The notes: generated by a model from the sequence alone, not told the origin. Counted from the stretch's first letter, positions 1 through 64,000 are shown. The stretch is DNA of 64,000 nucleotides from an uncultured Spirochaetota bacterium (GCA_963820525.1 CAWGAA010000001.1:2592001-2656000), one strand, 5' to 3'. Made by a program: numbers and translations.

Positions 1-838
1 GCCCGATGACTTCTCCTGCCCTGGCCTGGAAGCTCACATTGCGGATCTGCAGGCGCACGCTTTCCACGGACACCTCGGCCAGGCGGAGCACCGCCGCGCC
101 GGGAGCGGAGGGGAACCTGTCTGAAGCGGAGATCTGCTTGCCGAACATCATCTCGATCAGGCCGCTGGTCTGGTAGGGCGGCTCGGCGGTGCCGATCAGT
201 CTTCCCTGGCGGAGAACGGCCACCCGGCCGCACAGGGCTTCCACGTCCTCCAGCTTGTGAGAGACGAACAGAATCGTCATGCCCTGCCCCGCGAGCTTTT
301 CAAGCGTGGCGAAGAGCTTCTCCTTCTGCGGCAGGCTGATGCCCGTTGTCGGCTCATCGAGGATCAGGGCCCGGGCCCCGAACCATAGAAGGCGGAGGAT
401 ATCGAGCTGTTGACGCTCGCCGACGGTGAGCGTATCGACATAGGCTTCGGGGTCGAGAAGGAATCCGAACTGTCCGGCCAGCTCCCGGAAGCGCGCGGCG
501 GCTCCCCGCCGGTCGGGGAACAACCCCCCCTCGCGCCCGAGGATGAAATCGTCGAGCAGCTTCAAGGGGGGAAAGTCGAGGGGATCCTGATGCAGCATCC
601 CGATGCCGCTTCGGATCGCATCCGCCGGAGAGTGGATGTGAAGGGGCCTGCCGTCCAGGAGGATTTCCCCGCTGTCGGGAGGGATGAAGCCGGAGAGGAT
701 CTTCATCAAGGTGCTCTTGCCGGCCCCGTTCTCTCCGAGAAGGCCCTGGATGGCGGCGGAAGGAATGGCCAGGGAGATCCCTGCGTTCGCGTGAACCTGC
801 CCGAATGCCTTGTGGATGTTACGCAGCTCGACCCGCAT
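1..838 (-). CDS. Sugar/nucleoside ABC transporter ATP-binding protein (partial, runs off window start)
   Basis: Manual translation from ATG at 838: MRVELRNIHKAFGQVHAN...GLLGENGAGKSTLMKIL (Walker A), LILDEPT (Walker B), VSHKL; downstream of the BMP gene. Confidence 0.9.
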   Translation of the reverse strand, partial: MRVELRNIHKAFGQVHANAGISLAIPSAAIQGLLGENGAGKSTLMKILSGFIPPDSGEILLDGRPLHIHSPADAIRSGIGMLHQDPLDFPPLKLLDDFILGREGGLFPDRRGAAARFRELAGQFGFLLDPEAYVDTLTVGERQQLDILRLLWFGARALILDEPTTGISLPQKEKLFATLEKLAGQGMTILFVSHKLEDVEALCGRVAVLRQGRLIGTAEPPYQTSGLIEMMFGKQISASDRFPSAPGAAVLRLAEVSVESVRLQIRNVSFQARAGEVIG

Positions 839-891
839 GAAGCATCTCTCCCGCCACGCCGCGGATACCCGAACGGGGGGCACCTCCGGGG

Positions 892-930
892 AAAAAGAAG
901 GGGGCGAGACCGACGCGAGCCCCGCCCCTC
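892..930 (-). terminator. Intra-operon hairpin with U-tract after the BMP gene
   Basis: Minus strand AGGGGCGGGGC...GTCTCGCCCCCTTCTTTTT. Confidence 0.55.
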
Positions 931-952
931 AGGGGAGTTCCCGAGTGAATAC

Positions 953-2134
953 TTACTTGGAAACGCTCTGCCCGACCATGCCTTTCAACAGCTGCGGCAG
1001 ATACCAGATCTGTTGGTCCGTGGGGATCTCGCCGGCTTTCAGGTACGAGGTTCCATCCTGGAGCGCCAGCGGGCCCTTCCAGAGGTTCAGGCCTCTGGCG
1101 AGCTCGGAGATGAACTTGTCCACGTTTGCCGAAGCGGAAGCGGACAGAGCGGCACCCTTCTTGAAGCCGACAGCGGAGGTATCCGGGTTGTTGATGTTCT
1201 TCCAATCCGGGCCGTTCCACTCGAAATGCGATTTCCATTTTCCGCTCATCGCCGAACTGATTGCGCGCTGGTAGGCGGGACCCCAGTTGAAGTAGGGCAC
1301 GCCCAGGCAGACATCGGGCCCCTCTTTGATGGCGTCGGAATAGTCGTAGGGGATGGCCCACACCTTTTTGCCCTGGGCGGCGAGCTTGACGGCTTCGGTC
1401 ACGGCCTCGGTGGTGTCGATGCCGGAGACCACCACGTCGTAGCCCGTGTTGAAGAAGTCGTCGGCAACCTGGGTGGGATCCGAGGTCACCCCGGGGATGT
1501 TGAACCAGAACCCGATCCACGTGACCTTGAACTTCAAGGTGGAGGGATCCTTCTTCAGATACGTGGTCCAGGCGTAGCGTGCGCCAAGGTACACGGCGGA
1601 AGCCAGCCGCCTGGTCTCGGCGTTGATTAGGGGGCCGAGGTAGCCGATCTGGCCGGTCTTGGTGGTGAGGGCTGCAGCAACCCCCGCCATCATCTTGGTG
1701 TATTCCATGCGCCCCATGATGTCGACCATGTTGGGAAGGTCTTTGTATTCCTTGCCCTCCTTCCACACCTGGGCGCCCGACGTCATGATGACGAACACGT
1801 CGGAATGAGCCTGGGCGAATTTGACCGCCTCGTCGCTCATGTCGTCGGAGCTGAAGATGACAAGCTTCGCACCCTTGGCCACCAGGCTTTCGGCAAGCTG
1901 GGAGGCGGTGGTGCCCGGGCGATCCGCCGGATTGACCTTGTCGAGGTACAGCATTTTCGCCCCGGGGACCTTGTTCACGACATACTGGGCGCCGTCGTAG
2001 TTGGCCTGGCTCCAGCCGTGGTCGTTGTACGGACCGACCAGCAGGAGGCCGAAGGTGAAGTCGCTCTGCCCGTAGGCAGCGAAGGCCACGCATGCCATGG
2101 CCAGAAGCAGGACGAGTCTGGTGAGTTGTCTCAT
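953..2134 (-). CDS. BMP family ABC transporter substrate-binding protein
   Basis: Signal peptide MRQLTRLVLLLAMACVAFA; GPYNDHGWSQA and WIGFWF motifs typical of the BMP/Med family; GGAG SD before ATG 2134. Confidence 0.9.
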   Translation of the reverse strand: MRQLTRLVLLLAMACVAFAAYGQSDFTFGLLLVGPYNDHGWSQANYDGAQYVVNKVPGAKMLYLDKVNPADRPGTTASQLAESLVAKGAKLVIFSSDDMSDEAVKFAQAHSDVFVIMTSGAQVWKEGKEYKDLPNMVDIMGRMEYTKMMAGVAAALTTKTGQIGYLGPLINAETRRLASAVYLGARYAWTTYLKKDPSTLKFKVTWIGFWFNIPGVTSDPTQVADDFFNTGYDVVVSGIDTTEAVTEAVKLAAQGKKVWAIPYDYSDAIKEGPDVCLGVPYFNWGPAYQRAISSAMSGKWKSHFEWNGPDWKNINNPDTSAVGFKKGAALSASASANVDKFISELARGLNLWKGPLALQDGTSYLKAGEIPTDQQIWYLPQLLKGMVGQSVSK

Positions 2135-2248
2135 ACTCCCTCTCCTTTCACGAGATGCTTGCAAAGTGACATGGACACGATTTGTCTCGCGAGATCCAGA
2201 TTGTACTACACTTGTCGCCGCCAGCACAATCGCCGCCCGATCCCCTGT

Positions 2249-2359
2249 GGGCCGGCCTTCTGACATCCCTGTCGCGGCCGGCCTCCGCCCTCCGCGCGGC
2301 GGAATACCGCCGCGGGGCTAGGGCCGGCCTTCTGACATCCTTGTCGCGGCCGGCCTCCG
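2249..2359. repeat. Two 39-bp palindromic direct repeats separated by a 33-bp hairpin spacer (REP-like)
   Basis: GGGCCGGCCTTCTGACATCC(C/T)TGTCGCGGCCGGCCTCCG at 2249-2287 and 2321-2359, 1 mismatch. Confidence 0.85.
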
Positions 2360-2409
2360 TCCATCATAACGGCGTTTTTCTCGCTGGCGCTCGAAAAGCC
2401 GCCGTTGGA

Positions 2410-3684
2410 CTAGGGCCGCACACGCTTCCTGTCCCTCGGGAACAGGGCGGCCTCCTTGACGTTGGCCAGTCCCAGCACCTTCTGCGTCAGCCTCTCAAGC
2501 CCGATGGCGAACCCCCCATGGGGCGGGCAGCCGTATTTGAAGATGGACAGGTAGTCGGAGAGCCCCGCCGGATCCAGGCCGAAGGTCCGGGCGTTTTCAA
2601 CAAGCATTTCATGGCGATTGATCCTCATGCCGCCCGACGTGACCTCGAGGCCCCGGAAGAGCAGGTCGAAGGCCCTGGTCTTGTTGTTCTCCGCGGGGAA
2701 GGTATAGAAGGGGCGTGACTTGCGCGGGTAGGCATGGACGAACACGGCATCGATTCCGGCCTCAACGGCCGCCCACTCGCAGAGGGTGCGCTCGCCCTCC
2801 GGCGTGATCTCGTACACCTTCTTGCCCGTCTGCCGGGAAATAATCTCCCGCGCCTCGTCGTATGCCACGCGGGGGATCTTGGGGCACAGCTCGGGCTCGG
2901 GCACCGATGCGTTCCACGCGGCCAGGTCCCCGGCGTTCTCCTCCGTGAGCCCGGAGAAGATCGATTGCAGGATCCCGACCTCCAGGTCCATCAGCTCCAT
3001 CTCGCTTTCGATGAAGGCCATCTCGACGTCCAGCGACACGAACTCGTTGATATGACGGGGAGTGTCGTGCTTTTCGGCGCGGTAGGCGGGGCCGATCTCG
3101 AAGACGCGCTCCAGGCCCGAGGCGATCATTGCCTGCTTGTACAGCTGCGGGGATTGCGTCAGGTACACGCGGGTGTCGAAGTACTCGACGGCGAAAAGGC
3201 CGGTGCCGCCCTCGGTCCCGGTGCCGATGAGCTTCGATGTCTTGATCTCGAAAAACCCCTGGCTCCTCAGGTACTCCGAGAACCTCTTGAGGATGGTTGA
3301 CTGCACTCGGAAGATCGAAAGGATCTGGGGGTTCCTGAGGCTGATCATCCTGTTGTCGAGGATCGATTCGAGGGAGAGCTTGTCCGGCTCCTGGTTCACG
3401 GGAATGGGGAGGTCGGGGGCCGCTGCGGAAAGCACCTCGATCCCGGAAACCCGAACCTCGGCCCCGCCGGGGGCCTTCGTGTTGGCCGCCGCCAGGCCGG
3501 AGACGCGCACCACGGACTCCAGCGTCACATCCGGCTTGGCTTCGAAGACGAGCTGAACGATGCCGGAGCGGTCACGCAGGAGGAGAAACGAAACCTTGCC
3601 CAGGTCTCGTATCCTGTGAACCCATCCGAAGAGGGTGATCTCCTGCCCCACGCGGGAGGCGACGTCACGAGCCAGCGTCCGCAT
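2410..3684 (-). CDS. aspS: Aspartate--tRNA(Asp/Asn) ligase, archaeal-type non-discriminating AspRS
   Basis: GWVHRIRDLG OB-fold, KAPGG loop, YLTQSPQLYKQ, motif 2 YRAE, motif 3 PPHGGFAIGLERL; about 424 aa, no GAD insert. Confidence 0.93.
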   Translation of the reverse strand: MRTLARDVASRVGQEITLFGWVHRIRDLGKVSFLLLRDRSGIVQLVFEAKPDVTLESVVRVSGLAAANTKAPGGAEVRVSGIEVLSAAAPDLPIPVNQEPDKLSLESILDNRMISLRNPQILSIFRVQSTILKRFSEYLRSQGFFEIKTSKLIGTGTEGGTGLFAVEYFDTRVYLTQSPQLYKQAMIASGLERVFEIGPAYRAEKHDTPRHINEFVSLDVEMAFIESEMELMDLEVGILQSIFSGLTEENAGDLAAWNASVPEPELCPKIPRVAYDEAREIISRQTGKKVYEITPEGERTLCEWAAVEAGIDAVFVHAYPRKSRPFYTFPAENNKTRAFDLLFRGLEVTSGGMRINRHEMLVENARTFGLDPAGLSDYLSIFKYGCPPHGGFAIGLERLTQKVLGLANVKEAALFPRDRKRVRP

Positions 3685-6076
3685 TGCCCAGCTCCATCCT
3701 TTCCTGCGCTTCCTCCTCGCTCTCGGAAAAGGCAAGACAGGCGAGGAGCTTCGTGTAAGCAGATTCGGTGGTGAGCGATCCCATGGGAACCGCCCCTTCG
3801 CGCCACAGCTCGTGGGAGGTCACATAGCGGGAGAAGTCCACGATCCCTTCCTGCTGGGAGGTGCAGTAGATCTTCACGCCCCTCTCCTTTGCCTCGAGGA
3901 AGGCCTTTCGAAGCGAGTAGGGAGACTCGCGGAGGTTCGCCGTTCCGGTGTCGTACAGCTCCAGGATGAACCAGCGGATGCCCTTGTTCATGAAATCGAT
4001 GAGATGCTCGCCTCTCATGCCGGGATAGATGCGCAGAATCAGCGTGGCGTTGATGGCCGCCTCAAGGCGGGCACGGATCCTCTCCTTGTCCACGGCGAAG
4101 GGCTCGGCAAACAGGGGGTTTGCCGTGTGCACGCGATGGGGCATATTCCAGTTCCTGAATCCGTCAGTGGCCACCCTCTCGAATCTGAGGTTGAGGGGAG
4201 AGAACACCTCGGAGCCGAACACGACGTAAACGCCGGGGGCTTCGCTGGAGGCCACCTGGATGGCCTTTCGAAGATTGGGGATCGCGTCGCTTCCCTCCCT
4301 GCCGGGGGGCTGGAGGGATGCCGTGAAGACGATCGGCACGGGCGGCTGGGGAAACAGCCAGAAGAGGAGGGAGGAGGTGTAGGCGAGGGTGTCGGTCCCA
4401 TGGGCCACGACGATCCCCGCAGCCCTGCCCTGATGCAGGTTCTCTTCGATGCTCGCGATGAGCCTGGCCCAGTCCTCCGGAGTGATCTCCTCGCTCAACA
4501 GCTCTCCCAGCTCCGCCTCTTCGAAGGCGAGGCTCTTGGAGAACTTCCCCTCGGCCTCCAGCATCTTCATGATCTGGGTGGAGTCGCCTCCGACGATATC
4601 CCCCGTTTCCGAGACTCGGCCCACGATCGCCCCTCCGAAGGAGAGGATCCTGATCACGGAGAGGGCGAGCTTTTCCCGAACGAGGCTCTGCACGAGGGCG
4701 GGATCCGCCCTGCCCGAGGTGGCCTTCATGATCTCCCCGACCAGGTAGCCGGTGGGCTTGTGGTCGCCCCTCCTGATTGCCTCGACGATGGAGGCGTTCT
4801 CCTTCATCACGCGATCGATATAACCGCCCAGGACCTTGGGGTCCGTTATCTGCTCCCAGCCTTTCTCGCGAATAATCGCCAGGGGATCCTTGTCCTCCAG
4901 AAAGACGCTCTCGAGGACCGCCTTGGCGATCTTTCCATGAATGCGCTTGGAGGCCAGAAGCGTCAGAAGCTCGCACAGCCGCTTGGGGGTGAGGGGGCTG
5001 GCGGAGAGGGAAACCTCGGCGCGGTTCAAATGCTTCCGCACGTCCGAAGCAAGCCACAGCGCCACACTCTGGGCATCGGCTCCCAGGGCCACGGTCTGCT
5101 CGAAGAAGTCGGCCTGCTCCTTTTCAGCGCAGAGGTACTCCGCCTGCTCCTCGCTCAAGCCGTAGTGGGCAATGAACCTTTGCTTGACTGCCTCGGGAAG
5201 TTCCACGAGGGAATCCTCGACAGCGGAGAGAAACTTCTCGTCGGCAACGAAGGGGGGCAGGTCCGGCTCGGGGAAATAGCGATAGTCTGCCGAGGCTTCC
5301 TTGGTTCTCATTCCTTCCGTGATGTCGCGATTCTCGTTCCACAGGCGGGTCTCCTGCTTCACCGTGCCCCCGCGCTCCAGGATTTCCTCCTGCCGCTCGA
5401 TCTCGTAGCTGATGGCCTTTCTGACGAACTTGAAGGAGTTCAAGTTCTTCACCTCGACCTTGTTGCCCAGGCCCTGGCCCGCCAGGTTCACGGAAACATT
5501 GGCGTCGCAGCGCAGGGAGCCTTCCTCCATGTTTCCGTCGCAGACCCCCAGGTAGCGGACCATGCGCCGCAGGTGCTGGAGGAAGATCTCGGCCTCTTCG
5601 CCCACCTCCATGTCGGGCTGCGTGACGATCTCCAGGAGGGGAGTGCCGGTCCTGTTGAAGTCCAGAAGCGTCACGTCTCCCGCGTGGATCATCTTTCCCG
5701 CATCCTCCTCGAGGTGGACCTCGCGGATGCGAACGCGCCGCTTGCGTTTTCGAAGCTCGATCTCCAGGAAGCCGTCGGTGCCGAGGGGAGAGCGGAACTG
5801 GGAGATCTGATAGTTCTTGGGCAGGTCGGGGTAGAAGTAGTTCTTCCTCTCGAACAGGGTTGACTTGGAGAGCGTGCAGCTCAGGGCCCGCGCCACCACG
5901 TAGCCCATGCGGATCGCCTCGAGGTTCAGGGCAGGGAGCACTCCGGGATAGCCCATGCACACGGGGCACACATTGGTGTTGGGCTCGTCTCCGAAGGCGG
6001 CGCGGCAGCCGCAGAACACCTTCGTGCGGGTGAGCAGCTGGATGTGGACCTCAAGGCCGAGGAACGACGCGTACAC
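3665..6076 (-). CDS. gatB: Asp/Glu-tRNA amidotransferase subunit B fused to a C-terminal asparaginase-like domain
   Basis: N-terminal GLEVHIQL, RKNYFYPDLPKNYQISQ, HLEEDAGK, RCDANVS, YRYFPEPDL; extra ~330 aa with HGTDTLAY, SDA..NL, GVYVVF, YPG. Confidence 0.93.
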   Translation of the reverse strand: MYASFLGLEVHIQLLTRTKVFCGCRAAFGDEPNTNVCPVCMGYPGVLPALNLEAIRMGYVVARALSCTLSKSTLFERKNYFYPDLPKNYQISQFRSPLGTDGFLEIELRKRKRRVRIREVHLEEDAGKMIHAGDVTLLDFNRTGTPLLEIVTQPDMEVGEEAEIFLQHLRRMVRYLGVCDGNMEEGSLRCDANVSVNLAGQGLGNKVEVKNLNSFKFVRKAISYEIERQEEILERGGTVKQETRLWNENRDITEGMRTKEASADYRYFPEPDLPPFVADEKFLSAVEDSLVELPEAVKQRFIAHYGLSEEQAEYLCAEKEQADFFEQTVALGADAQSVALWLASDVRKHLNRAEVSLSASPLTPKRLCELLTLLASKRIHGKIAKAVLESVFLEDKDPLAIIREKGWEQITDPKVLGGYIDRVMKENASIVEAIRRGDHKPTGYLVGEIMKATSGRADPALVQSLVREKLALSVIRILSFGGAIVGRVSETGDIVGGDSTQIMKMLEAEGKFSKSLAFEEAELGELLSEEITPEDWARLIASIEENLHQGRAAGIVVAHGTDTLAYTSSLLFWLFPQPPVPIVFTASLQPPGREGSDAIPNLRKAIQVASSEAPGVYVVFGSEVFSPLNLRFERVATDGFRNWNMPHRVHTANPLFAEPFAVDKERIRARLEAAINATLILRIYPGMRGEHLIDFMNKGIRWFILELYDTGTANLRESPYSLRKAFLEAKERGVKIYCTSQQEGIVDFSRYVTSHELWREGAVPMGSLTTESAYTKLLACLAFSESEEEAQERMELGNADAGS

Positions 6077-6079
6077 GCT

Positions 6080-7474
6080 TCAGCTCCACTTCATGGGGAA
6101 TCCCGGGGGATCCGGGGAAGGGAACACCTTCTCATACGCCGCGCAGGCCTGGAAGAGCCGAGACTCGCCAAAGGCCGGCGCGATGAACTGCATCCCGATG
6201 GGAAGCCCGCCCTCCAGCGCGGCGGGGAAGGAGAGGGCGGGGAGCCCCGCCAGGTTGGCCGAGCAGGTGAAGATATCGGCAAGCTTCTGGGAGAACGGGT
6301 CTGCCTCCGCGCTTCCCCTCTCGAATGCGGGAACCGGGTAGACCGGCATGAGAATGAGGTCCACGGCGGCGAAGGCCTTCTGGAAATCATTGCGGATCGC
6401 GGTTCGCACCTTCTGCGCCTTCAGGTAGTACTGGTCCTGGAAGCCCGAGCGAAGCACATATGTGCCCAAAAGGATGCGCAGCTTCACTTCGTCGCCGAAG
6501 CCCTCGTTGCGCGTGAGAAGCATCATCTGCTCCGGGTTATCGGCCTGGGCCGCACGCGAGCCGTAGCGTACCCCGTCGAAGCGCGCGAGGTTGGCGCTCG
6601 CCTCCGCGGTGGCGATGATGTAGTAGCAGGAAACGACGTGCTCAAGGGTCGGGAGGGTGACTTCCTGGACCGCGAAGCCCAGCTTGCCCAGGGCGGCCTT
6701 CGTGTTCTCCAGGGTCTTCTTCACGTCGGGGTGCATGGGAACCTCGGCGCATTCGCGGGGGACCCCGATGACGATCTTTCCCGCTTTGGAGGCCGGCCGA
6801 GGATCGGCGGGCTGATAGGGCAGCGAGGAGTGATCGAGGGGATCCTGGCTCCGCATCGCGCCGAAGACCTCGGAGGCGGTGGAAACAGTCTTTGCCGCCA
6901 CCCCGATCACTTCGAGTGAGGAGGCATAGGCCACCAAGCCGTAGCGGGAGACCGATCCATAGGTGGGCTTCAGGCCATAGACGCCGCAGAAAGCGGCGGG
7001 CTGCCGGACGGAGCCTCCCGTGTCGGAGCCGAGGGCGAAGGGAACGATTCCCGAGGCGACGGCTGCCGCGGATCCGCCGCTGGACCCCCCGGGCACGCGC
7101 TTGAGGTCCCAGGGGTTGGCGGTCTTTTGGAAGGCCGAGTTCTCGGTGGAGGAGCCCATGCCGAACTCATCCAGGTTGGTTTTTCCAGCTACCACGGCGC
7201 CCGCGGCCTGGAGCCGGGCCACGGCGGTAGCGGTGTAGGGCGACACGAAGGAGCCGAGGATGCGCGAGCCGCAGGTCAACCGGAACGATCGGACGGCGAT
7301 ATTGTCCTTCACTGCGAAGGGCACCCCTGCAAGAAGGCCGGACGCCGCCGAATCTTCACCGCCCAGAGCGGGATCGAACTGGAGAAATGCGCGCACCTTC
7401 TCTTCCCGGGCCAGGGCTTGAGTCTTCCACTTTTCGCTCACTGCCCCGGGCGCCGCGATGCCGTGCCAATCCAT
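6080..7474 (-). CDS. gatA: Asp/Glu-tRNA amidotransferase subunit A
   Basis: Amidase signature: AVKDNI, GKTNLDEFGMGSS, PGGSSGGSAA, GSDTGGSVRQPA. Confidence 0.96.
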   Translation of the reverse strand: MDWHGIAAPGAVSEKWKTQALAREEKVRAFLQFDPALGGEDSAASGLLAGVPFAVKDNIAVRSFRLTCGSRILGSFVSPYTATAVARLQAAGAVVAGKTNLDEFGMGSSTENSAFQKTANPWDLKRVPGGSSGGSAAAVASGIVPFALGSDTGGSVRQPAAFCGVYGLKPTYGSVSRYGLVAYASSLEVIGVAAKTVSTASEVFGAMRSQDPLDHSSLPYQPADPRPASKAGKIVIGVPRECAEVPMHPDVKKTLENTKAALGKLGFAVQEVTLPTLEHVVSCYYIIATAEASANLARFDGVRYGSRAAQADNPEQMMLLTRNEGFGDEVKLRILLGTYVLRSGFQDQYYLKAQKVRTAIRNDFQKAFAAVDLILMPVYPVPAFERGSAEADPFSQKLADIFTCSANLAGLPALSFPAALEGGLPIGMQFIAPAFGESRLFQACAAYEKVFPSPDPPGFPMKWS

Positions 7475-7481
7475 AGGACCT

Positions 7482-7760
7482 CTATAATACGTTGGGGATG
7501 ACGATGAAGCGGTCTTCCCGCTGGGGAGCGTTATCGAGAAGCCGGTCGGTATCGACGCCGGCTGACTCCCTGTCTTCTCGGAGCCGGTTTTCCTTCAAGA
7601 GGGCATGTGTCGTGGGTTGGAGCGCCTCGACATCGAGGCTCCTCATGTGAGAGAAGTAGCCCAGCATCTGTTCGACGGCCTGCCGGAGCTTCTCCACCTC
7701 ATGCGGCTTCAGAGAGAGTCGCGCCATGCGGGCGGTAGTGTACAGCTCCTCGGCATCCAT
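7482..7760 (-). CDS. gatC: Asp/Glu-tRNA amidotransferase subunit C
   Basis: 92 aa, ARMARL...LREDR...NAPQREDRFIVIPNVL; directly upstream of gatA. Confidence 0.92.
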   Translation of the reverse strand: MDAEELYTTARMARLSLKPHEVEKLRQAVEQMLGYFSHMRSLDVEALQPTTHALLKENRLREDRESAGVDTDRLLDNAPQREDRFIVIPNVL

Positions 7761-7973
7761 GGCAGAGCATTAAACCCGGAGCCCAGCGCCATGTCAAGGC
7801 GCCGGAAGCGCTCGGGATCTTACGGAAGGAGCTTGACGGAGAGAATGGCGATATTTTACATTATTGAAGGGATATCGAGGCTTCTCCTGTCGGGCGGAGA
7901 CTTTCTCTGGCGTTCAAAGCCGCTATTATCCAAGGAATACTCCGTTCTCGACCGTCATCGGTGTAAAAAAAAT

Positions 7974-8001
7974 TTGACGGTAGAGAAGAGCATGGTACAA
8001 T
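7974..8001 (+). promoter_or_regulatory. Putative sigma70 promoter for the GH63-like gene
   Basis: TTGACG-16 nt-TACAAT with TGn extended -10. Confidence 0.5.
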
Positions 8002-8032
8002 ACGGCAACCAAACCAAGAGCGAGGAATGTGA

Positions 8033-9454
8033 GTGGTCAAAAAGGATTTCCCGAGGGTTCACTTCTACGATCGAGAGCTGGTAGGGCTCTACGACGAGAC
8101 CTGGACGCTCATGAAGGACTACTGGAAGAAGGGCACCCAGAGAAACGGATTCGCCTCCCGCTATTTCAATCACCCCGACAGCACGATGATCAATCAGTTC
8201 GAGGCATGCTTCGCCACCTTCTTCCTCGTGTACTCCAACCGCATCTTCCCCGTGCTTTCCCTGCTGGACAACTTCTACGGCAAGCAGGAGGACTCCGGCG
8301 CGATCAGGGGGGAGTACAGCGAAGAGGATGGAAGGCCGCTGCACCGGCGCGACAACCCCAAGGGAATCCTCCCTCCGCTTTTCGCCTGGGCCGAGCATAA
8401 CATCTATCACAAGCTTGGGGCGAAGAAGCGAATCCGGGACGTTCTTCCAACCCTCGAGCGCTACTACCAGTGGATAGAGGATACCTTCAAGCTGGAAAAC
8501 GGCCTGTTCTCGGTCCCCCTTTCCGCCACGATGATGGACAATTCTCCCCGGGAAGACATGCACTTCCCCATCGACTTCAACTCCCAGATGGCGCTCTTCG
8601 CCTACTACATGTCGGAGCTCGCCGACATCATCAACGACAAGGAAACCAACTACAAGTACAGGAAGAGCTACTTCTCGCTGAAGACAAAGATCAACTCCCT
8701 GATGTGGGACGAGAGGGACGGCTTCTACTACGATCTGGACGCACGGGAGAAACGGCTGCGCGTCAAGACGATCGCCTCGTTCTGGCCCCTGATTGCCGAG
8801 ATTCCCAACGAAGCCAGGGGAGAGAGGCTCATCGACCACCTGGTGGATCCCCACGAGTTCGGGATCGAGAATCCCTTCCCGACCCTGGCAGTGAAGGACA
8901 AGCACTTCGACCCCATCGGGATGGGCTACCGCGGCTCGGTGTTTCCGCCCTTCAACTATATGGTCATCAAGGGCCTGGAGAAATACAAGAGGTTCGACCT
9001 CGCCCGCGAGTTCGCCATCCGCCACCTCTACTACGTTCTGGACGGGCTCTACCCGAATAACGGCAAGAAGGGTTCCCTCTTCGAAGCCTATGCGCCCCAA
9101 ACCGAGGGTCCCGCAAAGTGGCCGGGGAAAAGGGGCTTCCCGAGGTCCATGTTCCTCCCCTCCACCGCCATTTCAACGGTTTCCCTCATGATGGAGAACA
9201 TCATCGGGCTGGACATTTCCCTGCCGAGGAAGACGGTGGATTGGACCATCCCCACCCTCGAGATGATGGGAATCGAGGACCTGGCGCTGAAGAGGAACCT
9301 CATCACCATTCTGAGCAGCAAGAGCACGAGGGGCTGGGAGATACATCTGGAGAGCGAAAAGCTCTACTACCTCACGATCGACCTGTTCGGGGCGAAAAAC
9401 AAGACCCTCCCCATCCCTTCAGGCAAGTGCTCCATCCTGGTGGACAAGATATAG
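8033..9454 (+). CDS. GH63/MGH1-like (trehalase-like) glycoside hydrolase
   Basis: MDNSPR, LMWDERDGFYYD, KTIASFWPL, YRGSVFPPFNYMVIKGL, FEAYAP motifs of (alpha/alpha)6 inverting glycosidases. Confidence 0.75.
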   Translation: MVKKDFPRVHFYDRELVGLYDETWTLMKDYWKKGTQRNGFASRYFNHPDSTMINQFEACFATFFLVYSNRIFPVLSLLDNFYGKQEDSGAIRGEYSEEDGRPLHRRDNPKGILPPLFAWAEHNIYHKLGAKKRIRDVLPTLERYYQWIEDTFKLENGLFSVPLSATMMDNSPREDMHFPIDFNSQMALFAYYMSELADIINDKETNYKYRKSYFSLKTKINSLMWDERDGFYYDLDAREKRLRVKTIASFWPLIAEIPNEARGERLIDHLVDPHEFGIENPFPTLAVKDKHFDPIGMGYRGSVFPPFNYMVIKGLEKYKRFDLAREFAIRHLYYVLDGLYPNNGKKGSLFEAYAPQTEGPAKWPGKRGFPRSMFLPSTAISTVSLMMENIIGLDISLPRKTVDWTIPTLEMMGIEDLALKRNLITILSSKSTRGWEIHLESEKLYYLTIDLFGAKNKTLPIPSGKCSILVDKI

Positions 9455-9469
9455 CACACGGGCTCTCGA

Positions 9470-10057
9470 TTATAAGAGACTTCGCCCCTTGAACGACCGG
9501 GAGAGGGTCTGCTTGTCGGCAAATTCGAGGTCCCCCCCGACGGGAAGACCGAAAGCGATCCGTGAGACCTTGGCCCCGGTATCCTTGAGCGCCTTCACGA
9601 GATAGAGGGCCGTGGTTTCGCCCTCAACCGTAGGATTGGTGGCGACGATCACTTCCCTGACCGCGCCCCTCCGCACCCTTTCGATGAGACTGGAAATCCG
9701 AAGCTCACCCGGTCCGACGCCGTCGATCGGGGAGATGGCTCCCATGAGCACATGGTAGAGGCCGTGGTACTCGCGGATGGATTCAATGGTGAGCACGTCC
9801 TTGGGCTCCTCCACCACGCAGATCTGGCCCGCGTCCCTGCTCTTATCCGTGCAGATCCCGCAGGGATCGATGTCGGTATATGTTCCGCATACGCTGCACG
9901 GGCGGATGGTCTGCTTGAGGCTTGCGATATCTTCGGCGAGCGAGCGCGCCAGGGACTCGTCGGCTCGAAGCAGGTAGTAGGCGATTCGAGAGGCGCTCTT
10001 TCTCCCCAGGCCGGGCAGGCGGGTGAGGTGTCCGATCAGCCTCTCCAGGGCGTTCAC
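9470..10057 (-). CDS. recR: Recombination mediator RecR
   Basis: LPGLGRKSA, C4 zinc finger, ICVVEEPKDV, ATNPTVEGETTA. Confidence 0.97.
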   Translation of the reverse strand: MNALERLIGHLTRLPGLGRKSASRIAYYLLRADESLARSLAEDIASLKQTIRPCSVCGTYTDIDPCGICTDKSRDAGQICVVEEPKDVLTIESIREYHGLYHVLMGAISPIDGVGPGELRISSLIERVRRGAVREVIVATNPTVEGETTALYLVKALKDTGAKVSRIAFGLPVGGDLEFADKQTLSRSFKGRSLL

Positions 10058-10059
10058 GG

Positions 10060-10380
10060 CTACAAGCCCAGAAGCCCCGGGGGAAGATCCAGCCCCGTGA
10101 ACTGGGACATCTCTTCCTTGAGCTTTTCCTTGAGCCTTTCCAGGGTGTCGGTGAGGGCCGCAAGCACGAGGTCTTCCAGCATCCTGATGTCCTTCTGATC
10201 CACAGCCTCGGGCGAAATGGCCACCTTCTCCACGCTCATCTGCCCGTTCATCTCGATCGTGACCAGACCTCCGCCCGCGGAGCCGCTGACCTTCAGGGAG
10301 CGGAGCTTCTCCTGGATCTCTCCCATACGGGCCTGGAGGTTCTGCAACTGCTTCAGCATATCAAAGGGGTTGATTGCCAT
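10060..10380 (-). CDS. ybaB: YbaB/EbfC nucleoid-associated protein
   Basis: GSAGGGLV, LEDLVLAA; dnaX-ybaB-recR synteny. Confidence 0.95.
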   Translation of the reverse strand: MAINPFDMLKQLQNLQARMGEIQEKLRSLKVSGSAGGGLVTIEMNGQMSVEKVAISPEAVDQKDIRMLEDLVLAALTDTLERLKEKLKEEMSQFTGLDLPPGLLGL

Positions 10381-11911
10381 GCCCCTCTCCTTTCACGACT
10401 TCTCCGCGAAAGACATTGCGGAGAAGATCCACACGAGGGTCGGGTACCACGACATCCGATTTGGCCTCCTGGAAGCTGACCTTGACCTTCACGGCCTTTC
10501 CGATGAGCTGGGAAACCCGCTCGCTCACGAGCTCCCTCTCCCTCATGATCTGCTCCCCCGCGAAGCGGTCCCGCGCAAGGAAGCCGAGCTCGAGCTCCGT
10601 ATCCGTGAAGACGGCGGATACGGCTTTTTCCAGCCATGAGGAGATCGACGGCTTCTCCCGACGGAAGCCCTCGCACAGCCGCTTCACGATCTCGCCGGCG
10701 TCGGGATTCTCCGCCTGTCGCCGGACAGCCGCCGGCTGGGCCCGGGCAGCCGCTTTCACTCCCGGAGTGGACACGATCTCGCCCTTGATCTTCGCCAGGG
10801 CTTCCCGTATCTCGGACGGGGAGATCATCCTGTCCAGCTCCACGAGCCGCGAGACGGCGAGCTCCAGCTCGAAGCGCTGGTTGAGCGAAAAACGGATGTT
10901 TCTATAGAGGGCCAAGAGGAGCTCAATCGCCTTTTCGATCTGGGGAGCCGACAGGGACTCGAGCACTCCGGCATCGAAGTCCTCGGCCGCGTATCCAAGG
11001 AGAGTATCCCGTGTGATTCCGCTCTTGATGAAGAGGAGGTTCCTGAAATACTCGCAGAGGTCTGCGACGAACTGCTCTATGGAGACGCCGGAGGCGAGAA
11101 CCTGATCGAGCCTCTCGAAGACCTTCCCCACATCGCCCGAACGCAAGAGGCGCGCCAGCTCGTTCATCTCGTCGATGCCGAGGACACCGAGCTTTTCCCT
11201 GATGTTCTCCAGGGTGATGGTGCCGGCGGAGAACGAGACGATCTGGTCGAGGAGCGTATAAGCGTCGCGGAGGCTTCCCGTCGCCTCCTTGGCTATCCAG
11301 GTGAGAGCCCTTTCCTCGGATTTCACGCCGAGCTCTCCCGCCGCCTCCCGGAGCTTTTCCTTGATCTCCGCCGTGGAGATGAGGCGGAAGTTGTACTGCT
11401 GGCAGCGGGAGCGGATCGTTGCGGGGACCTTGTGCACCTCGGTGGTGGCGAAAATGAACACGATGTACGGCGGAGGCTCTTCGATGGTTTTCAAAAGCGC
11501 GTTGAAAGCGCTGTTGGAAAGCATATGGACTTCATCGATGATATAGATCTTGTGCCGGGCGCTGTTGGGAGCGAAGAGGACCTCGTCGCGGATCTCCCGC
11601 ACGTCGTTCACGCTCGTGTTGGAGGCCCCATCGATCTCGATCACGTCCAGCGAGGAGCTGTGCGCGATCTCCTGACACGCGGGGCACGTTCCACAGGGCT
11701 TCTCCGTCGGGCCTTTTTCGCAATTCAGCGCCTTGGCGAGGATCCGCGCCACAGAGGTTTTTCCCACCCCCCGGGGGCCGGCAAAGAGGTACGCGTGGGC
11801 GATCCGTCCCTGCGCGATAGAACTGCGCAGGGTGGCTGCCACGAACTCCTGCCCGACGAGGTCGTCGAAGGTTTGAGGTCTCTTTCGAGTCGCGGTGACT
11901 TCGTACGGCAT
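10361..11911 (-). CDS. dnaX: DNA polymerase III subunit gamma/tau
   Basis: RPQTFDDLVGQE, GPRGVGKTS, IIDEVHMLS..AFNALLKTIEEPP, SRC. Confidence 0.97.
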   Translation of the reverse strand: MPYEVTATRKRPQTFDDLVGQEFVAATLRSSIAQGRIAHAYLFAGPRGVGKTSVARILAKALNCEKGPTEKPCGTCPACQEIAHSSSLDVIEIDGASNTSVNDVREIRDEVLFAPNSARHKIYIIDEVHMLSNSAFNALLKTIEEPPPYIVFIFATTEVHKVPATIRSRCQQYNFRLISTAEIKEKLREAAGELGVKSEERALTWIAKEATGSLRDAYTLLDQIVSFSAGTITLENIREKLGVLGIDEMNELARLLRSGDVGKVFERLDQVLASGVSIEQFVADLCEYFRNLLFIKSGITRDTLLGYAAEDFDAGVLESLSAPQIEKAIELLLALYRNIRFSLNQRFELELAVSRLVELDRMISPSEIREALAKIKGEIVSTPGVKAAARAQPAAVRRQAENPDAGEIVKRLCEGFRREKPSISSWLEKAVSAVFTDTELELGFLARDRFAGEQIMRERELVSERVSQLIGKAVKVKVSFQEAKSDVVVPDPRVDLLRNVFRGEVVKGEGHGNQPL

Positions 11912-11925
11912 AGGCTCAGTGAAAA

Positions 11926-12054
11926 AACCCCTTTAGCTCCATTCAAGCCGAGTACGGCTCATGAGCACGCTGCTTACCGCTGCTACCTTCCGGTCCTGAC
12001 GGGGTTAGGCAGCAGCTCATAGCGTATGACCTGGATATCATCGCTAAAGGGGTT
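11926..12054 (-). ncRNA. ffs: Signal recognition particle RNA (small bacterial SRP)
   Basis: Minus strand contains the domain IV motif GTCAGGACCGGAAGGTAGCAGC; ends pair (AACCCCTTTAGC / GCTAAAGGGGTT); upstream of dnaX. Confidence 0.93.
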
Positions 12055-12056
12055 AG

Positions 12057-12143
12057 CGGAGAGAGTGGGATTCGAACCCACGGTACCCTTACGAGTACAC
12101 ACGCCTTCCAAGCGTGCACCTTCGGCCACTCGGTCATCTCTCC
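12057..12143 (-). tRNA. tRNA-Ser(GGA)
   Basis: GGAGAGATG...CACGC-TTGGAAG-GCGTG, long variable arm, GGTTCGAATCC. Confidence 0.95.
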
Positions 12144-12235
12144 CAGGGCCGTGAACGGCCCGCGGCCGGCAAAACCCCGCTGCCGCTTGCTGGAGCAAGC
12201 ACATCGGATGGCGGAAGCCGGTCAAGCTCACACAT

Positions 12236-12322
12236 CGGAGAGAGTGGGATTCGAACCCACGGAGCCGCAAGCGGCTCAACGGTTTTCGAGACCGCCCGAT
12301 TCGACCGCTCTCGCATCTCTCC
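12236..12322 (-). tRNA. tRNA-Ser(CGA)
   Basis: GCGGT-CTCGAAA-ACCGT anticodon arm, long variable arm, T-loop. Confidence 0.95.
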
Positions 12323-12348
12323 CAAAGGTCGTCCGAAGCCGACCGATC

Positions 12349-12423
12349 CGTGCCCAAGAGGATTCGAACCTCCGACCTTTAGATCCGCAGTCTAATGCTC
12401 TATCCAGGCTGAGCTATGGGCAC
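12349..12423 (-). tRNA. tRNA-Arg(GCG)
   Basis: GTGCCCATAGCTCAG...TTAGA-CTGCGGA-TCTAA...GGTTCGAATCC..TGGGCAC. Confidence 0.93.
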
Positions 12424-12427
12424 AAAA

Positions 12428-12514
12428 CGGAGAGGAGGGGATTCGAACCCCTGATACCCTTACGAGTATAACGCCTTAGCAGGGCGCCCGATTCGACCAC
12501 TCTCGCACCTCTCC
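12428..12514 (-). tRNA. tRNA-Ser(GCT)
   Basis: GCGCC-CTGCTAA-GGCGT anticodon arm, long variable arm. Confidence 0.95.
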
Positions 12515-12597
12515 AATTCAGGATCCCTTGCGTCGCCGGAAGGCCGCCGCGACTGCTCACTCGATCGCACGACTCATCGCGGCGCGGGGAAAGTGAC

Positions 12598-12685
12598 CGG
12601 AGAGGGAGGGATTCGAACCCCCGGAACCGCAGAGCGGCTCAACGGTTTTCAAGACCGCCTCCTTCGACCACTCGGACACCTCTCC
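12598..12685 (-). tRNA. tRNA-Ser(TGA)
   Basis: GCGGT-CTTGAAA-ACCGT anticodon arm, long variable arm. Confidence 0.95.
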
Positions 12686-12711
12686 CGGAATACCACGTAC
12701 TGGCGCGATTA

Positions 12712-12740
12712 ACTATACTCAGCGACTGTGGCTTTGTCAA
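12712..12740 (-). promoter_or_regulatory. Sigma70 promoter of the tRNA/SRP/dnaX cluster
   Basis: TTGACA-17 nt-TATAGT about 27 nt upstream of tRNA-Ser(TGA). Confidence 0.75.
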
Positions 12741-12788
12741 TAAAAGCGAGGTTCCGGCTGCCGTTTCGATGCGCCGCTCGGCGCAGAC

Positions 12789-13670
12789 TCACTTCTTTCC
12801 CGATAGAATCTCGATCACTCTTTCCAAATCCTCTGATGAAAAATAGGAAATTTCGATTTTGCCCTTGGCAGAGGTTCCCCTGATCTCCACTTTCGTCCCC
12901 AGCCGCTCGATGAGGCTCTCCTCGATCTCGTGGATCTCGGGCTCCCGGGCGTTTCGATCGGATTGAGAGCCGCCCTTCGCGCTCTTTCCCGCGGCCTTCT
13001 TTCCCCTGTTGAGGCTCGCCGCCATCTGCTCCGCTTCGCGCACGGAGATGCCCCGCTCGAGGATCCGCTTGAAAAGCAGCCGCTGATCCGAAGGGTTCAA
13101 CGACATGAGGATGGCGCGGGCATGCCCGGGGCTCATGTCCCCCTTGTCCACCGCTTCCTGCATCTCTGGGTCAAGCTTGAGCAGCCGCAAGCTGTTGGCC
13201 ACCGTCGAGCGGTCCTTGCCGACCTGGGCCGCGACCTCCTCCTGGCTCAACCCCGCGGATTCCATGAGCTTTCTGTATGCCTGGGCTTCCTCGATCGGCG
13301 TCAGGTCCTCTCTCTGGATGTTCTCGATGAGGGCGATCTCCAACTTTTCGCGGTCGTTGAACTGCCTGACGATGACGGGGATCTTCTCCAGGCCGGCCAT
13401 CCGGGCGGCGCGCACGCGCCGTTCGCCGGCGATGATCGTGTAGGCACCATCCTGAGCCGCCTCCACGAGCACGGGCTGGAGCACCCCCTTCTTCCGGATC
13501 GAGTCGGCAAGCTCGGAGAGGGCCGCTTCCGAAAAATCGCGCCTGGGCTGATCGGGGTTGGGTGCGAGGGCGGAGAGAGCCGCCTCCGTGACGCCCGAGG
13601 CTTCTCTCTTCTGCCCTTCCTCGGTCGGGATGAGAGCGCCGATCCCTTTGCCGAGAGCCCGCTTAGACAT
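12789..13670 (-). CDS. parB: Chromosome partitioning protein ParB (Spo0J)
   Basis: LGKGIGALI, NPDQPRRDF, IIAGERRVRAA, IENIQREDL, HTH GKDRSTVAN. Confidence 0.96.
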   Translation of the reverse strand: MSKRALGKGIGALIPTEEGQKREASGVTEAALSALAPNPDQPRRDFSEAALSELADSIRKKGVLQPVLVEAAQDGAYTIIAGERRVRAARMAGLEKIPVIVRQFNDREKLEIALIENIQREDLTPIEEAQAYRKLMESAGLSQEEVAAQVGKDRSTVANSLRLLKLDPEMQEAVDKGDMSPGHARAILMSLNPSDQRLLFKRILERGISVREAEQMAASLNRGKKAAGKSAKGGSQSDRNAREPEIHEIEESLIERLGTKVEIRGTSAKGKIEISYFSSEDLERVIEILSGKK

Positions 13671-14418
13671 TGAGGAGCACCTCCTCGGCGAGCTTCTGGT
13701 AGCTCTTGGCCCCGATGCACTCGGGATCGTACTGGTTGATCGGCTTTGCGAAGGAGGGGGCCTCGCTCAAACGGACATTCCGCGGGATGATGGTATGGAA
13801 GACTTTCTCCTTGAAATATCCCGTCACTTCCTGAACCACCTCATGCGCCAGCCGGGTCCGCATGTCGTACATCGTAAAGAGTATCCCCCCGATCTTCAAT
13901 TGGGGATTGAGGCTCTTTTGAACCTGGTTGATGGTCTGAAGGAGAAGGCTCAAACCCTCCAGCGCGAAGTACTCGCACTGGAGGGGGATGATGACGAAGT
14001 CCGCGGCTACCAGGCCGTTGAGGGTGAGGATTCCCAGGGAAGGCGGGCTGTCGATGAAGATATAATCGAAGCGGTCATGGATCTTATCCATCGCCTTCTT
14101 GAGGAAGAACTCCCTTTCAGCCTGGTCCACGAGCTCGATCGTCGCGCCAGTGAGGTTGATGCTGGATGGGATTATCGAAAGCCCTGGAACAGAGCATGCC
14201 TGAATGGCTGAGATGGGATCGGCCTTGCCGGTGATCACCTCGTAGATGCCGGGAAGGTTCTTGTCCGCCCCGACGCTGCTTGTCGTATTGCTCTGGGAGT
14301 CGAAATCGACCAGGAGAACACGCTTTCCCACATCTGCCAGATAGGCGCCGAGGTTGACGGCGGTAGTAGTTTTGCCCACACCTCCCTTTTGATTCGCAAA
14401 AACGATAATCTTAGCCAT
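13663..14418 (-). CDS. parA: Chromosome partitioning ATPase ParA (Soj)
   Basis: NQKGGVGKTTT, IDSPPSLG, PLQCEYFALEG, IPRNVRLSEAPS. Confidence 0.96.
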   Translation of the reverse strand: MAKIIVFANQKGGVGKTTTAVNLGAYLADVGKRVLLVDFDSQSNTTSSVGADKNLPGIYEVITGKADPISAIQACSVPGLSIIPSSINLTGATIELVDQAEREFFLKKAMDKIHDRFDYIFIDSPPSLGILTLNGLVAADFVIIPLQCEYFALEGLSLLLQTINQVQKSLNPQLKIGGILFTMYDMRTRLAHEVVQEVTGYFKEKVFHTIIPRNVRLSEAPSFAKPINQYDPECIGAKSYQKLAEEVLLNV

Positions 14419-14653
14419 TCTCTTATGGATACCCGATTTTCAAAGTGCATGCAAGGCTGCTCCAGATCCGAGGGTCTGACCGTGAAAAGATTTTGGAGAA
14501 AAGAAATATAATGGATAAAAAACGCGGTATCTTTGCCTAGAAAACACGAATCGGAATAAAAAAACCACAAAACGCTTGCGCGCGGGCGATTTGTGCTGTA
14601 TAAAAAATCCCGGCTCACAAGAGAGACGCTTTGCATTCGGGAGGGGAATCAAA

Positions 14654-16744
14654 GTGTTCGTATCCATCAAGAAGCGCAACGGGACCATCGTCCCGTTTCA
14701 ACCTGAAAAAATTATAAACGCGCTGCTCAAGGCTGGAGAGGCGACGAGCGAATTCGGGGAAGAACTCGCTCGCAAGCTCATGCTGCGCGTTCTCAACCTG
14801 GCCCAACAGGCGCTGCCCGGCGAAATACCTACCGTCGAACAAATCCAGGACATCGTCGAGGAAGTCCTCATATCTTCCCAGTTCAAGCAGACCGCCAAGG
14901 CGTATATCATCTACCGCGATCAGCATGCCAAGATCCGCGAAATCGTCTCCCGCGCGGACGTGGACCTGATAGACCGCTACCTGGAGAGGGCGGATTGGCA
15001 GGTCAACGAGAACTCCAACATGGGCTACTCGCTTCAGGGCCTGAACAACTACGTCTCCTCGGAGATCTCAAAGATCTACTGGCTGAACAAGATCTACCCG
15101 CCCGAAATCCGCCTTGCGCACAGCGACGGGGACTTTCACATCCACGATCTGGGCATCCTCTCCGTCTACTGCGTGGGCTGGGACCTTGAGGACCTGCTCC
15201 TGCAGGGATTCAAAGGGGCAATGGGAAAGGTCGAAAGCAAGCCCGCCCGGCATTTCGCCAGCGCCCTCGGTCAGATCGTCAACTTCTTCTATACCCTCCA
15301 GGGTGAAGCGGCGGGCGCCCAGGCCTTTTCTCATTTCGATATGTTCCTCGCCCCCTTCATCCGCTTCGACCGCCTCGACTACGAAGAGGTGAAGCAGGCG
15401 CTCCAGGAGTTCGTTTTCAATGTCAACGTTCCAACGCGGGTCGGCTTCCAAACCCCTTTCACGAATATCACCATGGATCTGAAGGTCCCCGCCATGTTCC
15501 GGGACAAGTCGGTAATCGTCGGAGGGGAATACCGCACGGAAACGTACGGCGAGTTCCAGCGCGAGATATCCATGCTCAACAAGGCGTTCCTCGAGGTCCT
15601 GGCCGAGGGGGATGCCAAGGGCAGGGTCTTCACCTTCCCGATTCCCACCTACAATATCACGAAGGACTTCCCCTGGGACGATCCCGACCTGGAGGTCCTC
15701 TGGCGGGTCACGGCGAAGTACGGGATCCCCTACTTCTCCAACTTCGTGAACTCGGACATGTCACCCGAAGATACCCGCTCGATGTGCTGCCGGCTACGCC
15801 TCGACCTTCGAAGCCTCGAAAAGAGGGGCGGCGGCCTGTTCGGGGCGAACCCGCTCACAGGATCGATCGGCGTGGTAACCATAAACATGCCGCGATTGGG
15901 GTACCTGTCGGCGGACGAGGAGGAGTTTATCGGGAGGCTCGGGGAGCTCATGGAGCTGGCGAAGAGCAGCCTGGAAATAAAGAGAAAGATACTTGAGCGT
16001 TTCACGGAGAGAAACCTCTACCCCTATACGAAACACTACCTGCGGGGAGTCCGCGAGAGATTCAGCCAGTACTGGAAGAACCACTTTTCGACCATTGGCC
16101 TGGTCGGACTCAACGAGGCGAGCATGAATCTCCTGGGGACCCACCTGGGAACCGAGAAAGGCCAGCTCTTCGCGATGAGAGTGCTTGAATACATGAGGGA
16201 GAAGCTCCTCCAGTTCCAGGAAGAGACGGGGAGCAACTACAACCTCGAGGCTACCCCTGCTGAAGGCGCCTCCTACAGGCTTGCCCGCCTCGACAGCGAA
16301 AAGCTCCCGGGCATCCTTTCGGCCAATCTGAACGGCACTGAAGCCGGGGCCAAGCCTTTCTACACCAACTCATCGCAGCTTCCCGTGCAATATTCCGAGG
16401 ACATCTTCGAGGTTCTGGATCTGCAGGACGAGCTTCAAACCCGCTACACCGGCGGGACGGTTCTGCACCTGTTCATCGGAGAGGAGATCAAGGCACCCCG
16501 CAGCGTGACAGGGCTCGTCAAGATGATCTGCAGCCGCTACCACCTCCCCTACTTCACCATCACCCCGACGTTCAGCATTTGCCCCGTCCACGGCTATCTG
16601 TCCGGCAAGCAGGAGACATGCCCCCACTGCGGAGCGGCGGCCGAGGTCTATTCCAGAGTCGTGGGATATCTCAGGCCCGTCAATCAATGGAACGAAGGGA
16701 AAGTGGAAGAGTTCAAGTACCGAAAGACTTTCAAGCTGTCGTAA
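14654..16744 (+). CDS. nrdD: Class III (anaerobic) ribonucleoside-triphosphate reductase with ATP-cone
   Basis: IKKRNG ATP-cone, SMCCRL, NLEATPAEG, C-terminal CxxH..CxxC, glycyl radical motif SRVVGYLRP; GTG start after GGAGGGG. Confidence 0.92.
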   Translation: MFVSIKKRNGTIVPFQPEKIINALLKAGEATSEFGEELARKLMLRVLNLAQQALPGEIPTVEQIQDIVEEVLISSQFKQTAKAYIIYRDQHAKIREIVSRADVDLIDRYLERADWQVNENSNMGYSLQGLNNYVSSEISKIYWLNKIYPPEIRLAHSDGDFHIHDLGILSVYCVGWDLEDLLLQGFKGAMGKVESKPARHFASALGQIVNFFYTLQGEAAGAQAFSHFDMFLAPFIRFDRLDYEEVKQALQEFVFNVNVPTRVGFQTPFTNITMDLKVPAMFRDKSVIVGGEYRTETYGEFQREISMLNKAFLEVLAEGDAKGRVFTFPIPTYNITKDFPWDDPDLEVLWRVTAKYGIPYFSNFVNSDMSPEDTRSMCCRLRLDLRSLEKRGGGLFGANPLTGSIGVVTINMPRLGYLSADEEEFIGRLGELMELAKSSLEIKRKILERFTERNLYPYTKHYLRGVRERFSQYWKNHFSTIGLVGLNEASMNLLGTHLGTEKGQLFAMRVLEYMREKLLQFQEETGSNYNLEATPAEGASYRLARLDSEKLPGILSANLNGTEAGAKPFYTNSSQLPVQYSEDIFEVLDLQDELQTRYTGGTVLHLFIGEEIKAPRSVTGLVKMICSRYHLPYFTITPTFSICPVHGYLSGKQETCPHCGAAAEVYSRVVGYLRPVNQWNEGKVEEFKYRKTFKLS

Positions 16745-16780
16745 AGAGGGGACTCACCCCCATTCGAGGCGATCCGATCC

Positions 16781-17470
16781 ATGGTTGTCGGTGGATTTCA
16801 AAAGTTCTCCCTTGTTGATTATCCTGGAAAAATCAGCGCCATCGTCTTCACCCAGGGCTGCAATTTCAGATGTCACTATTGCCATAACCCGGAGCTGGTC
16901 GATCCACAGCGCTACGCAACGCCAATTTCCGAAGACTTCATAGCTTCATTCCTTAATAAAAGAATGGGAAGGCTCCAGGGTGTCGTGATCAGCGGAGGTG
17001 AACCTACCGTACATGCAGACCTTCCCTTTTTCATCGAAAAGCTCAGATCCCTCGGATACTCGGTGAAGCTCGACACGAATGGGAGCAACCCGCAAATGCT
17101 CGAGAAGATCATCCAGGACCGCCTTGTCGACAGCATCTCCATGGATATCAAGGCACCCCTCCCCTCCTATGCCAGGATCGCGGGGGTTTCGGTGCGAACA
17201 GAAGACATCGAGCGCAGTATCCACCTCATCATGGAAAGCGGGCTTCTCTCTGATTTTCGAACTACGTACCTCGACTCCCTGCTCTCCATTGAGGATATGA
17301 AAAGCATCGGCGAGATGGTCATGGGATGCTCGAACTTTACCCTTCAGCGATTCGTTTCCACGAAAGCGCTTCAGAGAGAAGTTCTGTCGCAACCCTCGCC
17401 TTCCACGGAGAAGCTGGCAGACATCCAGGCCTTGCTCCTGGCCATGGGAGTCCCTTGCAGGCTCCTCTGA
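16781..17470 (+). CDS. nrdG: Anaerobic RNR activating radical SAM protein
   Basis: SLVDYPG, CNFRCHYCHNP, SGGEPT, KLDTNG; follows nrdD. Confidence 0.92.
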   Translation: MVVGGFQKFSLVDYPGKISAIVFTQGCNFRCHYCHNPELVDPQRYATPISEDFIASFLNKRMGRLQGVVISGGEPTVHADLPFFIEKLRSLGYSVKLDTNGSNPQMLEKIIQDRLVDSISMDIKAPLPSYARIAGVSVRTEDIERSIHLIMESGLLSDFRTTYLDSLLSIEDMKSIGEMVMGCSNFTLQRFVSTKALQREVLSQPSPSTEKLADIQALLLAMGVPCRLL

Positions 17471-17473
17471 TTC

Positions 17474-18994
17474 TCAGCCCAGAACCACCTGCTCGGCGGT
17501 GCAGATAACGTTATACAGCTCGAGCGGAGTAGCTGCAGTCTCCAGCCTGCCTTCAAGAAACTCGCTTTCAAAAATGCCAGCGATATGGGAGAGGAGAATC
17601 TGGTGAATGCGCGGCGTATCAGCGGGAGTCAGAAGCAGGAAGAGCAATGAGATGCTCTCCCCGGCAGCCGGCGCGGGAATAGGCGACTTGAGCCGGGCGA
17701 CAATCACCATTGGATTGGCCAGGATCATCAGACGTGCATGGGGGATGGCGAGCCCCTTGCCGATATAGCTGCTGCCCAGTTTCTCCCGTTCGATTACTGA
17801 AAGCATTATCGCCTCTCGCGACAGCGGAAGATCCGAAGCCCTGATATTCTGGAGGGCGTTTCGAGCGGCTGACAGGATGCTGTCTCCTTCCACCTCCAGG
17901 AAGGTCCGTTCCACGGACAGCAGGTCCGAGAGGCGAACGGGCGGTTCGATCGGATACTCTTCTTCGATCGTTCCGATGACCTCTTCGATCGCGTCCTCCA
18001 GCGTGATGATCCCTGTCCATGCCCCGTCCTTAGCGAAGACGAGCGCCATGTGGCAGGCTTTCCTCTGCATCTCCGAGAGCAAATGCTCCAGCGGATGCTC
18101 TTCTCGCGCCTGGAGACAGGGACGTATGAAAGGCCGCAGATCGTCAGTAGGCTTTCCTGCCCTGTCGGCGAGAAACAGGTCTTTTACATGGATATATCCC
18201 AGGGGTTTTTCGGAATCCTTTTCAATTACCGGGTACCTGGAAAAGCGGTTCTCTCCGATCAGTTTCTCCGCTTCGGCGCGCGACATCCCCAACCGGAGGA
18301 AGCGTACGAGCCTTCGAGCGCGCATCGCGTTCCTGACGGTCAGGGCGCCCATGTCGAGAACGTTCTCGATGTGGAGGAGCTGGCGGAATGAGAGCATCCC
18401 GCTGGACTGGGAGTGATCGAGGATGATCCTGATCTCGTCTTGCGTGTGGGCCCCCGGCCCGCTCACAAGGGGGAGGCGGAAGAGACTGAGTATGGCGTTC
18501 ACAGTCGTGTTGAGAAGCCAGATGGGAACGATGAAGATGGAGCGGAAGATCATCATGGGGTAAGCCATGAGCAAGGCCAGCCTCTCGGTGTCTCGGATGG
18601 CGATTGATTTCGGGACGAGCTCGCCCAAAATGATGTGAAGATATGAGACAAGGAAATACGCGATCGCGATGGCGACCGCATGCGATGTTATCCGGGTTGC
18701 GACTCCCGTTATCCCCACAATGGAAACGGCTGGCTCGATGAGCGCCGCAAAGGCCGGTTCCCCGACGAACCCCAATCCGATGCTGGCGAGGGTGATCCCG
18801 ACCTGGCAGACGGAGAGAAACTCGTCAAGATTCGCCTGGATTCGCTCCACCAACCTGGCCCTTCGGTTGCCTTTGGCCGCTAGAGATTCCATGAGGGTTG
18901 GACGGGCTTTAATCGCGGTCAATTCAGCCAGTACGAAGAAAGCGTTCAGTACCAGGAGAAAGACCGCAATAAGGAGATACAAGCTAATGAGCAT
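17474..18994 (-). CDS. CNNM/DUF21-CBS membrane protein (hemolysin/CorB family) with C-terminal PTS EIIA-like domain
   Basis: LNAFFVLAE, CQVGITLASIGLG, ILGELVPK, FSRYPV, GIITLEDAIEEVIG; C-terminal EREKLGSSYIGKGLAIPHAR. Confidence 0.88.
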   Translation of the reverse strand: MLISLYLLIAVFLLVLNAFFVLAELTAIKARPTLMESLAAKGNRRARLVERIQANLDEFLSVCQVGITLASIGLGFVGEPAFAALIEPAVSIVGITGVATRITSHAVAIAIAYFLVSYLHIILGELVPKSIAIRDTERLALLMAYPMMIFRSIFIVPIWLLNTTVNAILSLFRLPLVSGPGAHTQDEIRIILDHSQSSGMLSFRQLLHIENVLDMGALTVRNAMRARRLVRFLRLGMSRAEAEKLIGENRFSRYPVIEKDSEKPLGYIHVKDLFLADRAGKPTDDLRPFIRPCLQAREEHPLEHLLSEMQRKACHMALVFAKDGAWTGIITLEDAIEEVIGTIEEEYPIEPPVRLSDLLSVERTFLEVEGDSILSAARNALQNIRASDLPLSREAIMLSVIEREKLGSSYIGKGLAIPHARLMILANPMVIVARLKSPIPAPAAGESISLLFLLLTPADTPRIHQILLSHIAGIFESEFLEGRLETAATPLELYNVICTAEQVVLG

Positions 18995-19267
18995 TGTGCA
19001 CCTCGAGCTCTTCGCGCTCCGCTATTCAAAATCGCATGCAGAGGATCTGCCTGCGATACGTTCTTCTACCGGCTATTAGATTATGTCCTGGGGGAAATGA
19101 AAAGTGCCATCGGGCATCGACAAGAACGGGATCGAAGTGAATGCCGCTTTGCTCCTTGATGATGGTAATCGGGGATTCATGGGAGAGAGGCTGCTTGTAG
19201 ACGCGGCGTGAATCCCGTCTTGGTACTGATCAATCACGCCCTTCGTATAGGCGCTCAGGAAATCCAA

Positions 19268-19283
19268 TGTTTCACGTGAAACA
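19268..19283. promoter_or_regulatory. parS: parS centromere site
   Basis: Perfect palindrome TGTTTCACGTGAAACA, intergenic, between parAB and oriC. Confidence 0.93.
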
Positions 19284-19304
19284 CTCGGGAGGGGTTCCGC
19301 TCGC

Positions 19305-21812
19305 CTACTCAGGGGTACCGGGTTCTGATTCTTCCGAATCGGCTTTCTCTTCCTGGTCCGATGGTTGGCCCTGCTCGCTTTCTTCCTCTTCCTTGACGAC
19401 ACGGGCCACTCCGACAACGACATCCGGCTTGGTGATATTGACGATCCGCACTCCCACCGCGGTCTTTCCAAGCGCGGCGATGTCCGAGAGGCGAAGCTTC
19501 AGAGCATTGCCCTGGGAGGTGATGCAGACAAGATCGTCCCTGGTGCTCACGGAAAGAACACCCACCACCTCGCCGGTCTTCTCCGAGGCCTTATAGCAGA
19601 TCTGGCCGCGAGTTCCCCTGCCATGGGGAGAGAAGTTGTCGTACTCCGTGCGCTTGCCGAAGCCGAACTCGCACACCAGGAGCATCTGCTCTCCTTCCTT
19701 GACCATGGCCATGCCGGAAAGCTCATCCTTGTCCGAAAGACGGATCCCCAGCACCCCCCGGGAGGATCTGCCGGTGGCACGCACTGCCTCCTCATTGAAA
19801 CGAAGGGCATTGCCCTTGCGCGTGACGAGCACGATCTCGTTCTTCCCCGAGGTGAGCTGCGCGGTGACCAGACCGTCTCCCTGATCCAGCTTGATGGCGA
19901 CGATGCCCCTCGCTTTGGCGTTGGCGAAATCCGAGATTGCGACCTTCTTTACCACGCCCTTGCGGGTGGCCATGAACACGTACTTCTCATCCGTGAAGTT
20001 GCGCAGGCTGACGATTGCGGTAATCTCCTCCTCGCTTCCCAGGGAGAGCAGAACCTTGATGCTCTGGCCTTTTGCCTGCCGCGTGCTCTCCGGGATTTCA
20101 TGAACCTTGATCCAATACGCGAGTCCCTTGTTGGTTATGCAAAGCACGTAGTCGTGGGTTGAAGCGATGAAGACCTGCTCGATGAAATCGTCTTCCTTGA
20201 GGTTGGCCGATGAAGAACCCTTTCCGCCCCTGCCCTGCCGGCGGTACGCCGTAACGGGGATCCGCTTGATGTAGCCGCGGTTGGAGATGAGAATGATCAT
20301 GTCCTCTTCCGCGATCAGGTCCTCGATGTTGATCTGCTCGGCTTCCTCCTCGATGATCTCGGTCCTTCTGTCGTCGCCGAACTTCTCGGATATCTCCTGA
20401 GTCTCCTCCTTCACCACCCCGAGAATCTTCTGCTCGCTTGAGAGAAGGTCTTTGAGGTGATCGATAAGAGCCAGCACCTCTTTCAATTCATCAAGGATTT
20501 TCTGGATCTCCAGCCCCGTAAGCCGCTGCAATCTCATGTCGAGAATCGCCTGGGCTTGCTTCTCCGACAGCTTGAACCGTTCCATGAGAGCCAGCCGCGC
20601 CGCTTCGGGGTTCGCCGAGCCCTTGATGAGAGCGATCACCTCGTCGATGTTCTCGACGGCGATCTTGAGCCCCTCCAGGATATGCGCCCGCTCCTCGGCC
20701 TTGGCCAGATCGAACTTCGTCCTCCTGGTGACCACTTCCTTCCTGTGGGCCATGAAGCAGTCGATCATGTCCTTCAGCCCGAGAATCTTGGGAAGTCCGT
20801 TCACTAAAGCGAGGTTGATCACTCCGAAGGAAATTTGAAGCTGCGTATGAGCGAACAGCTGATTCAAGATCACCTTGGGCGAGATGCCCTTTCGAAGATC
20901 TATCACGACCCTCATCCCATGCCTGTCAGACTCATCGTTGAGATCCACGATCCCGTCTATCTTCTTTTCCTTGACCAGGTCCGCGATCCGTACGATCATG
21001 TTGGCCTTGTTCACCTGGTAGGGAATTTCCGTGACGATGATCGAGTCCTTTCCTGAACTCGATGTCTCCACGGTTACCTTTGCGCGCACGGTGATCTTGC
21101 CGCGGCCGGTCGAATAAGCCTCCCGGATCCCATTCCTCCCGAGGATGATCCCCCCCGTCGGAAAATCGGGGCCTTTGACGATCTTCATCAGCTCTTCATT
21201 GGGGGTTTGTGGATTGTCGATGACCCGCACGATCGCTTCGCAGACCTCCCGCAGATTATTGGGAGGGATGTTGGTTGCCATTCCCACGGCGATCCCGCTG
21301 CCGCCGTTTGCCAGAAGGAAGGGAAACGCGGCGGGCAGGACGAGGGGTTCCATCTGCGACCCATCGTAGGTTGGGCCCAGGTCGACGGTGTCCTTGTTGA
21401 TGTCGCGCAGCATCTCTTCGGCTATCCGGTTCATCCGCGCTTCCGTGTATCGCACGGCCGCTGGGGGATCTCCGTCTATTGAACCGAAATTGCCCTGGCC
21501 ATCCACCACGGGGTAGCGCAGGCTGAAGTCCTGGGCAAGGCGGACCAGTGAATCGTAGATTGCCTGGTCTCCGTGGGGATGGAATTTCCCCAGGACGTCC
21601 CCCGTGATCCTCGCGCATTTCTTGTAAGGCCTGTCCGCGTGGAGACCCATCTCGTTCATCCCGAAGAGGATCCGGCGATGGACCGGTTTCAGCCCGTCAC
21701 GCGCGTCGGGCAGGGCTCTCGAAACGATGACCGACATCGCGTAGGTGAGGTATGAGTTCCTGACCTCCTCTTCAATGGGAAGGGGAATGATTCGCGTTCC
21801 TGCGTCAGACAT
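19305..21812 (-). CDS. gyrA: DNA gyrase subunit A
   Basis: [27 protein letters not shown], GyrA-box QGRGGKG. Confidence 0.97.
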
Positions 21813-21856
21813 TGCGTGTACTCCGTTTCACCTTCGAGGCGCCCTGCCCCGGGGAA

Positions 21857-24178
<2,322 letters not shown>

Positions 24179-24204
24179 TTTGAAAATAAGAAGGGGACAA
24201 AGCC

Positions 24205-25572
24205 ATGGAGGCGGGCAAACGGAGCCATGAGGCTTTCTGGAGACAGGCGCTGAAGGAAATCCAGGGAGAGCTGAGCGAGCAGGAGTTCGCCACCTGGTTC
24301 AAGGACGTGGAGTTTGCGGGCAGCGGGGACTCCAACATTCTCCTCTCGGTGCCTTCTTCCTTCTATAAAGACCAGATTTCTCAAAGATATCTGGCCAAGC
24401 TGGAGGGGAAGCTCCTCGAGCTCTCGGGTGAGGAGCTTTCGATCAAGTTCTCCGTTCAGAGGAAATCCCGCGAGAAAGCGTCCCACGAGGAGATGGCCCG
24501 GGGACAGAAGCCCGAGGATTCGGCGTCTCGAAAAAGACAGCACCCCCAGCTCAACCGCGAGTACACCTTCGAGCGCTTCATCATCGGGGAGTCCAACTCC
24601 TTTGCGGCGAACGCCGCTTTAGCCATCGCGAGGAATCCCGGCTCTGGATACAACCCCTGCCTCATCTACGGCGGGGTCGGGCTTGGAAAGACCCATCTCG
24701 TTCAGGCCATCGGCAACTCGGTCTACCGGGAGTTTCCCGACTTGAAGGTGGCGTACGTGACCGTGGAGACCTTCGCCAATGAGTTCATTCTTTCAATCCA
24801 AAAGAAAACAGGGCACCAGTTCAAGAACAAATACCGTTCCGTCGACGTCCTTTTGATCGACGATATCCATTTCCTGGAGGGAAAGGAAGGAACCCAGGAG
24901 GAACTGTTCCACACCTTCAATGCCCTCTACGACGCAAACAAGCAAATGGTGTTCACCAGCGATAGGCCGGTCTCGGAGATCCGAAGCCTTTCAGAACGCC
25001 TGAGGAGCCGATTCGAGCGTGGGCTCAATGTGGACCTCCAGCCGCCCAACTACGAGACGAGAATCGCCATCCTGAACAAGAAAATCGAAGAGAAGAAGGT
25101 GGATATCCCCGACGAGGTCGTGGAGCTCATCTGCCGCAATGTCACCACCAACGTGAGGGATCTCGAAAAGGCCCTCACCAAGCTCATCGCCTACGCCGAG
25201 CTCGTGAACAAGAACATCACCCTCGAGATCGCCCAACATCAGCTTAAGGACTTTTTCGCCCAGCCCAGCCAGAAGAACATCACCATCGAGCTCATCCAGA
25301 AGATCGTCTCCGACTACTTTGGGCTCACGTACAAGGACCTCCGCGGGAAGCGCAGAACAAAGGCCGTGGCCCTGCCCCGACAGGTTGCCATGTACATTGC
25401 CCGGGAGCTTACCGAGTTTTCCACCACGGAGGTTGGAGCGGAGTTCGGCGGCCGTGATCATACGACGGTCATGCATGCATGCCAGAAGATCGAAGACCGC
25501 ATGAAGATGGACCCCACGATGGACCCGATCATCCAGCAGCTGGTGAAGAAGATCAGGCAGAACAATGGGTAA
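24205..25572 (+). CDS. dnaA: Chromosomal replication initiator DnaA
   Basis: YNPCLIYGGVGLGKTHL, LLIDDIHF, QEELFHTFN, FGGRDHTTVMHA. Confidence 0.98.
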   Translation: MEAGKRSHEAFWRQALKEIQGELSEQEFATWFKDVEFAGSGDSNILLSVPSSFYKDQISQRYLAKLEGKLLELSGEELSIKFSVQRKSREKASHEEMARGQKPEDSASRKRQHPQLNREYTFERFIIGESNSFAANAALAIARNPGSGYNPCLIYGGVGLGKTHLVQAIGNSVYREFPDLKVAYVTVETFANEFILSIQKKTGHQFKNKYRSVDVLLIDDIHFLEGKEGTQEELFHTFNALYDANKQMVFTSDRPVSEIRSLSERLRSRFERGLNVDLQPPNYETRIAILNKKIEEKKVDIPDEVVELICRNVTTNVRDLEKALTKLIAYAELVNKNITLEIAQHQLKDFFAQPSQKNITIELIQKIVSDYFGLTYKDLRGKRRTKAVALPRQVAMYIARELTEFSTTEVGAEFGGRDHTTVMHACQKIEDRMKMDPTMDPIIQQLVKKIRQNNG

Positions 25573-25766
25573 GGATTGGGGACAGTCGGTGGGATCGGCC
25601 CCGGAGGAACGCCGACGGACAGGGAGCACAATGTGCAAACCCTATCTCCGAAAGGGCGGGGTATGGTAGAGTCACCCCTGGTGAGAGGACTATGTGCATG
25701 AATCGGGGATATCCGGCAGCGGTTATCCTTCTTCTCAACTCCCTATTGCCGAATGAAATGGATCGA

Positions 25767-25812
25767 TCTCCCACATATCCACAGCGCTTACTAGCATTAC
25801 CATTATTAGAAT
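25767..25812 (+). promoter_or_regulatory. oriC part 2: DnaA box, GC spacer and DnaA-trio array (unwinding site)
   Basis: ATATCCACA (25775-83), GCGCT, then TAC TAG CAT TAC CAT TAT TAG AAT. Confidence 0.75.
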
Positions 25813-25834
25813 TCTCTAGAAAGAGGAGGTAGAG

Positions 25835-26941
25835 ATGAAACTCATCTGCTCGCGCGATGCGATTCTCAAAGAGATTGGTATTGCCCAGGAGGTCATATCC
25901 TCGAAGAACTCCCTCTCGATCCTCTCCAACGTCCTTTTAACGGCGACCAAGGGAACCCTCGTATTGCAGGCGACAGATCTCAAGGTGGGCTTTGAAACGA
26001 GCATTCCCGTGGACGTGGTGCAGGAAGGAACGACAACGGCATTCTGCGACAAGCTTCTCAATATCATCAGGTCCCTTCCCGAGGGAGATGTCGAATTGGA
26101 GCAGACGGATGCGACGATGCTGCGCATCAGGCCCGTTTCGAAGAAGATCGATTTCCAGCTCCGCTGCATCCCGGCGGACAAGTACCCCGAGATCGCCAAG
26201 GTGGCGGACTCCAGCTACTTCGACTTTCCCCAGAAGGATTTCATCGAGATGGTATCCAAGACTCTGTTCGCCGTCTCAGACGACGAGACCCGCTACTTCA
26301 TGAACGGGATCTTCGTGGAAAAGCGGGATGACATGCTCGTCATGGTGGCGACTGACGGACGGCGCCTGGCCCACATCTCAAGAAAGATTCCCGTCCCCAT
26401 TGAAAACCTCCGTGGCGTGATTCTCCCTCCAAAGATCCTTACCATCGTTCGAAAGCTCTCCTCCGGCGAAGGCAGCCTTTCTCTCGCCCTGACCGATAAG
26501 AACCTGTTCGTGCGAATGGACGGGAAGAACCTCGCTTCGAACCTGATCGATGGGCAGTTCCCCGATTACAGGAGAGTGATTCCCGACGCCCAGAAGTACC
26601 GCGCCACGATAGAGCGGGAGCCTCTGGAAGACGCCCTGCGCCGCGTGTCGCTCCTTGTCGAGCAGAAATCCCGAAAGGTGATCTTTGCCGTGACCGAAGG
26701 GGCCGTGACCATCTCTTCCAAGGAGAGCGAGCTCGGAGTCGCCAGCGAGGAGGTCGCCTGCGACTATTCCGGGCCGAACATGTCATTCGCCGTGAACTGC
26801 CTCTACATGATCGAACCGCTTCGAGAGATCGGCTCCCGAACCGTTTCCCTGGAGTTCAGCGACGTGAACAAAGCCATCACCGTGAAGCCGCAGCCAGAGG
26901 ACGGCTACCTGAACATCATCATGCCCATGCAGCTGGATTGA
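25835..26941 (+). CDS. dnaN: DNA polymerase III beta clamp
   Basis: ILSNVLL, ATDL, SDDETRYFMNG, VATDGRRLA, LIDGQFPDY, IMPM. Confidence 0.97.
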   Translation: MKLICSRDAILKEIGIAQEVISSKNSLSILSNVLLTATKGTLVLQATDLKVGFETSIPVDVVQEGTTTAFCDKLLNIIRSLPEGDVELEQTDATMLRIRPVSKKIDFQLRCIPADKYPEIAKVADSSYFDFPQKDFIEMVSKTLFAVSDDETRYFMNGIFVEKRDDMLVMVATDGRRLAHISRKIPVPIENLRGVILPPKILTIVRKLSSGEGSLSLALTDKNLFVRMDGKNLASNLIDGQFPDYRRVIPDAQKYRATIEREPLEDALRRVSLLVEQKSRKVIFAVTEGAVTISSKESELGVASEEVACDYSGPNMSFAVNCLYMIEPLREIGSRTVSLEFSDVNKAITVKPQPEDGYLNIIMPMQLD

Positions 26942-28026
26942 TGGGGTTTGAATCGGTTCGGTTCTTCAACTTCCGCAATCTCAGGGATCGGGAGCTCTCC
27001 CTGGGCGCGAAGGAGGTCTTTCTCATCGGCGAGAACGGCCAGGGGAAAACCAACCTGATCGAGGCGATCTACCTGCTGAGCGTGGCTTCCTCCTTCAGGG
27101 AGAATCGCGACTCCGTAATGTTTCGCGATTCCCAGGCCGAGATGGGCCTGTCCGGCCGCTATACCGACCCCATGGGGGGGGTGAAGGTGGTGGACCTCCG
27201 GGTCCGGACCGGCATGAAAAAAGAGATCAGGGTGGACGGCAGGCCCCTGATTGATCGCAGAGAGCTCATCGGCCAGGTCCTTTGCATCTGCTTCGTTCAG
27301 CAGGACATGGATTTCGTCGCCGGGACCCCCGAGGCCAGGCGCCGCTTCTTCGACCAGACCCTCGTCCTTTCAACCCCTGCCTTCATCGAAACCCTCCGAG
27401 CGTACCGCAAAGTGCTCAAGGCGCGGAACTTCGTGCTCAAACAGCGCCGGGAAGAGCTTTTGGACGCATACGATAAACAGCTCGCCGCCTTCGGGCTCGA
27501 GCTGACCGCCGGACGCGCATCACTGGTTCGCCGGTTCAACACCGTTTTTTCTCCGCTCTTCAAGGACATCATGGGCGTAGAGACGCCTGTCGAGATCCGC
27601 TATGCTCCTTCCTGGCGGGAGACGTCGAGCGCCGCTGAGGCTGAAGAGCTCCTCGCGGCGATGCGCGGCAGGGATCTCGCTTTCGGAGCGTCCACGACAG
27701 GGCCTCACCGCGACCTGTTTCAGTTCTCCTGCGACGGCAGGGATTTTGCCGCCTACGCTTCGACGGGACAGATGCGCTTGTGCGCCCTCGTCCTCCGAGT
27801 GGCTCAGGCCGCCTTCCTGGCCGAGCGTACGGGAAAGAAACCAGTACTCCTCCTCGACGACGTTCTCTTGGAGCTCGATCCGGCAAAGAAGAGGGCCTTT
27901 ATCTCCCGGCTCCCCGAAAGCGAGCAGGCCTTCTTCACATTTCTTCCTGACGAGAACTATCTCCCCTATCGGGGCGACGCCACTCTCCTTCTTGCCGTGG
28001 AAAATGGGGATTTCCGCGCATGGTGA
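26941..28026 (+). CDS. recF: DNA replication/repair protein RecF
   Basis: NFRNL, GENGQGKTNLIEA, GPHRD, STGQMR, LLLDDVLLELD. Confidence 0.96.
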   Translation: MGFESVRFFNFRNLRDRELSLGAKEVFLIGENGQGKTNLIEAIYLLSVASSFRENRDSVMFRDSQAEMGLSGRYTDPMGGVKVVDLRVRTGMKKEIRVDGRPLIDRRELIGQVLCICFVQQDMDFVAGTPEARRRFFDQTLVLSTPAFIETLRAYRKVLKARNFVLKQRREELLDAYDKQLAAFGLELTAGRASLVRRFNTVFSPLFKDIMGVETPVEIRYAPSWRETSSAAEAEELLAAMRGRDLAFGASTTGPHRDLFQFSCDGRDFAAYASTGQMRLCALVLRVAQAAFLAERTGKKPVLLLDDVLLELDPAKKRAFISRLPESEQAFFTFLPDENYLPYRGDATLLLAVENGDFRAW

Positions 28027-28316
28027 AGAAAATCGGCGATGTCCTGCGGGAGTTTCTCAAGGAGCGGGGATGGCCGGCTGAAGATCCCTGCTCCGCCGTG
28101 TTCCTGAACTGGAAGAGCATTGTCGGGGAGACTTTCGGGGAGCATTCGTGGCCCATGGAGGTGGAAGACGGGACGCTTGTCGTGGAGGTCGATCACCCGG
28201 GCTGGATGCAGATGTTTCTCCTCAGGAAAGGCTGCCTGCTGGAATCCGTGAGGAAGGTCTCTCCGCGGGCGGGAATTCGAGACCTGCGCGTCCGCCTCCG
28301 GGCCAGATGCCCATAG
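28020..28316 (+). CDS. dciA: DUF721/DciA family protein
   Basis: W..IVG...H..P...GTLVVEVDHPGW; directly after recF. Confidence 0.8.
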   Translation: MVKKIGDVLREFLKERGWPAEDPCSAVFLNWKSIVGETFGEHSWPMEVEDGTLVVEVDHPGWMQMFLLRKGCLLESVRKVSPRAGIRDLRVRLRARCP

Positions 28317-28360
28317 GGGCCGGATGCGGTGCGCAGGCGGCGGCATCGACTTTCGAGGCA

Positions 28361-28389
28361 TTGACACGATACCGGAGAATCCCTATATT
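28361..28389 (+). promoter_or_regulatory. Sigma70 promoter for the rpmH operon
   Basis: TTGACA-17 nt-TATATT. Confidence 0.7.
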
Positions 28390-28453
28390 CATTTGGTTCA
28401 TTTCAGCCGTGTAATAAACCCTGGTTGTCCAGGATATCAAGGAGCTTATTCAC

Positions 28454-28609
28454 ATGAAGCGCACCTATCAGCCCAGCAAGGTCAAGAGAACGAGAAAATT
28501 CGGGTTTCGGGCGCGAATGAAGACCAAGGGCGGCAGGCTCGTCCTCAAGCGCAGGAGGGCGAAAGGTAGGATCAAGCTGACCGCCTCAGATGAGAAAAAG
28601 CCTTACTAG
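28454..28609 (+). CDS. rpmH: 50S ribosomal protein L34
   Basis: Manual translation [51 protein letters not shown]. Confidence 0.97.
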
Positions 28610-28928
28610 GAGCGAACGCCTCCGCGCGACGGGCGAGATAAGAGCCCTCCTGCGGTCCGCCAAGAGGATCGAAGGGCAGGGAGTAAAGCTGCTCTACCGG
28701 GACAACGGTGGGGGAGCAAACAGGATTGCAGTAATCGTCGGTCGAGGATGCGGCGGCGCTGTCCGGCGAAATCGCGAGAAGAGGATCACCCGGGAAGCCT
28801 ACCGCGAGCTGAAGCCGGAGCTCAAGCCTGGAAAGGACATGGTTTTCATCATCGGTAGATTCGGGCAAACCTCTGTCCAGAGACGGGAAGCCCTGCGCGG
28901 GCTTTTCAAGCGGGCGGACCTCTCGTGA
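28590..28928 (+). CDS. rnpA: Ribonuclease P protein component
   Basis: [16 protein letters not shown] (RNR motif); synteny. Confidence 0.92.
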
Positions 28929-29158
28929 TCGCATGGATCGAGAAGGCAGTGCGGTTTCTCGCCGTTTCCCCCATCAAGGTCTACCAGTATCTCGTCTCGC
29001 CGCTTTTCCCGCCCTCCTGCCGGTATGTTCCCACATGCTCCCAGTACGCCGTGGAAGCGATCATGAAATACGGAATCCTGAAGGGTGTGTATCTCGGGGT
29101 GCGCAGGCTCTTGCGCTGTCATCCCTTCCACCCCGGCGGATACGACCCCGTTCCATAG
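28925..29158 (+). CDS. yidD: Membrane protein insertion efficiency factor YidD
   Basis: [17 protein letters not shown]...[17 protein letters not shown]. Confidence 0.96.
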
Positions 29159-29167
29159 AGGAGATGC

Positions 29168-30997
29168 ATGGATAAAAGGACTCTCTTAGCCGTCGTAATC
29201 TCGGTGGCCATCCTCATCGCGGGAACGCTCATCCAGCAGTGGCTTTTCCCCGCGCCGCCGAGCAGGCAGACCCCGACCCCTGCGGCGACACAGCCGGCCA
29301 CGGAGGGACAGCAGGGCAGCCAGCCTCAGCCTCAGCCCGCCGGCGCATCCACGACAGCCGGGCAGCAGGCGCCCGGAAAGCCGGCGGGCATCGCGGCGCC
29401 CGGCGTGGTTGTGCCGGTCCCCCAAAGCGGCGCGATCCAGCCCGGGCTGGAGAAGGTGGAGCGCGATACATCGTTGTTCCATCTCACTTTCTCCCGCGAG
29501 GGAGGTGTTCTCACCTCGATCCAGCTGAAGAAATTCAAGAACGCGAACGGATCTCTCGTGGACATGGTGCTCCCCTCCACCACGGGGCAATATCCTTTCG
29601 ACATCTCCTTCGGGGATTACAAGACGCCGTGGATTACGGTCGCCTTCGATCTCAAGGAGACGGTGAGTCCCCAGCAGTCCGTATTCGAGTTCTCCCGTGC
29701 CTTCCTCTCGGTCACCGGCGTCCCCTTTACGCTTCGAAAGACCTACGTCTTCCACAACGACGAGTACATGATGGAGCTTCGCGTTTCCCTCGAGAACTCG
29801 GTGAACGACGTGCCGGACCTCGGGCCCGGCACCTACGCCTATTCCCTGAGCATCGGCCCCCAGATCGGCCCCCCTTTCCTGAAGCTGGACGGCAGGAGCG
29901 AGTACCGCTCTTTTTTCACCTATTCGAACAACAAGCTCAAGGACCTGGGAGGTCTCTCGGGCCAGGTGAAGGAGAGCAGTGACAGCCTCACATGGGCGGG
30001 GATCGTGGGAAAATACTTTACCGTGCTGGCCATTCCTGACGCAAATCAGTATCGCTACATCTTCGACGCCGAGAAGCTCGTCCCCAACTTCGACAGATCC
30101 GCCCTCTCCATCGAGCGGCCCAGGCTCAAGGCCGCCAAGACCCAGGACGTTTTCCGCTTCTATATCGGGCCAAAGATGAGGGAGATCTTGAGCCGTTACA
30201 ACGACACGGGCAACAACACCTTCGCCGTGAGCGATCTCAAGCTCGACGAGGTGATCAAATCTCCACCGATCATTGGGGGGCTGGCGCGGCTGTTGAGCTG
30301 GTTCCTTCTCCAGTTCTTCAAGGCAATCCCCAACTACGGCGTCGACATCATCCTGCTCACGCTGTTTCTGAAGCTCATTTTCCTGCCCCTGACGTTCAGG
30401 AGCTCCGAGGCCACAGCACGGATGCAGGCCCTGAACCCCAAGATCAGCGAGATCAGGGAAAGGCTCAAGGGCAAGCCGGACAAGATGAACCAGGAGATCG
30501 CGGAGCTCTACAGGAGAGAGAAGATCAATCCGCTGAGCGGCTGTCTGCCTCTTCTCCTGCAGCTTCCCATACTCTGGGCCTTCTACAGCATGCTGAGCGA
30601 CAACTTTTTCCTGCGGGGCTCCGGATTCATAGCGGGTTGGATCACGGACCTCTCCGCCCCCGAAGCGGTCTGGGATTTCTCTCCCTTCACCATCCCCATC
30701 GCGGGATGGCACAGCCTGCGCATCCTGCCCTTCCTGATGCTCGCCACCCAGTTTCTCACCACCAAGGTGACCACGCCCCAGGACTCCTCCCAGCAGGGCG
30801 CGCAGATGAAGCTCTTCACCTACGTGCTTCCGGCGGTATTCTTCTTCATCCTCTACGATATGCCGTCGGGGCTCGTGCTCTATTGGACAGTTCAAAACAT
30901 ATTCTCCATCTTCCAGCAGCTCTACATCAACTCCGTGAACAAGAAGAAGAAGCTGATGGCCGGGAAGGTGGAGGTGGTGAATACACGGAGGAAATAA
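29168..30997 (+). CDS. yidC: Membrane protein insertase YidC
   Basis: NYGVDIILLT, INPLSGCLPLLLQLP, WITDLSAP, PSGLVLYW. Confidence 0.96.
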   Translation: MDKRTLLAVVISVAILIAGTLIQQWLFPAPPSRQTPTPAATQPATEGQQGSQPQPQPAGASTTAGQQAPGKPAGIAAPGVVVPVPQSGAIQPGLEKVERDTSLFHLTFSREGGVLTSIQLKKFKNANGSLVDMVLPSTTGQYPFDISFGDYKTPWITVAFDLKETVSPQQSVFEFSRAFLSVTGVPFTLRKTYVFHNDEYMMELRVSLENSVNDVPDLGPGTYAYSLSIGPQIGPPFLKLDGRSEYRSFFTYSNNKLKDLGGLSGQVKESSDSLTWAGIVGKYFTVLAIPDANQYRYIFDAEKLVPNFDRSALSIERPRLKAAKTQDVFRFYIGPKMREILSRYNDTGNNTFAVSDLKLDEVIKSPPIIGGLARLLSWFLLQFFKAIPNYGVDIILLTLFLKLIFLPLTFRSSEATARMQALNPKISEIRERLKGKPDKMNQEIAELYRREKINPLSGCLPLLLQLPILWAFYSMLSDNFFLRGSGFIAGWITDLSAPEAVWDFSPFTIPIAGWHSLRILPFLMLATQFLTTKVTTPQDSSQQGAQMKLFTYVLPAVFFFILYDMPSGLVLYWTVQNIFSIFQQLYINSVNKKKKLMAGKVEVVNTRRK

Positions 30998-30999
30998 AC

Positions 31000-31695
31000 A
31001 TGATCGTGAGGGAGTTCGAAGGAAAGAACGAAAAGGAGGCGATCGACAGGGCGATCGAGGAGCTCGGTCTGGATCGCAACGAAATCGATTTCGAGATCGT
31101 GGAGGCAAAACGGCCCGGCATCCTCTTCCGGGGCGGAAAGGTGAAGATCCGCGTCCACATGAGCGAGGAGCAGGAAGAGGAACCCCCCCCACAGCAGGGC
31201 TCCAGCGACCCCACTCCTCAGACACCCTTCGAGGAGAAGATCGTGGATTTCACCAGGGACCTTCTCGCCAAGATGGGCTTCCCGGCACAGGTCGTCGTCA
31301 ACCGCCGGGAGGAGAGGAGGTTGGGCCTCGACGTAGAGACGGAAAACTCAGCCATCCTGATCGGCAAGCAGGGAAAGACGTTGGAAGCATTCCAGTTCAT
31401 TGTGAACCTGGCGGCCGGCCGCATGGGGGGGGATTCCACGCGGATCGTGATCGATACCCAGGACTATAGAAGCCGCAGGGAGCGAAGCCTTATAAGAATG
31501 GCCAACCAGGTCGCCGAGCAGGTCCGTCGAAGCAGGGATTCGCGCCTTCTGGAGGCGATGAATCCCTTCGAGCGCAGGATCATCCACACTACTCTCGCCA
31601 CCCACGGAGACATCGAGACGGTGAGCGAGGGGGACGGGCTGTACAAGAGGATCCGGGTCATCTACCGCGGCAAACAGGGCTCCCGGAGGGAGTGA
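31000..31695 (+). CDS. jag: Jag/KhpB/EloR RNA-binding protein (KH + R3H)
   Basis: EFEGK, LIGKQGKTLEA, MNPFERRIIH; ATG at 31000. Confidence 0.94.
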   Translation: MIVREFEGKNEKEAIDRAIEELGLDRNEIDFEIVEAKRPGILFRGGKVKIRVHMSEEQEEEPPPQQGSSDPTPQTPFEEKIVDFTRDLLAKMGFPAQVVVNRREERRLGLDVETENSAILIGKQGKTLEAFQFIVNLAAGRMGGDSTRIVIDTQDYRSRRERSLIRMANQVAEQVRRSRDSRLLEAMNPFERRIIHTTLATHGDIETVSEGDGLYKRIRVIYRGKQGSRRE

Positions 31696-31700
31696 TCGCC

Positions 31701-31931
31701 GTGCCGATCTACGAATACCAGTGCAAGGATTGCGGATCCCCCTTCGAGCTTCTCGTGCGTTCCGACACCCGTATCGCGTGTCCCTCGTGCGACAGCGCGC
31801 GCGTGGTGAAGAAGCTCAGCCTCTTCTCGGCCCAGGTGAAGAAGGGGACGGAATCCGTTCCGTCCTGCCACACGGGCGCCTCCGGCTGCGACCTGGGCAA
31901 GTGCGGCTCCGGCTTCTGCGGGGTGGACTGA
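31701..31931 (+). CDS. FmdB-family zinc ribbon protein
   Basis: PIYEYQCKDCG..FE...CPSC..KLS, Cys-rich tail. Confidence 0.85.
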   Translation: MPIYEYQCKDCGSPFELLVRSDTRIACPSCDSARVVKKLSLFSAQVKKGTESVPSCHTGASGCDLGKCGSGFCGVD

Positions 31932-31958
31932 CAGGCCGTTTTTTCACATACTGGGCGC

Positions 31959-32759
31959 ATGGCTGCGGGTGAGAGGACGGGGATCTCCGTCTGGGACCCG
32001 GTCGAGATAAGGCACAGGCAATGCGCGGTATGGCGCTTTCCGCCTCGGCGCATATTCGTGGAGCGGCTCGACATCGAGTGGCACGTCCTTTCTCTACCCG
32101 GAAGCGGCGGCACCGCCTCCAGCGCCTTCATCGAAAGGGCTGAAAAGCCCCTCTCTTCCGCCTGGCGGCACTATCTGGTACGGGACGCATCCCCTGTGCA
32201 GCCCCTGCCCATGCTCCCCGACCGTCCCCTCGTTGTCAGGCCGGACCGCCCTCTGACCATCCTTCCGGGCGAGCGCGCCCTGTTTTTTCTCGAAATACCG
32301 GTCTGGTTCCGTCTTTCCATCGCTTCGGAACAGCCTGTTCGCATCTTCGAAGAGCCCCTCTCCATCCTGTCAAACACGTGGTTTGGCGATCCCGTCAACG
32401 GAGAGCTCTGCTACACGCTGTATGTCAGGCTTCACCAGGGGATCGAGTCGGTTGATCCCAGCGCATACCTTGCAGTCTGCCCCCTGTCTCTCACGAACGA
32501 CTCCGACATCGACCTTCCCTTCGAGAAGCTCTGCCTGCACGCTGAAAACTTGAGCGTGTTCAAGAGCGAGAAGAGGTTGTGGACGAACAGGCTGAATGTC
32601 GTGTTCAAGGGGCCGGATCAGGCAACGCAGATCCAGATCGTGAACGCCCAGCCTGATTTCGAGGACGGGCTCTCGCTGGTTGCGGCCGCCCGCCAGCCGG
32701 CGGAGGCGTGGAGCATTCGAAAGACTTTCAGCATGTTGAAGTATTTCACGGAGTTTTGA
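31959..32759 (+). CDS. DUF432-like hypothetical protein
   Basis: LPDRPLVVRP, LSNTWFGDPVNGELCY; precedes an MscS gene. Confidence 0.65.
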   Translation: MAAGERTGISVWDPVEIRHRQCAVWRFPPRRIFVERLDIEWHVLSLPGSGGTASSAFIERAEKPLSSAWRHYLVRDASPVQPLPMLPDRPLVVRPDRPLTILPGERALFFLEIPVWFRLSIASEQPVRIFEEPLSILSNTWFGDPVNGELCYTLYVRLHQGIESVDPSAYLAVCPLSLTNDSDIDLPFEKLCLHAENLSVFKSEKRLWTNRLNVVFKGPDQATQIQIVNAQPDFEDGLSLVAAARQPAEAWSIRKTFSMLKYFTEF

Positions 32760-32769
32760 GGAAAAGGGA

Positions 32770-33699
32770 ATGTTCTTCAACAGAATCGGCGGTTGGATAT
32801 CAGAGCTCCTGGGCAAGCTTCCTCCCGATGCTCCCATGCGCGCCTTGTGGATCGGGCTGACGATCGTCATCGGGCTGTTCCTGGCCCGGTTCCTCGCCAT
32901 CTTTGTCGAGCGCAATATCATGCGGCGCTCCACGCCGCAGCGCAGAATGATCGTGCGAAAGGCTATCAGCTATTCCGTTTTCGTTCTCGTCGTCCTGGTC
33001 GTGCTGCGGGAGCTCGGTGTGGAGCTGGCCACCCTTTTAGGGGCGGCTGGTATCGTGGGGATCGCCGTCGGCTTCGCCTCCCAGACCAGCGTTTCCAATA
33101 TCATCAGCGGCCTTTTCCTCATATCGGAGAAGCCCTTCGCCGTCGGGGACGTGATCAAGATCGGCGGCACAACGGGGATCATCCAGTCCATCGACCTGTT
33201 GTCAATAAAGATCCGCACCTTCGACAACCTCTTCGTCCGCATCCCCAATGAGAAGATCCTTACTTCCGAGGTCACCAACATCACCCGCTTCCCCATCCGC
33301 AGGATGGACATCGTGATCCATGTGGGGTACGCCCAGGATCTGTCCCATGTGCAGAATGTCCTGGCGGACGTGGCGCGAAAGAACCCCTTTTGTCTCGACG
33401 AGCCGGAGCCCCTGATCCTCTTCAACGATTTCAAGGAGTCGGGGATCGAGGTTCTCTACGGCTTGTGGTTCGGCAAGGATGATTTCCTCAATCTGAAAAA
33501 CTCGATCATGATCGATATAACGACACGATTCGCCGTGGAAGGGATCGAGATTCCCTATCCGCAGCGCGTTCTGCGCACGAGCGGGTCCGCGGACCCGCTT
33601 GCCATCCGAATTGTCGGCGAGCGCGACGGGGCGGGCCGCTCGCCCTTCCCCGAGGATGAGGTGCCGCGCTCGCACAGCGGCGGCAATCCGCCGCTCTAA
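32770..33699 (+). CDS. mscS: Small-conductance mechanosensitive channel
   Basis: GAAGIVGIAVGFASQ..SNIISG, PFAVGDVI, IPN, GIEIPYPQR. Confidence 0.92.
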   Translation: MFFNRIGGWISELLGKLPPDAPMRALWIGLTIVIGLFLARFLAIFVERNIMRRSTPQRRMIVRKAISYSVFVLVVLVVLRELGVELATLLGAAGIVGIAVGFASQTSVSNIISGLFLISEKPFAVGDVIKIGGTTGIIQSIDLLSIKIRTFDNLFVRIPNEKILTSEVTNITRFPIRRMDIVIHVGYAQDLSHVQNVLADVARKNPFCLDEPEPLILFNDFKESGIEVLYGLWFGKDDFLNLKNSIMIDITTRFAVEGIEIPYPQRVLRTSGSADPLAIRIVGERDGAGRSPFPEDEVPRSHSGGNPPL

Positions 33700-34688
33700 C
33701 GGACCACCTTCTCCCAGCTCCCCGACTTTTCGGATGCGAACAGGGCGTCAAGCACCCTCATATTGTTTACGGCATCCTGCGCGGGGAAGGGGACGGGGCC
33801 TCCATCGTGAACGGCCTTTGAGAAGCCTTCGAAGAGAAGAGCGTACTGGTCCACGGGCCCCGAGGAGATCGTGCGGGGGCCCAGGGATCCGCGAAGCGTC
33901 ATTGGCACGGGCACATCGGGGAAGATGTTGAAACAGGTGGGAATGGAAAGGGAACCCCCTGAGCCGAACACCTCAACTGCTTGAGCGGGATGAGTCTGGG
34001 TGGCAACGGTGAAGAGCGCTCGGGCCTTGCCGAAATCGAGGATGGCGGAGCTCAGGACGTCGGTCTTCAGGACCGGATCGCGATTCACGAGACTTACGAC
34101 CCGCTGGGGTTCCTTTCCCAGGAGGAACCGGGCAGATGACACGGCGTAGCAGCCGATATCGGGGATGGCCCCCCCTCCCGCTTCCGGGATGTTCCTGATG
34201 TTCTTCGGATCCGTCAATGAATAGGTGAATATGGTCTGGATTGCGTGAATCTCTCCCAGCTCCCCCGCTTGCACGATCTCCCGCGCTCTCTGCCACAGGG
34301 GATGGAAGCGGTACATGAACGCCTCCATGACGAGCACGCCCTTCCGCTGGGCATGGGCGATGGCCTCCTCGGCTTCACGGGCGTTCATCGCGAAAGGTTT
34401 CTCGCAGAGGATATGCTTCCCCGCATCCGCCGCCTTTTTCACCCAGGAGGCGTGCAGGTGGTTGGGAAGCGGGATATAGACGGCTTCGATCTCGCGGTCC
34501 GCGAGAAGCTCCTCGTAGGCGCCGTATGCCTTGGGAATCCCGAACCTCCTCGCAGCCTCTTCGGCCCTTCCCTTGGAACGGGATGCGATTGCCCGCATCT
34601 CGATGAGGCTGGATTTGCTGACCGGCGTATGGACCCGAAGGCCATAGTGGTCCGACACCGAAAGAACGCCCCAGACGACAGGTTTCAT
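33696..34688 (-). CDS. Gfo/Idh/MocA family oxidoreductase
   Basis: AVYIPLPNHLH, GKHILCEKP, MEAFMYRFHP, GGGAIPDIGCY. Confidence 0.92.
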   Translation of the reverse strand: MKPVVWGVLSVSDHYGLRVHTPVSKSSLIEMRAIASRSKGRAEEAARRFGIPKAYGAYEELLADREIEAVYIPLPNHLHASWVKKAADAGKHILCEKPFAMNAREAEEAIAHAQRKGVLVMEAFMYRFHPLWQRAREIVQAGELGEIHAIQTIFTYSLTDPKNIRNIPEAGGGAIPDIGCYAVSSARFLLGKEPQRVVSLVNRDPVLKTDVLSSAILDFGKARALFTVATQTHPAQAVEVFGSGGSLSIPTCFNIFPDVPVPMTLRGSLGPRTISSGPVDQYALLFEGFSKAVHDGGPVPFPAQDAVNNMRVLDALFASEKSGSWEKVVR

Positions 34689-34816
34689 GACGCTCCTTCC
34701 TCCCCTGTATAAGAATCGTTCGACGGGAAACGATCGTCAAGGCGCCGCTCGACGAATGATTACGCTGTTGCCGCCGCCCCTGGGCTAGGTGCGCTTCAGG
34801 AGGCGGGCCACCCGTC

Positions 34817-35785
34817 TCACTCCGTCTGCACCCCGGCGCCGAAAACCCACCCTGCCGGATTGCTGATCCTGTACCAGGGGGCGGTGAGTGAGCCGATCTG
34901 AAAGGAGTCCCTGGTTCTTTCTTCCGCGTGGATGCGCTGCCCCTTGAGCAGCGTGGCCACTATGGAGCCGGAGACTTCGCTGGGCGCAGAAAGAACATTG
35001 ACCTTGTCCTCGCTCACGACGAGGATGACGGGAAACTCTTCAGTTTCGATCTTCTGGGCCGGCGGCGCGTTCAAAGCGGCGGCTGCCTGGCGAATGATAT
35101 CCGAGAAGGGAGAGGAAGGATAATCCGAAAGGGCTGATTTCAGGAACGCTGCTTTCAGCTTCAAATTGTCCGTCCGCGAGGCGATGCGGTATAAAAGCGC
35201 ACTCTCCACGCTTCCGATCTGGGAGGAGATCCCTTCGTTTCGGGCGAACACGTCGCTGTACAGGGTGTCGCTGGCCTGATCGTGGCAGGAGACGCGGACA
35301 AAAACCGCGCCGGCGGAGTCTTTGCGGATGGCAAGGATGGACATGATCGGCAGGTGCCCTGCGAGCTGTGAGCGCTCGGTTGGGAGGGTAAAAACCGGTA
35401 CTTCGTCGTATACCACGACGGCCAGAATAGAGTTCGCCGCAAAGTACTCAGCTCGGACCCAGCCGTCGATCCCCGATGTCCGGCGGACCCGGACGATTTT
35501 CTTCAGGCTTCCCGAGAATGAGGCTTTCGTGCTTGGTCCCAGAAGGGTGAGCTTTTCTCCTATCTGCAATCGTGAGAGAGGCGAAAGCTTTCCATCTGAA
35601 AGGCCCCACAGGGTGAGACCGTCGAGCATGCAAAAGCCGCTCTTTTCATCAGAAATCAGGCTGTCACGGACCGCCTCGGGAATTCTCTCCATCTGCTGCC
35701 TATTCGGCGGCACGGGATATTTCCTGCAGAATGCCATGAGGAGAAAGAGCGACACTGCGAGGATTGCCGCGGCTACTTTTTTCAT
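34817..35785 (-). CDS. SH3-domain lipoprotein (paralog 2)
   Basis: Lipobox-like LMAFC; SH3b motifs GWVRAE and APWYRISNPAGWVFG. Confidence 0.75.
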   Translation of the reverse strand: MKKVAAAILAVSLFLLMAFCRKYPVPPNRQQMERIPEAVRDSLISDEKSGFCMLDGLTLWGLSDGKLSPLSRLQIGEKLTLLGPSTKASFSGSLKKIVRVRRTSGIDGWVRAEYFAANSILAVVVYDEVPVFTLPTERSQLAGHLPIMSILAIRKDSAGAVFVRVSCHDQASDTLYSDVFARNEGISSQIGSVESALLYRIASRTDNLKLKAAFLKSALSDYPSSPFSDIIRQAAAALNAPPAQKIETEEFPVILVVSEDKVNVLSAPSEVSGSIVATLLKGQRIHAEERTRDSFQIGSLTAPWYRISNPAGWVFGAGVQTE

Positions 35786-35859
35786 GAGCGACCTCCGCGC
35801 GTCCGTTCAACGCTATGGTGCGCGGAGGCCGCTGTCAAGGCATCAAAGGAAAGTGCCCC

Positions 35860-36810
35860 CTACTCCCCCGCGGGGGCAAGATAGCCGCCCCAGACCCATC
35901 CCGCGGGCTCCTTGATCCGGTACCAGGGGGCAGAGGTGTTGTCAATTGTATAGGTGTCGATGGTTTCCTCGACAATCTCCACTTTCTGGCCCTTCGTCAA
36001 TTTCGCGAGAACAGTGCCCGCGTTTTCATCCGGCTTGTCGCGCACATTGACATCGTTGTCCGTCGAAGCAAGGATTTCGCTATGGGCGGTGGTTTCCTTG
36101 CCCGCGCTCGGTGAACTCAAAACAGCGAGAGCCTCCTCGATCCGGGCCTTGAAGGCAGAGTCGGGATAGTCTTTCTGAGCAGATTCCAAAAGGGTCTTTT
36201 TGAGCTTTCCATCCTTCTTCGTCTGAGCGAGGATGAGGAGGATGGCGCTCTGTACATCGTCCGCTCTTGTCGATATCCCCTCGTTTCTGAAGAAAACTCC
36301 GCTCTGGAGATACAACGCCTGGTCGTAGAGCGTGGCTTTGAGGTAGGGTTGCCCGGCCGTCTCCTTGGCGATGGCGATGATCGAGAGGGCGGGAACGGAT
36401 TTCGCCGTGGCGGCCGTATTCTTCGGCTGAGAATAGACGATGGCTTCCTCTGAGGTGACGACGCCTAGAACGGAATTGGCAACGACGAATTCAGCCCTTA
36501 CCCATCCCTCACTCCCTGACTCCCGGCGCACCTTGATGAAATCCATCTCCTGTTTACGATAAGGATCGACCGCCCTGGTCGCCTGCTCGAGAAGCTGGAG
36601 TTTCTCTCCCAATTGAATGCTTTCCTTGTACTTCAAGGTTTCGTCCGCCTGCTGGTCGAGCAGCGGCAGATCTGCGAGGATGCAGAACCCGCTCTTGGCG
36701 TCCGAGGCCAGCGGCGAGGCACCCTGGGCGCCTCCCGATGTCTTCTGTCCGCAGGAAACGACGATGAGAAGCCCGCAGAGAGCCGAGGCAATGCCGAGAG
36801 CACGTTTCAT
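35860..36810 (-). CDS. SH3-domain lipoprotein (paralog 1)
   Basis: Lipobox VVSC; VNVRDKP, APWYRIKEPAGWVWG; GGAGG SD. Confidence 0.78.
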   Translation of the reverse strand: MKRALGIASALCGLLIVVSCGQKTSGGAQGASPLASDAKSGFCILADLPLLDQQADETLKYKESIQLGEKLQLLEQATRAVDPYRKQEMDFIKVRRESGSEGWVRAEFVVANSVLGVVTSEEAIVYSQPKNTAATAKSVPALSIIAIAKETAGQPYLKATLYDQALYLQSGVFFRNEGISTRADDVQSAILLILAQTKKDGKLKKTLLESAQKDYPDSAFKARIEEALAVLSSPSAGKETTAHSEILASTDNDVNVRDKPDENAGTVLAKLTKGQKVEIVEETIDTYTIDNTSAPWYRIKEPAGWVWGGYLAPAGE

Positions 36811-36998
36811 ATCCACCTCCTGACGATTGGCCCATGCTATGGCGTGTGAAAGTAGCTGTCAACATCGAAGAACGGAAGCGGCTCGCCCTGGCGAGATTCT
36901 CTTCGATAAAAATGCTTTGGAAAATCGCCGGTTCGTGCGATACTATTCAGTTGATAATTGAGTTATACCTCTTTTTCTGCAAGTAGGAGGATCCCTCC

Positions 36999-39155
36999 AT
37001 GAGCAAGAAGCTCTTTTCTCTGGCCGCGCTGCTTCTCTTTGCACTTCCTTCTGTCTACCCTCAAGCAGCGGGCGCCGATCTCAACGAGTTTTACCAATTC
37101 CCGATCGGAATCGCTGTGGAATACCAGACCCTCACTCCCCTCGCGGCATACAATACCCCATACAACATATTCGACGTCGCGGGCCAGATCACGGTTCCGC
37201 TCCCCATGCTGCCGGTGCTCCAACCCTACCTGCGCGGCGGAATGATGCGGTTCGACAGCATCGATGCCGCCGCCCCGGACAAGTGGGATCACTACCATAT
37301 CTACGGGACTCTGGGGATCTCCTACGTGAACCGGATCGTCAAGAACTTCGAGTTTGGAGCCGACCTGAGCGCGGGGGCTTCCGAGGCGATTTTCCCGAAC
37401 GTCGTAGACACCGGCACGGTCGGCTCTCCTTTTCTTTTATTCTCCGCCGGCGCGAAGGTGAGCCTCGTTCCTTCCTACAGCTTCAGCATCGACTTTCATC
37501 CCAACGTCAGGTACCTCCAGGCGCTGGGCCCATTGAATACATTCAACGGATTCCTTTTCTCGTTCGGATTCGCGGCAAGCTACAGGTTCGGTGAGGATCC
37601 CGATTCAGCCCGGGCAATCATCCGCAGCCTGCGCTTCGAAGACCTGAAGCTTCCCTCCGCGTTCAGCGCAATGCAGGGCTTCTATGCCAAGAACCCCCTG
37701 GGCCAAGTGACCCTCGTCAACACGGAAAGGCAGCCCGTGACGGACGTGGAGGTATCGTTCTTCCAGCCCGGATACATGGATTCCCCCACGGCTTCAGCGT
37801 CCATCGCCAGAATCCCTTCAGGAGGCAATGTTCGCGTGCCCATCCTCGCCGTGTTCAACAAGCAGGTCTTTTCCACCGAAGGGGTGACGCCGCTTACCGG
37901 TGAAATCATCGTCACCTACAAGCTTGCCAGCAGGCCCGTGGATCAGCGTTCACCCGTCACCTACGACCTGTACGACAAGACGGCAATCGTGTGGGACGAG
38001 GATCGCAAGGTTGCGGCCTTCATAACTCCCCAGGACAGCGCGCTGAAGAACTACACCGCTTTCATCAGCCAGGCTGTCAGGGAAGCCTCTCTTCCCAACT
38101 ACAACGAATCGATCCAGACGGCGATGCAGGTCTACGCGGGGCTTCGCGAGATCGGGCTTCTCTATCAGGTTGATGCCGCATCTCCCTTCACGAAGGTGCA
38201 GGGACAAGGCCAGCTGGTGGACTCCGTCACCTTGCCGCGGCTCACCCTCAAGAGAAGGTACGGGGACTGCGACGATCTTACCGTGCTTTTCTGCAGTCTC
38301 CTTGAAACCCAGAATGTGGAAACCGGTTTCATCACGGTACCGGGACACATCTACGCCGCCTTCAATACGAACATCCAGGCAACCGACTTCAAAGAGATCA
38401 CGCCGGATCGATCGATGGTCCTCACCGTGGACAACAAGCTGTGGATTCCCTTGGAAGTGACCATGCTGGACGGAAACAATGGGTTCCAAGAGTCATGGGC
38501 GAGGGGGATCGCGCTGTGGAACGCGAGCGAGAAGGAGCGGAGATTCTATAAAACGCGCGACGCCCAGAAGATCTATACCCCCGTAGCCCTCCAGGAGACC
38601 GACCTTGGGCTTCAGTATGGGAGCAAGAACGATCTGGTGGGCTATTTTACCAGGGATCGTGACAGGCTTTCAGAGACCGTTACCAAGTCGGTCGCCGCTG
38701 AAGCCGCACGGAGCAACACGCGCAAGGACTATAACCGGCTGGGAATCCTCTACGCACGATTCGGCCGCTATGGGGAAGCTGAAACCGCGCTTGAAAACGC
38801 CCTCAAGGTGGATCCCAAGTATGTCGGGGCCATGGTGAACCTCGGAAACGTCCAGTTCCTGCGCAAGGAGTACCAAAAGGCCATCGACGTGTACAAGAGC
38901 GCGATCGCCCAATCGGGAAAGGATTCAGCGCCATCTTCTTCAGCGCTGAAACTGATCGGCCTCCTGAACCTTTCGCGAGTCTACAACGCCATCGGCAAGG
39001 CGGATCAGGCGAAGTCCTACTTCGCGCAGGCCGATAAGATGGATCACCAGAAGGCCAGCGAGTACGCGTACCTGGCAACCGCGGATTCTGGCTCAAGCAG
39101 GGCCGCTGACGAGGGAAGCGCCGGGAAGAAGATCATCTTCTCGGAGGAGGAATAG
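36999..39155 (+). CDS. Exported protein: putative beta-barrel + transglutaminase-like + TPR domains
   Basis: Signal peptide; amphipathic beta strands ending ...FAASYRF; GDCDD..L, PGHIY, WIPLE; C-terminal TPRs. Confidence 0.75.
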   Translation: MSKKLFSLAALLLFALPSVYPQAAGADLNEFYQFPIGIAVEYQTLTPLAAYNTPYNIFDVAGQITVPLPMLPVLQPYLRGGMMRFDSIDAAAPDKWDHYHIYGTLGISYVNRIVKNFEFGADLSAGASEAIFPNVVDTGTVGSPFLLFSAGAKVSLVPSYSFSIDFHPNVRYLQALGPLNTFNGFLFSFGFAASYRFGEDPDSARAIIRSLRFEDLKLPSAFSAMQGFYAKNPLGQVTLVNTERQPVTDVEVSFFQPGYMDSPTASASIARIPSGGNVRVPILAVFNKQVFSTEGVTPLTGEIIVTYKLASRPVDQRSPVTYDLYDKTAIVWDEDRKVAAFITPQDSALKNYTAFISQAVREASLPNYNESIQTAMQVYAGLREIGLLYQVDAASPFTKVQGQGQLVDSVTLPRLTLKRRYGDCDDLTVLFCSLLETQNVETGFITVPGHIYAAFNTNIQATDFKEITPDRSMVLTVDNKLWIPLEVTMLDGNNGFQESWARGIALWNASEKERRFYKTRDAQKIYTPVALQETDLGLQYGSKNDLVGYFTRDRDRLSETVTKSVAAEAARSNTRKDYNRLGILYARFGRYGEAETALENALKVDPKYVGAMVNLGNVQFLRKEYQKAIDVYKSAIAQSGKDSAPSSSALKLIGLLNLSRVYNAIGKADQAKSYFAQADKMDHQKASEYAYLATADSGSSRAADEGSAGKKIIFSEEE

Positions 39156-39157
39156 CT

Positions 39158-43318
<4,161 letters not shown>

Positions 43319-43449
43319 TCAGGGAACCGGGGGAAACCCGGCGAATGCAGTGTAATGAGATGGCGCGCGACCTCGCTGCCTGACGCGGCTGCAGTCACCG
43401 GGCGGCAACCGTGTCGCTTGCCAAACCTTCTTTCGTGGTATGCCCGTCC

Positions 43450-43896
43450 TCAGGTGCTCTCGAGAAGATGGAAGACGTCGTCGGTGGACTTGGCGGAGAT
43501 GATCGCCTTGCGCTTCTCCTTGTTCCTGATGATGAGGGTGAGCTTGGCCAGGATCCTGAGGTAATTCTCGTGCTCCTCGGGCCCTGCGATGAGGAAGGCG
43601 AGGTGAACGGGCTTTTCGTCGATGCTCTGCCATTCCACGCCATCCTGGAAGATTCCGATCGTGATGAAGAAGTCCCTCACCCAGCGGCTCTTGATGTGGG
43701 GAATGGCCACGTTCTGGCCGATGCCGGTGGTGACGATGTATTCCCTGTCCAGCACCGCGTTCTGGAACTGCTCGAAATCGATCACGTAGGTGTCATCGTT
43801 GGAAATCTCGATCAACTTGGCCAGCGCTTCCTGCTTATCCCTGGCCTGCAGGAACGCGATCCTATCCTTCGAGATGAAATCTTTGAGGTTGATCAT
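43450..43896 (-). CDS. PTS EIIA (Fru/Ntr type) protein
   Basis: DREYIVTTGIGQNVAIPH, PVHLAFLI. Confidence 0.9.
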   Translation of the reverse strand: MINLKDFISKDRIAFLQARDKQEALAKLIEISNDDTYVIDFEQFQNAVLDREYIVTTGIGQNVAIPHIKSRWVRDFFITIGIFQDGVEWQSIDEKPVHLAFLIAGPEEHENYLRILAKLTLIIRNKEKRKAIISAKSTDDVFHLLEST

Positions 43897-43967
43897 ATGA
43901 TATGCCAGTATACTGCTTTGACCGGAGGGGGACAAGGCGGCCTTTTCTCTCGATTGATGGGGCGGCT

Positions 43968-45062
43968 TTAGATGATGTCTTCCCAGACAACACCCTCACC
44001 GGACGGGATACTGCGCCTGGCCACGGCACCGATCACCAGGCCAAGGTGCTCGGGGCCCAGCCCGGGCTGAAGTTTCTTTTCAGTTCGAAGAATCGCCACC
44101 ATCTCTTCCGAGATGCGCTCACCCCGGGGAATCTCCTTCACCGCGTGTATCGAGCGGTTTGTCCGGTTGTAGTTGCCCTTCTCCGAAGCGGCGAGTGCTT
44201 TCACGCCGTTTCCTTCCACCCGGGCCACGCGATCCCCGCCAAACTCGTCGCACAGCCGGGCGCGCGCTGCCGACGGATCCAGCTCAGCGGCCCGTATGCG
44301 GTCCACCATCTTTCGAAAAGCTTCCGGCTCGAGAGCAATGGGGTCGTCGAGGCCCGTGCCGCCGCGCGAGAGAGTGAAATGCTTTTCCAGAACGGATGCG
44401 CCGTTTGCAGCCGCGAGCGCCGGCACCAGGACCGGGTCCAACGAATGATCAGACACCCCGGTCTCCACCCCGAAGATCCCGCTGAGATTTAGCAGGATGC
44501 GCAGGTTGTATTCTTCCTCGGGGGCCGGATATGCGGTGATGCAGTGGAGGAGAACGACGTTTCTCCCCGTGATGGAAATGGCCTGCTCGATGTCCGAAAG
44601 GGTCGATACGCCGGAGGAAAGCACCAGGGGAAGCCCGTAACCGCTCACTTCACGGAGGAGCGGAAAGTGGTTGAGCTCTGGGGAGGCGATCTTGATGGCC
44701 GCGACGCCGAGAGAGCGGAGTTCCCGGGCGCTTTGTATTCCGAAGGCTGAAGCGAGAAAGAAAAGCCCGCGCGCTTCAGCGTATTCCTTTATTTCCCGGT
44801 AGAAGGAGATATCCTTCTCCAGGGTCTTGAAGTGGCGGTACAGCTCGATCCTGCCGGTGGGAAGGTCAACCTCTCCTGACAAGGGATGGAGGATCTCATC
44901 CGCGTAGACGAGCTGAAGCTTCACGCAGTCGGCTCCCGACCGACCCGCGGCGTCCACCAGTTCCCGCGCGCGTGCCGGATCCCCCTGATGAGAAGTGCCC
45001 AATTCCGCGACGATCATGCATGGCTCACCGGCCCCGACCCTGCGGGCCCCGAAGGCGATCAT
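43968..45062 (-). CDS. NeuB/SpsE N-acetylneuraminate synthase family protein with SAF domain
   Basis: IVAELGTSHQG, KIASPE, LHCITAYP, GVSDHS, EKHFTL, C-terminal RS...PGL. Confidence 0.9.
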   Translation of the reverse strand: MIAFGARRVGAGEPCMIVAELGTSHQGDPARARELVDAAGRSGADCVKLQLVYADEILHPLSGEVDLPTGRIELYRHFKTLEKDISFYREIKEYAEARGLFFLASAFGIQSARELRSLGVAAIKIASPELNHFPLLREVSGYGLPLVLSSGVSTLSDIEQAISITGRNVVLLHCITAYPAPEEEYNLRILLNLSGIFGVETGVSDHSLDPVLVPALAAANGASVLEKHFTLSRGGTGLDDPIALEPEAFRKMVDRIRAAELDPSAARARLCDEFGGDRVARVEGNGVKALAASEKGNYNRTNRSIHAVKEIPRGERISEEMVAILRTEKKLQPGLGPEHLGLVIGAVARRSIPSGEGVVWEDII

Positions 45063-45613
45063 TTCCGTGCCGTGCTCCCCAGTCCGTCATCGTCCTGGAA
45101 GATCCTGCTTCCAACGGTGCGCTTCTGGCCCTGGTACTTTCCCGCGTAAGGCCTGTTGGTGCAGCGATCCATGAAGGCGAAGACGATCTGGCAGATCCGG
45201 CGTCCGCTCGCCAGGCGGAGGGGGAGGCGATTGGCGTTGAAAAGCTCCAGCGTGATGGTCCCCTCGAAACCGGGATCGACCCAGCCCGCGTTCTGGATGA
45301 ACAGGCCCATCCTGCCGATCGAGCTTCTTCCCTCCACGAACGCGGTCACGTTGTGCGGCAGCTTGATGAACTCCACCGTGGTGGCGAGGAGGAAGGAGTG
45401 GGGGGGGATCACGATCTCCTCCTTCTCGATCTCCACGTATCGCGGCTCGGTGTCCAGCCCGAGGCTTTCCATGCTGTTCTCGTCGATCTTGAGGAAATGC
45501 CTGCCCAGCCGAAGATCGATGGAGGCGGGTTGGATCTGGTATGGCTCGATGGGCTCCACGACGATGGTTCGTGCCGCCATCATTTCTTTGAGCGTTTCGT
45601 CCGAGACGATCAT
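45059..45613 (-). CDS. dcd: dCTP deaminase
   Basis: IQPASIDLRLG, EGRSSIGRMG, DPGFEGTITLE, KYQGQ. Confidence 0.95.
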   Translation of the reverse strand: MIVSDETLKEMMAARTIVVEPIEPYQIQPASIDLRLGRHFLKIDENSMESLGLDTEPRYVEIEKEEIVIPPHSFLLATTVEFIKLPHNVTAFVEGRSSIGRMGLFIQNAGWVDPGFEGTITLELFNANRLPLRLASGRRICQIVFAFMDRCTNRPYAGKYQGQKRTVGSRIFQDDDGLGSTARK

Positions 45614-47046
45614 GAGGCTCCTCCCTGGGTTGTGCTCTTCTGGATGAGGCGCTGCTTGAGGTCTTTCAGCCGGCGGGAAAGCGAAACCCTGTAGAGATGC
45701 GGGTTGATCAGGCGCTTGTACGTGTCGTCGAGGCGGCGCAAGTTCTCCCGCGCCCTCGCCTGGATCTGGGGGAGCGGCGAGGCGGGTTTGAGGATCTTCC
45801 CGTTCACCATGACGGGAGAGAGAAGAGGGCGGATGTCCCCATACTCGCTCAGGGTGAACGTGCGATAGTCTCCGGGGTGGTGAAAAATGTGCGGCCGGCC
45901 AGGGGCGAGTTTCTCGTCTTCAAGCGAGATGAGGTCGGCCAGGGGGTTGCCGTCCCGCGAAGAGAACCGCCAGACCTGCTTGATGCCGGGGTTGGTGACC
46001 TTTTCGGGATTGTTGGAAACCTTGATGGCGGGAACCCACTCCCCTGCCTGGTCCTTTGCAGCAATCTTGTACACCCCCGTGAGCGCTGGGTCTCCTCCGC
46101 CTGTCACCAGGTGGGTTCCCACTCCCCACGAATCGATGGGCGCCTTCCGGGTGACCAGCTGGGCGATGATGTGCTCGTCCAGCTCATTTGAAGCAACGAT
46201 CCGCGCCTCGGCAAGGCCCGCTGCGTCCAGCCGCTCGCGCACCCGCTTCGACAGGTACTCCAAGTCCCCGCTGTCCAGCCTCACTCCGAAGTCCTTGTGC
46301 CCGGCCGCCGCAAGCTTTTTTCCCACGATGATGGCGTTTTCGATTCCACTGCCCAGCGTGTCGTATGTGTCAATGAGCAGGATGCATCCGTCGGGGTAGG
46401 TTTCCCCGTATTTCTCGAAAGCCTCGCGCTCGTCGTTGAACGCCATGATCCAGGAGTGGGCCATGGTTCCGCGAACGGGAATCCCATAGCGCTTGCCGGC
46501 CAGAGTATTCGAAGTGGCGACAGCCCCTCCGATGAATGCCGCCCGAGCGGCGGAAAGGGACCCGTCGATTCCCTGGGCCCTGCGAAGGCCGAACTCGATC
46601 ACGGCGCCGCCGTTGGAGGAAAGACAGATCCTGGCCGCCTTGGTGGCGATCAGGGTCTGGAAGTTGAGCGTGTTCAACAGCGCGCTCTCAACCAGCTGGG
46701 TCTCGATCAGAGAGCCGTGGACCCGAACCAGGGGCTCACCGGGAAATACGATTTCCCCTTCCTCCATGGCGTACACGTCGCCCTGAAAGCGGAAGGTGCC
46801 GAGGAAATCGAGGAACTCCTTTTTGAACGTCCCCAGGCTTTCCAGGTAGGAAAGCTCTTCGGCGGAGAACGCCAGGGACGAGATGTAGGAGAGGGTGTCC
46901 TCCAGGCCCGCGAAAATGGAGAACCCGCCCCCGAAAGGCTGCCGGCGGAAGAACATGTCGAACACCGCGCGGGGGTTCTCCCGCTGGAGGAAGTACCCCT
47001 GCATCATCGAAAGCTCGTAGAAATCGGTAAGGAGGCTGAGGTTCAT
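45610..47046 (-). CDS. pncB: Nicotinate phosphoribosyltransferase
   Basis: LLTDFYELSM, EFGLRRAQG, GTMAHS, LIDTYDT, VRLDSGD. Confidence 0.96.
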   Translation of the reverse strand: MNLSLLTDFYELSMMQGYFLQRENPRAVFDMFFRRQPFGGGFSIFAGLEDTLSYISSLAFSAEELSYLESLGTFKKEFLDFLGTFRFQGDVYAMEEGEIVFPGEPLVRVHGSLIETQLVESALLNTLNFQTLIATKAARICLSSNGGAVIEFGLRRAQGIDGSLSAARAAFIGGAVATSNTLAGKRYGIPVRGTMAHSWIMAFNDEREAFEKYGETYPDGCILLIDTYDTLGSGIENAIIVGKKLAAAGHKDFGVRLDSGDLEYLSKRVRERLDAAGLAEARIVASNELDEHIIAQLVTRKAPIDSWGVGTHLVTGGGDPALTGVYKIAAKDQAGEWVPAIKVSNNPEKVTNPGIKQVWRFSSRDGNPLADLISLEDEKLAPGRPHIFHHPGDYRTFTLSEYGDIRPLLSPVMVNGKILKPASPLPQIQARARENLRRLDDTYKRLINPHLYRVSLSRRLKDLKQRLIQKSTTQGGAS

Positions 47047-47102
47047 CCCGTGCTCGATAGTCCGGCGGACGGAGCGGCTTTCCCTTCTCTCATGGCTTGA
47101 AG

Positions 47103-47175
47103 TGGAGGATAGGGGATTCGAACCCCTGGCCTACAGATTGCGAACCTGCCGCTCTACCAGCTGAGCTAATCCCCC
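47103..47175 (-). tRNA. tRNA-Ala(CGC)
   Basis: GGGGGATTAGCTCAG...GCAGG-TTCGCAA-TCTGT...ATCCTCCA; G3:U70 pair. Confidence 0.94.
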
Positions 47176-47314
47176 GTTGAATGCGGTTCCGCGCGGGAGC
47201 CGCCGAGACATCGATACTACTAAATCGCTGGATTTTGAGCAAGTCTCTGCCCGTCCAGCCGCCACTGCGGGCGGCGGAGTCGGGTGCCGGCGCCGTGACC
47301 GCCGAGCCGGCATC

Positions 47315-48700
47315 TCACCTCATCGCCCGCAGGAGGATAGTGGTAGGTTTCTGTAAAAGCTTCAGGGCCGCGGGGGCAATACCGCCCAGGCGGCGCTTGA
47401 TCTCGAACTCCACCTGTCCCTTGAGGATTGCGAAGCGCATCTTGGCCTGGGAAAAATCCGCGTCGAACACGAGGGTATGATCGAAAAGGAGTCCGAAGGA
47501 CTGCCGCCAATCCCTGATCGCCCTGTTCTTGACCCTCTCGAAGAGGCGGGTGCCCGGGATTGGGTAAGGCATGGTGAAGGAAAGGTAATCGAGGGGAAGG
47601 GAGCCGGCGAATTGAAGCGTCGCAAGAACTGTCTCGTCGGTTTCTCCGGGGTAGAAGAGGATGAAGAAGGCCCCCGTCTTCAGGCCTGCGGCATGCGCCG
47701 CTTCCACTGCCAAGCGTGCCTTCTCCGTGGTTATCCTCTTGTTCATCAGCCGCAGCACCTCTTCGCTTCCCGACTCGATCCCGAAGAAGATCCTCTCGCA
47801 CCCGGCCCGCTTCATGAGGGAGGCAAGCTCTCCGTCTATGCTGTCAACCCGGCCGAGGCACTCCCAGCCGAAATGCAGCCTCCTCCTCACGATTTCCCGG
47901 CAGATCCGGTGTACCCTTTCCCGGTTCAGCGTGAAAACGTCGTCGGCAAAGTGGATCCGATCGTATCCGAAGGAGAGCGCCTGCTCAACCTCGTCAACGA
48001 CGCTTTCTGCGGAGCGTTCCCTGTACGATGTGCCGAACACGACATTGCTGCAAAACTCGCATTGGAAAGGGCAGCCGCGGGTGCTCATCAGCGACGTAAT
48101 GGCATACCCGTGCTTCATCCTTCCGTGGCGGATGTAATCCTGGTTTGGCAGGAGGTCGCGCGCCGGGAAAGGGATGCGGTTGAGGTCGGGTTCCAAGGGA
48201 CGCTCTGGGGAGCGGACGATGCCCCTTACCGGAGTGCCGCGGGAGGCGATGGAGATGTCTCCCGTTTCCCTCGTGACGATTCCCGCCTCTGAGAGCGGGC
48301 TTGTGCCCTTGAGGTAAGCCTCCACCAACTCCACCATGGCGGCTTCGCCTTCTCCACGGACAACGACATCGAAGTACTGGAGGAAGGCCGCGGGATCAGA
48401 GGAGGGAAGCGGCCCCCCCGCAACCAGAAGCCCGGCACTGTTTCGCAGCCGTTTTGCGAAGACGAGGGAGTCTTCCCGCATCGTTATCATGCTGTAGACG
48501 CCCACCACGTCGGCATGGGTACTCAGGGCGCCTGCCATTGCCTCTTCACGGGAAAGGAAGGTGCAATCCAGGATACTCACCTGGTGGCCCTTAGCCCTGA
48601 GGCCGGATGCGACATATGCCAGGCCAAGCGGAGGAAAGCGGAAGACGGACTTGTCATGGCGCGGCATGAAGAAGGGGTAGATCAGGAGGACATCTGTCAT
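47315..48700 (-). CDS. B12-binding radical SAM protein (class B methyltransferase-like)
   Basis: PPLGLAYVA, GGP, VVRGEGE, TRGCPFQCEFC, GIESGS, PGET. Confidence 0.9.
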   Translation of the reverse strand: MTDVLLIYPFFMPRHDKSVFRFPPLGLAYVASGLRAKGHQVSILDCTFLSREEAMAGALSTHADVVGVYSMITMREDSLVFAKRLRNSAGLLVAGGPLPSSDPAAFLQYFDVVVRGEGEAAMVELVEAYLKGTSPLSEAGIVTRETGDISIASRGTPVRGIVRSPERPLEPDLNRIPFPARDLLPNQDYIRHGRMKHGYAITSLMSTRGCPFQCEFCSNVVFGTSYRERSAESVVDEVEQALSFGYDRIHFADDVFTLNRERVHRICREIVRRRLHFGWECLGRVDSIDGELASLMKRAGCERIFFGIESGSEEVLRLMNKRITTEKARLAVEAAHAAGLKTGAFFILFYPGETDETVLATLQFAGSLPLDYLSFTMPYPIPGTRLFERVKNRAIRDWRQSFGLLFDHTLVFDADFSQAKMRFAILKGQVEFEIKRRLGGIAPAALKLLQKPTTILLRAMR

Positions 48701-49545
48701 GGCCAGTCTCCTATGCTGATGCGGTAGGTGAAACTCTTCGCGCCTGGAGGGAGGACGAATGCGAAGCCGGCCCACGCCAGGCGGCCTTCCTCTCGCTCCC
48801 TTCCCCTGAATAGCGTTGCACCCGAGACGCTCTGAACGCCGAAGCCGATGCCGCGCGACGGGTCGATGAATGAGGCTTGGGAGGCGAGCACGCGGTCCCA
48901 TGTCCCGATTGCCTTCCCTTCCAGGCGACGGCCGTTTGAGTCGCGATATCTGCAGAAATGGTCCGCCCCCTGCTCGTTCATGACGATGATTTCGCTGAGG
49001 CCTCCAACCTCAAGCCCCGACGTATCAACAGCCACGGATATCTCGCCCTGTGATTCCCGGCAGAAGTCGACTCGAACTTTCCCGGCCGGCTGCGATGGCA
49101 CAAAGACGGTCTGGATACCAAGCACCGCGCGGCCGACATTGGAAAGGGCGGTCACCATCTCCCGGGCCAGGGGAACCCGTCTGTGCACGGCGGCAGCGAT
49201 CTCCTTCAGTCCATTGAAGAAACCCGTCATCGGAGACCTGCTTCCTGAATGCTTGAGGCGCTCGACAAGGTCCATCTCGTATTCCACGCTGATTCGCGAC
49301 CGGGCCTCATCGCGGGAAAGAATGCGCATGCTCCCGGCGAAGATGGGATCGAGCTTCTTCTTCAGAACAGGCACCCCGAATCCGACCCCTTCCTGGCAGA
49401 GGTCTTCCCCGGCGCAGGCGAGAATCAATCCCTTCTGCAGCCGGCTGCTGGGGAAACCCTTCTCGTTTCCCTGTGCCGGCGCCAGCCGGAGAGAGAGCTT
49501 GCTTCCCAGCTCGATTCGGCAACAAGTTTCAGCGTCGACAATCAT
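48697..49545 (-). CDS. Hypothetical protein
   Basis: Overlaps both neighbours by 4 nt; non-random sequence (EGVGFGVPV, MNEQGA, GRE...RLAWAG). Confidence 0.7.
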   Translation of the reverse strand: MIVDAETCCRIELGSKLSLRLAPAQGNEKGFPSSRLQKGLILACAGEDLCQEGVGFGVPVLKKKLDPIFAGSMRILSRDEARSRISVEYEMDLVERLKHSGSRSPMTGFFNGLKEIAAAVHRRVPLAREMVTALSNVGRAVLGIQTVFVPSQPAGKVRVDFCRESQGEISVAVDTSGLEVGGLSEIIVMNEQGADHFCRYRDSNGRRLEGKAIGTWDRVLASQASFIDPSRGIGFGVQSVSGATLFRGREREEGRLAWAGFAFVLPPGAKSFTYRISIGDWP

Positions 49546-51638
49546 GGGGCACACTCTTTTCTCAGGGAGAGGAGGAGGCGCGCATAGCGAAGCGATTCCT
49601 GAGCCTGCATCTTGCTTTTTCCCCTGTTTCTCGAGCGAAAGGTGTAGGGAACCTCGCACAGCCGCGAGCGGGGGCAGCGGATAATGATCTGGGGCAAAAC
49701 CTTGAATCCCAGGGGCTCCAGGGCCAATTCCTTGAGAACGCAGGCGCGCGCCATGAAAAACCCGGACACGGGATCTCTCACACCGCGCGTCGGCGGAAGG
49801 AGGAAGTGCGTGAGCGCAATCGCGCTCCATGAAGCGAGCCTTCGCAGAAGCCCGCGGTCCGCCCTGCGGCCGCCGGCCGCGTAGCGCGACATGACCGCCA
49901 CATCGGCGCCTTCATCCAACCGGTGCAAAAGATCGGGAAGGGATTCGGGCGGGTGCTGGAGGTCCGCGTCCATGACGGCCACGAACTCGCCCCGGGCCGC
50001 CTCCATTCCGTCCCTGATCGCGCTTGCGAGCCCTTTTCTCCGGCCCCGGCGAAGGATCCGGATGTTTGGGTACAGCGTTGCGGCCTGCTCTGCAAGGCGG
50101 CCGGTCCCATCGGGGCTGTCGTCGTCGACGATGATGAGCTCGAATGTACAGCCGGGAAGCCCACCCAGGGCGAGCTCGATCCTTGAAATCACCTCCTCCA
50201 GGTTCTTGGACTCGTTGTACGTCGGAAGAATGAGGCTCAGGCGCGGATCTCTGTGCGGTCCCGCCGGCTGGGAATGAGACGCGTCCTCTTCGGCCGCTCC
50301 TTTTTCCTTGGCCGTGGCCCGTTCACCCCGCAGCACTATGCGCCAACCCACCAGGATCCAGGGGAGAACCACGGCGCATCTGGCGATGATCCGCGCTGTC
50401 CGTGTCCTCGAATCGAGGATCCTCACGAGGTCCATGGGTTTCTCCCAGATCAGGGGAAAAAGCTGTGCAAGGGATGTGTTGAGAAGCGCAAAGGCGAGGG
50501 GCAGGGCCCAGAGGGCGAGGAGGTGCCTCTTGCTCAGCCTTCCGGAGGCCGTGAGAATGACCGCCATCGGCAGAAGGAGGTTGACGTTCGGCTCCGACAA
50601 CCAGCTGCGGGTGATGAAGAAAAGGAGGATCAGCCGGAGCCCCTTGTCGAGCAGCTCTTCGAATCCCGCGCTCATCGGTTTCAGGAACAAAGCGCCTACC
50701 ATGACGGCGGGCAGCCAGAGAAGGCCGAGGAAAGCGAGAGAGGCGGGGAGGGTGTAGCTGTTGCCGATAAGCTCGAAAAACGAAAGCCAGGAAAGCCCGC
50801 CGGCGGCGATGAAATGGGTGTTCCAATTCCTGAGGATTATCCACGGGTCCCAGCGGAAGATGAAGAAAGGTGCCGCAGAGAAGAGCAGCAGCCCCAGGGC
50901 AAGAGCGGCCGTATATGATGCGGCTCGAGCGAAAGGCGTACGGCCCGTCGGGAACGCGGCCCAGGCGCGCCCCGGGGCAACGGCAGCGGGGACAAAGCGC
51001 GCCGCCATCACGGCAAGGGGGATCAGAGGGAGCGCGATGGGCTTGAGCGATACGGCGAGCGAGAGGCTGATCGCGGAAAGCCCGGGCATCCCGCGGGAGA
51101 GGAGGAGGAGGGAGAGAAGCGCCAGGAGGGCGACGACTGTGTCGAATTGGCCCCATGCCGCGGTGGTGATCAGGATCAGGGGATTGAAGAGCATGAAGAG
51201 CATGGCTGACTTTGAATCTGCTTCGGTCGCACCGGCGCGCCGTGAGAGAACCCTGACCAGCCATGCGAGGGCGATGGAGGCGGCGACGGCGGGGAGCTTG
51301 ATGGCAAGGTTGTAGAGAAAAAGATTGGCAGTGCGCGCAAAGGTGAGCCGGTAGAGGATGCCGAGTACGATTGCCCAGGGCGGGGGATACCCGATGCTGG
51401 TCAATCCGTGGAACAAGGGGCTGGCGAAGACTCCCGTCAAATCCCGGGGGAGATACGGGTTGGCGCCCGATCCGGCGAGGTAGCCCGTCGCCATGAAGAT
51501 AGGAGCGTCGTAGGCATGAGCGAGAAACAGCGCAAGCGGGATCTGTATCGCGATGCTCGCCAGGAGAGGCCACCCTTGCCGAGCGGAGAGGGGATGTCTT
51601 TCAATGGTCTCGCCGGCCGTCAAAGCTTCGATATGCAT
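49542..51638 (-). CDS. Fusion: multi-TM GT-C (GT87/PIG-M-like) + GT2 polyprenol-phosphate glycosyltransferase (DPM1-like)
   Basis: N-terminal HAYD, YPPPW, FNP, WGQFD, K-P; C-terminal PTYNE, VDDDSPDGT, MDADLQHPP, SRY, DPVSGFF, R..GKSK. Confidence 0.82.
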   Translation of the reverse strand: MHIEALTAGETIERHPLSARQGWPLLASIAIQIPLALFLAHAYDAPIFMATGYLAGSGANPYLPRDLTGVFASPLFHGLTSIGYPPPWAIVLGILYRLTFARTANLFLYNLAIKLPAVAASIALAWLVRVLSRRAGATEADSKSAMLFMLFNPLILITTAAWGQFDTVVALLALLSLLLLSRGMPGLSAISLSLAVSLKPIALPLIPLAVMAARFVPAAVAPGRAWAAFPTGRTPFARAASYTAALALGLLLFSAAPFFIFRWDPWIILRNWNTHFIAAGGLSWLSFFELIGNSYTLPASLAFLGLLWLPAVMVGALFLKPMSAGFEELLDKGLRLILLFFITRSWLSEPNVNLLLPMAVILTASGRLSKRHLLALWALPLAFALLNTSLAQLFPLIWEKPMDLVRILDSRTRTARIIARCAVVLPWILVGWRIVLRGERATAKEKGAAEEDASHSQPAGPHRDPRLSLILPTYNESKNLEEVISRIELALGGLPGCTFELIIVDDDSPDGTGRLAEQAATLYPNIRILRRGRRKGLASAIRDGMEAARGEFVAVMDADLQHPPESLPDLLHRLDEGADVAVMSRYAAGGRRADRGLLRRLASWSAIALTHFLLPPTRGVRDPVSGFFMARACVLKELALEPLGFKVLPQIIIRCPRSRLCEVPYTFRSRNRGKSKMQAQESLRYARLLLSLRKECAP

Positions 51639-53178
51639 GGGTCGAGGGCCTCTTTTTTCCCGCTTTGAAGGAACGTGAGAAGCGCCACGAAGCCGTACCC
51701 GAAGGTGTAGGGCGCTATGAGGAGCAGTGGCCAATAGATCGAGCGGCCGGCGCCGATTGCAGTCGCCGCGATTCCAAGACCCGCCATTGCGGCTTCCAGA
51801 ATTCCGCCCGCATCCAGGGGAACCTGATAGCGCCTGGCCCTCCAGTCCGCGCCCGGGCCGCGGATGTTGTACTTGGGAGTTCGCTTGAACTTGAAGACCC
51901 GATTGGTGAAGAGCGCCTTTGCCGCTTCGATCGTGTTGCTCAGGCTGACCCCGAAACCGATCACGGCGAGGAGGAGGATGGCGGGAATCTCCCGTCTGAT
52001 CTTCCGGCCTCGGGCATGAACGGCCACGAGCGGATAGATCCAAAAGGAGACCGTGCATACGGCGACGGCAAGCCACAACAGCGGAAGCAGAGGGACGGAG
52101 AGCGCTGCTTCGCCGAGCCCGCGCCCCGCGGGGATGGTCGGGAAGAAGGAAACCAGCCCATCGATCCGCAGGAGCACCGAGAGAGTCGAGAGGATGAAGG
52201 AGGTGAGCATCAGGGGATGGATCATGTAGTAGGTGAGGTGGATGAATGCCTGGATCCTCTTCCTCACGCCGAGGGTCGAGTCCGCCAAAAGGCGGGGGAG
52301 TATCTTCTTCGCCGTGCGAAGCGATCCGCACGCCCAGCGCGCCTGCTGCTTCTTGTAGCTGGGCACCGTGAGAGGCACCTCCCCCGGACAGCGGAGGGTC
52401 ACTTCAGGTAGATGACTCGGTAGCCCTCGAGCTGCATCCGGTAGCTGGCGTCCAGGTCTTCAGCCAGGGTGTCGGACTGCCATCCACCAGCTTTTTCGAG
52501 CGCCTCCCTGCGGATGAGGCCGCCGCTGCCGTTGAAGTTCAAAAAGCAGCCCGCGGCGTAGCGGGCGGGCTGCTCGATGAAGAAGTGCATGTCGATGCCG
52601 ATAGAGATGGCCCGGGTGAGGTAATTGAAGTCCCCGTTGATATGGTCCCACCTCGACTGAACGACCCCGAGACGGCCGTCCTTCTGGAAGAAGGGGACCG
52701 TCCGCTTGAGAAAGTCCGCGGGGGGGATGAAGTCGGCGTCGAAAACAGCGAACAGCTCCTCGTCCGATCTCTCCAGGGCAAGCTGGAGCGCTCCCGCCTT
52801 GAAGCCGGCGCGCGATTGCCGATGGATCACCTCGACGGCGATGCCCCGCGCCCTCTGCTCGTCAGCCGCCGCGCACAGCTCCGCCGTGGTGTCGTCATCC
52901 GAGTCGTCTATGGCCAGAATCCTCACCTTCTCCCGGCCGTATTCCTCGGCAATCTTTGCGCATGCTTCCACCAGACGCCGCACGACATACTTCTCATTGT
53001 AAATGGGCAGGTGTATGGCCACCCGTGGGGCGTATCCGCCCGCCGTTCCATCCCCGGAGCCCTGCGGGCTCCTGTAGCGGCGCAGCGCGGACAGCAGATA
53101 ATAGGAGTTGTATCCGTAGAGAAAGAAAAGGAGGGTGACCATGAGCGAGAGCAGGACGAAAAGCAACTTTATCGACAT
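51620..53178 (-). pseudogene. Cellulose-synthase-like GT2 glycosyltransferase split by a frame change at ~52400
   Basis: 52399-53178 has PIYNE, DDSDD, KAGAL, DADF, LAEDLD; 51620-52402 has QQARW and TM helices. Confidence 0.8.
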
Positions 53179-53564
53179 GCTGACGTTTCCTCACTCCCAC
53201 GTTTAGCAATACGAAAGCCGGGGACAGAGTACACCAGGAAATTACTAAGAGAGAGAAGGGGGCGGCAAGGGATGCTGAGATTTTGATGGTCTTTCAACGT
53301 GGATTGAGCGATCCGGCACCGAGAGAACCCTCCTCTTCCCGTTGATGTTTTTCTTTTCGAGGATTAAAATCGAAAGGCTTCCAGGAGAATGAAATGAAAA
53401 AAAACGTGCATTTATTATTTTTCGTCCTTCTAGTTTCCCTCACAGCCTGCGCTCCCCCCGGATCTCCTCCGGCACCTCCCCCGACCATCGTCGCCCTCGG
53501 AGACAGCATCACCATGGGTATTCAGGATGCGGGCCTCATGCGAGATTTCCAGTTGAACGACTAC

Positions 53565-55306
53565 CCCGCATTTCTCACAAATGGATATGAAAAAGCCTTT
53601 CGCTCTGGTATAATTGCTTTGCAACAAACAAAATAAACCAGAACAGAAAGGCTATACGATGCAAACAGACTGTACACCATCCCTGTTTAGCTTTCAAGAC
53701 CTTGGCAAGAAAAAGGTAGTCGGAAACTTCGACGGAGGCGCGATCAGTTCCGATGCCGGCGCTCTCATTCTTCGAGAGGTTGAACGCGCCACAGGCATCA
53801 TCAAAGCATTCGCGGGCTGTTTCACAGACTATCGAGAGAAAGGCTATATCGAGCATTCCATCGAGCAATTGATAAGCCAAAGGGTATTCGGCATTTGCCT
53901 GGGATACGAAGACCTCAACGATCACGACCAGCTGCGCAAAGATCCCGTTCTGGCTGCCGTTTGCGGGAAACTCGATGTCAACGGGGAAACGAGGAGGCAG
54001 AAACGGGACAGAGGCAAAGCCCTTGCCGGAAAAAGCACGCTGAATCGGCTTGAGACCGCCGGCGGGGCAAGCCTCTCTACGCATCGATACAAGAAAATCA
54101 CGGTGAACGAAACAATGGTTGGGATGTTCCTGGTGAACACATTCCTGGCCAGTTATGAGCAAGCTCCTGAAGAAATCGTGTTGGATCTGGATGCAACCGA
54201 CGACCCTCTGCACGGCAATCAAGAGGGCAGGTTCTTTCATGGCTATTATGATTGTTATTGCTACCTGCCGTTGTACATCTTCTGCGGGGATCATCTTTTA
54301 TGTGCGAAGCTACGTCCCTCCAATATAGACGCATGTTCGGGTGCCGAGAAGGAGTTGGCGAGGATCGTTGCGCAGATCCGTGAGCGATGGCCGCAGGTAC
54401 GTATTGTTGTGCGGGCCGACAGCGGGTTCTGCCGGGAAGCGATCATGGTGTGGTGCGAGTCCAACGACGTGGATTTCCTGTTCGGAATCGCGAAAAACGC
54501 ACGCCTCTTACGCAAGATCCGCAAGGAGCTTTCAGAAGCCCGTAGGCAGTATCTGTCCACTGGTGAGCCGTCGCGAAAGTACGCGGAGCTGATCTATCGG
54601 ACGAAAAAGACATGGTCGAAAAGCAGACGTGTTGTCGCCAAGGCGGAGTATCTGCGCAAGGGAGAGAACCCTCGGTTTGTGGTGACTTCACTTATGCAGG
54701 ACCGCTTCCCTGGCCAGCAGCTGTACGAGCAGCTCTATTGTGCTCGCGGAGACATGGAGAATCGTATCAAAGAACAGCAGCTTTACCTTTTTGCAGATCG
54801 AACCAGTTCCGCCACGATGAGGGCGAATCAGCTTCGGTTGTGGTTCTCCTCTGCGGCCTACGTAATCATGAGTGCCCTCAGAAGGACCGCTTTGAAGGGG
54901 ACAGAGCTGGCCTCGGCACAGTGCGACACGATTCGTTTGAAGCTATTGAAGATTGGCGCACAGGTGCGCGTCAGTGTGCGCCGGATCTATGTGAGCTTCG
55001 CAAGCGGTTATCCATATCAAGAGCTTTTCCGTCAGGTGATTCTGAGTATTCACGAACTCTCCCTTCAATCGGGTTAGCGTGTATTGAGCCTTGTCTTGAG
55101 TAGTTTATTGGGAGAAGACTGTCCTGAAGTCGCCGAATCTTCCCTTATGAGCTGTAAAGTGCGCTCAATCGGGCGATTGGACTGACTCGGGTCACGAAAT
55201 CGATCTACGTGTAGGGGCTGACAGCAAGGAATAGACCGTTTTTCAAAGTTGAGCCCCGCCTCATGATGATCAGACTGCGCAGAGTGCCGTTTGTGAGAAA
55301 TGCGGG
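53565..55306 (+). mobile_element. IS1380-family insertion sequence (1742 bp)
   Basis: IRL CCCGCATTTCTCACAAATGG and IRR CCGTTTGTGAGAAATGCGGG (19/20 match); 4-bp target duplication CTAC. Confidence 0.95.
53659..55077 (+). CDS. IS1380 DDE transposase
   Basis: FDGGAISSDAG, GYEDLNDHD, LDLDATDD, HGYY, RADSGF, RGDMENRIKE. Confidence 0.95.
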   Translation: MQTDCTPSLFSFQDLGKKKVVGNFDGGAISSDAGALILREVERATGIIKAFAGCFTDYREKGYIEHSIEQLISQRVFGICLGYEDLNDHDQLRKDPVLAAVCGKLDVNGETRRQKRDRGKALAGKSTLNRLETAGGASLSTHRYKKITVNETMVGMFLVNTFLASYEQAPEEIVLDLDATDDPLHGNQEGRFFHGYYDCYCYLPLYIFCGDHLLCAKLRPSNIDACSGAEKELARIVAQIRERWPQVRIVVRADSGFCREAIMVWCESNDVDFLFGIAKNARLLRKIRKELSEARRQYLSTGEPSRKYAELIYRTKKTWSKSRRVVAKAEYLRKGENPRFVVTSLMQDRFPGQQLYEQLYCARGDMENRIKEQQLYLFADRTSSATMRANQLRLWFSSAAYVIMSALRRTALKGTELASAQCDTIRLKLLKIGAQVRVSVRRIYVSFASGYPYQELFRQVILSIHELSLQSG

Positions 55307-56553
55307 CTACCCCTACCTGATTGCAAATCAGATGGGATTCGCGATCGATTTCAAACAGCCTTATGTGACATCTCCCGGTATCGGCGTCTTTCCCTATGAA
55401 GAACCCCTCAAACTGGAGAATGGCCAGATCATCGCCAAGTACTGGCCGGACGGCACTACCCTGAAGGACATGCAGACGCAAATCATCTCCCGGTTGGAAA
55501 ACCTCATGCTGTTCCAGCCCTATAACAACCTGGGCGTCAATGGGGCGATTCTATCCGATCTGCGCAATACCACATCCTCCCTCAATCCCAATACGGGGAA
55601 CTACTTTTTCGACATTGTTCTTCGAAACACCACGCCCCTTCTGTATCCCAACTTCGGGGGAAAAACCGCTGTACAGGAAGCGGCTCTTTTGAAGCCGGAC
55701 ATCATCCTGTTGTGGATCGGAAACAACGATATCCTGGGCGCGGTACTGAATGGCTCGGATCAGCCGCACACCGATAGTGCCGCTTTCGAGGCGGAATATC
55801 GGAAGCTCCTGAGTGATCTCAAAGAATCGACGACCGCCCATATCGTAATGGCGAATATTCCGAAGTATCTCCCGTTCGGCTTTGGTCTCGATGACATCTA
55901 CGTTAATAATGCGCTCACTGTTTTCGATCCAGAGACTTTCATACCCATCGACTTCGGTTCATCAACCTATGTCCCCCTCCTCCTCGCCGAAACAGGCGCC
56001 CGGCACCTGCTCTTGACGGGAGCAATCGAGTATCTGGAACATGGGACGGGGATTCCGATCATGGACGCCACAAAAGATGGGATCATACAATCCCACGGAC
56101 TTACGGCCAGCGGCGTGAAGCTCGATGGCAAATACACCATCACATTGGCCGAAGAGCAGGCGATCTTTGCGGTAATCGACCAATATAACGAGATTCTTGA
56201 AAATCTGAGCGCCGAATACGACGTGCCCCTGGTCGACATAGTAGCGAGCTGGTGGGGAAAGGATGCAAACTTCGGCGGGTATTCGGGCAAATATGCCATT
56301 CAAGATCAGGAAAACACGACCTTCAGCCTCGACGGCGTCCATCCCAACAATCTTGGCCATGCCCTGAGCGCCAATGCTTTCATCAAAGTGCTGAACGAAA
56401 ACTACCAGTTGAGCATTCCGCAGCTCGACCCGGAAAACTACAAGGGCCAGTACACAGGGAAGAGCATTAATAAGAGATCGCTCCAATCGATCAAACGGGT
56501 GATGGAGATCCTGGCGCCGAGGAGGAACTGAAGCCCGTGGCGGCGCGGGATGC

Positions 56554-57480
56554 CTAAACTTCGATGGTCTTTCTTTCTTCCGCGATGGAGACCTGAAGGC
56601 GAGTTTTTCCCTTGATTGAGGAGCGGTACTTTTCGAGGAGCTCTTCCAGCTGGGAATCGCTGCGCTCCGGGTCGTGGTGGAACAGCACGAGGTGCTTCAC
56701 TCCCGCCTTGTGAGCGGCGTTGATTGCCCACTCGAAGGTGCTGTGCCCCCAGCCGATCTTGCCCTTGAGGTATTCGGTATGGGTGTATTGGGTGTCGTGC
56801 ACAAGCAGATCGGCGCCCTGGAAGAAGCGCAGCACTTTCTCGTTCTCTTCCTGCGCGGCGATCTCCCCCTCGCGTGCCGCATCCGCGTCGTAGCCGGAAG
56901 CCTTGGGGTCCGTTTCGAAGACGTTTCGAAACGGCTCGTGGTCGTAGATTGTGCAGAAAACCCTGCCCTGGTACTCAAAGCGGTAGCCGAGCACGAGGAT
57001 GGGGTGGTTTAAATACTTGGTCTTCATGCACAGCCCGCCCCCGAGATCCTTGACGCTTTCCTTGAGGTGGAAGTAATCGATCTTTGCGCGAAGCTCCTCA
57101 ATGCGCACGGGGAAATAGCGATAGCGGAGCTGGTCTCCGACGATCTTGTCCAGCGTGTCCTCTTCATAGGTCACCGGCCCATAGACTTCGAGCTCGGTGC
57201 CGGGGATGAAGATGGGAGTGAAGAAGGGGAACCCCATGATGTGATCCCAGTGGGTGTGAGTGAGGAACAGCTTGGTCTTGATGGGGCCCCGGGGCATGTC
57301 CCTTTTCACGATGGAGCCGGCAAGCTCGCGGATCCCGGAGCCGGCGTCGATGATAATGAGCCGGTCATCCGGGTCGAAGCGCAGCTCGAGGCATGCGGTG
57401 TTTCCGCCGTACTTCACCGTTGAAGGTCCGGGGCAGGGGATGGAGCCGCGCACGCCCCAGAAAGTCACCCGCATCGCCAT
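56554..57480 (-). CDS. MBL-fold metallo-hydrolase
   Basis: WGVRGSIP, GGNTAC, THTHWDH, GWGHS, LFHHDP. Confidence 0.9.
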   Translation of the reverse strand: MAMRVTFWGVRGSIPCPGPSTVKYGGNTACLELRFDPDDRLIIIDAGSGIRELAGSIVKRDMPRGPIKTKLFLTHTHWDHIMGFPFFTPIFIPGTELEVYGPVTYEEDTLDKIVGDQLRYRYFPVRIEELRAKIDYFHLKESVKDLGGGLCMKTKYLNHPILVLGYRFEYQGRVFCTIYDHEPFRNVFETDPKASGYDADAAREGEIAAQEENEKVLRFFQGADLLVHDTQYTHTEYLKGKIGWGHSTFEWAINAAHKAGVKHLVLFHHDPERSDSQLEELLEKYRSSIKGKTRLQVSIAEERKTIEV

Positions 57481-57488
57481 GCCGCTAC

Positions 57489-58361
57489 CTACGCCGATAC
57501 CATGAGGAAGATCTTGGCTTTCTCGATCTCCTTGTTCACCGTCTCCTCGAGCGCTTCGAGGTCCTCCCAGCTGATCCCCAGCTCTTCGAAGACCTGCGGG
57601 GGGAGCTTCTCCGGATAGCGGTCTCCCGAGAAGCCGATCTGGTTGGTGTTGGCGAAGAAGTTCGCCGCGCTCACGGTGAGCAGCATGTCACGGTTGGGGC
57701 CCGAGTACTCTCCGAGGGTGTGGTGGAAGAACACGACGTCCTCCATGATGGGACCGAGGTTCCAGCTCTTGATGATGAGCCTCCCCACGTCGCAGTGGTT
57801 CACTCCCGTGGTGCGCTCCTCCACCCGGAAGAGGGGCACGTGCTCCTTGTCCGTGATGGAGAGGGCTTCCACGTACTCGGTGGAAAGCTTGTTGTTCAAG
57901 GGGATCTTGCCCACGTCATGCAGGAGGCCGGCCACGAAGTACTCTTCCAGCTGCTTCGTATCCTTCCTCCGCTTTGCCGCGAGGAGCTTCGCGGTCACCC
58001 CCACGCAGAGGGAATGCCGCCAGAAGCCGTCGATGTTCAAGGCCTGGAAGTTCTTCTTCGCGCTCAGGTTGCCCAGGACCGCGGTGGATAAAGCGAGATT
58101 CTTCACCGTGTTGATCCCCAGCATGATGATGGCGCGCACCAGGGAGGTGATCTGGTTGGGCAGGCTGTAGTACGCGGAGTTGATGAGCTTCATGACGCGG
58201 CCCATGAGGACCGGGTCGAGGCTTATCACCTGGTTGAGATCCGCGGGAGAGGTCTTCGGATCGTTACAGATCTGGAGGATCTTGGAAACCGTGATGGGAA
58301 GGCTGGGCATGCGGGTGATGTAGGTCTGGATGATGGCAAGGAGGCGCTCTTTTTCCTGCAT
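57489..58361 (-). CDS. HDOD domain protein
   Basis: MPSLP, DPVL..RVMKLINSAYY, FWRHS, AGLLHDVGK, HH. Confidence 0.92.
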   Translation of the reverse strand: MQEKERLLAIIQTYITRMPSLPITVSKILQICNDPKTSPADLNQVISLDPVLMGRVMKLINSAYYSLPNQITSLVRAIIMLGINTVKNLALSTAVLGNLSAKKNFQALNIDGFWRHSLCVGVTAKLLAAKRRKDTKQLEEYFVAGLLHDVGKIPLNNKLSTEYVEALSITDKEHVPLFRVEERTTGVNHCDVGRLIIKSWNLGPIMEDVVFFHHTLGEYSGPNRDMLLTVSAANFFANTNQIGFSGDRYPEKLPPQVFEELGISWEDLEALEETVNKEIEKAKIFLMVSA

Positions 58362-58367
58362 AGGGCT

Positions 58368-59270
58368 CTATCCCGCTCCCCCGCCGACTCTCGAGATAAG
58401 GGAGTCGATCTTGTCTCTCAATGCAGCTCCGAGCGTCTTGTCCGGGTGCCATGCCGACAGGTCCTTGAGATAGGAAAATGTATCCACCAGCAAGGGGCGA
58501 GTCAGGGAATCTGGCTTCTGCGGGGCCTGTGGGCGATAGCTTTGCACGATCTTATCCCGTAGACCTTTACGTCCCTCGAGGCGCGACTTGAGCATCTCCA
58601 TTGTGAGCCGCTCGCCGCTGGCCCGGAATTTCCTCTTGTGCCGCTCGGGAAGATATTCGGATAGTTTCTCCAGATAGTCAAGAAGCTCGCGGGGGGTGCG
58701 CTTTGCCTGGGGCCCCGAGCCGAGCTTCTCCTTGACATGGTTCAGATAGTCTCGAAGCTCCTTGCGGACTTCCTCAGCGGATTTTTCGCCTGCCGCCTGC
58801 TTCTCGCGAGCCCTGGGAGGCGGAGCAGGCGCTTTCCTGGGCGCACGGGCGGCAGGGGCCTCTGCGGCAATCGGCGCAGCCGCGCTCACCTTGACCTGCT
58901 TGGGTTTTGGGGCAGGGGCCCCGACGGGCGGCGCGGAGACCGCACCAGGGGGCTCGGGCTTAGGCTTGGGCGCAGGCGCCCTGGCAGGCGGCGCGGAGAC
59001 CGCACCAGGGGGCTCGGGCTTAGGCTTGGGCGCAGGCGCCCTGGCAGGCGGCGCGGAGACCGCACCAGGGGGCTCGGGCTTAGGCTTGGGCGCAGGCGCC
59101 CTGGCAGGCGGCGCTTTCATCGCCGGCACCTCAAGCGGGGCCTTGCCGGAGAGCTCTTGTTTCGGGGGGACAGAAATGCCTTTGCCGGGAGGAGTCTGGC
59201 GTTTGTCCGGACCCCTGAGGGGTGCCTTAGCCGTTTTTCTCTCCTCGGTCATGGCGGGTGGTGAAGGCAC
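58368..59270 (-). CDS. C-terminal part of the large TPR protein (Pro/Ala-rich linker + helical domain), separated by a frameshift
   Basis: 20-aa repeats APPARAPAPKPKPEPPGAVS; frame open upstream through PEPQTIIVQV. Confidence 0.7.
   Translation of the reverse strand: MPSPPAMTEERKTAKAPLRGPDKRQTPPGKGISVPPKQELSGKAPLEVPAMKAPPARAPAPKPKPEPPGAVSAPPARAPAPKPKPEPPGAVSAPPARAPAPKPKPEPPGAVSAPPVGAPAPKPKQVKVSAAAPIAAEAPAARAPRKAPAPPPRAREKQAAGEKSAEEVRKELRDYLNHVKEKLGSGPQAKRTPRELLDYLEKLSEYLPERHKRKFRASGERLTMEMLKSRLEGRKGLRDKIVQSYRPQAPQKPDSLTRPLLVDTFSYLKDLSAWHPDKTLGAALRDKIDSLISRVGGGAG
58927..59114. repeat. 60-bp perfect tandem repeat, about 3.1 copies, coding
   Basis: GGCGGCGCGGAGACCGCACCAGGGGGCTCGGGCTTAGGCTTGGGCGCAGGCGCCCTGGCA x3. 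Confidence 0.95.
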
Positions 59271-61663
59271 CTGTACGATAATGGTTTGGGGCTCGGGAGG
59301 GGGGGAGGCGGCTGTTGGGGGATCTCCACGGTGATTATCTGGGGCCTCTCCTCGATCTTCCGCGAGAGATCCGTTAGCCGGTCGAAGAGCCTGTCCACCA
59401 TCTTCTGCTGGGCATCGATCGATTCTTTCAGGGATTTTGCCAGGGCGGTGTCGGGCTGGGGCTGGATGATGTGCTGTACGATCTGAGGAGGAGCGGGGGG
59501 GAGCGGGGCCGGTGCTTGTGATGGGGCCGGTGCTTGCGCAGGCATAGGCGGGGGTGTTCTTTCGGCCGCAATGGCCTGGGCGGCTGCTCCGGGAGACATC
59601 GTAGTGATGGCACCGGAAGCGCCGCCGCCCGCGCCCATCGCGCCTGGAAAGGCGGATGATGCGGCTCCCGCCGCAAGGCCGCCCGGGAAAAAGGCTGAAG
59701 CGGCGCCCCCAACACCGGCAGCTGTGCCGCCGGCAGCACCACCGCCACCACCGGCAGCACCACCGCCACCACCGCCAGGCCCCCCAGGAGCCTGGGAAGG
59801 CAGAGGGGTGGGAGGCTGGAAGGTCTGAAGCGCGGGGTTTTCCTCGTACAGTTCCTGGCCCTGGAGCAGGTTCACGAGGTTCGGCGGCCGCTCGTCCTCT
59901 ATGGAGATCGTCTGGTCCGGAAGCTCGCTCTCCTCCTCGAGAGTGAGGATCTCCGGGACTTCCTCCACGGAGAGAACCGGCTCCATTCCGCCGACGTTGA
60001 TGATGGGCACCGTGTCTTCTTGCAGCGGCTCGATGTCCTCGAGCATGAGGGAGTCCTCTTCGGAGGCTTCCTTTGCAGGGCGCACGGATTCCACCGTCAT
60101 CTCGCGCAGGTGCCGGATAGTCCGCTCCCTCTCCTCCCGGAAGTCCTTCTCATGCTCGGCAATCGCCTTCTCGTATTCCTCGATTGTCCGAGAAAGCTCG
60201 TCGATGTCTTGCGGGCTTCCCCCGGCCCGCAGGACATTGATGAGGCCTTCCATCGTCTCGATTGCTTTCTCCGGTTGTCCCGTAGAGCGGTAGACGCGGG
60301 CAAGGTGCTGGTACGCTTCCTGCTCCTCGGGGGCAGCCTCGATCAGCTCCCGGAGGGTTTGCGCCGCCTGCGCGGCGAGCCCTTGATCGTAATACAGGTC
60401 TGCGAGAAGGATCTTCGCCCGCGTATCGCCCGGGTTGGCTGAAATGTAGCGTGCGACTTCCTCCTCGGCCTTTTTCGCTTCTCCCTTGTCCTTCCATAAA
60501 AAGGCAAGATCGAGGCGGAAATCCTGGTCAGCCGTATCGCTTTGCTGAAGCCTGCGAAAGCAGGCCAGGGCCTTCTCCGTGTCACCCGCTTTCCGCCAGA
60601 CCGCGGCAAGGGATCTCAAGGCACGTGAGTTGGCAGGCTCCTTTGCCAGCACGGCCTCCAGATGTTCCGTCGCTTCCTTGAGGTTTTCGAGCTGGAGGTA
60701 GATTCCGCCCAGCCGAAGGCGGGCTTCCGTGTCTTCGGGGTTTATTGAAACAAGTTTTTTAAGCTCCTCCAGGGCATCGGTCGTCCTTCCGGCCCTTTCA
60801 AGGACGTCGGCGAGGTTGGAGATCGCAGGGGTGTAGCGCGGGTCTGACCGTGATGCGCCGCGGTACGCCTCGATCGCATCCTCGAACCGGCCCTGCGCGG
60901 CCAGGGCAACACCAAGGTTGTTGAGCGCTCGGGCGTTGGCCGGCTCGCTCCTGAGCGCCTCCCGCAGCGCCTTCTCGGAGCCCTTCTCCTCTCCCATGCG
61001 GTGGAGGGTCACACCGAGGTTGTTCAGCGCATCGGGCCAGGAAGGCTTCAGGTGGACAGCAGCCTCGTATTCCTCCCTTGCTTCCGCGAGCTTTCCGATA
61101 CGCTCGAAGACGATCCCGAGGTTGTAGTGCAGCCGGCTCTGGTTTGCGTCACCCTGGAGGCCCTTCTGGTAGATCCGGATCGCCTCTCCATACCTGCCGA
61201 GGCCTTCCAGCACCGTGCCGAGGTTGTTGTAGGCAGGCACGAAGGAAGGATCCACGGCGATGGCCTTCTGGTAGTTTTCCTCGGCCTGGGGGAGGTTTCC
61301 CAGGGCCTTGTAGACATTGCCGAGGTTGTAATAGACGTCGCCGCGCTGGGGCGACAGGTCGATGGCGCGCTCGAAATGGGGGATGGCCTCCCCGTATGCC
61401 TCGAGGCGCTTGAGGACGATGCCGAGGTTGTTGTGCGCCTCGGTGTATTTCGGATTCACCTCAACGGCTTTGCCGAAGAGCTCCGCCGCGCGGCGGAACC
61501 GGCCCGTTCTCTCGCATGCGGAGCCCAGCAGATTGTAGGCCGCGGCGGAGCCCGGCTGTTCCTCCAGCACGCGCAGGGCCAGCTTCTCCACCAGGGGGTA
61601 TTCCCCCATCTTGAAGGCATTGCGCGCCCGGATGAAGATCTCCTCCGCGCCCATCGTCTTCAC
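59249..61663 (-). CDS. Large TPR repeat protein (N-terminal part)
   Basis: Numerous TPRs (AHNNLG, YYNLG, AYNNLG, ALNNLG), then acidic and Gly/Pro-rich regions. Confidence 0.88.
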   Translation of the reverse strand: MKTMGAEEIFIRARNAFKMGEYPLVEKLALRVLEEQPGSAAAYNLLGSACERTGRFRRAAELFGKAVEVNPKYTEAHNNLGIVLKRLEAYGEAIPHFERAIDLSPQRGDVYYNLGNVYKALGNLPQAEENYQKAIAVDPSFVPAYNNLGTVLEGLGRYGEAIRIYQKGLQGDANQSRLHYNLGIVFERIGKLAEAREEYEAAVHLKPSWPDALNNLGVTLHRMGEEKGSEKALREALRSEPANARALNNLGVALAAQGRFEDAIEAYRGASRSDPRYTPAISNLADVLERAGRTTDALEELKKLVSINPEDTEARLRLGGIYLQLENLKEATEHLEAVLAKEPANSRALRSLAAVWRKAGDTEKALACFRRLQQSDTADQDFRLDLAFLWKDKGEAKKAEEEVARYISANPGDTRAKILLADLYYDQGLAAQAAQTLRELIEAAPEEQEAYQHLARVYRSTGQPEKAIETMEGLINVLRAGGSPQDIDELSRTIEEYEKAIAEHEKDFREERERTIRHLREMTVESVRPAKEASEEDSLMLEDIEPLQEDTVPIINVGGMEPVLSVEEVPEILTLEEESELPDQTISIEDERPPNLVNLLQGQELYEENPALQTFQPPTPLPSQAPGGPGGGGGGAAGGGGGAAGGTAAGVGGAASAFFPGGLAAGAASSAFPGAMGAGGGASGAITTMSPGAAAQAIAAERTPPPMPAQAPAPSQAPAPLPPAPPQIVQHIIQPQPDTALAKSLKESIDAQQKMVDRLFDRLTDLSRKIEERPQIITVEIPQQPPPPLPSPKPLSYRCLHHPP

Positions 61664-63165
61664 GGATAGATCCTCGAGGGCCGCGCGCTCACTTCGCTCG
61701 CGAAAGCGCTCTGCTGGGGAGGCTCGGAATCGTCATAGGAAACGACCGTGAAGTAGTACAGCTTTCCATTCTCCAGATTCGATATCTCCGCCCGCGTCGT
61801 GTCGCCTACGTCTATCGGTGAATCGCCCAGGCCGGATCCGGTCCCGAGGAAGGTATGGGGAGCGTCCCCGTAATAGACCCGGTAACCTTTCACGTCGAGG
61901 TCGTTCACCTTCCGCCATGTGAGAGTCACCTTCCCGTTTCCGGGCGCCGCGCGCACCGCGGCCGGGGGTGTCGGCGGCAGGTTGGGCTGGTATGCAACGG
62001 TGAGGCTGGAGACACGGGGGGAAACGTCGCGCGCCCCGTCGGGAAAAAGCTCCACCATGAGCTGGAGGTATCTGCCCCGGACCTTTTCGCCGAAATCCGT
62101 TCCCGGCAGGAAAGGTACCCAATCGGTCCCCTCGAGGGACCGCGGGTTGGTCCATGAGTCAGAAATCTTGTAGGAGAATGCGACCCCCGAATCCGACGGG
62201 GTCAAGTAGACGGAGTCTATCCTCGCTACGCGGGTGGAGGCGAACTTCAGGTCGATGATCCTGGAAACGACGCTGCCCGAGCTTCCCGAAAACTTCTGGA
62301 TTGACGGGGACTGGACGAACCGTCTGCTCATGCGAAGCTCATCGAGAAAGCCCGTGTAGTCGCCCGCCAGGACGAGCTCTCCAGGGAACCCCGCGGAAAG
62401 ACGCGGGACCGCCACGGACCCTCCTTCTTTTCCCGTGTCCGTGAGGTGGATGGCCGCTTCCGGCACCCCATCGATCGCGTATTCCAGGAGCCCAATGGTG
62501 CTGTCGAAGCGAAGGAGGTGATGGTGCCACACGCGGGGGAGAAGCTTGCGGGTGCCCGAAAGCGTGAAGGAGAGCGGCCTGCCGTCGGGCAGGATGAAGA
62601 AGTTCCTGAAATCCCAGGTCAGCATCCTGTTTCGAAGCTCGGCGCTCATGCCCTGCGCGGCCAGGCCCGCGGCATCCTTCTGGGCGCCCTGCCAGGAGAA
62701 AACCGTTTCCCCGCGGGAGAGCAAAGACGGGTACATCCAGAACTCGATCGTGAAGTCTCCCCAGACGGAGCCGGGGGAGAACAGGGACCCGCCCGGTCTG
62801 GAAAACGGCCTGCCGCCATCGCCGCCCGGGAAAACAGCGCTTCCCGCTCCGAGCTCAGAGACCGCGGTGGAAATCGCCGGCCCGGCGCCCGCGAATCTGT
62901 AGCCGCCCGCGGCGTCGGCTTCCCCGGGAGAATCGAAGTGGAAGAGGAACTCGGTTCCGCTGTCAGCAGCGTATTCGGACATGAGAAGGGCGAGGTCCTT
63001 CAGCCCCCACTTTCCCGCGACCATGGCCACCCCATCGAAGCTCCCCATGTCCTTCCACAGGGAATCCTTTCCCAGCTCCACGGTCCGAAGCTGTGCAGGG
63101 AGCGATCCCGCAGCAAGGAGGAGGCAGAGAACCAGCGACCCGGGGAGTGTTTTTTTCCGGACCAT
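61660..63165 (-). CDS. Exported LamG/concanavalin-like + FN3 domain protein
   Basis: Signal peptide; LFHFD, DFTIEFW, WHHH, GFLDELR; C-terminal FN3 (VTLTW, GYRVYYG, LENGKLYYFTV). Confidence 0.8.
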   Translation of the reverse strand: MVRKKTLPGSLVLCLLLAAGSLPAQLRTVELGKDSLWKDMGSFDGVAMVAGKWGLKDLALLMSEYAADSGTEFLFHFDSPGEADAAGGYRFAGAGPAISTAVSELGAGSAVFPGGDGGRPFSRPGGSLFSPGSVWGDFTIEFWMYPSLLSRGETVFSWQGAQKDAAGLAAQGMSAELRNRMLTWDFRNFFILPDGRPLSFTLSGTRKLLPRVWHHHLLRFDSTIGLLEYAIDGVPEAAIHLTDTGKEGGSVAVPRLSAGFPGELVLAGDYTGFLDELRMSRRFVQSPSIQKFSGSSGSVVSRIIDLKFASTRVARIDSVYLTPSDSGVAFSYKISDSWTNPRSLEGTDWVPFLPGTDFGEKVRGRYLQLMVELFPDGARDVSPRVSSLTVAYQPNLPPTPPAAVRAAPGNGKVTLTWRKVNDLDVKGYRVYYGDAPHTFLGTGSGLGDSPIDVGDTTRAEISNLENGKLYYFTVVSYDDSEPPQQSAFASEVSARPSRIYP

Positions 63166-63228
63166 AGTCAGGTACACTGCTATTATAATCGGAATGCGGG
63201 GGTATTTCTATTGAAGGGATCCATCGCC

Positions 63229-64000
63229 GTGGAAAAGCGGGATTTTCCCGATCGGCCCGGCGTTTACATCATGAAGGACTCAAGCGGCGCTCCCATCTAC
63301 GTGGGCAAGGCCAAGAGCCTGAAGCACCGGGTCCGTTCCTACTTCGCGGGAGACAAGGACATCAAGACCAGGTTCCTCCTGGCCGCCATGGAGGACATCG
63401 AGGTCATCATCACGAATACGGAGTACGAGGCGCTGCTTCTGGAGAACAACCTTATCAAGCAGTGGAAGCCCCGGTACAACATCAACCTCAAGGACGGCAA
63501 GACCTACCCCGTCATCCGTCTCACCAATGAGGAGTTTCCCCGCGTGTTTCGCACCCGCAGGATCGTCTTCGACGGTTCGGAGTACTTCGGCCCCTTCCCC
63601 AAGCCCCACCAGATCGACATCTATCTCAAGCTGATCGAGCGCCATTTCAGGCTCTGCAAGTACCGCGGCTCGCGGAAGAGCCGATCGTATCCCTGCCTCA
63701 ACTACCACATGGGCCGCTGCAGCGGCGCCTGCTGCGGCAAGATCAGCCGCGAGGAGTACCTGAAGATCGTCGATGGCGTGAGAAAGCTCTTGAGCGGAAA
63801 GAGCGACGATCTGCTTGCGGATCTTCGCGAGGCGATGAAGGCCGCCTCCGAGGCGCTGGACTTCGAGCGGGCGGCCGGCCTCCGCGACCAGGCGGCGGCC
63901 ATCGAAGAGGTCTCCACCGAGCAGAGGGTGGAGGAGTTCAGCGAGACGGATCGGGACTACGTCGCCCTGGCTCCGGCCGGAGAGGCTTTCATCGTCGTCG
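63229..64000 (+). CDS. uvrC: Excinuclease ABC subunit C (partial)
   Basis: Manual translation: FPDRPGVYIMKD, YVGKAKSLKHRVRSYF, EALLLENNLIK, PRYNINLKDGKTYP, LDFERAA.LRD. Confidence 0.96.
   Translation, partial: MEKRDFPDRPGVYIMKDSSGAPIYVGKAKSLKHRVRSYFAGDKDIKTRFLLAAMEDIEVIITNTEYEALLLENNLIKQWKPRYNINLKDGKTYPVIRLTNEEFPRVFRTRRIVFDGSEYFGPFPKPHQIDIYLKLIERHFRLCKYRGSRKSRSYPCLNYHMGRCSGACCGKISREEYLKIVDGVRKLLSGKSDDLLADLREAMKAASEALDFERAAGLRDQAAAIEEVSTEQRVEEFSETDRDYVALAPAGEAFIVV

Follow-up and report, generated by a model that had tools for sequence, protein, structure and literature searches.

The B subunit of the tRNA-dependent amidotransferase GatCAB of an uncultured Spirochaetota bacterium ends in 332 extra residues that have the fold of a type I asparaginase and lack its nucleophile, and we put at about 0.55 the probability that this domain is a non-catalytic pseudoenzyme through which GatCAB dimerises and which probably has a ligand. 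GatCAB and the transamidosome belong to the textbook account of translation, after decades of study in a few species, and here a whole bacterial lineage has equipped the essential B subunit with a conserved pseudoenzyme. A GatCAB dimer held together by the domain would define a new Asn-transamidosome architecture, and if the domain binds asparagine, it would represent a rare regulation of tRNA-dependent amino-acid synthesis, as well as a clean natural case of an enzyme turned into a receptor through the loss of one residue.

The operon lies in the window, i.e., the whole stretch of 64,000 nt that was analysed, and its four genes are arranged in the order gatC-gatA-gatB-aspS on the minus strand (Table 1). 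The gatA stop codon is placed 3 nt ahead of the gatB start, the ATG of aspS overlaps the 3′ end of gatB by 20 nt, and a promoter and terminator scan inside the operon gave no signal above chance. The initial annotation had described this operon as carrying an intact GatA, a co-encoded non-discriminating AspRS, and an 803-aa GatB in which an asparaginase fold follows in frame, and the analysis agreed on the three points. GatA gave a 455-bit Amidase match and looks intact, with the KDN, GGSSGGS and GGSVRQPA (GGSxRxPA) motifs, which we take to be those of the catalytic triad, present in its translation. The AspRS was recognized as an archaeal-type, non-discriminating aspartate--tRNA(Asn) ligase (NF003483, 511 bits against a cut-off of 353). 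The Pfam HMM scan of the fusion protein returned four domains, each of which scored over its own cut-off: GatB_N (PF02934, residues 6-283, 375 bits), GatB_Yqey (PF02637, 323-470, 140 bits), Asparaginase (PF00710, 475-647, 118 bits, E 3.5e-34) and Asparaginase_C (PF17763, 680-794, 47 bits). The GatB part is made up of the cradle (GatB_N), a helical part and the YqeY tail, and it was matched by the GatB equivalog NF004012 (611.5 bits against a cut-off of 338) and by TIGR00133 (544 bits against 315). The gene order was kept across the loci of the fusion that we term clade A, with gatC upstream of gatA in 28 of 31 and aspS directly downstream of the fused gatB in all 31.

Table 1. Features of the operon and of the fusion protein (nucleotide positions in the window; residues of the 803-aa protein where so stated).
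Feature	Position	Strand	Basis
gatC (92 aa)	7482..7760	-	Pfam GatC, 58.8 bits
gatA (464 aa), amidase-signature glutaminase subunit	6080..7474	-	Pfam Amidase, 454.9 bits
gatB fusion, 803 aa, GTG start	3665..6076	-	
GatB proper, residues 1-471	4664..6076	-	NF004012 GatB equivalog, 611.5 bits
Asparaginase-like domain, residues 472-803, plus stop codon (3665-3667)	3665..4663	-	Pfam
aspS, archaeal-type non-discriminating AspRS (424 aa, ATG 3684)	2410..3684	-	NF003483
S479-F-G-G-A483 (SFGGA)	residues 479-483		
Ala483 codon, nucleophile Thr position (Thr12 of E. coli AnsB, Thr11 of 1wls)	4628..4630	-	
S528-E-E-I-T-P-E-D-W536, substrate-binding Ser segment	4469..4495	-	
H559-G-T-D-T563, Thr and Asp of the Thr-Lys-Asp triad	4388..4402	-	
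Arg631 codon, catalytic Lys position	4184..4186	-	HMMER alignments, spacing
E706-L-Y-D-T-G-T-A713, family-specific motif, C-terminal lobe	3938..3961	-	
Tyr751 codon, conserved partner-subunit Tyr	3824..3826	-	

The AlphaFold model of the domain (pLDDT 93.6, pTM 0.93) has a complete two-lobed type I asparaginase fold, and Foldseek aligned it with the five archaeal type I asparaginases of ranks 1-6 at TM 0.79-0.83. The best matches by both sequence (E 1e-28 to 1e-34) and structure were the Thermococcales type I L-asparaginases (PDB 4q0m, 1wls, 5ot0), which share with the domain the two lobes and a predicted intimate dimer; against TIGR00519 (asnASE_I) the domain scored below the curated type I level (128.8 bits, cut-off 260.5). 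Unlike these enzymes, it lacks the nucleophile Thr and, in the source protein, has an Arg in place of the Lys, it carries the family-specific invariant motifs ELYDTGTA (invariant or nearly so among homologs) and CTSQQEG, and it is found only fused to GatB or to a GatB-like core. The short representatives (292-373 aa) that could pass for free-standing dead domains begin within the GatB tail or at MGGA, and therefore are fragments.

In class 1 asparaginases Thr12 is the primary nucleophile, and type I enzymes lend a Tyr to the active site of the partner subunit, as stated in PMC12951835. In the domain the TGGT motif reads SFGGA, and Ala483 pairs with Thr11, which is the nucleophile in the P. horikoshii asparaginase 1wls. 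Ala occupied this position in 33 of 33 fused rows of the 83-row alignment (A2), versus Thr in 49 of the 50 free-standing rows, and in 21 of 22 full-length homologs. When the fused proteins were clustered at 50%, 21 of 25 representatives had Ala, two Thr and two Ser, so some members of the family might be active. The nucleophile loss is genuine and extends over the family, so that the pseudoenzyme proposed in the initial annotation is well founded, and with the Thr-to-Ala change no hydrolysis of Asn or Gln is expected of the domain. The other segments named there, HGTDT (559-563) and S-E-x-(I/M)-T-P-x-x-W (SEEITPEDW, 528-536), were also present. The substrate Ser (Ser528) was invariant in all 83 rows and HGTDT in the 22 close homologs, the position of Tyr751 held Tyr in 50/50 free and 32/33 fused rows, and Ser528, HGTDT and Tyr751 were each kept in 32-33 of the 33 fused rows. 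The proposal that the catalytic Lys was lost to a Phe (in PLNLRF) did not hold, since the position corresponds to Arg631 here and to Lys in 19 of the 22 aligned full-length homologs (Arg in three, this protein included). Arg631 sits on the catalytic Lys in the HMMER alignments to 1wls and 4q0m, and the spacing seen in free asparaginases and GatD-length proteins (Lys+7 = Asp, +9 = Phe, +15 = Pro) fits it exactly, but the assignment carries some uncertainty, as the stretch is displaced by 1-3 residues in the HMMER alignment to 9ufr and in MAFFT. Thr561 and Asp562 of the Thr-Lys-Asp triad are present, and Arg631 is the probable counterpart of its Lys. Catalytic residues have been lost stepwise across the fused clade, and in a deeper fused clade the triad Thr is a Leu (HGLDT).

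Among 8000 candidates scored, 708 matched with E <= 0.001, and the best 120 of these were nearly all four-domain proteins of ~804 aa. Such homologs were found by the hundreds in Spirochaetia, including cultured termite-gut and free-living spirochaetes, and many are encoded on long contigs, so an assembly artefact or a read-through was ruled out and the fusion is real, as first annotated. The databases label these proteins simply GatB, and a search of the openly accessible literature turned up no paper on the fusion. In most genomes of the same family the fused gene was the only GatB_N locus; hence, for the family, a specialised second GatB was discarded. The source genome also has a second gatA-gatB pair, with a canonical GatB2 of 497 aa. 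In three treponeme genomes, the canonical GatBs share 70-73% identity with the cradle of the fusion, and the identity of the domain across clade A (49-73%) is similar to that of the GatB helical and tail part. Judging from these sequences, the domain is under purifying selection.

In Thermus and Deinococcus, AspRS2 and GatCAB make asparagine on the tRNA, according to PMC4206432. The source genome encodes AsnRS, GlnRS, a bacterial AspRS and the archaeal-type AspRS, which by analogy is the Thermus/Deinococcus arrangement. AsnA was detected in 0 of 29 fusion-family genomes and an AsnB-type enzyme in 4 of 29 (TIGR01536 also takes in AsnB-like enzymes of other function, and the source genome itself carries an AsnB-type gene), whereas 10 of 12 genomes from non-fusion families of the same order had one or both; the genomes are related, so this association represents few independent events. 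With AsnRS, GlnRS and two AspRS but mostly neither AsnA nor AsnB, the operon is probably the sole route to asparagine of the fusion-family organisms. As in the Thermus thermophilus Asn-transamidosome (ND-AspRS, tRNA(Asn) and GatCAB) and in bacterial GatCAB generally, the GatB core is full and GatA and GatC are co-encoded; the archaeal-type non-discriminating AspRS is shared with the Thermus complex and here maps in the same operon. The usual GatB, however, ends after the YqeY tail (~475-500 aa), and in Thermus and Deinococcus this pathway operates with no domain of the kind.

An oligomerising role for the domain, also suggested in the initial annotation, is backed by the modelled homodimer, which scored an ipSAE of 0.87 versus 0.00 for the best of three controls. 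Among 30 proteins solved as same-chain pairs, 20 reached the mark, as did 1 of the 23 whose solved form is a single chain. Across the three runs at least 82% of the contacts were shared, with a partner pLDDT of at least 84. The predicted dimer uses the classical intimate active-site interface of asparaginases, and comprises both pocket segments (domain residues 58-62, which belong to SEEITPEDW, 90-92, and 160-164, the Arg631 region) and family-specific motifs (235-249, with ELYDTGTA, 271-273 and 280-284). Asparaginase dimers have been solved many times, so the score may reflect likeness to known structures rather than binding by this copy. The full-length model reached a pTM of only 0.57 and gave no usable arrangement of the domain relative to GatB or AspRS. 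In the reading that we favour, the extra residues have kept the asparaginase fold, the classical dimer interface and nearly the whole substrate pocket, formed by Ser528, Thr561, Asp562, Lys/Arg631 and the Tyr751 of the partner subunit. The domain most likely homodimerises, and since only three residues separate it from the final helix of the YqeY tail, which binds tRNA, it would join a pair of GatCAB complexes by their tails into a (GatCAB)2 assembly, which would suit the dimeric non-discriminating AspRS encoded next door. GatA would remain the ammonia source, and the predicted interface pocket is probably still able to take up an amino acid, most obviously Asn or Asp, so that, in line with the putative sensing of Asn, Gln or Asp in the initial annotation, its occupancy could be coupled to the activity or the assembly of this probable sole asparagine route.

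The same residue change was engineered in Blasnase T13A (PDB 7c8x) and guinea pig T19A (5dnc), whose PDB titles report bound L-Asn, although these are laboratory mutants of free enzymes, and the change described here is natural, long fixed and fused to GatB. A more ambitious reading, to which we give about one chance in four, is that the domain is a natural substrate-trap, i.e., an Asn (or Asp) receptor derived from a dead asparaginase, at the GatCAB-dimer interface, through which the free amino-acid pool would turn the sole asparagine-making machine of the cell, or its assembly with the ND-AspRS, on or off; in the treponeme paralogs with a decayed core, the receptor and the tRNA-binding tail would form a stand-alone regulator. 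If so, this would be the first ligand-gated tRNA-dependent amidotransferase.

These paralogs form clade B, which was found at 38 loci in Treponema, Breznakiella and Gracilinema. There the fused gene stands alone, with gatA, gatC and aspS not nearby, and a separate canonical GatB is kept in the genome; the neighbours of the Breznakiella paralog gave no functional hint. Of the 110 columns that are invariant over the source protein, 14 clade A fusions and four canonical GatBs, the clade B core keeps only 56-64 (about half lost), with recurrent H11R, H121R, K128R, E149R and D191N substitutions. The asparaginase-like domain (47-51% identity) and the tail part (40-46%) are kept at least as well as the cradle (36-44%). 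The domain was retained in clade B while the core decayed and no gatA, gatC or aspS lies nearby, so its function cannot be only the pairing of active GatCAB within a transamidosome. These data, together with the three-residue distance from the last tail helix, would suit a main job that is tRNA-linked and independent of GatB catalysis, in which the domain and the YqeY tail recognise tRNA(Asn) or the aminoacyl end of it, retain it or pass it on (shielding Asn-tRNA or Asp-tRNA(Asn), for instance) and dimerisation is secondary. However, it is a free alpha-carboxylate that the pocket recognises, and in aminoacyl-tRNA this group is esterified; moreover, to our knowledge RNA binding by an asparaginase-fold protein is not known. 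We regard this explanation as a minority possibility.

It is improbable that the domain is still an amidohydrolase, either a GatD-like second ammonia source or an asparaginase, working through Thr561, Asp562 and Lys/Arg631 or an activated water. Such an activity would fit the retention of triad, substrate Ser and partner Tyr, as well as the representatives with Thr or Ser at the nucleophile position (two each), but the uniform Ala of the fused rows replaces the residue that PMC12951835 treats as the established primary nucleophile, and Thr-to-Ala mutants serve to trap substrate, as the PDB titles indicate. Moreover, the triad Lys is Arg in the source subclade, the triad Thr is Leu in the HGLDT clade, and an intact GatA is co-encoded. 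Finally, the stepwise loss of catalytic residues could mean that the domain has no function today and is the decaying remnant of a formerly active fusion, which is very unlikely given a full-length frame with 47-73% identity across a bacterial class, dozens of invariant residues, and a clade B domain better conserved than its cradle.

In archaeal GatDE, GatD is an asparaginase-family glutaminase and GatE a GatB homolog, and the GatD dimer is the core of the alpha2-beta2 enzyme, which parallels the dimer proposed for the fused domain. The GatDE-like architecture of the initial annotation stood insofar as a GatB-family transamidase is combined with a module of asparaginase fold, as in PDB 1zq1 and 2d6f, and GatD is a structural match of the domain (TM 0.75-0.78). 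Unlike GatD, which has retained the nucleophile Thr, supplies the ammonia and forms a chain of its own that includes a particular N-terminal domain, the fused domain has Ala, is accompanied by GatA, and is placed on the GatB C-terminus. Descent from GatD found no support in the tree, in which all 27 fused rows formed one clade (SH-aLRT 100) apart from the GatD-length rows P0260 and P0274, which nest among archaeal-type free asparaginases. The NCBIfam GatD models also scored well below their cut-offs (NF003217, 129 bits against 310; TIGR02153, 123 against 324) and matched only from about model positions 53-69 onward. The separation of the fused clade from archaeal GatD indicates that the likeness to GatDE is convergent, and that the fusion arose independently of the archaeal GatD-GatE partnership. 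For the deepest fused group (P0154 and P0161, HGLDT type), no relative was found by a contig scan with part of P0154 or among 401 genomes of the phylum. To see whether the nearest free relatives lie next to gatB, an alignment-based scan with generic patterns was run, but it gave matches of only 24-35% identity, mainly archaeal gatD, and 22 of the 80 matches had a gatE-like or aspS neighbour.

The fused gene proved to be a single open frame in which GatB runs on into an asparaginase-like domain, as the initial annotation had proposed, and four Pfam domains scored above their cut-offs along the protein: GatB_N (residues 6-283), GatB_Yqey (323-470), Asparaginase (475-647, E 3.5e-34) and Asparaginase_C (680-794). 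Residues 1-471 matched the NCBIfam GatB equivalog with 611.5 bits (cut-off 338), and the residues after 471 fell far under the NCBIfam cut-offs for type I asparaginases (128.8 bits vs 260.5) and for GatD (129 bits vs 310). The aspS start codon lies inside the 3′ end of gatB, with a 20-nt overlap. The best-supported account of the protein is that the domain added to the tail of a working GatB is probably a non-catalytic module, which would dimerise and would probably bind a ligand.

Features of the fused gatB operon and of the adjoining genes (window coordinates)
Feature	Coordinates	Strand	Remarks
aspS	ATG at 3684		downstream of gatB; archaeal-type non-discriminating AspRS; NF003483, 511 bits vs 353
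fused gatB	3665..6076	-	single open frame, 803 codons, GTG start
gatA	6080..7474		upstream of gatB; gatA stop to gatB start, 3 nt
gatC	7482..7760		upstream of gatB
glycoside hydrolase ORF	8033..9454	+	divergent to the operon; MGH1-like or trehalase-like
recR	9470..10057	-	past the glycoside hydrolase gene; ordinary housekeeping
dnaX	10361..11911	-	clamp-loader gamma/tau; past the glycoside hydrolase gene; ordinary housekeeping

Just upstream of gatC (window 7500-9500) the G+C content dips to 0.56, compared with about 0.62-0.66.

The distribution of the fusion was then analyzed at several levels. When 8000 candidate proteins of 441-1406 aa were scored with the domain, 708 matched at E ≤ 0.001; the best 120 of these were nearly all about 804 aa long with all four Pfam domains, and the named ones belonged to Spirochaetia. 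Within the window's own family a strong match was found in 22 of 24 genomes, the two genomes without it being 70% and 77% complete, and two other families of the same order have the fusion as well. Most of these genomes have no GatB_N locus besides the fused gene; a separate second one was observed in the window's genome and in two related genomes (G031 and G038). An even sample of the phylum (401 genomes) gave matches at E ≤ 1e-25 in 15, with the fused forms all in the window's class, and 1.84 billion cluster representatives gave 41 at E ≤ 1e-30, the full-length ones being 743-817 aa. Short representatives were considered as free-standing domains and rejected, since they are fragments whose start falls inside the GatB tail. 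Named records of the fusion came from Spirochaetota MAGs, Breznakiella homolactica, Treponema primitia and Gracilinema caldarium; full-text literature searches returned no mention of a GatB-asparaginase fusion. A gatC-gatA-gatB-aspS locus of the clade A type described below was also seen in a MAG labelled uncultured Alphaproteobacteria (L095), where the matches are fragmented and a stop interrupts the domain frame, so that misbinning or a decayed transferred copy is possible.

Sorting of 71 loci gave 31 of clade A (aspS downstream), 38 of clade B (stand-alone paralogs) and 2 irrelevant short matches. In clade A, aspS lies directly downstream in 31/31 loci and gatA upstream in 29/31, and the GatB cores are 66-81% identical to that of the window where the match is intact, a range that leaves out six fragmented or cut copies with deviating values over part of the core. 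The window's protein belongs here, and its cradle (the GatB_N part) shares 70-73% identity with the canonical GatBs of treponemes. In clade B, with members in Treponema, Breznakiella and Gracilinema, the gene stands alone, the GatB core is 35-44% identical to the window's and, of 110 columns that never vary among clade A and canonical GatBs, retains only 56-64, and a canonical GatB was also present in all three genomes searched. The asparaginase-like domain is better kept in this clade (47-51%) than the cradle (36-44%). These paralogs argue for a role of the domain on its own, perhaps together with the tRNA-binding tail, which makes a tRNA-linked role the chief rival to a dimerising, probably ligand-binding module. 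In the treponeme paralogs L044-L094 (e.g., L089 of B. homolactica, 3498-6002) both halves seem to be out of use: recurrent H11R, H121R, K128R, E149R and D191N changes mark the GatB core, and the nucleophile position of the asparaginase-like domain is Ala. No gat or aspS gene was found within 5 kb of these loci, and the canonical GatB lies elsewhere in the genome.

Class 1 asparaginases have Thr12 as the accepted primary nucleophile, and the Tyr that partners it is supplied, in type I enzymes, by the other subunit, as described in PMC12951835. HMMER alignment of the fused domain to solved Pyrococcus asparaginases placed Ala483 at the GGT nucleophile, Thr11 of 1wls, with the HGTDT motif and the substrate Ser retained. 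Among full-length homologs this position is Ala in 21/22 and Val in 1/22. The initial annotation had also held that the catalytic Lys was lost, at Phe632; the 1wls and 4q0m alignments give Arg631 instead, which fits exactly the spacing (Asp at +7, Phe at +9, Pro at +15) that follows the Lys in GatD-length proteins and free asparaginases; of the 22 homologs, 19 have Lys at position 631 and 3 have Arg. We then compared the 34 columns conserved at ≥85% in 50 free-standing relatives with 33 fused rows. The nucleophile Thr, present in 49/50 free-standing rows, occurred in 0/33 fused rows, which upholds its proposed loss, and Ser528, His559, Gly560, Thr561, Asp562, Thr563 and Tyr751 were each kept in 32-33 of the 33. 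Because the Thr is absent from these fused rows while the other pocket residues persist, the fused domain is, as judged from these alignments, a natural Thr-to-Ala variant with the remaining pocket intact. The laboratory asparaginase mutants 7c8x and 5dnc carry the same change and, according to their PDB titles, have L-Asn bound. Neither residual catalysis nor a relic devoid of function is likely.

The model of the domain (pLDDT 93.6, pTM 0.93) resembled five archaeal type I asparaginases (Foldseek ranks 1-6, TM 0.79-0.83) and GatD (TM 0.75-0.78). Two copies modelled together reached an ipSAE of 0.87, vs 0.00 for the best of 3 controls, and passed a mark attained by 20/30 proteins solved as one-chain pairs and by 1/23 solved as single chains, although this pass may reflect likeness to known structures, because many asparaginase dimers are solved. 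The two-copy runs had at least 82% of contacts in common, with a partner pLDDT of at least 84, and the modelled interface is the classical intimate dimer, with pocket segments and family-specific motifs within it. In the full-length model the domains are good (pLDDT 86.1), but the pTM of 0.57 means that it does not fix their arrangement; only three residues join the last tail helix to the first strand of the domain.

The GatDE-like architecture put forward initially did not hold as kinship. In a tree of 85 rows, for which domains of at least 270 residues were kept and the free-standing rows were limited to 55, the first ones in a set of 105, 19 fused rows and 8 fragments formed a single clade (SH-aLRT 100), and the GatD-length proteins P0260 and P0274 nested elsewhere, among archaeal-type asparaginases, so that the likeness to GatDE is convergent on this phylogeny. 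Thr or Ser occupies the nucleophile position in 4/25 fused representatives. Two of them have Thr: P0136 (801 aa) has retained SEE, HGTDT and the Lys as well, but its GatB core is weak (278 bits, below cut-off), and P0155 (813 aa) has a good GatB core, HGADT and no Lys. One branch that lies deep in the fused clade (P0152, P0154, P0156, P0157, P0160 and P0161) carries MGGAI, SEN and HGLDT without a conserved Lys; no relative of it was found in the genome contigs (queried with part of P0154) or in the 401 genomes of the phylum.

The window's genome encodes AsnRS (467 bits), GlnRS (699 bits), a bacterial AspRS (721.5 bits) and an AsnB-type gene (481 bits), and among the 24 genomes of its family AsnRS was above cut-off in 20 and GlnRS was found at E ≤ 1e-100 in 20. 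AsnA was detected in 0/29 and AsnB-type genes in 4/29 genomes of the fusion families, vs AsnA and/or AsnB-type genes in 10/12 of the non-fusion families, counts that reflect few independent events because the genomes are kin. This set of synthetases and GatCAB matches the arrangement in Thermus and Deinococcus, where, according to PMC4206432, a second AspRS and GatCAB make asparagine on tRNA despite AsnRS and GlnRS. The window's genome also has a second, canonical gatA-gatB pair (contig C2, L028, 3926-7098; also L024 and L027), flanked by a UvrD-type helicase and folE2; its GatB2 (497 aa) has no extra domain, the GatB2 cradle and GatA2 are 50% and 49% identical to the window's copies, and GatC was not recognised in the short ORF upstream of the pair. 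This genome yielded a single candidate for an active asparaginase, a 167-aa protein (contig C1, L002, 1498-2001, + strand) that consists of the N-terminal lobe alone, with TGGT, HGTDT and the VRK Lys intact, and that is possibly a short (type s) asparaginase.
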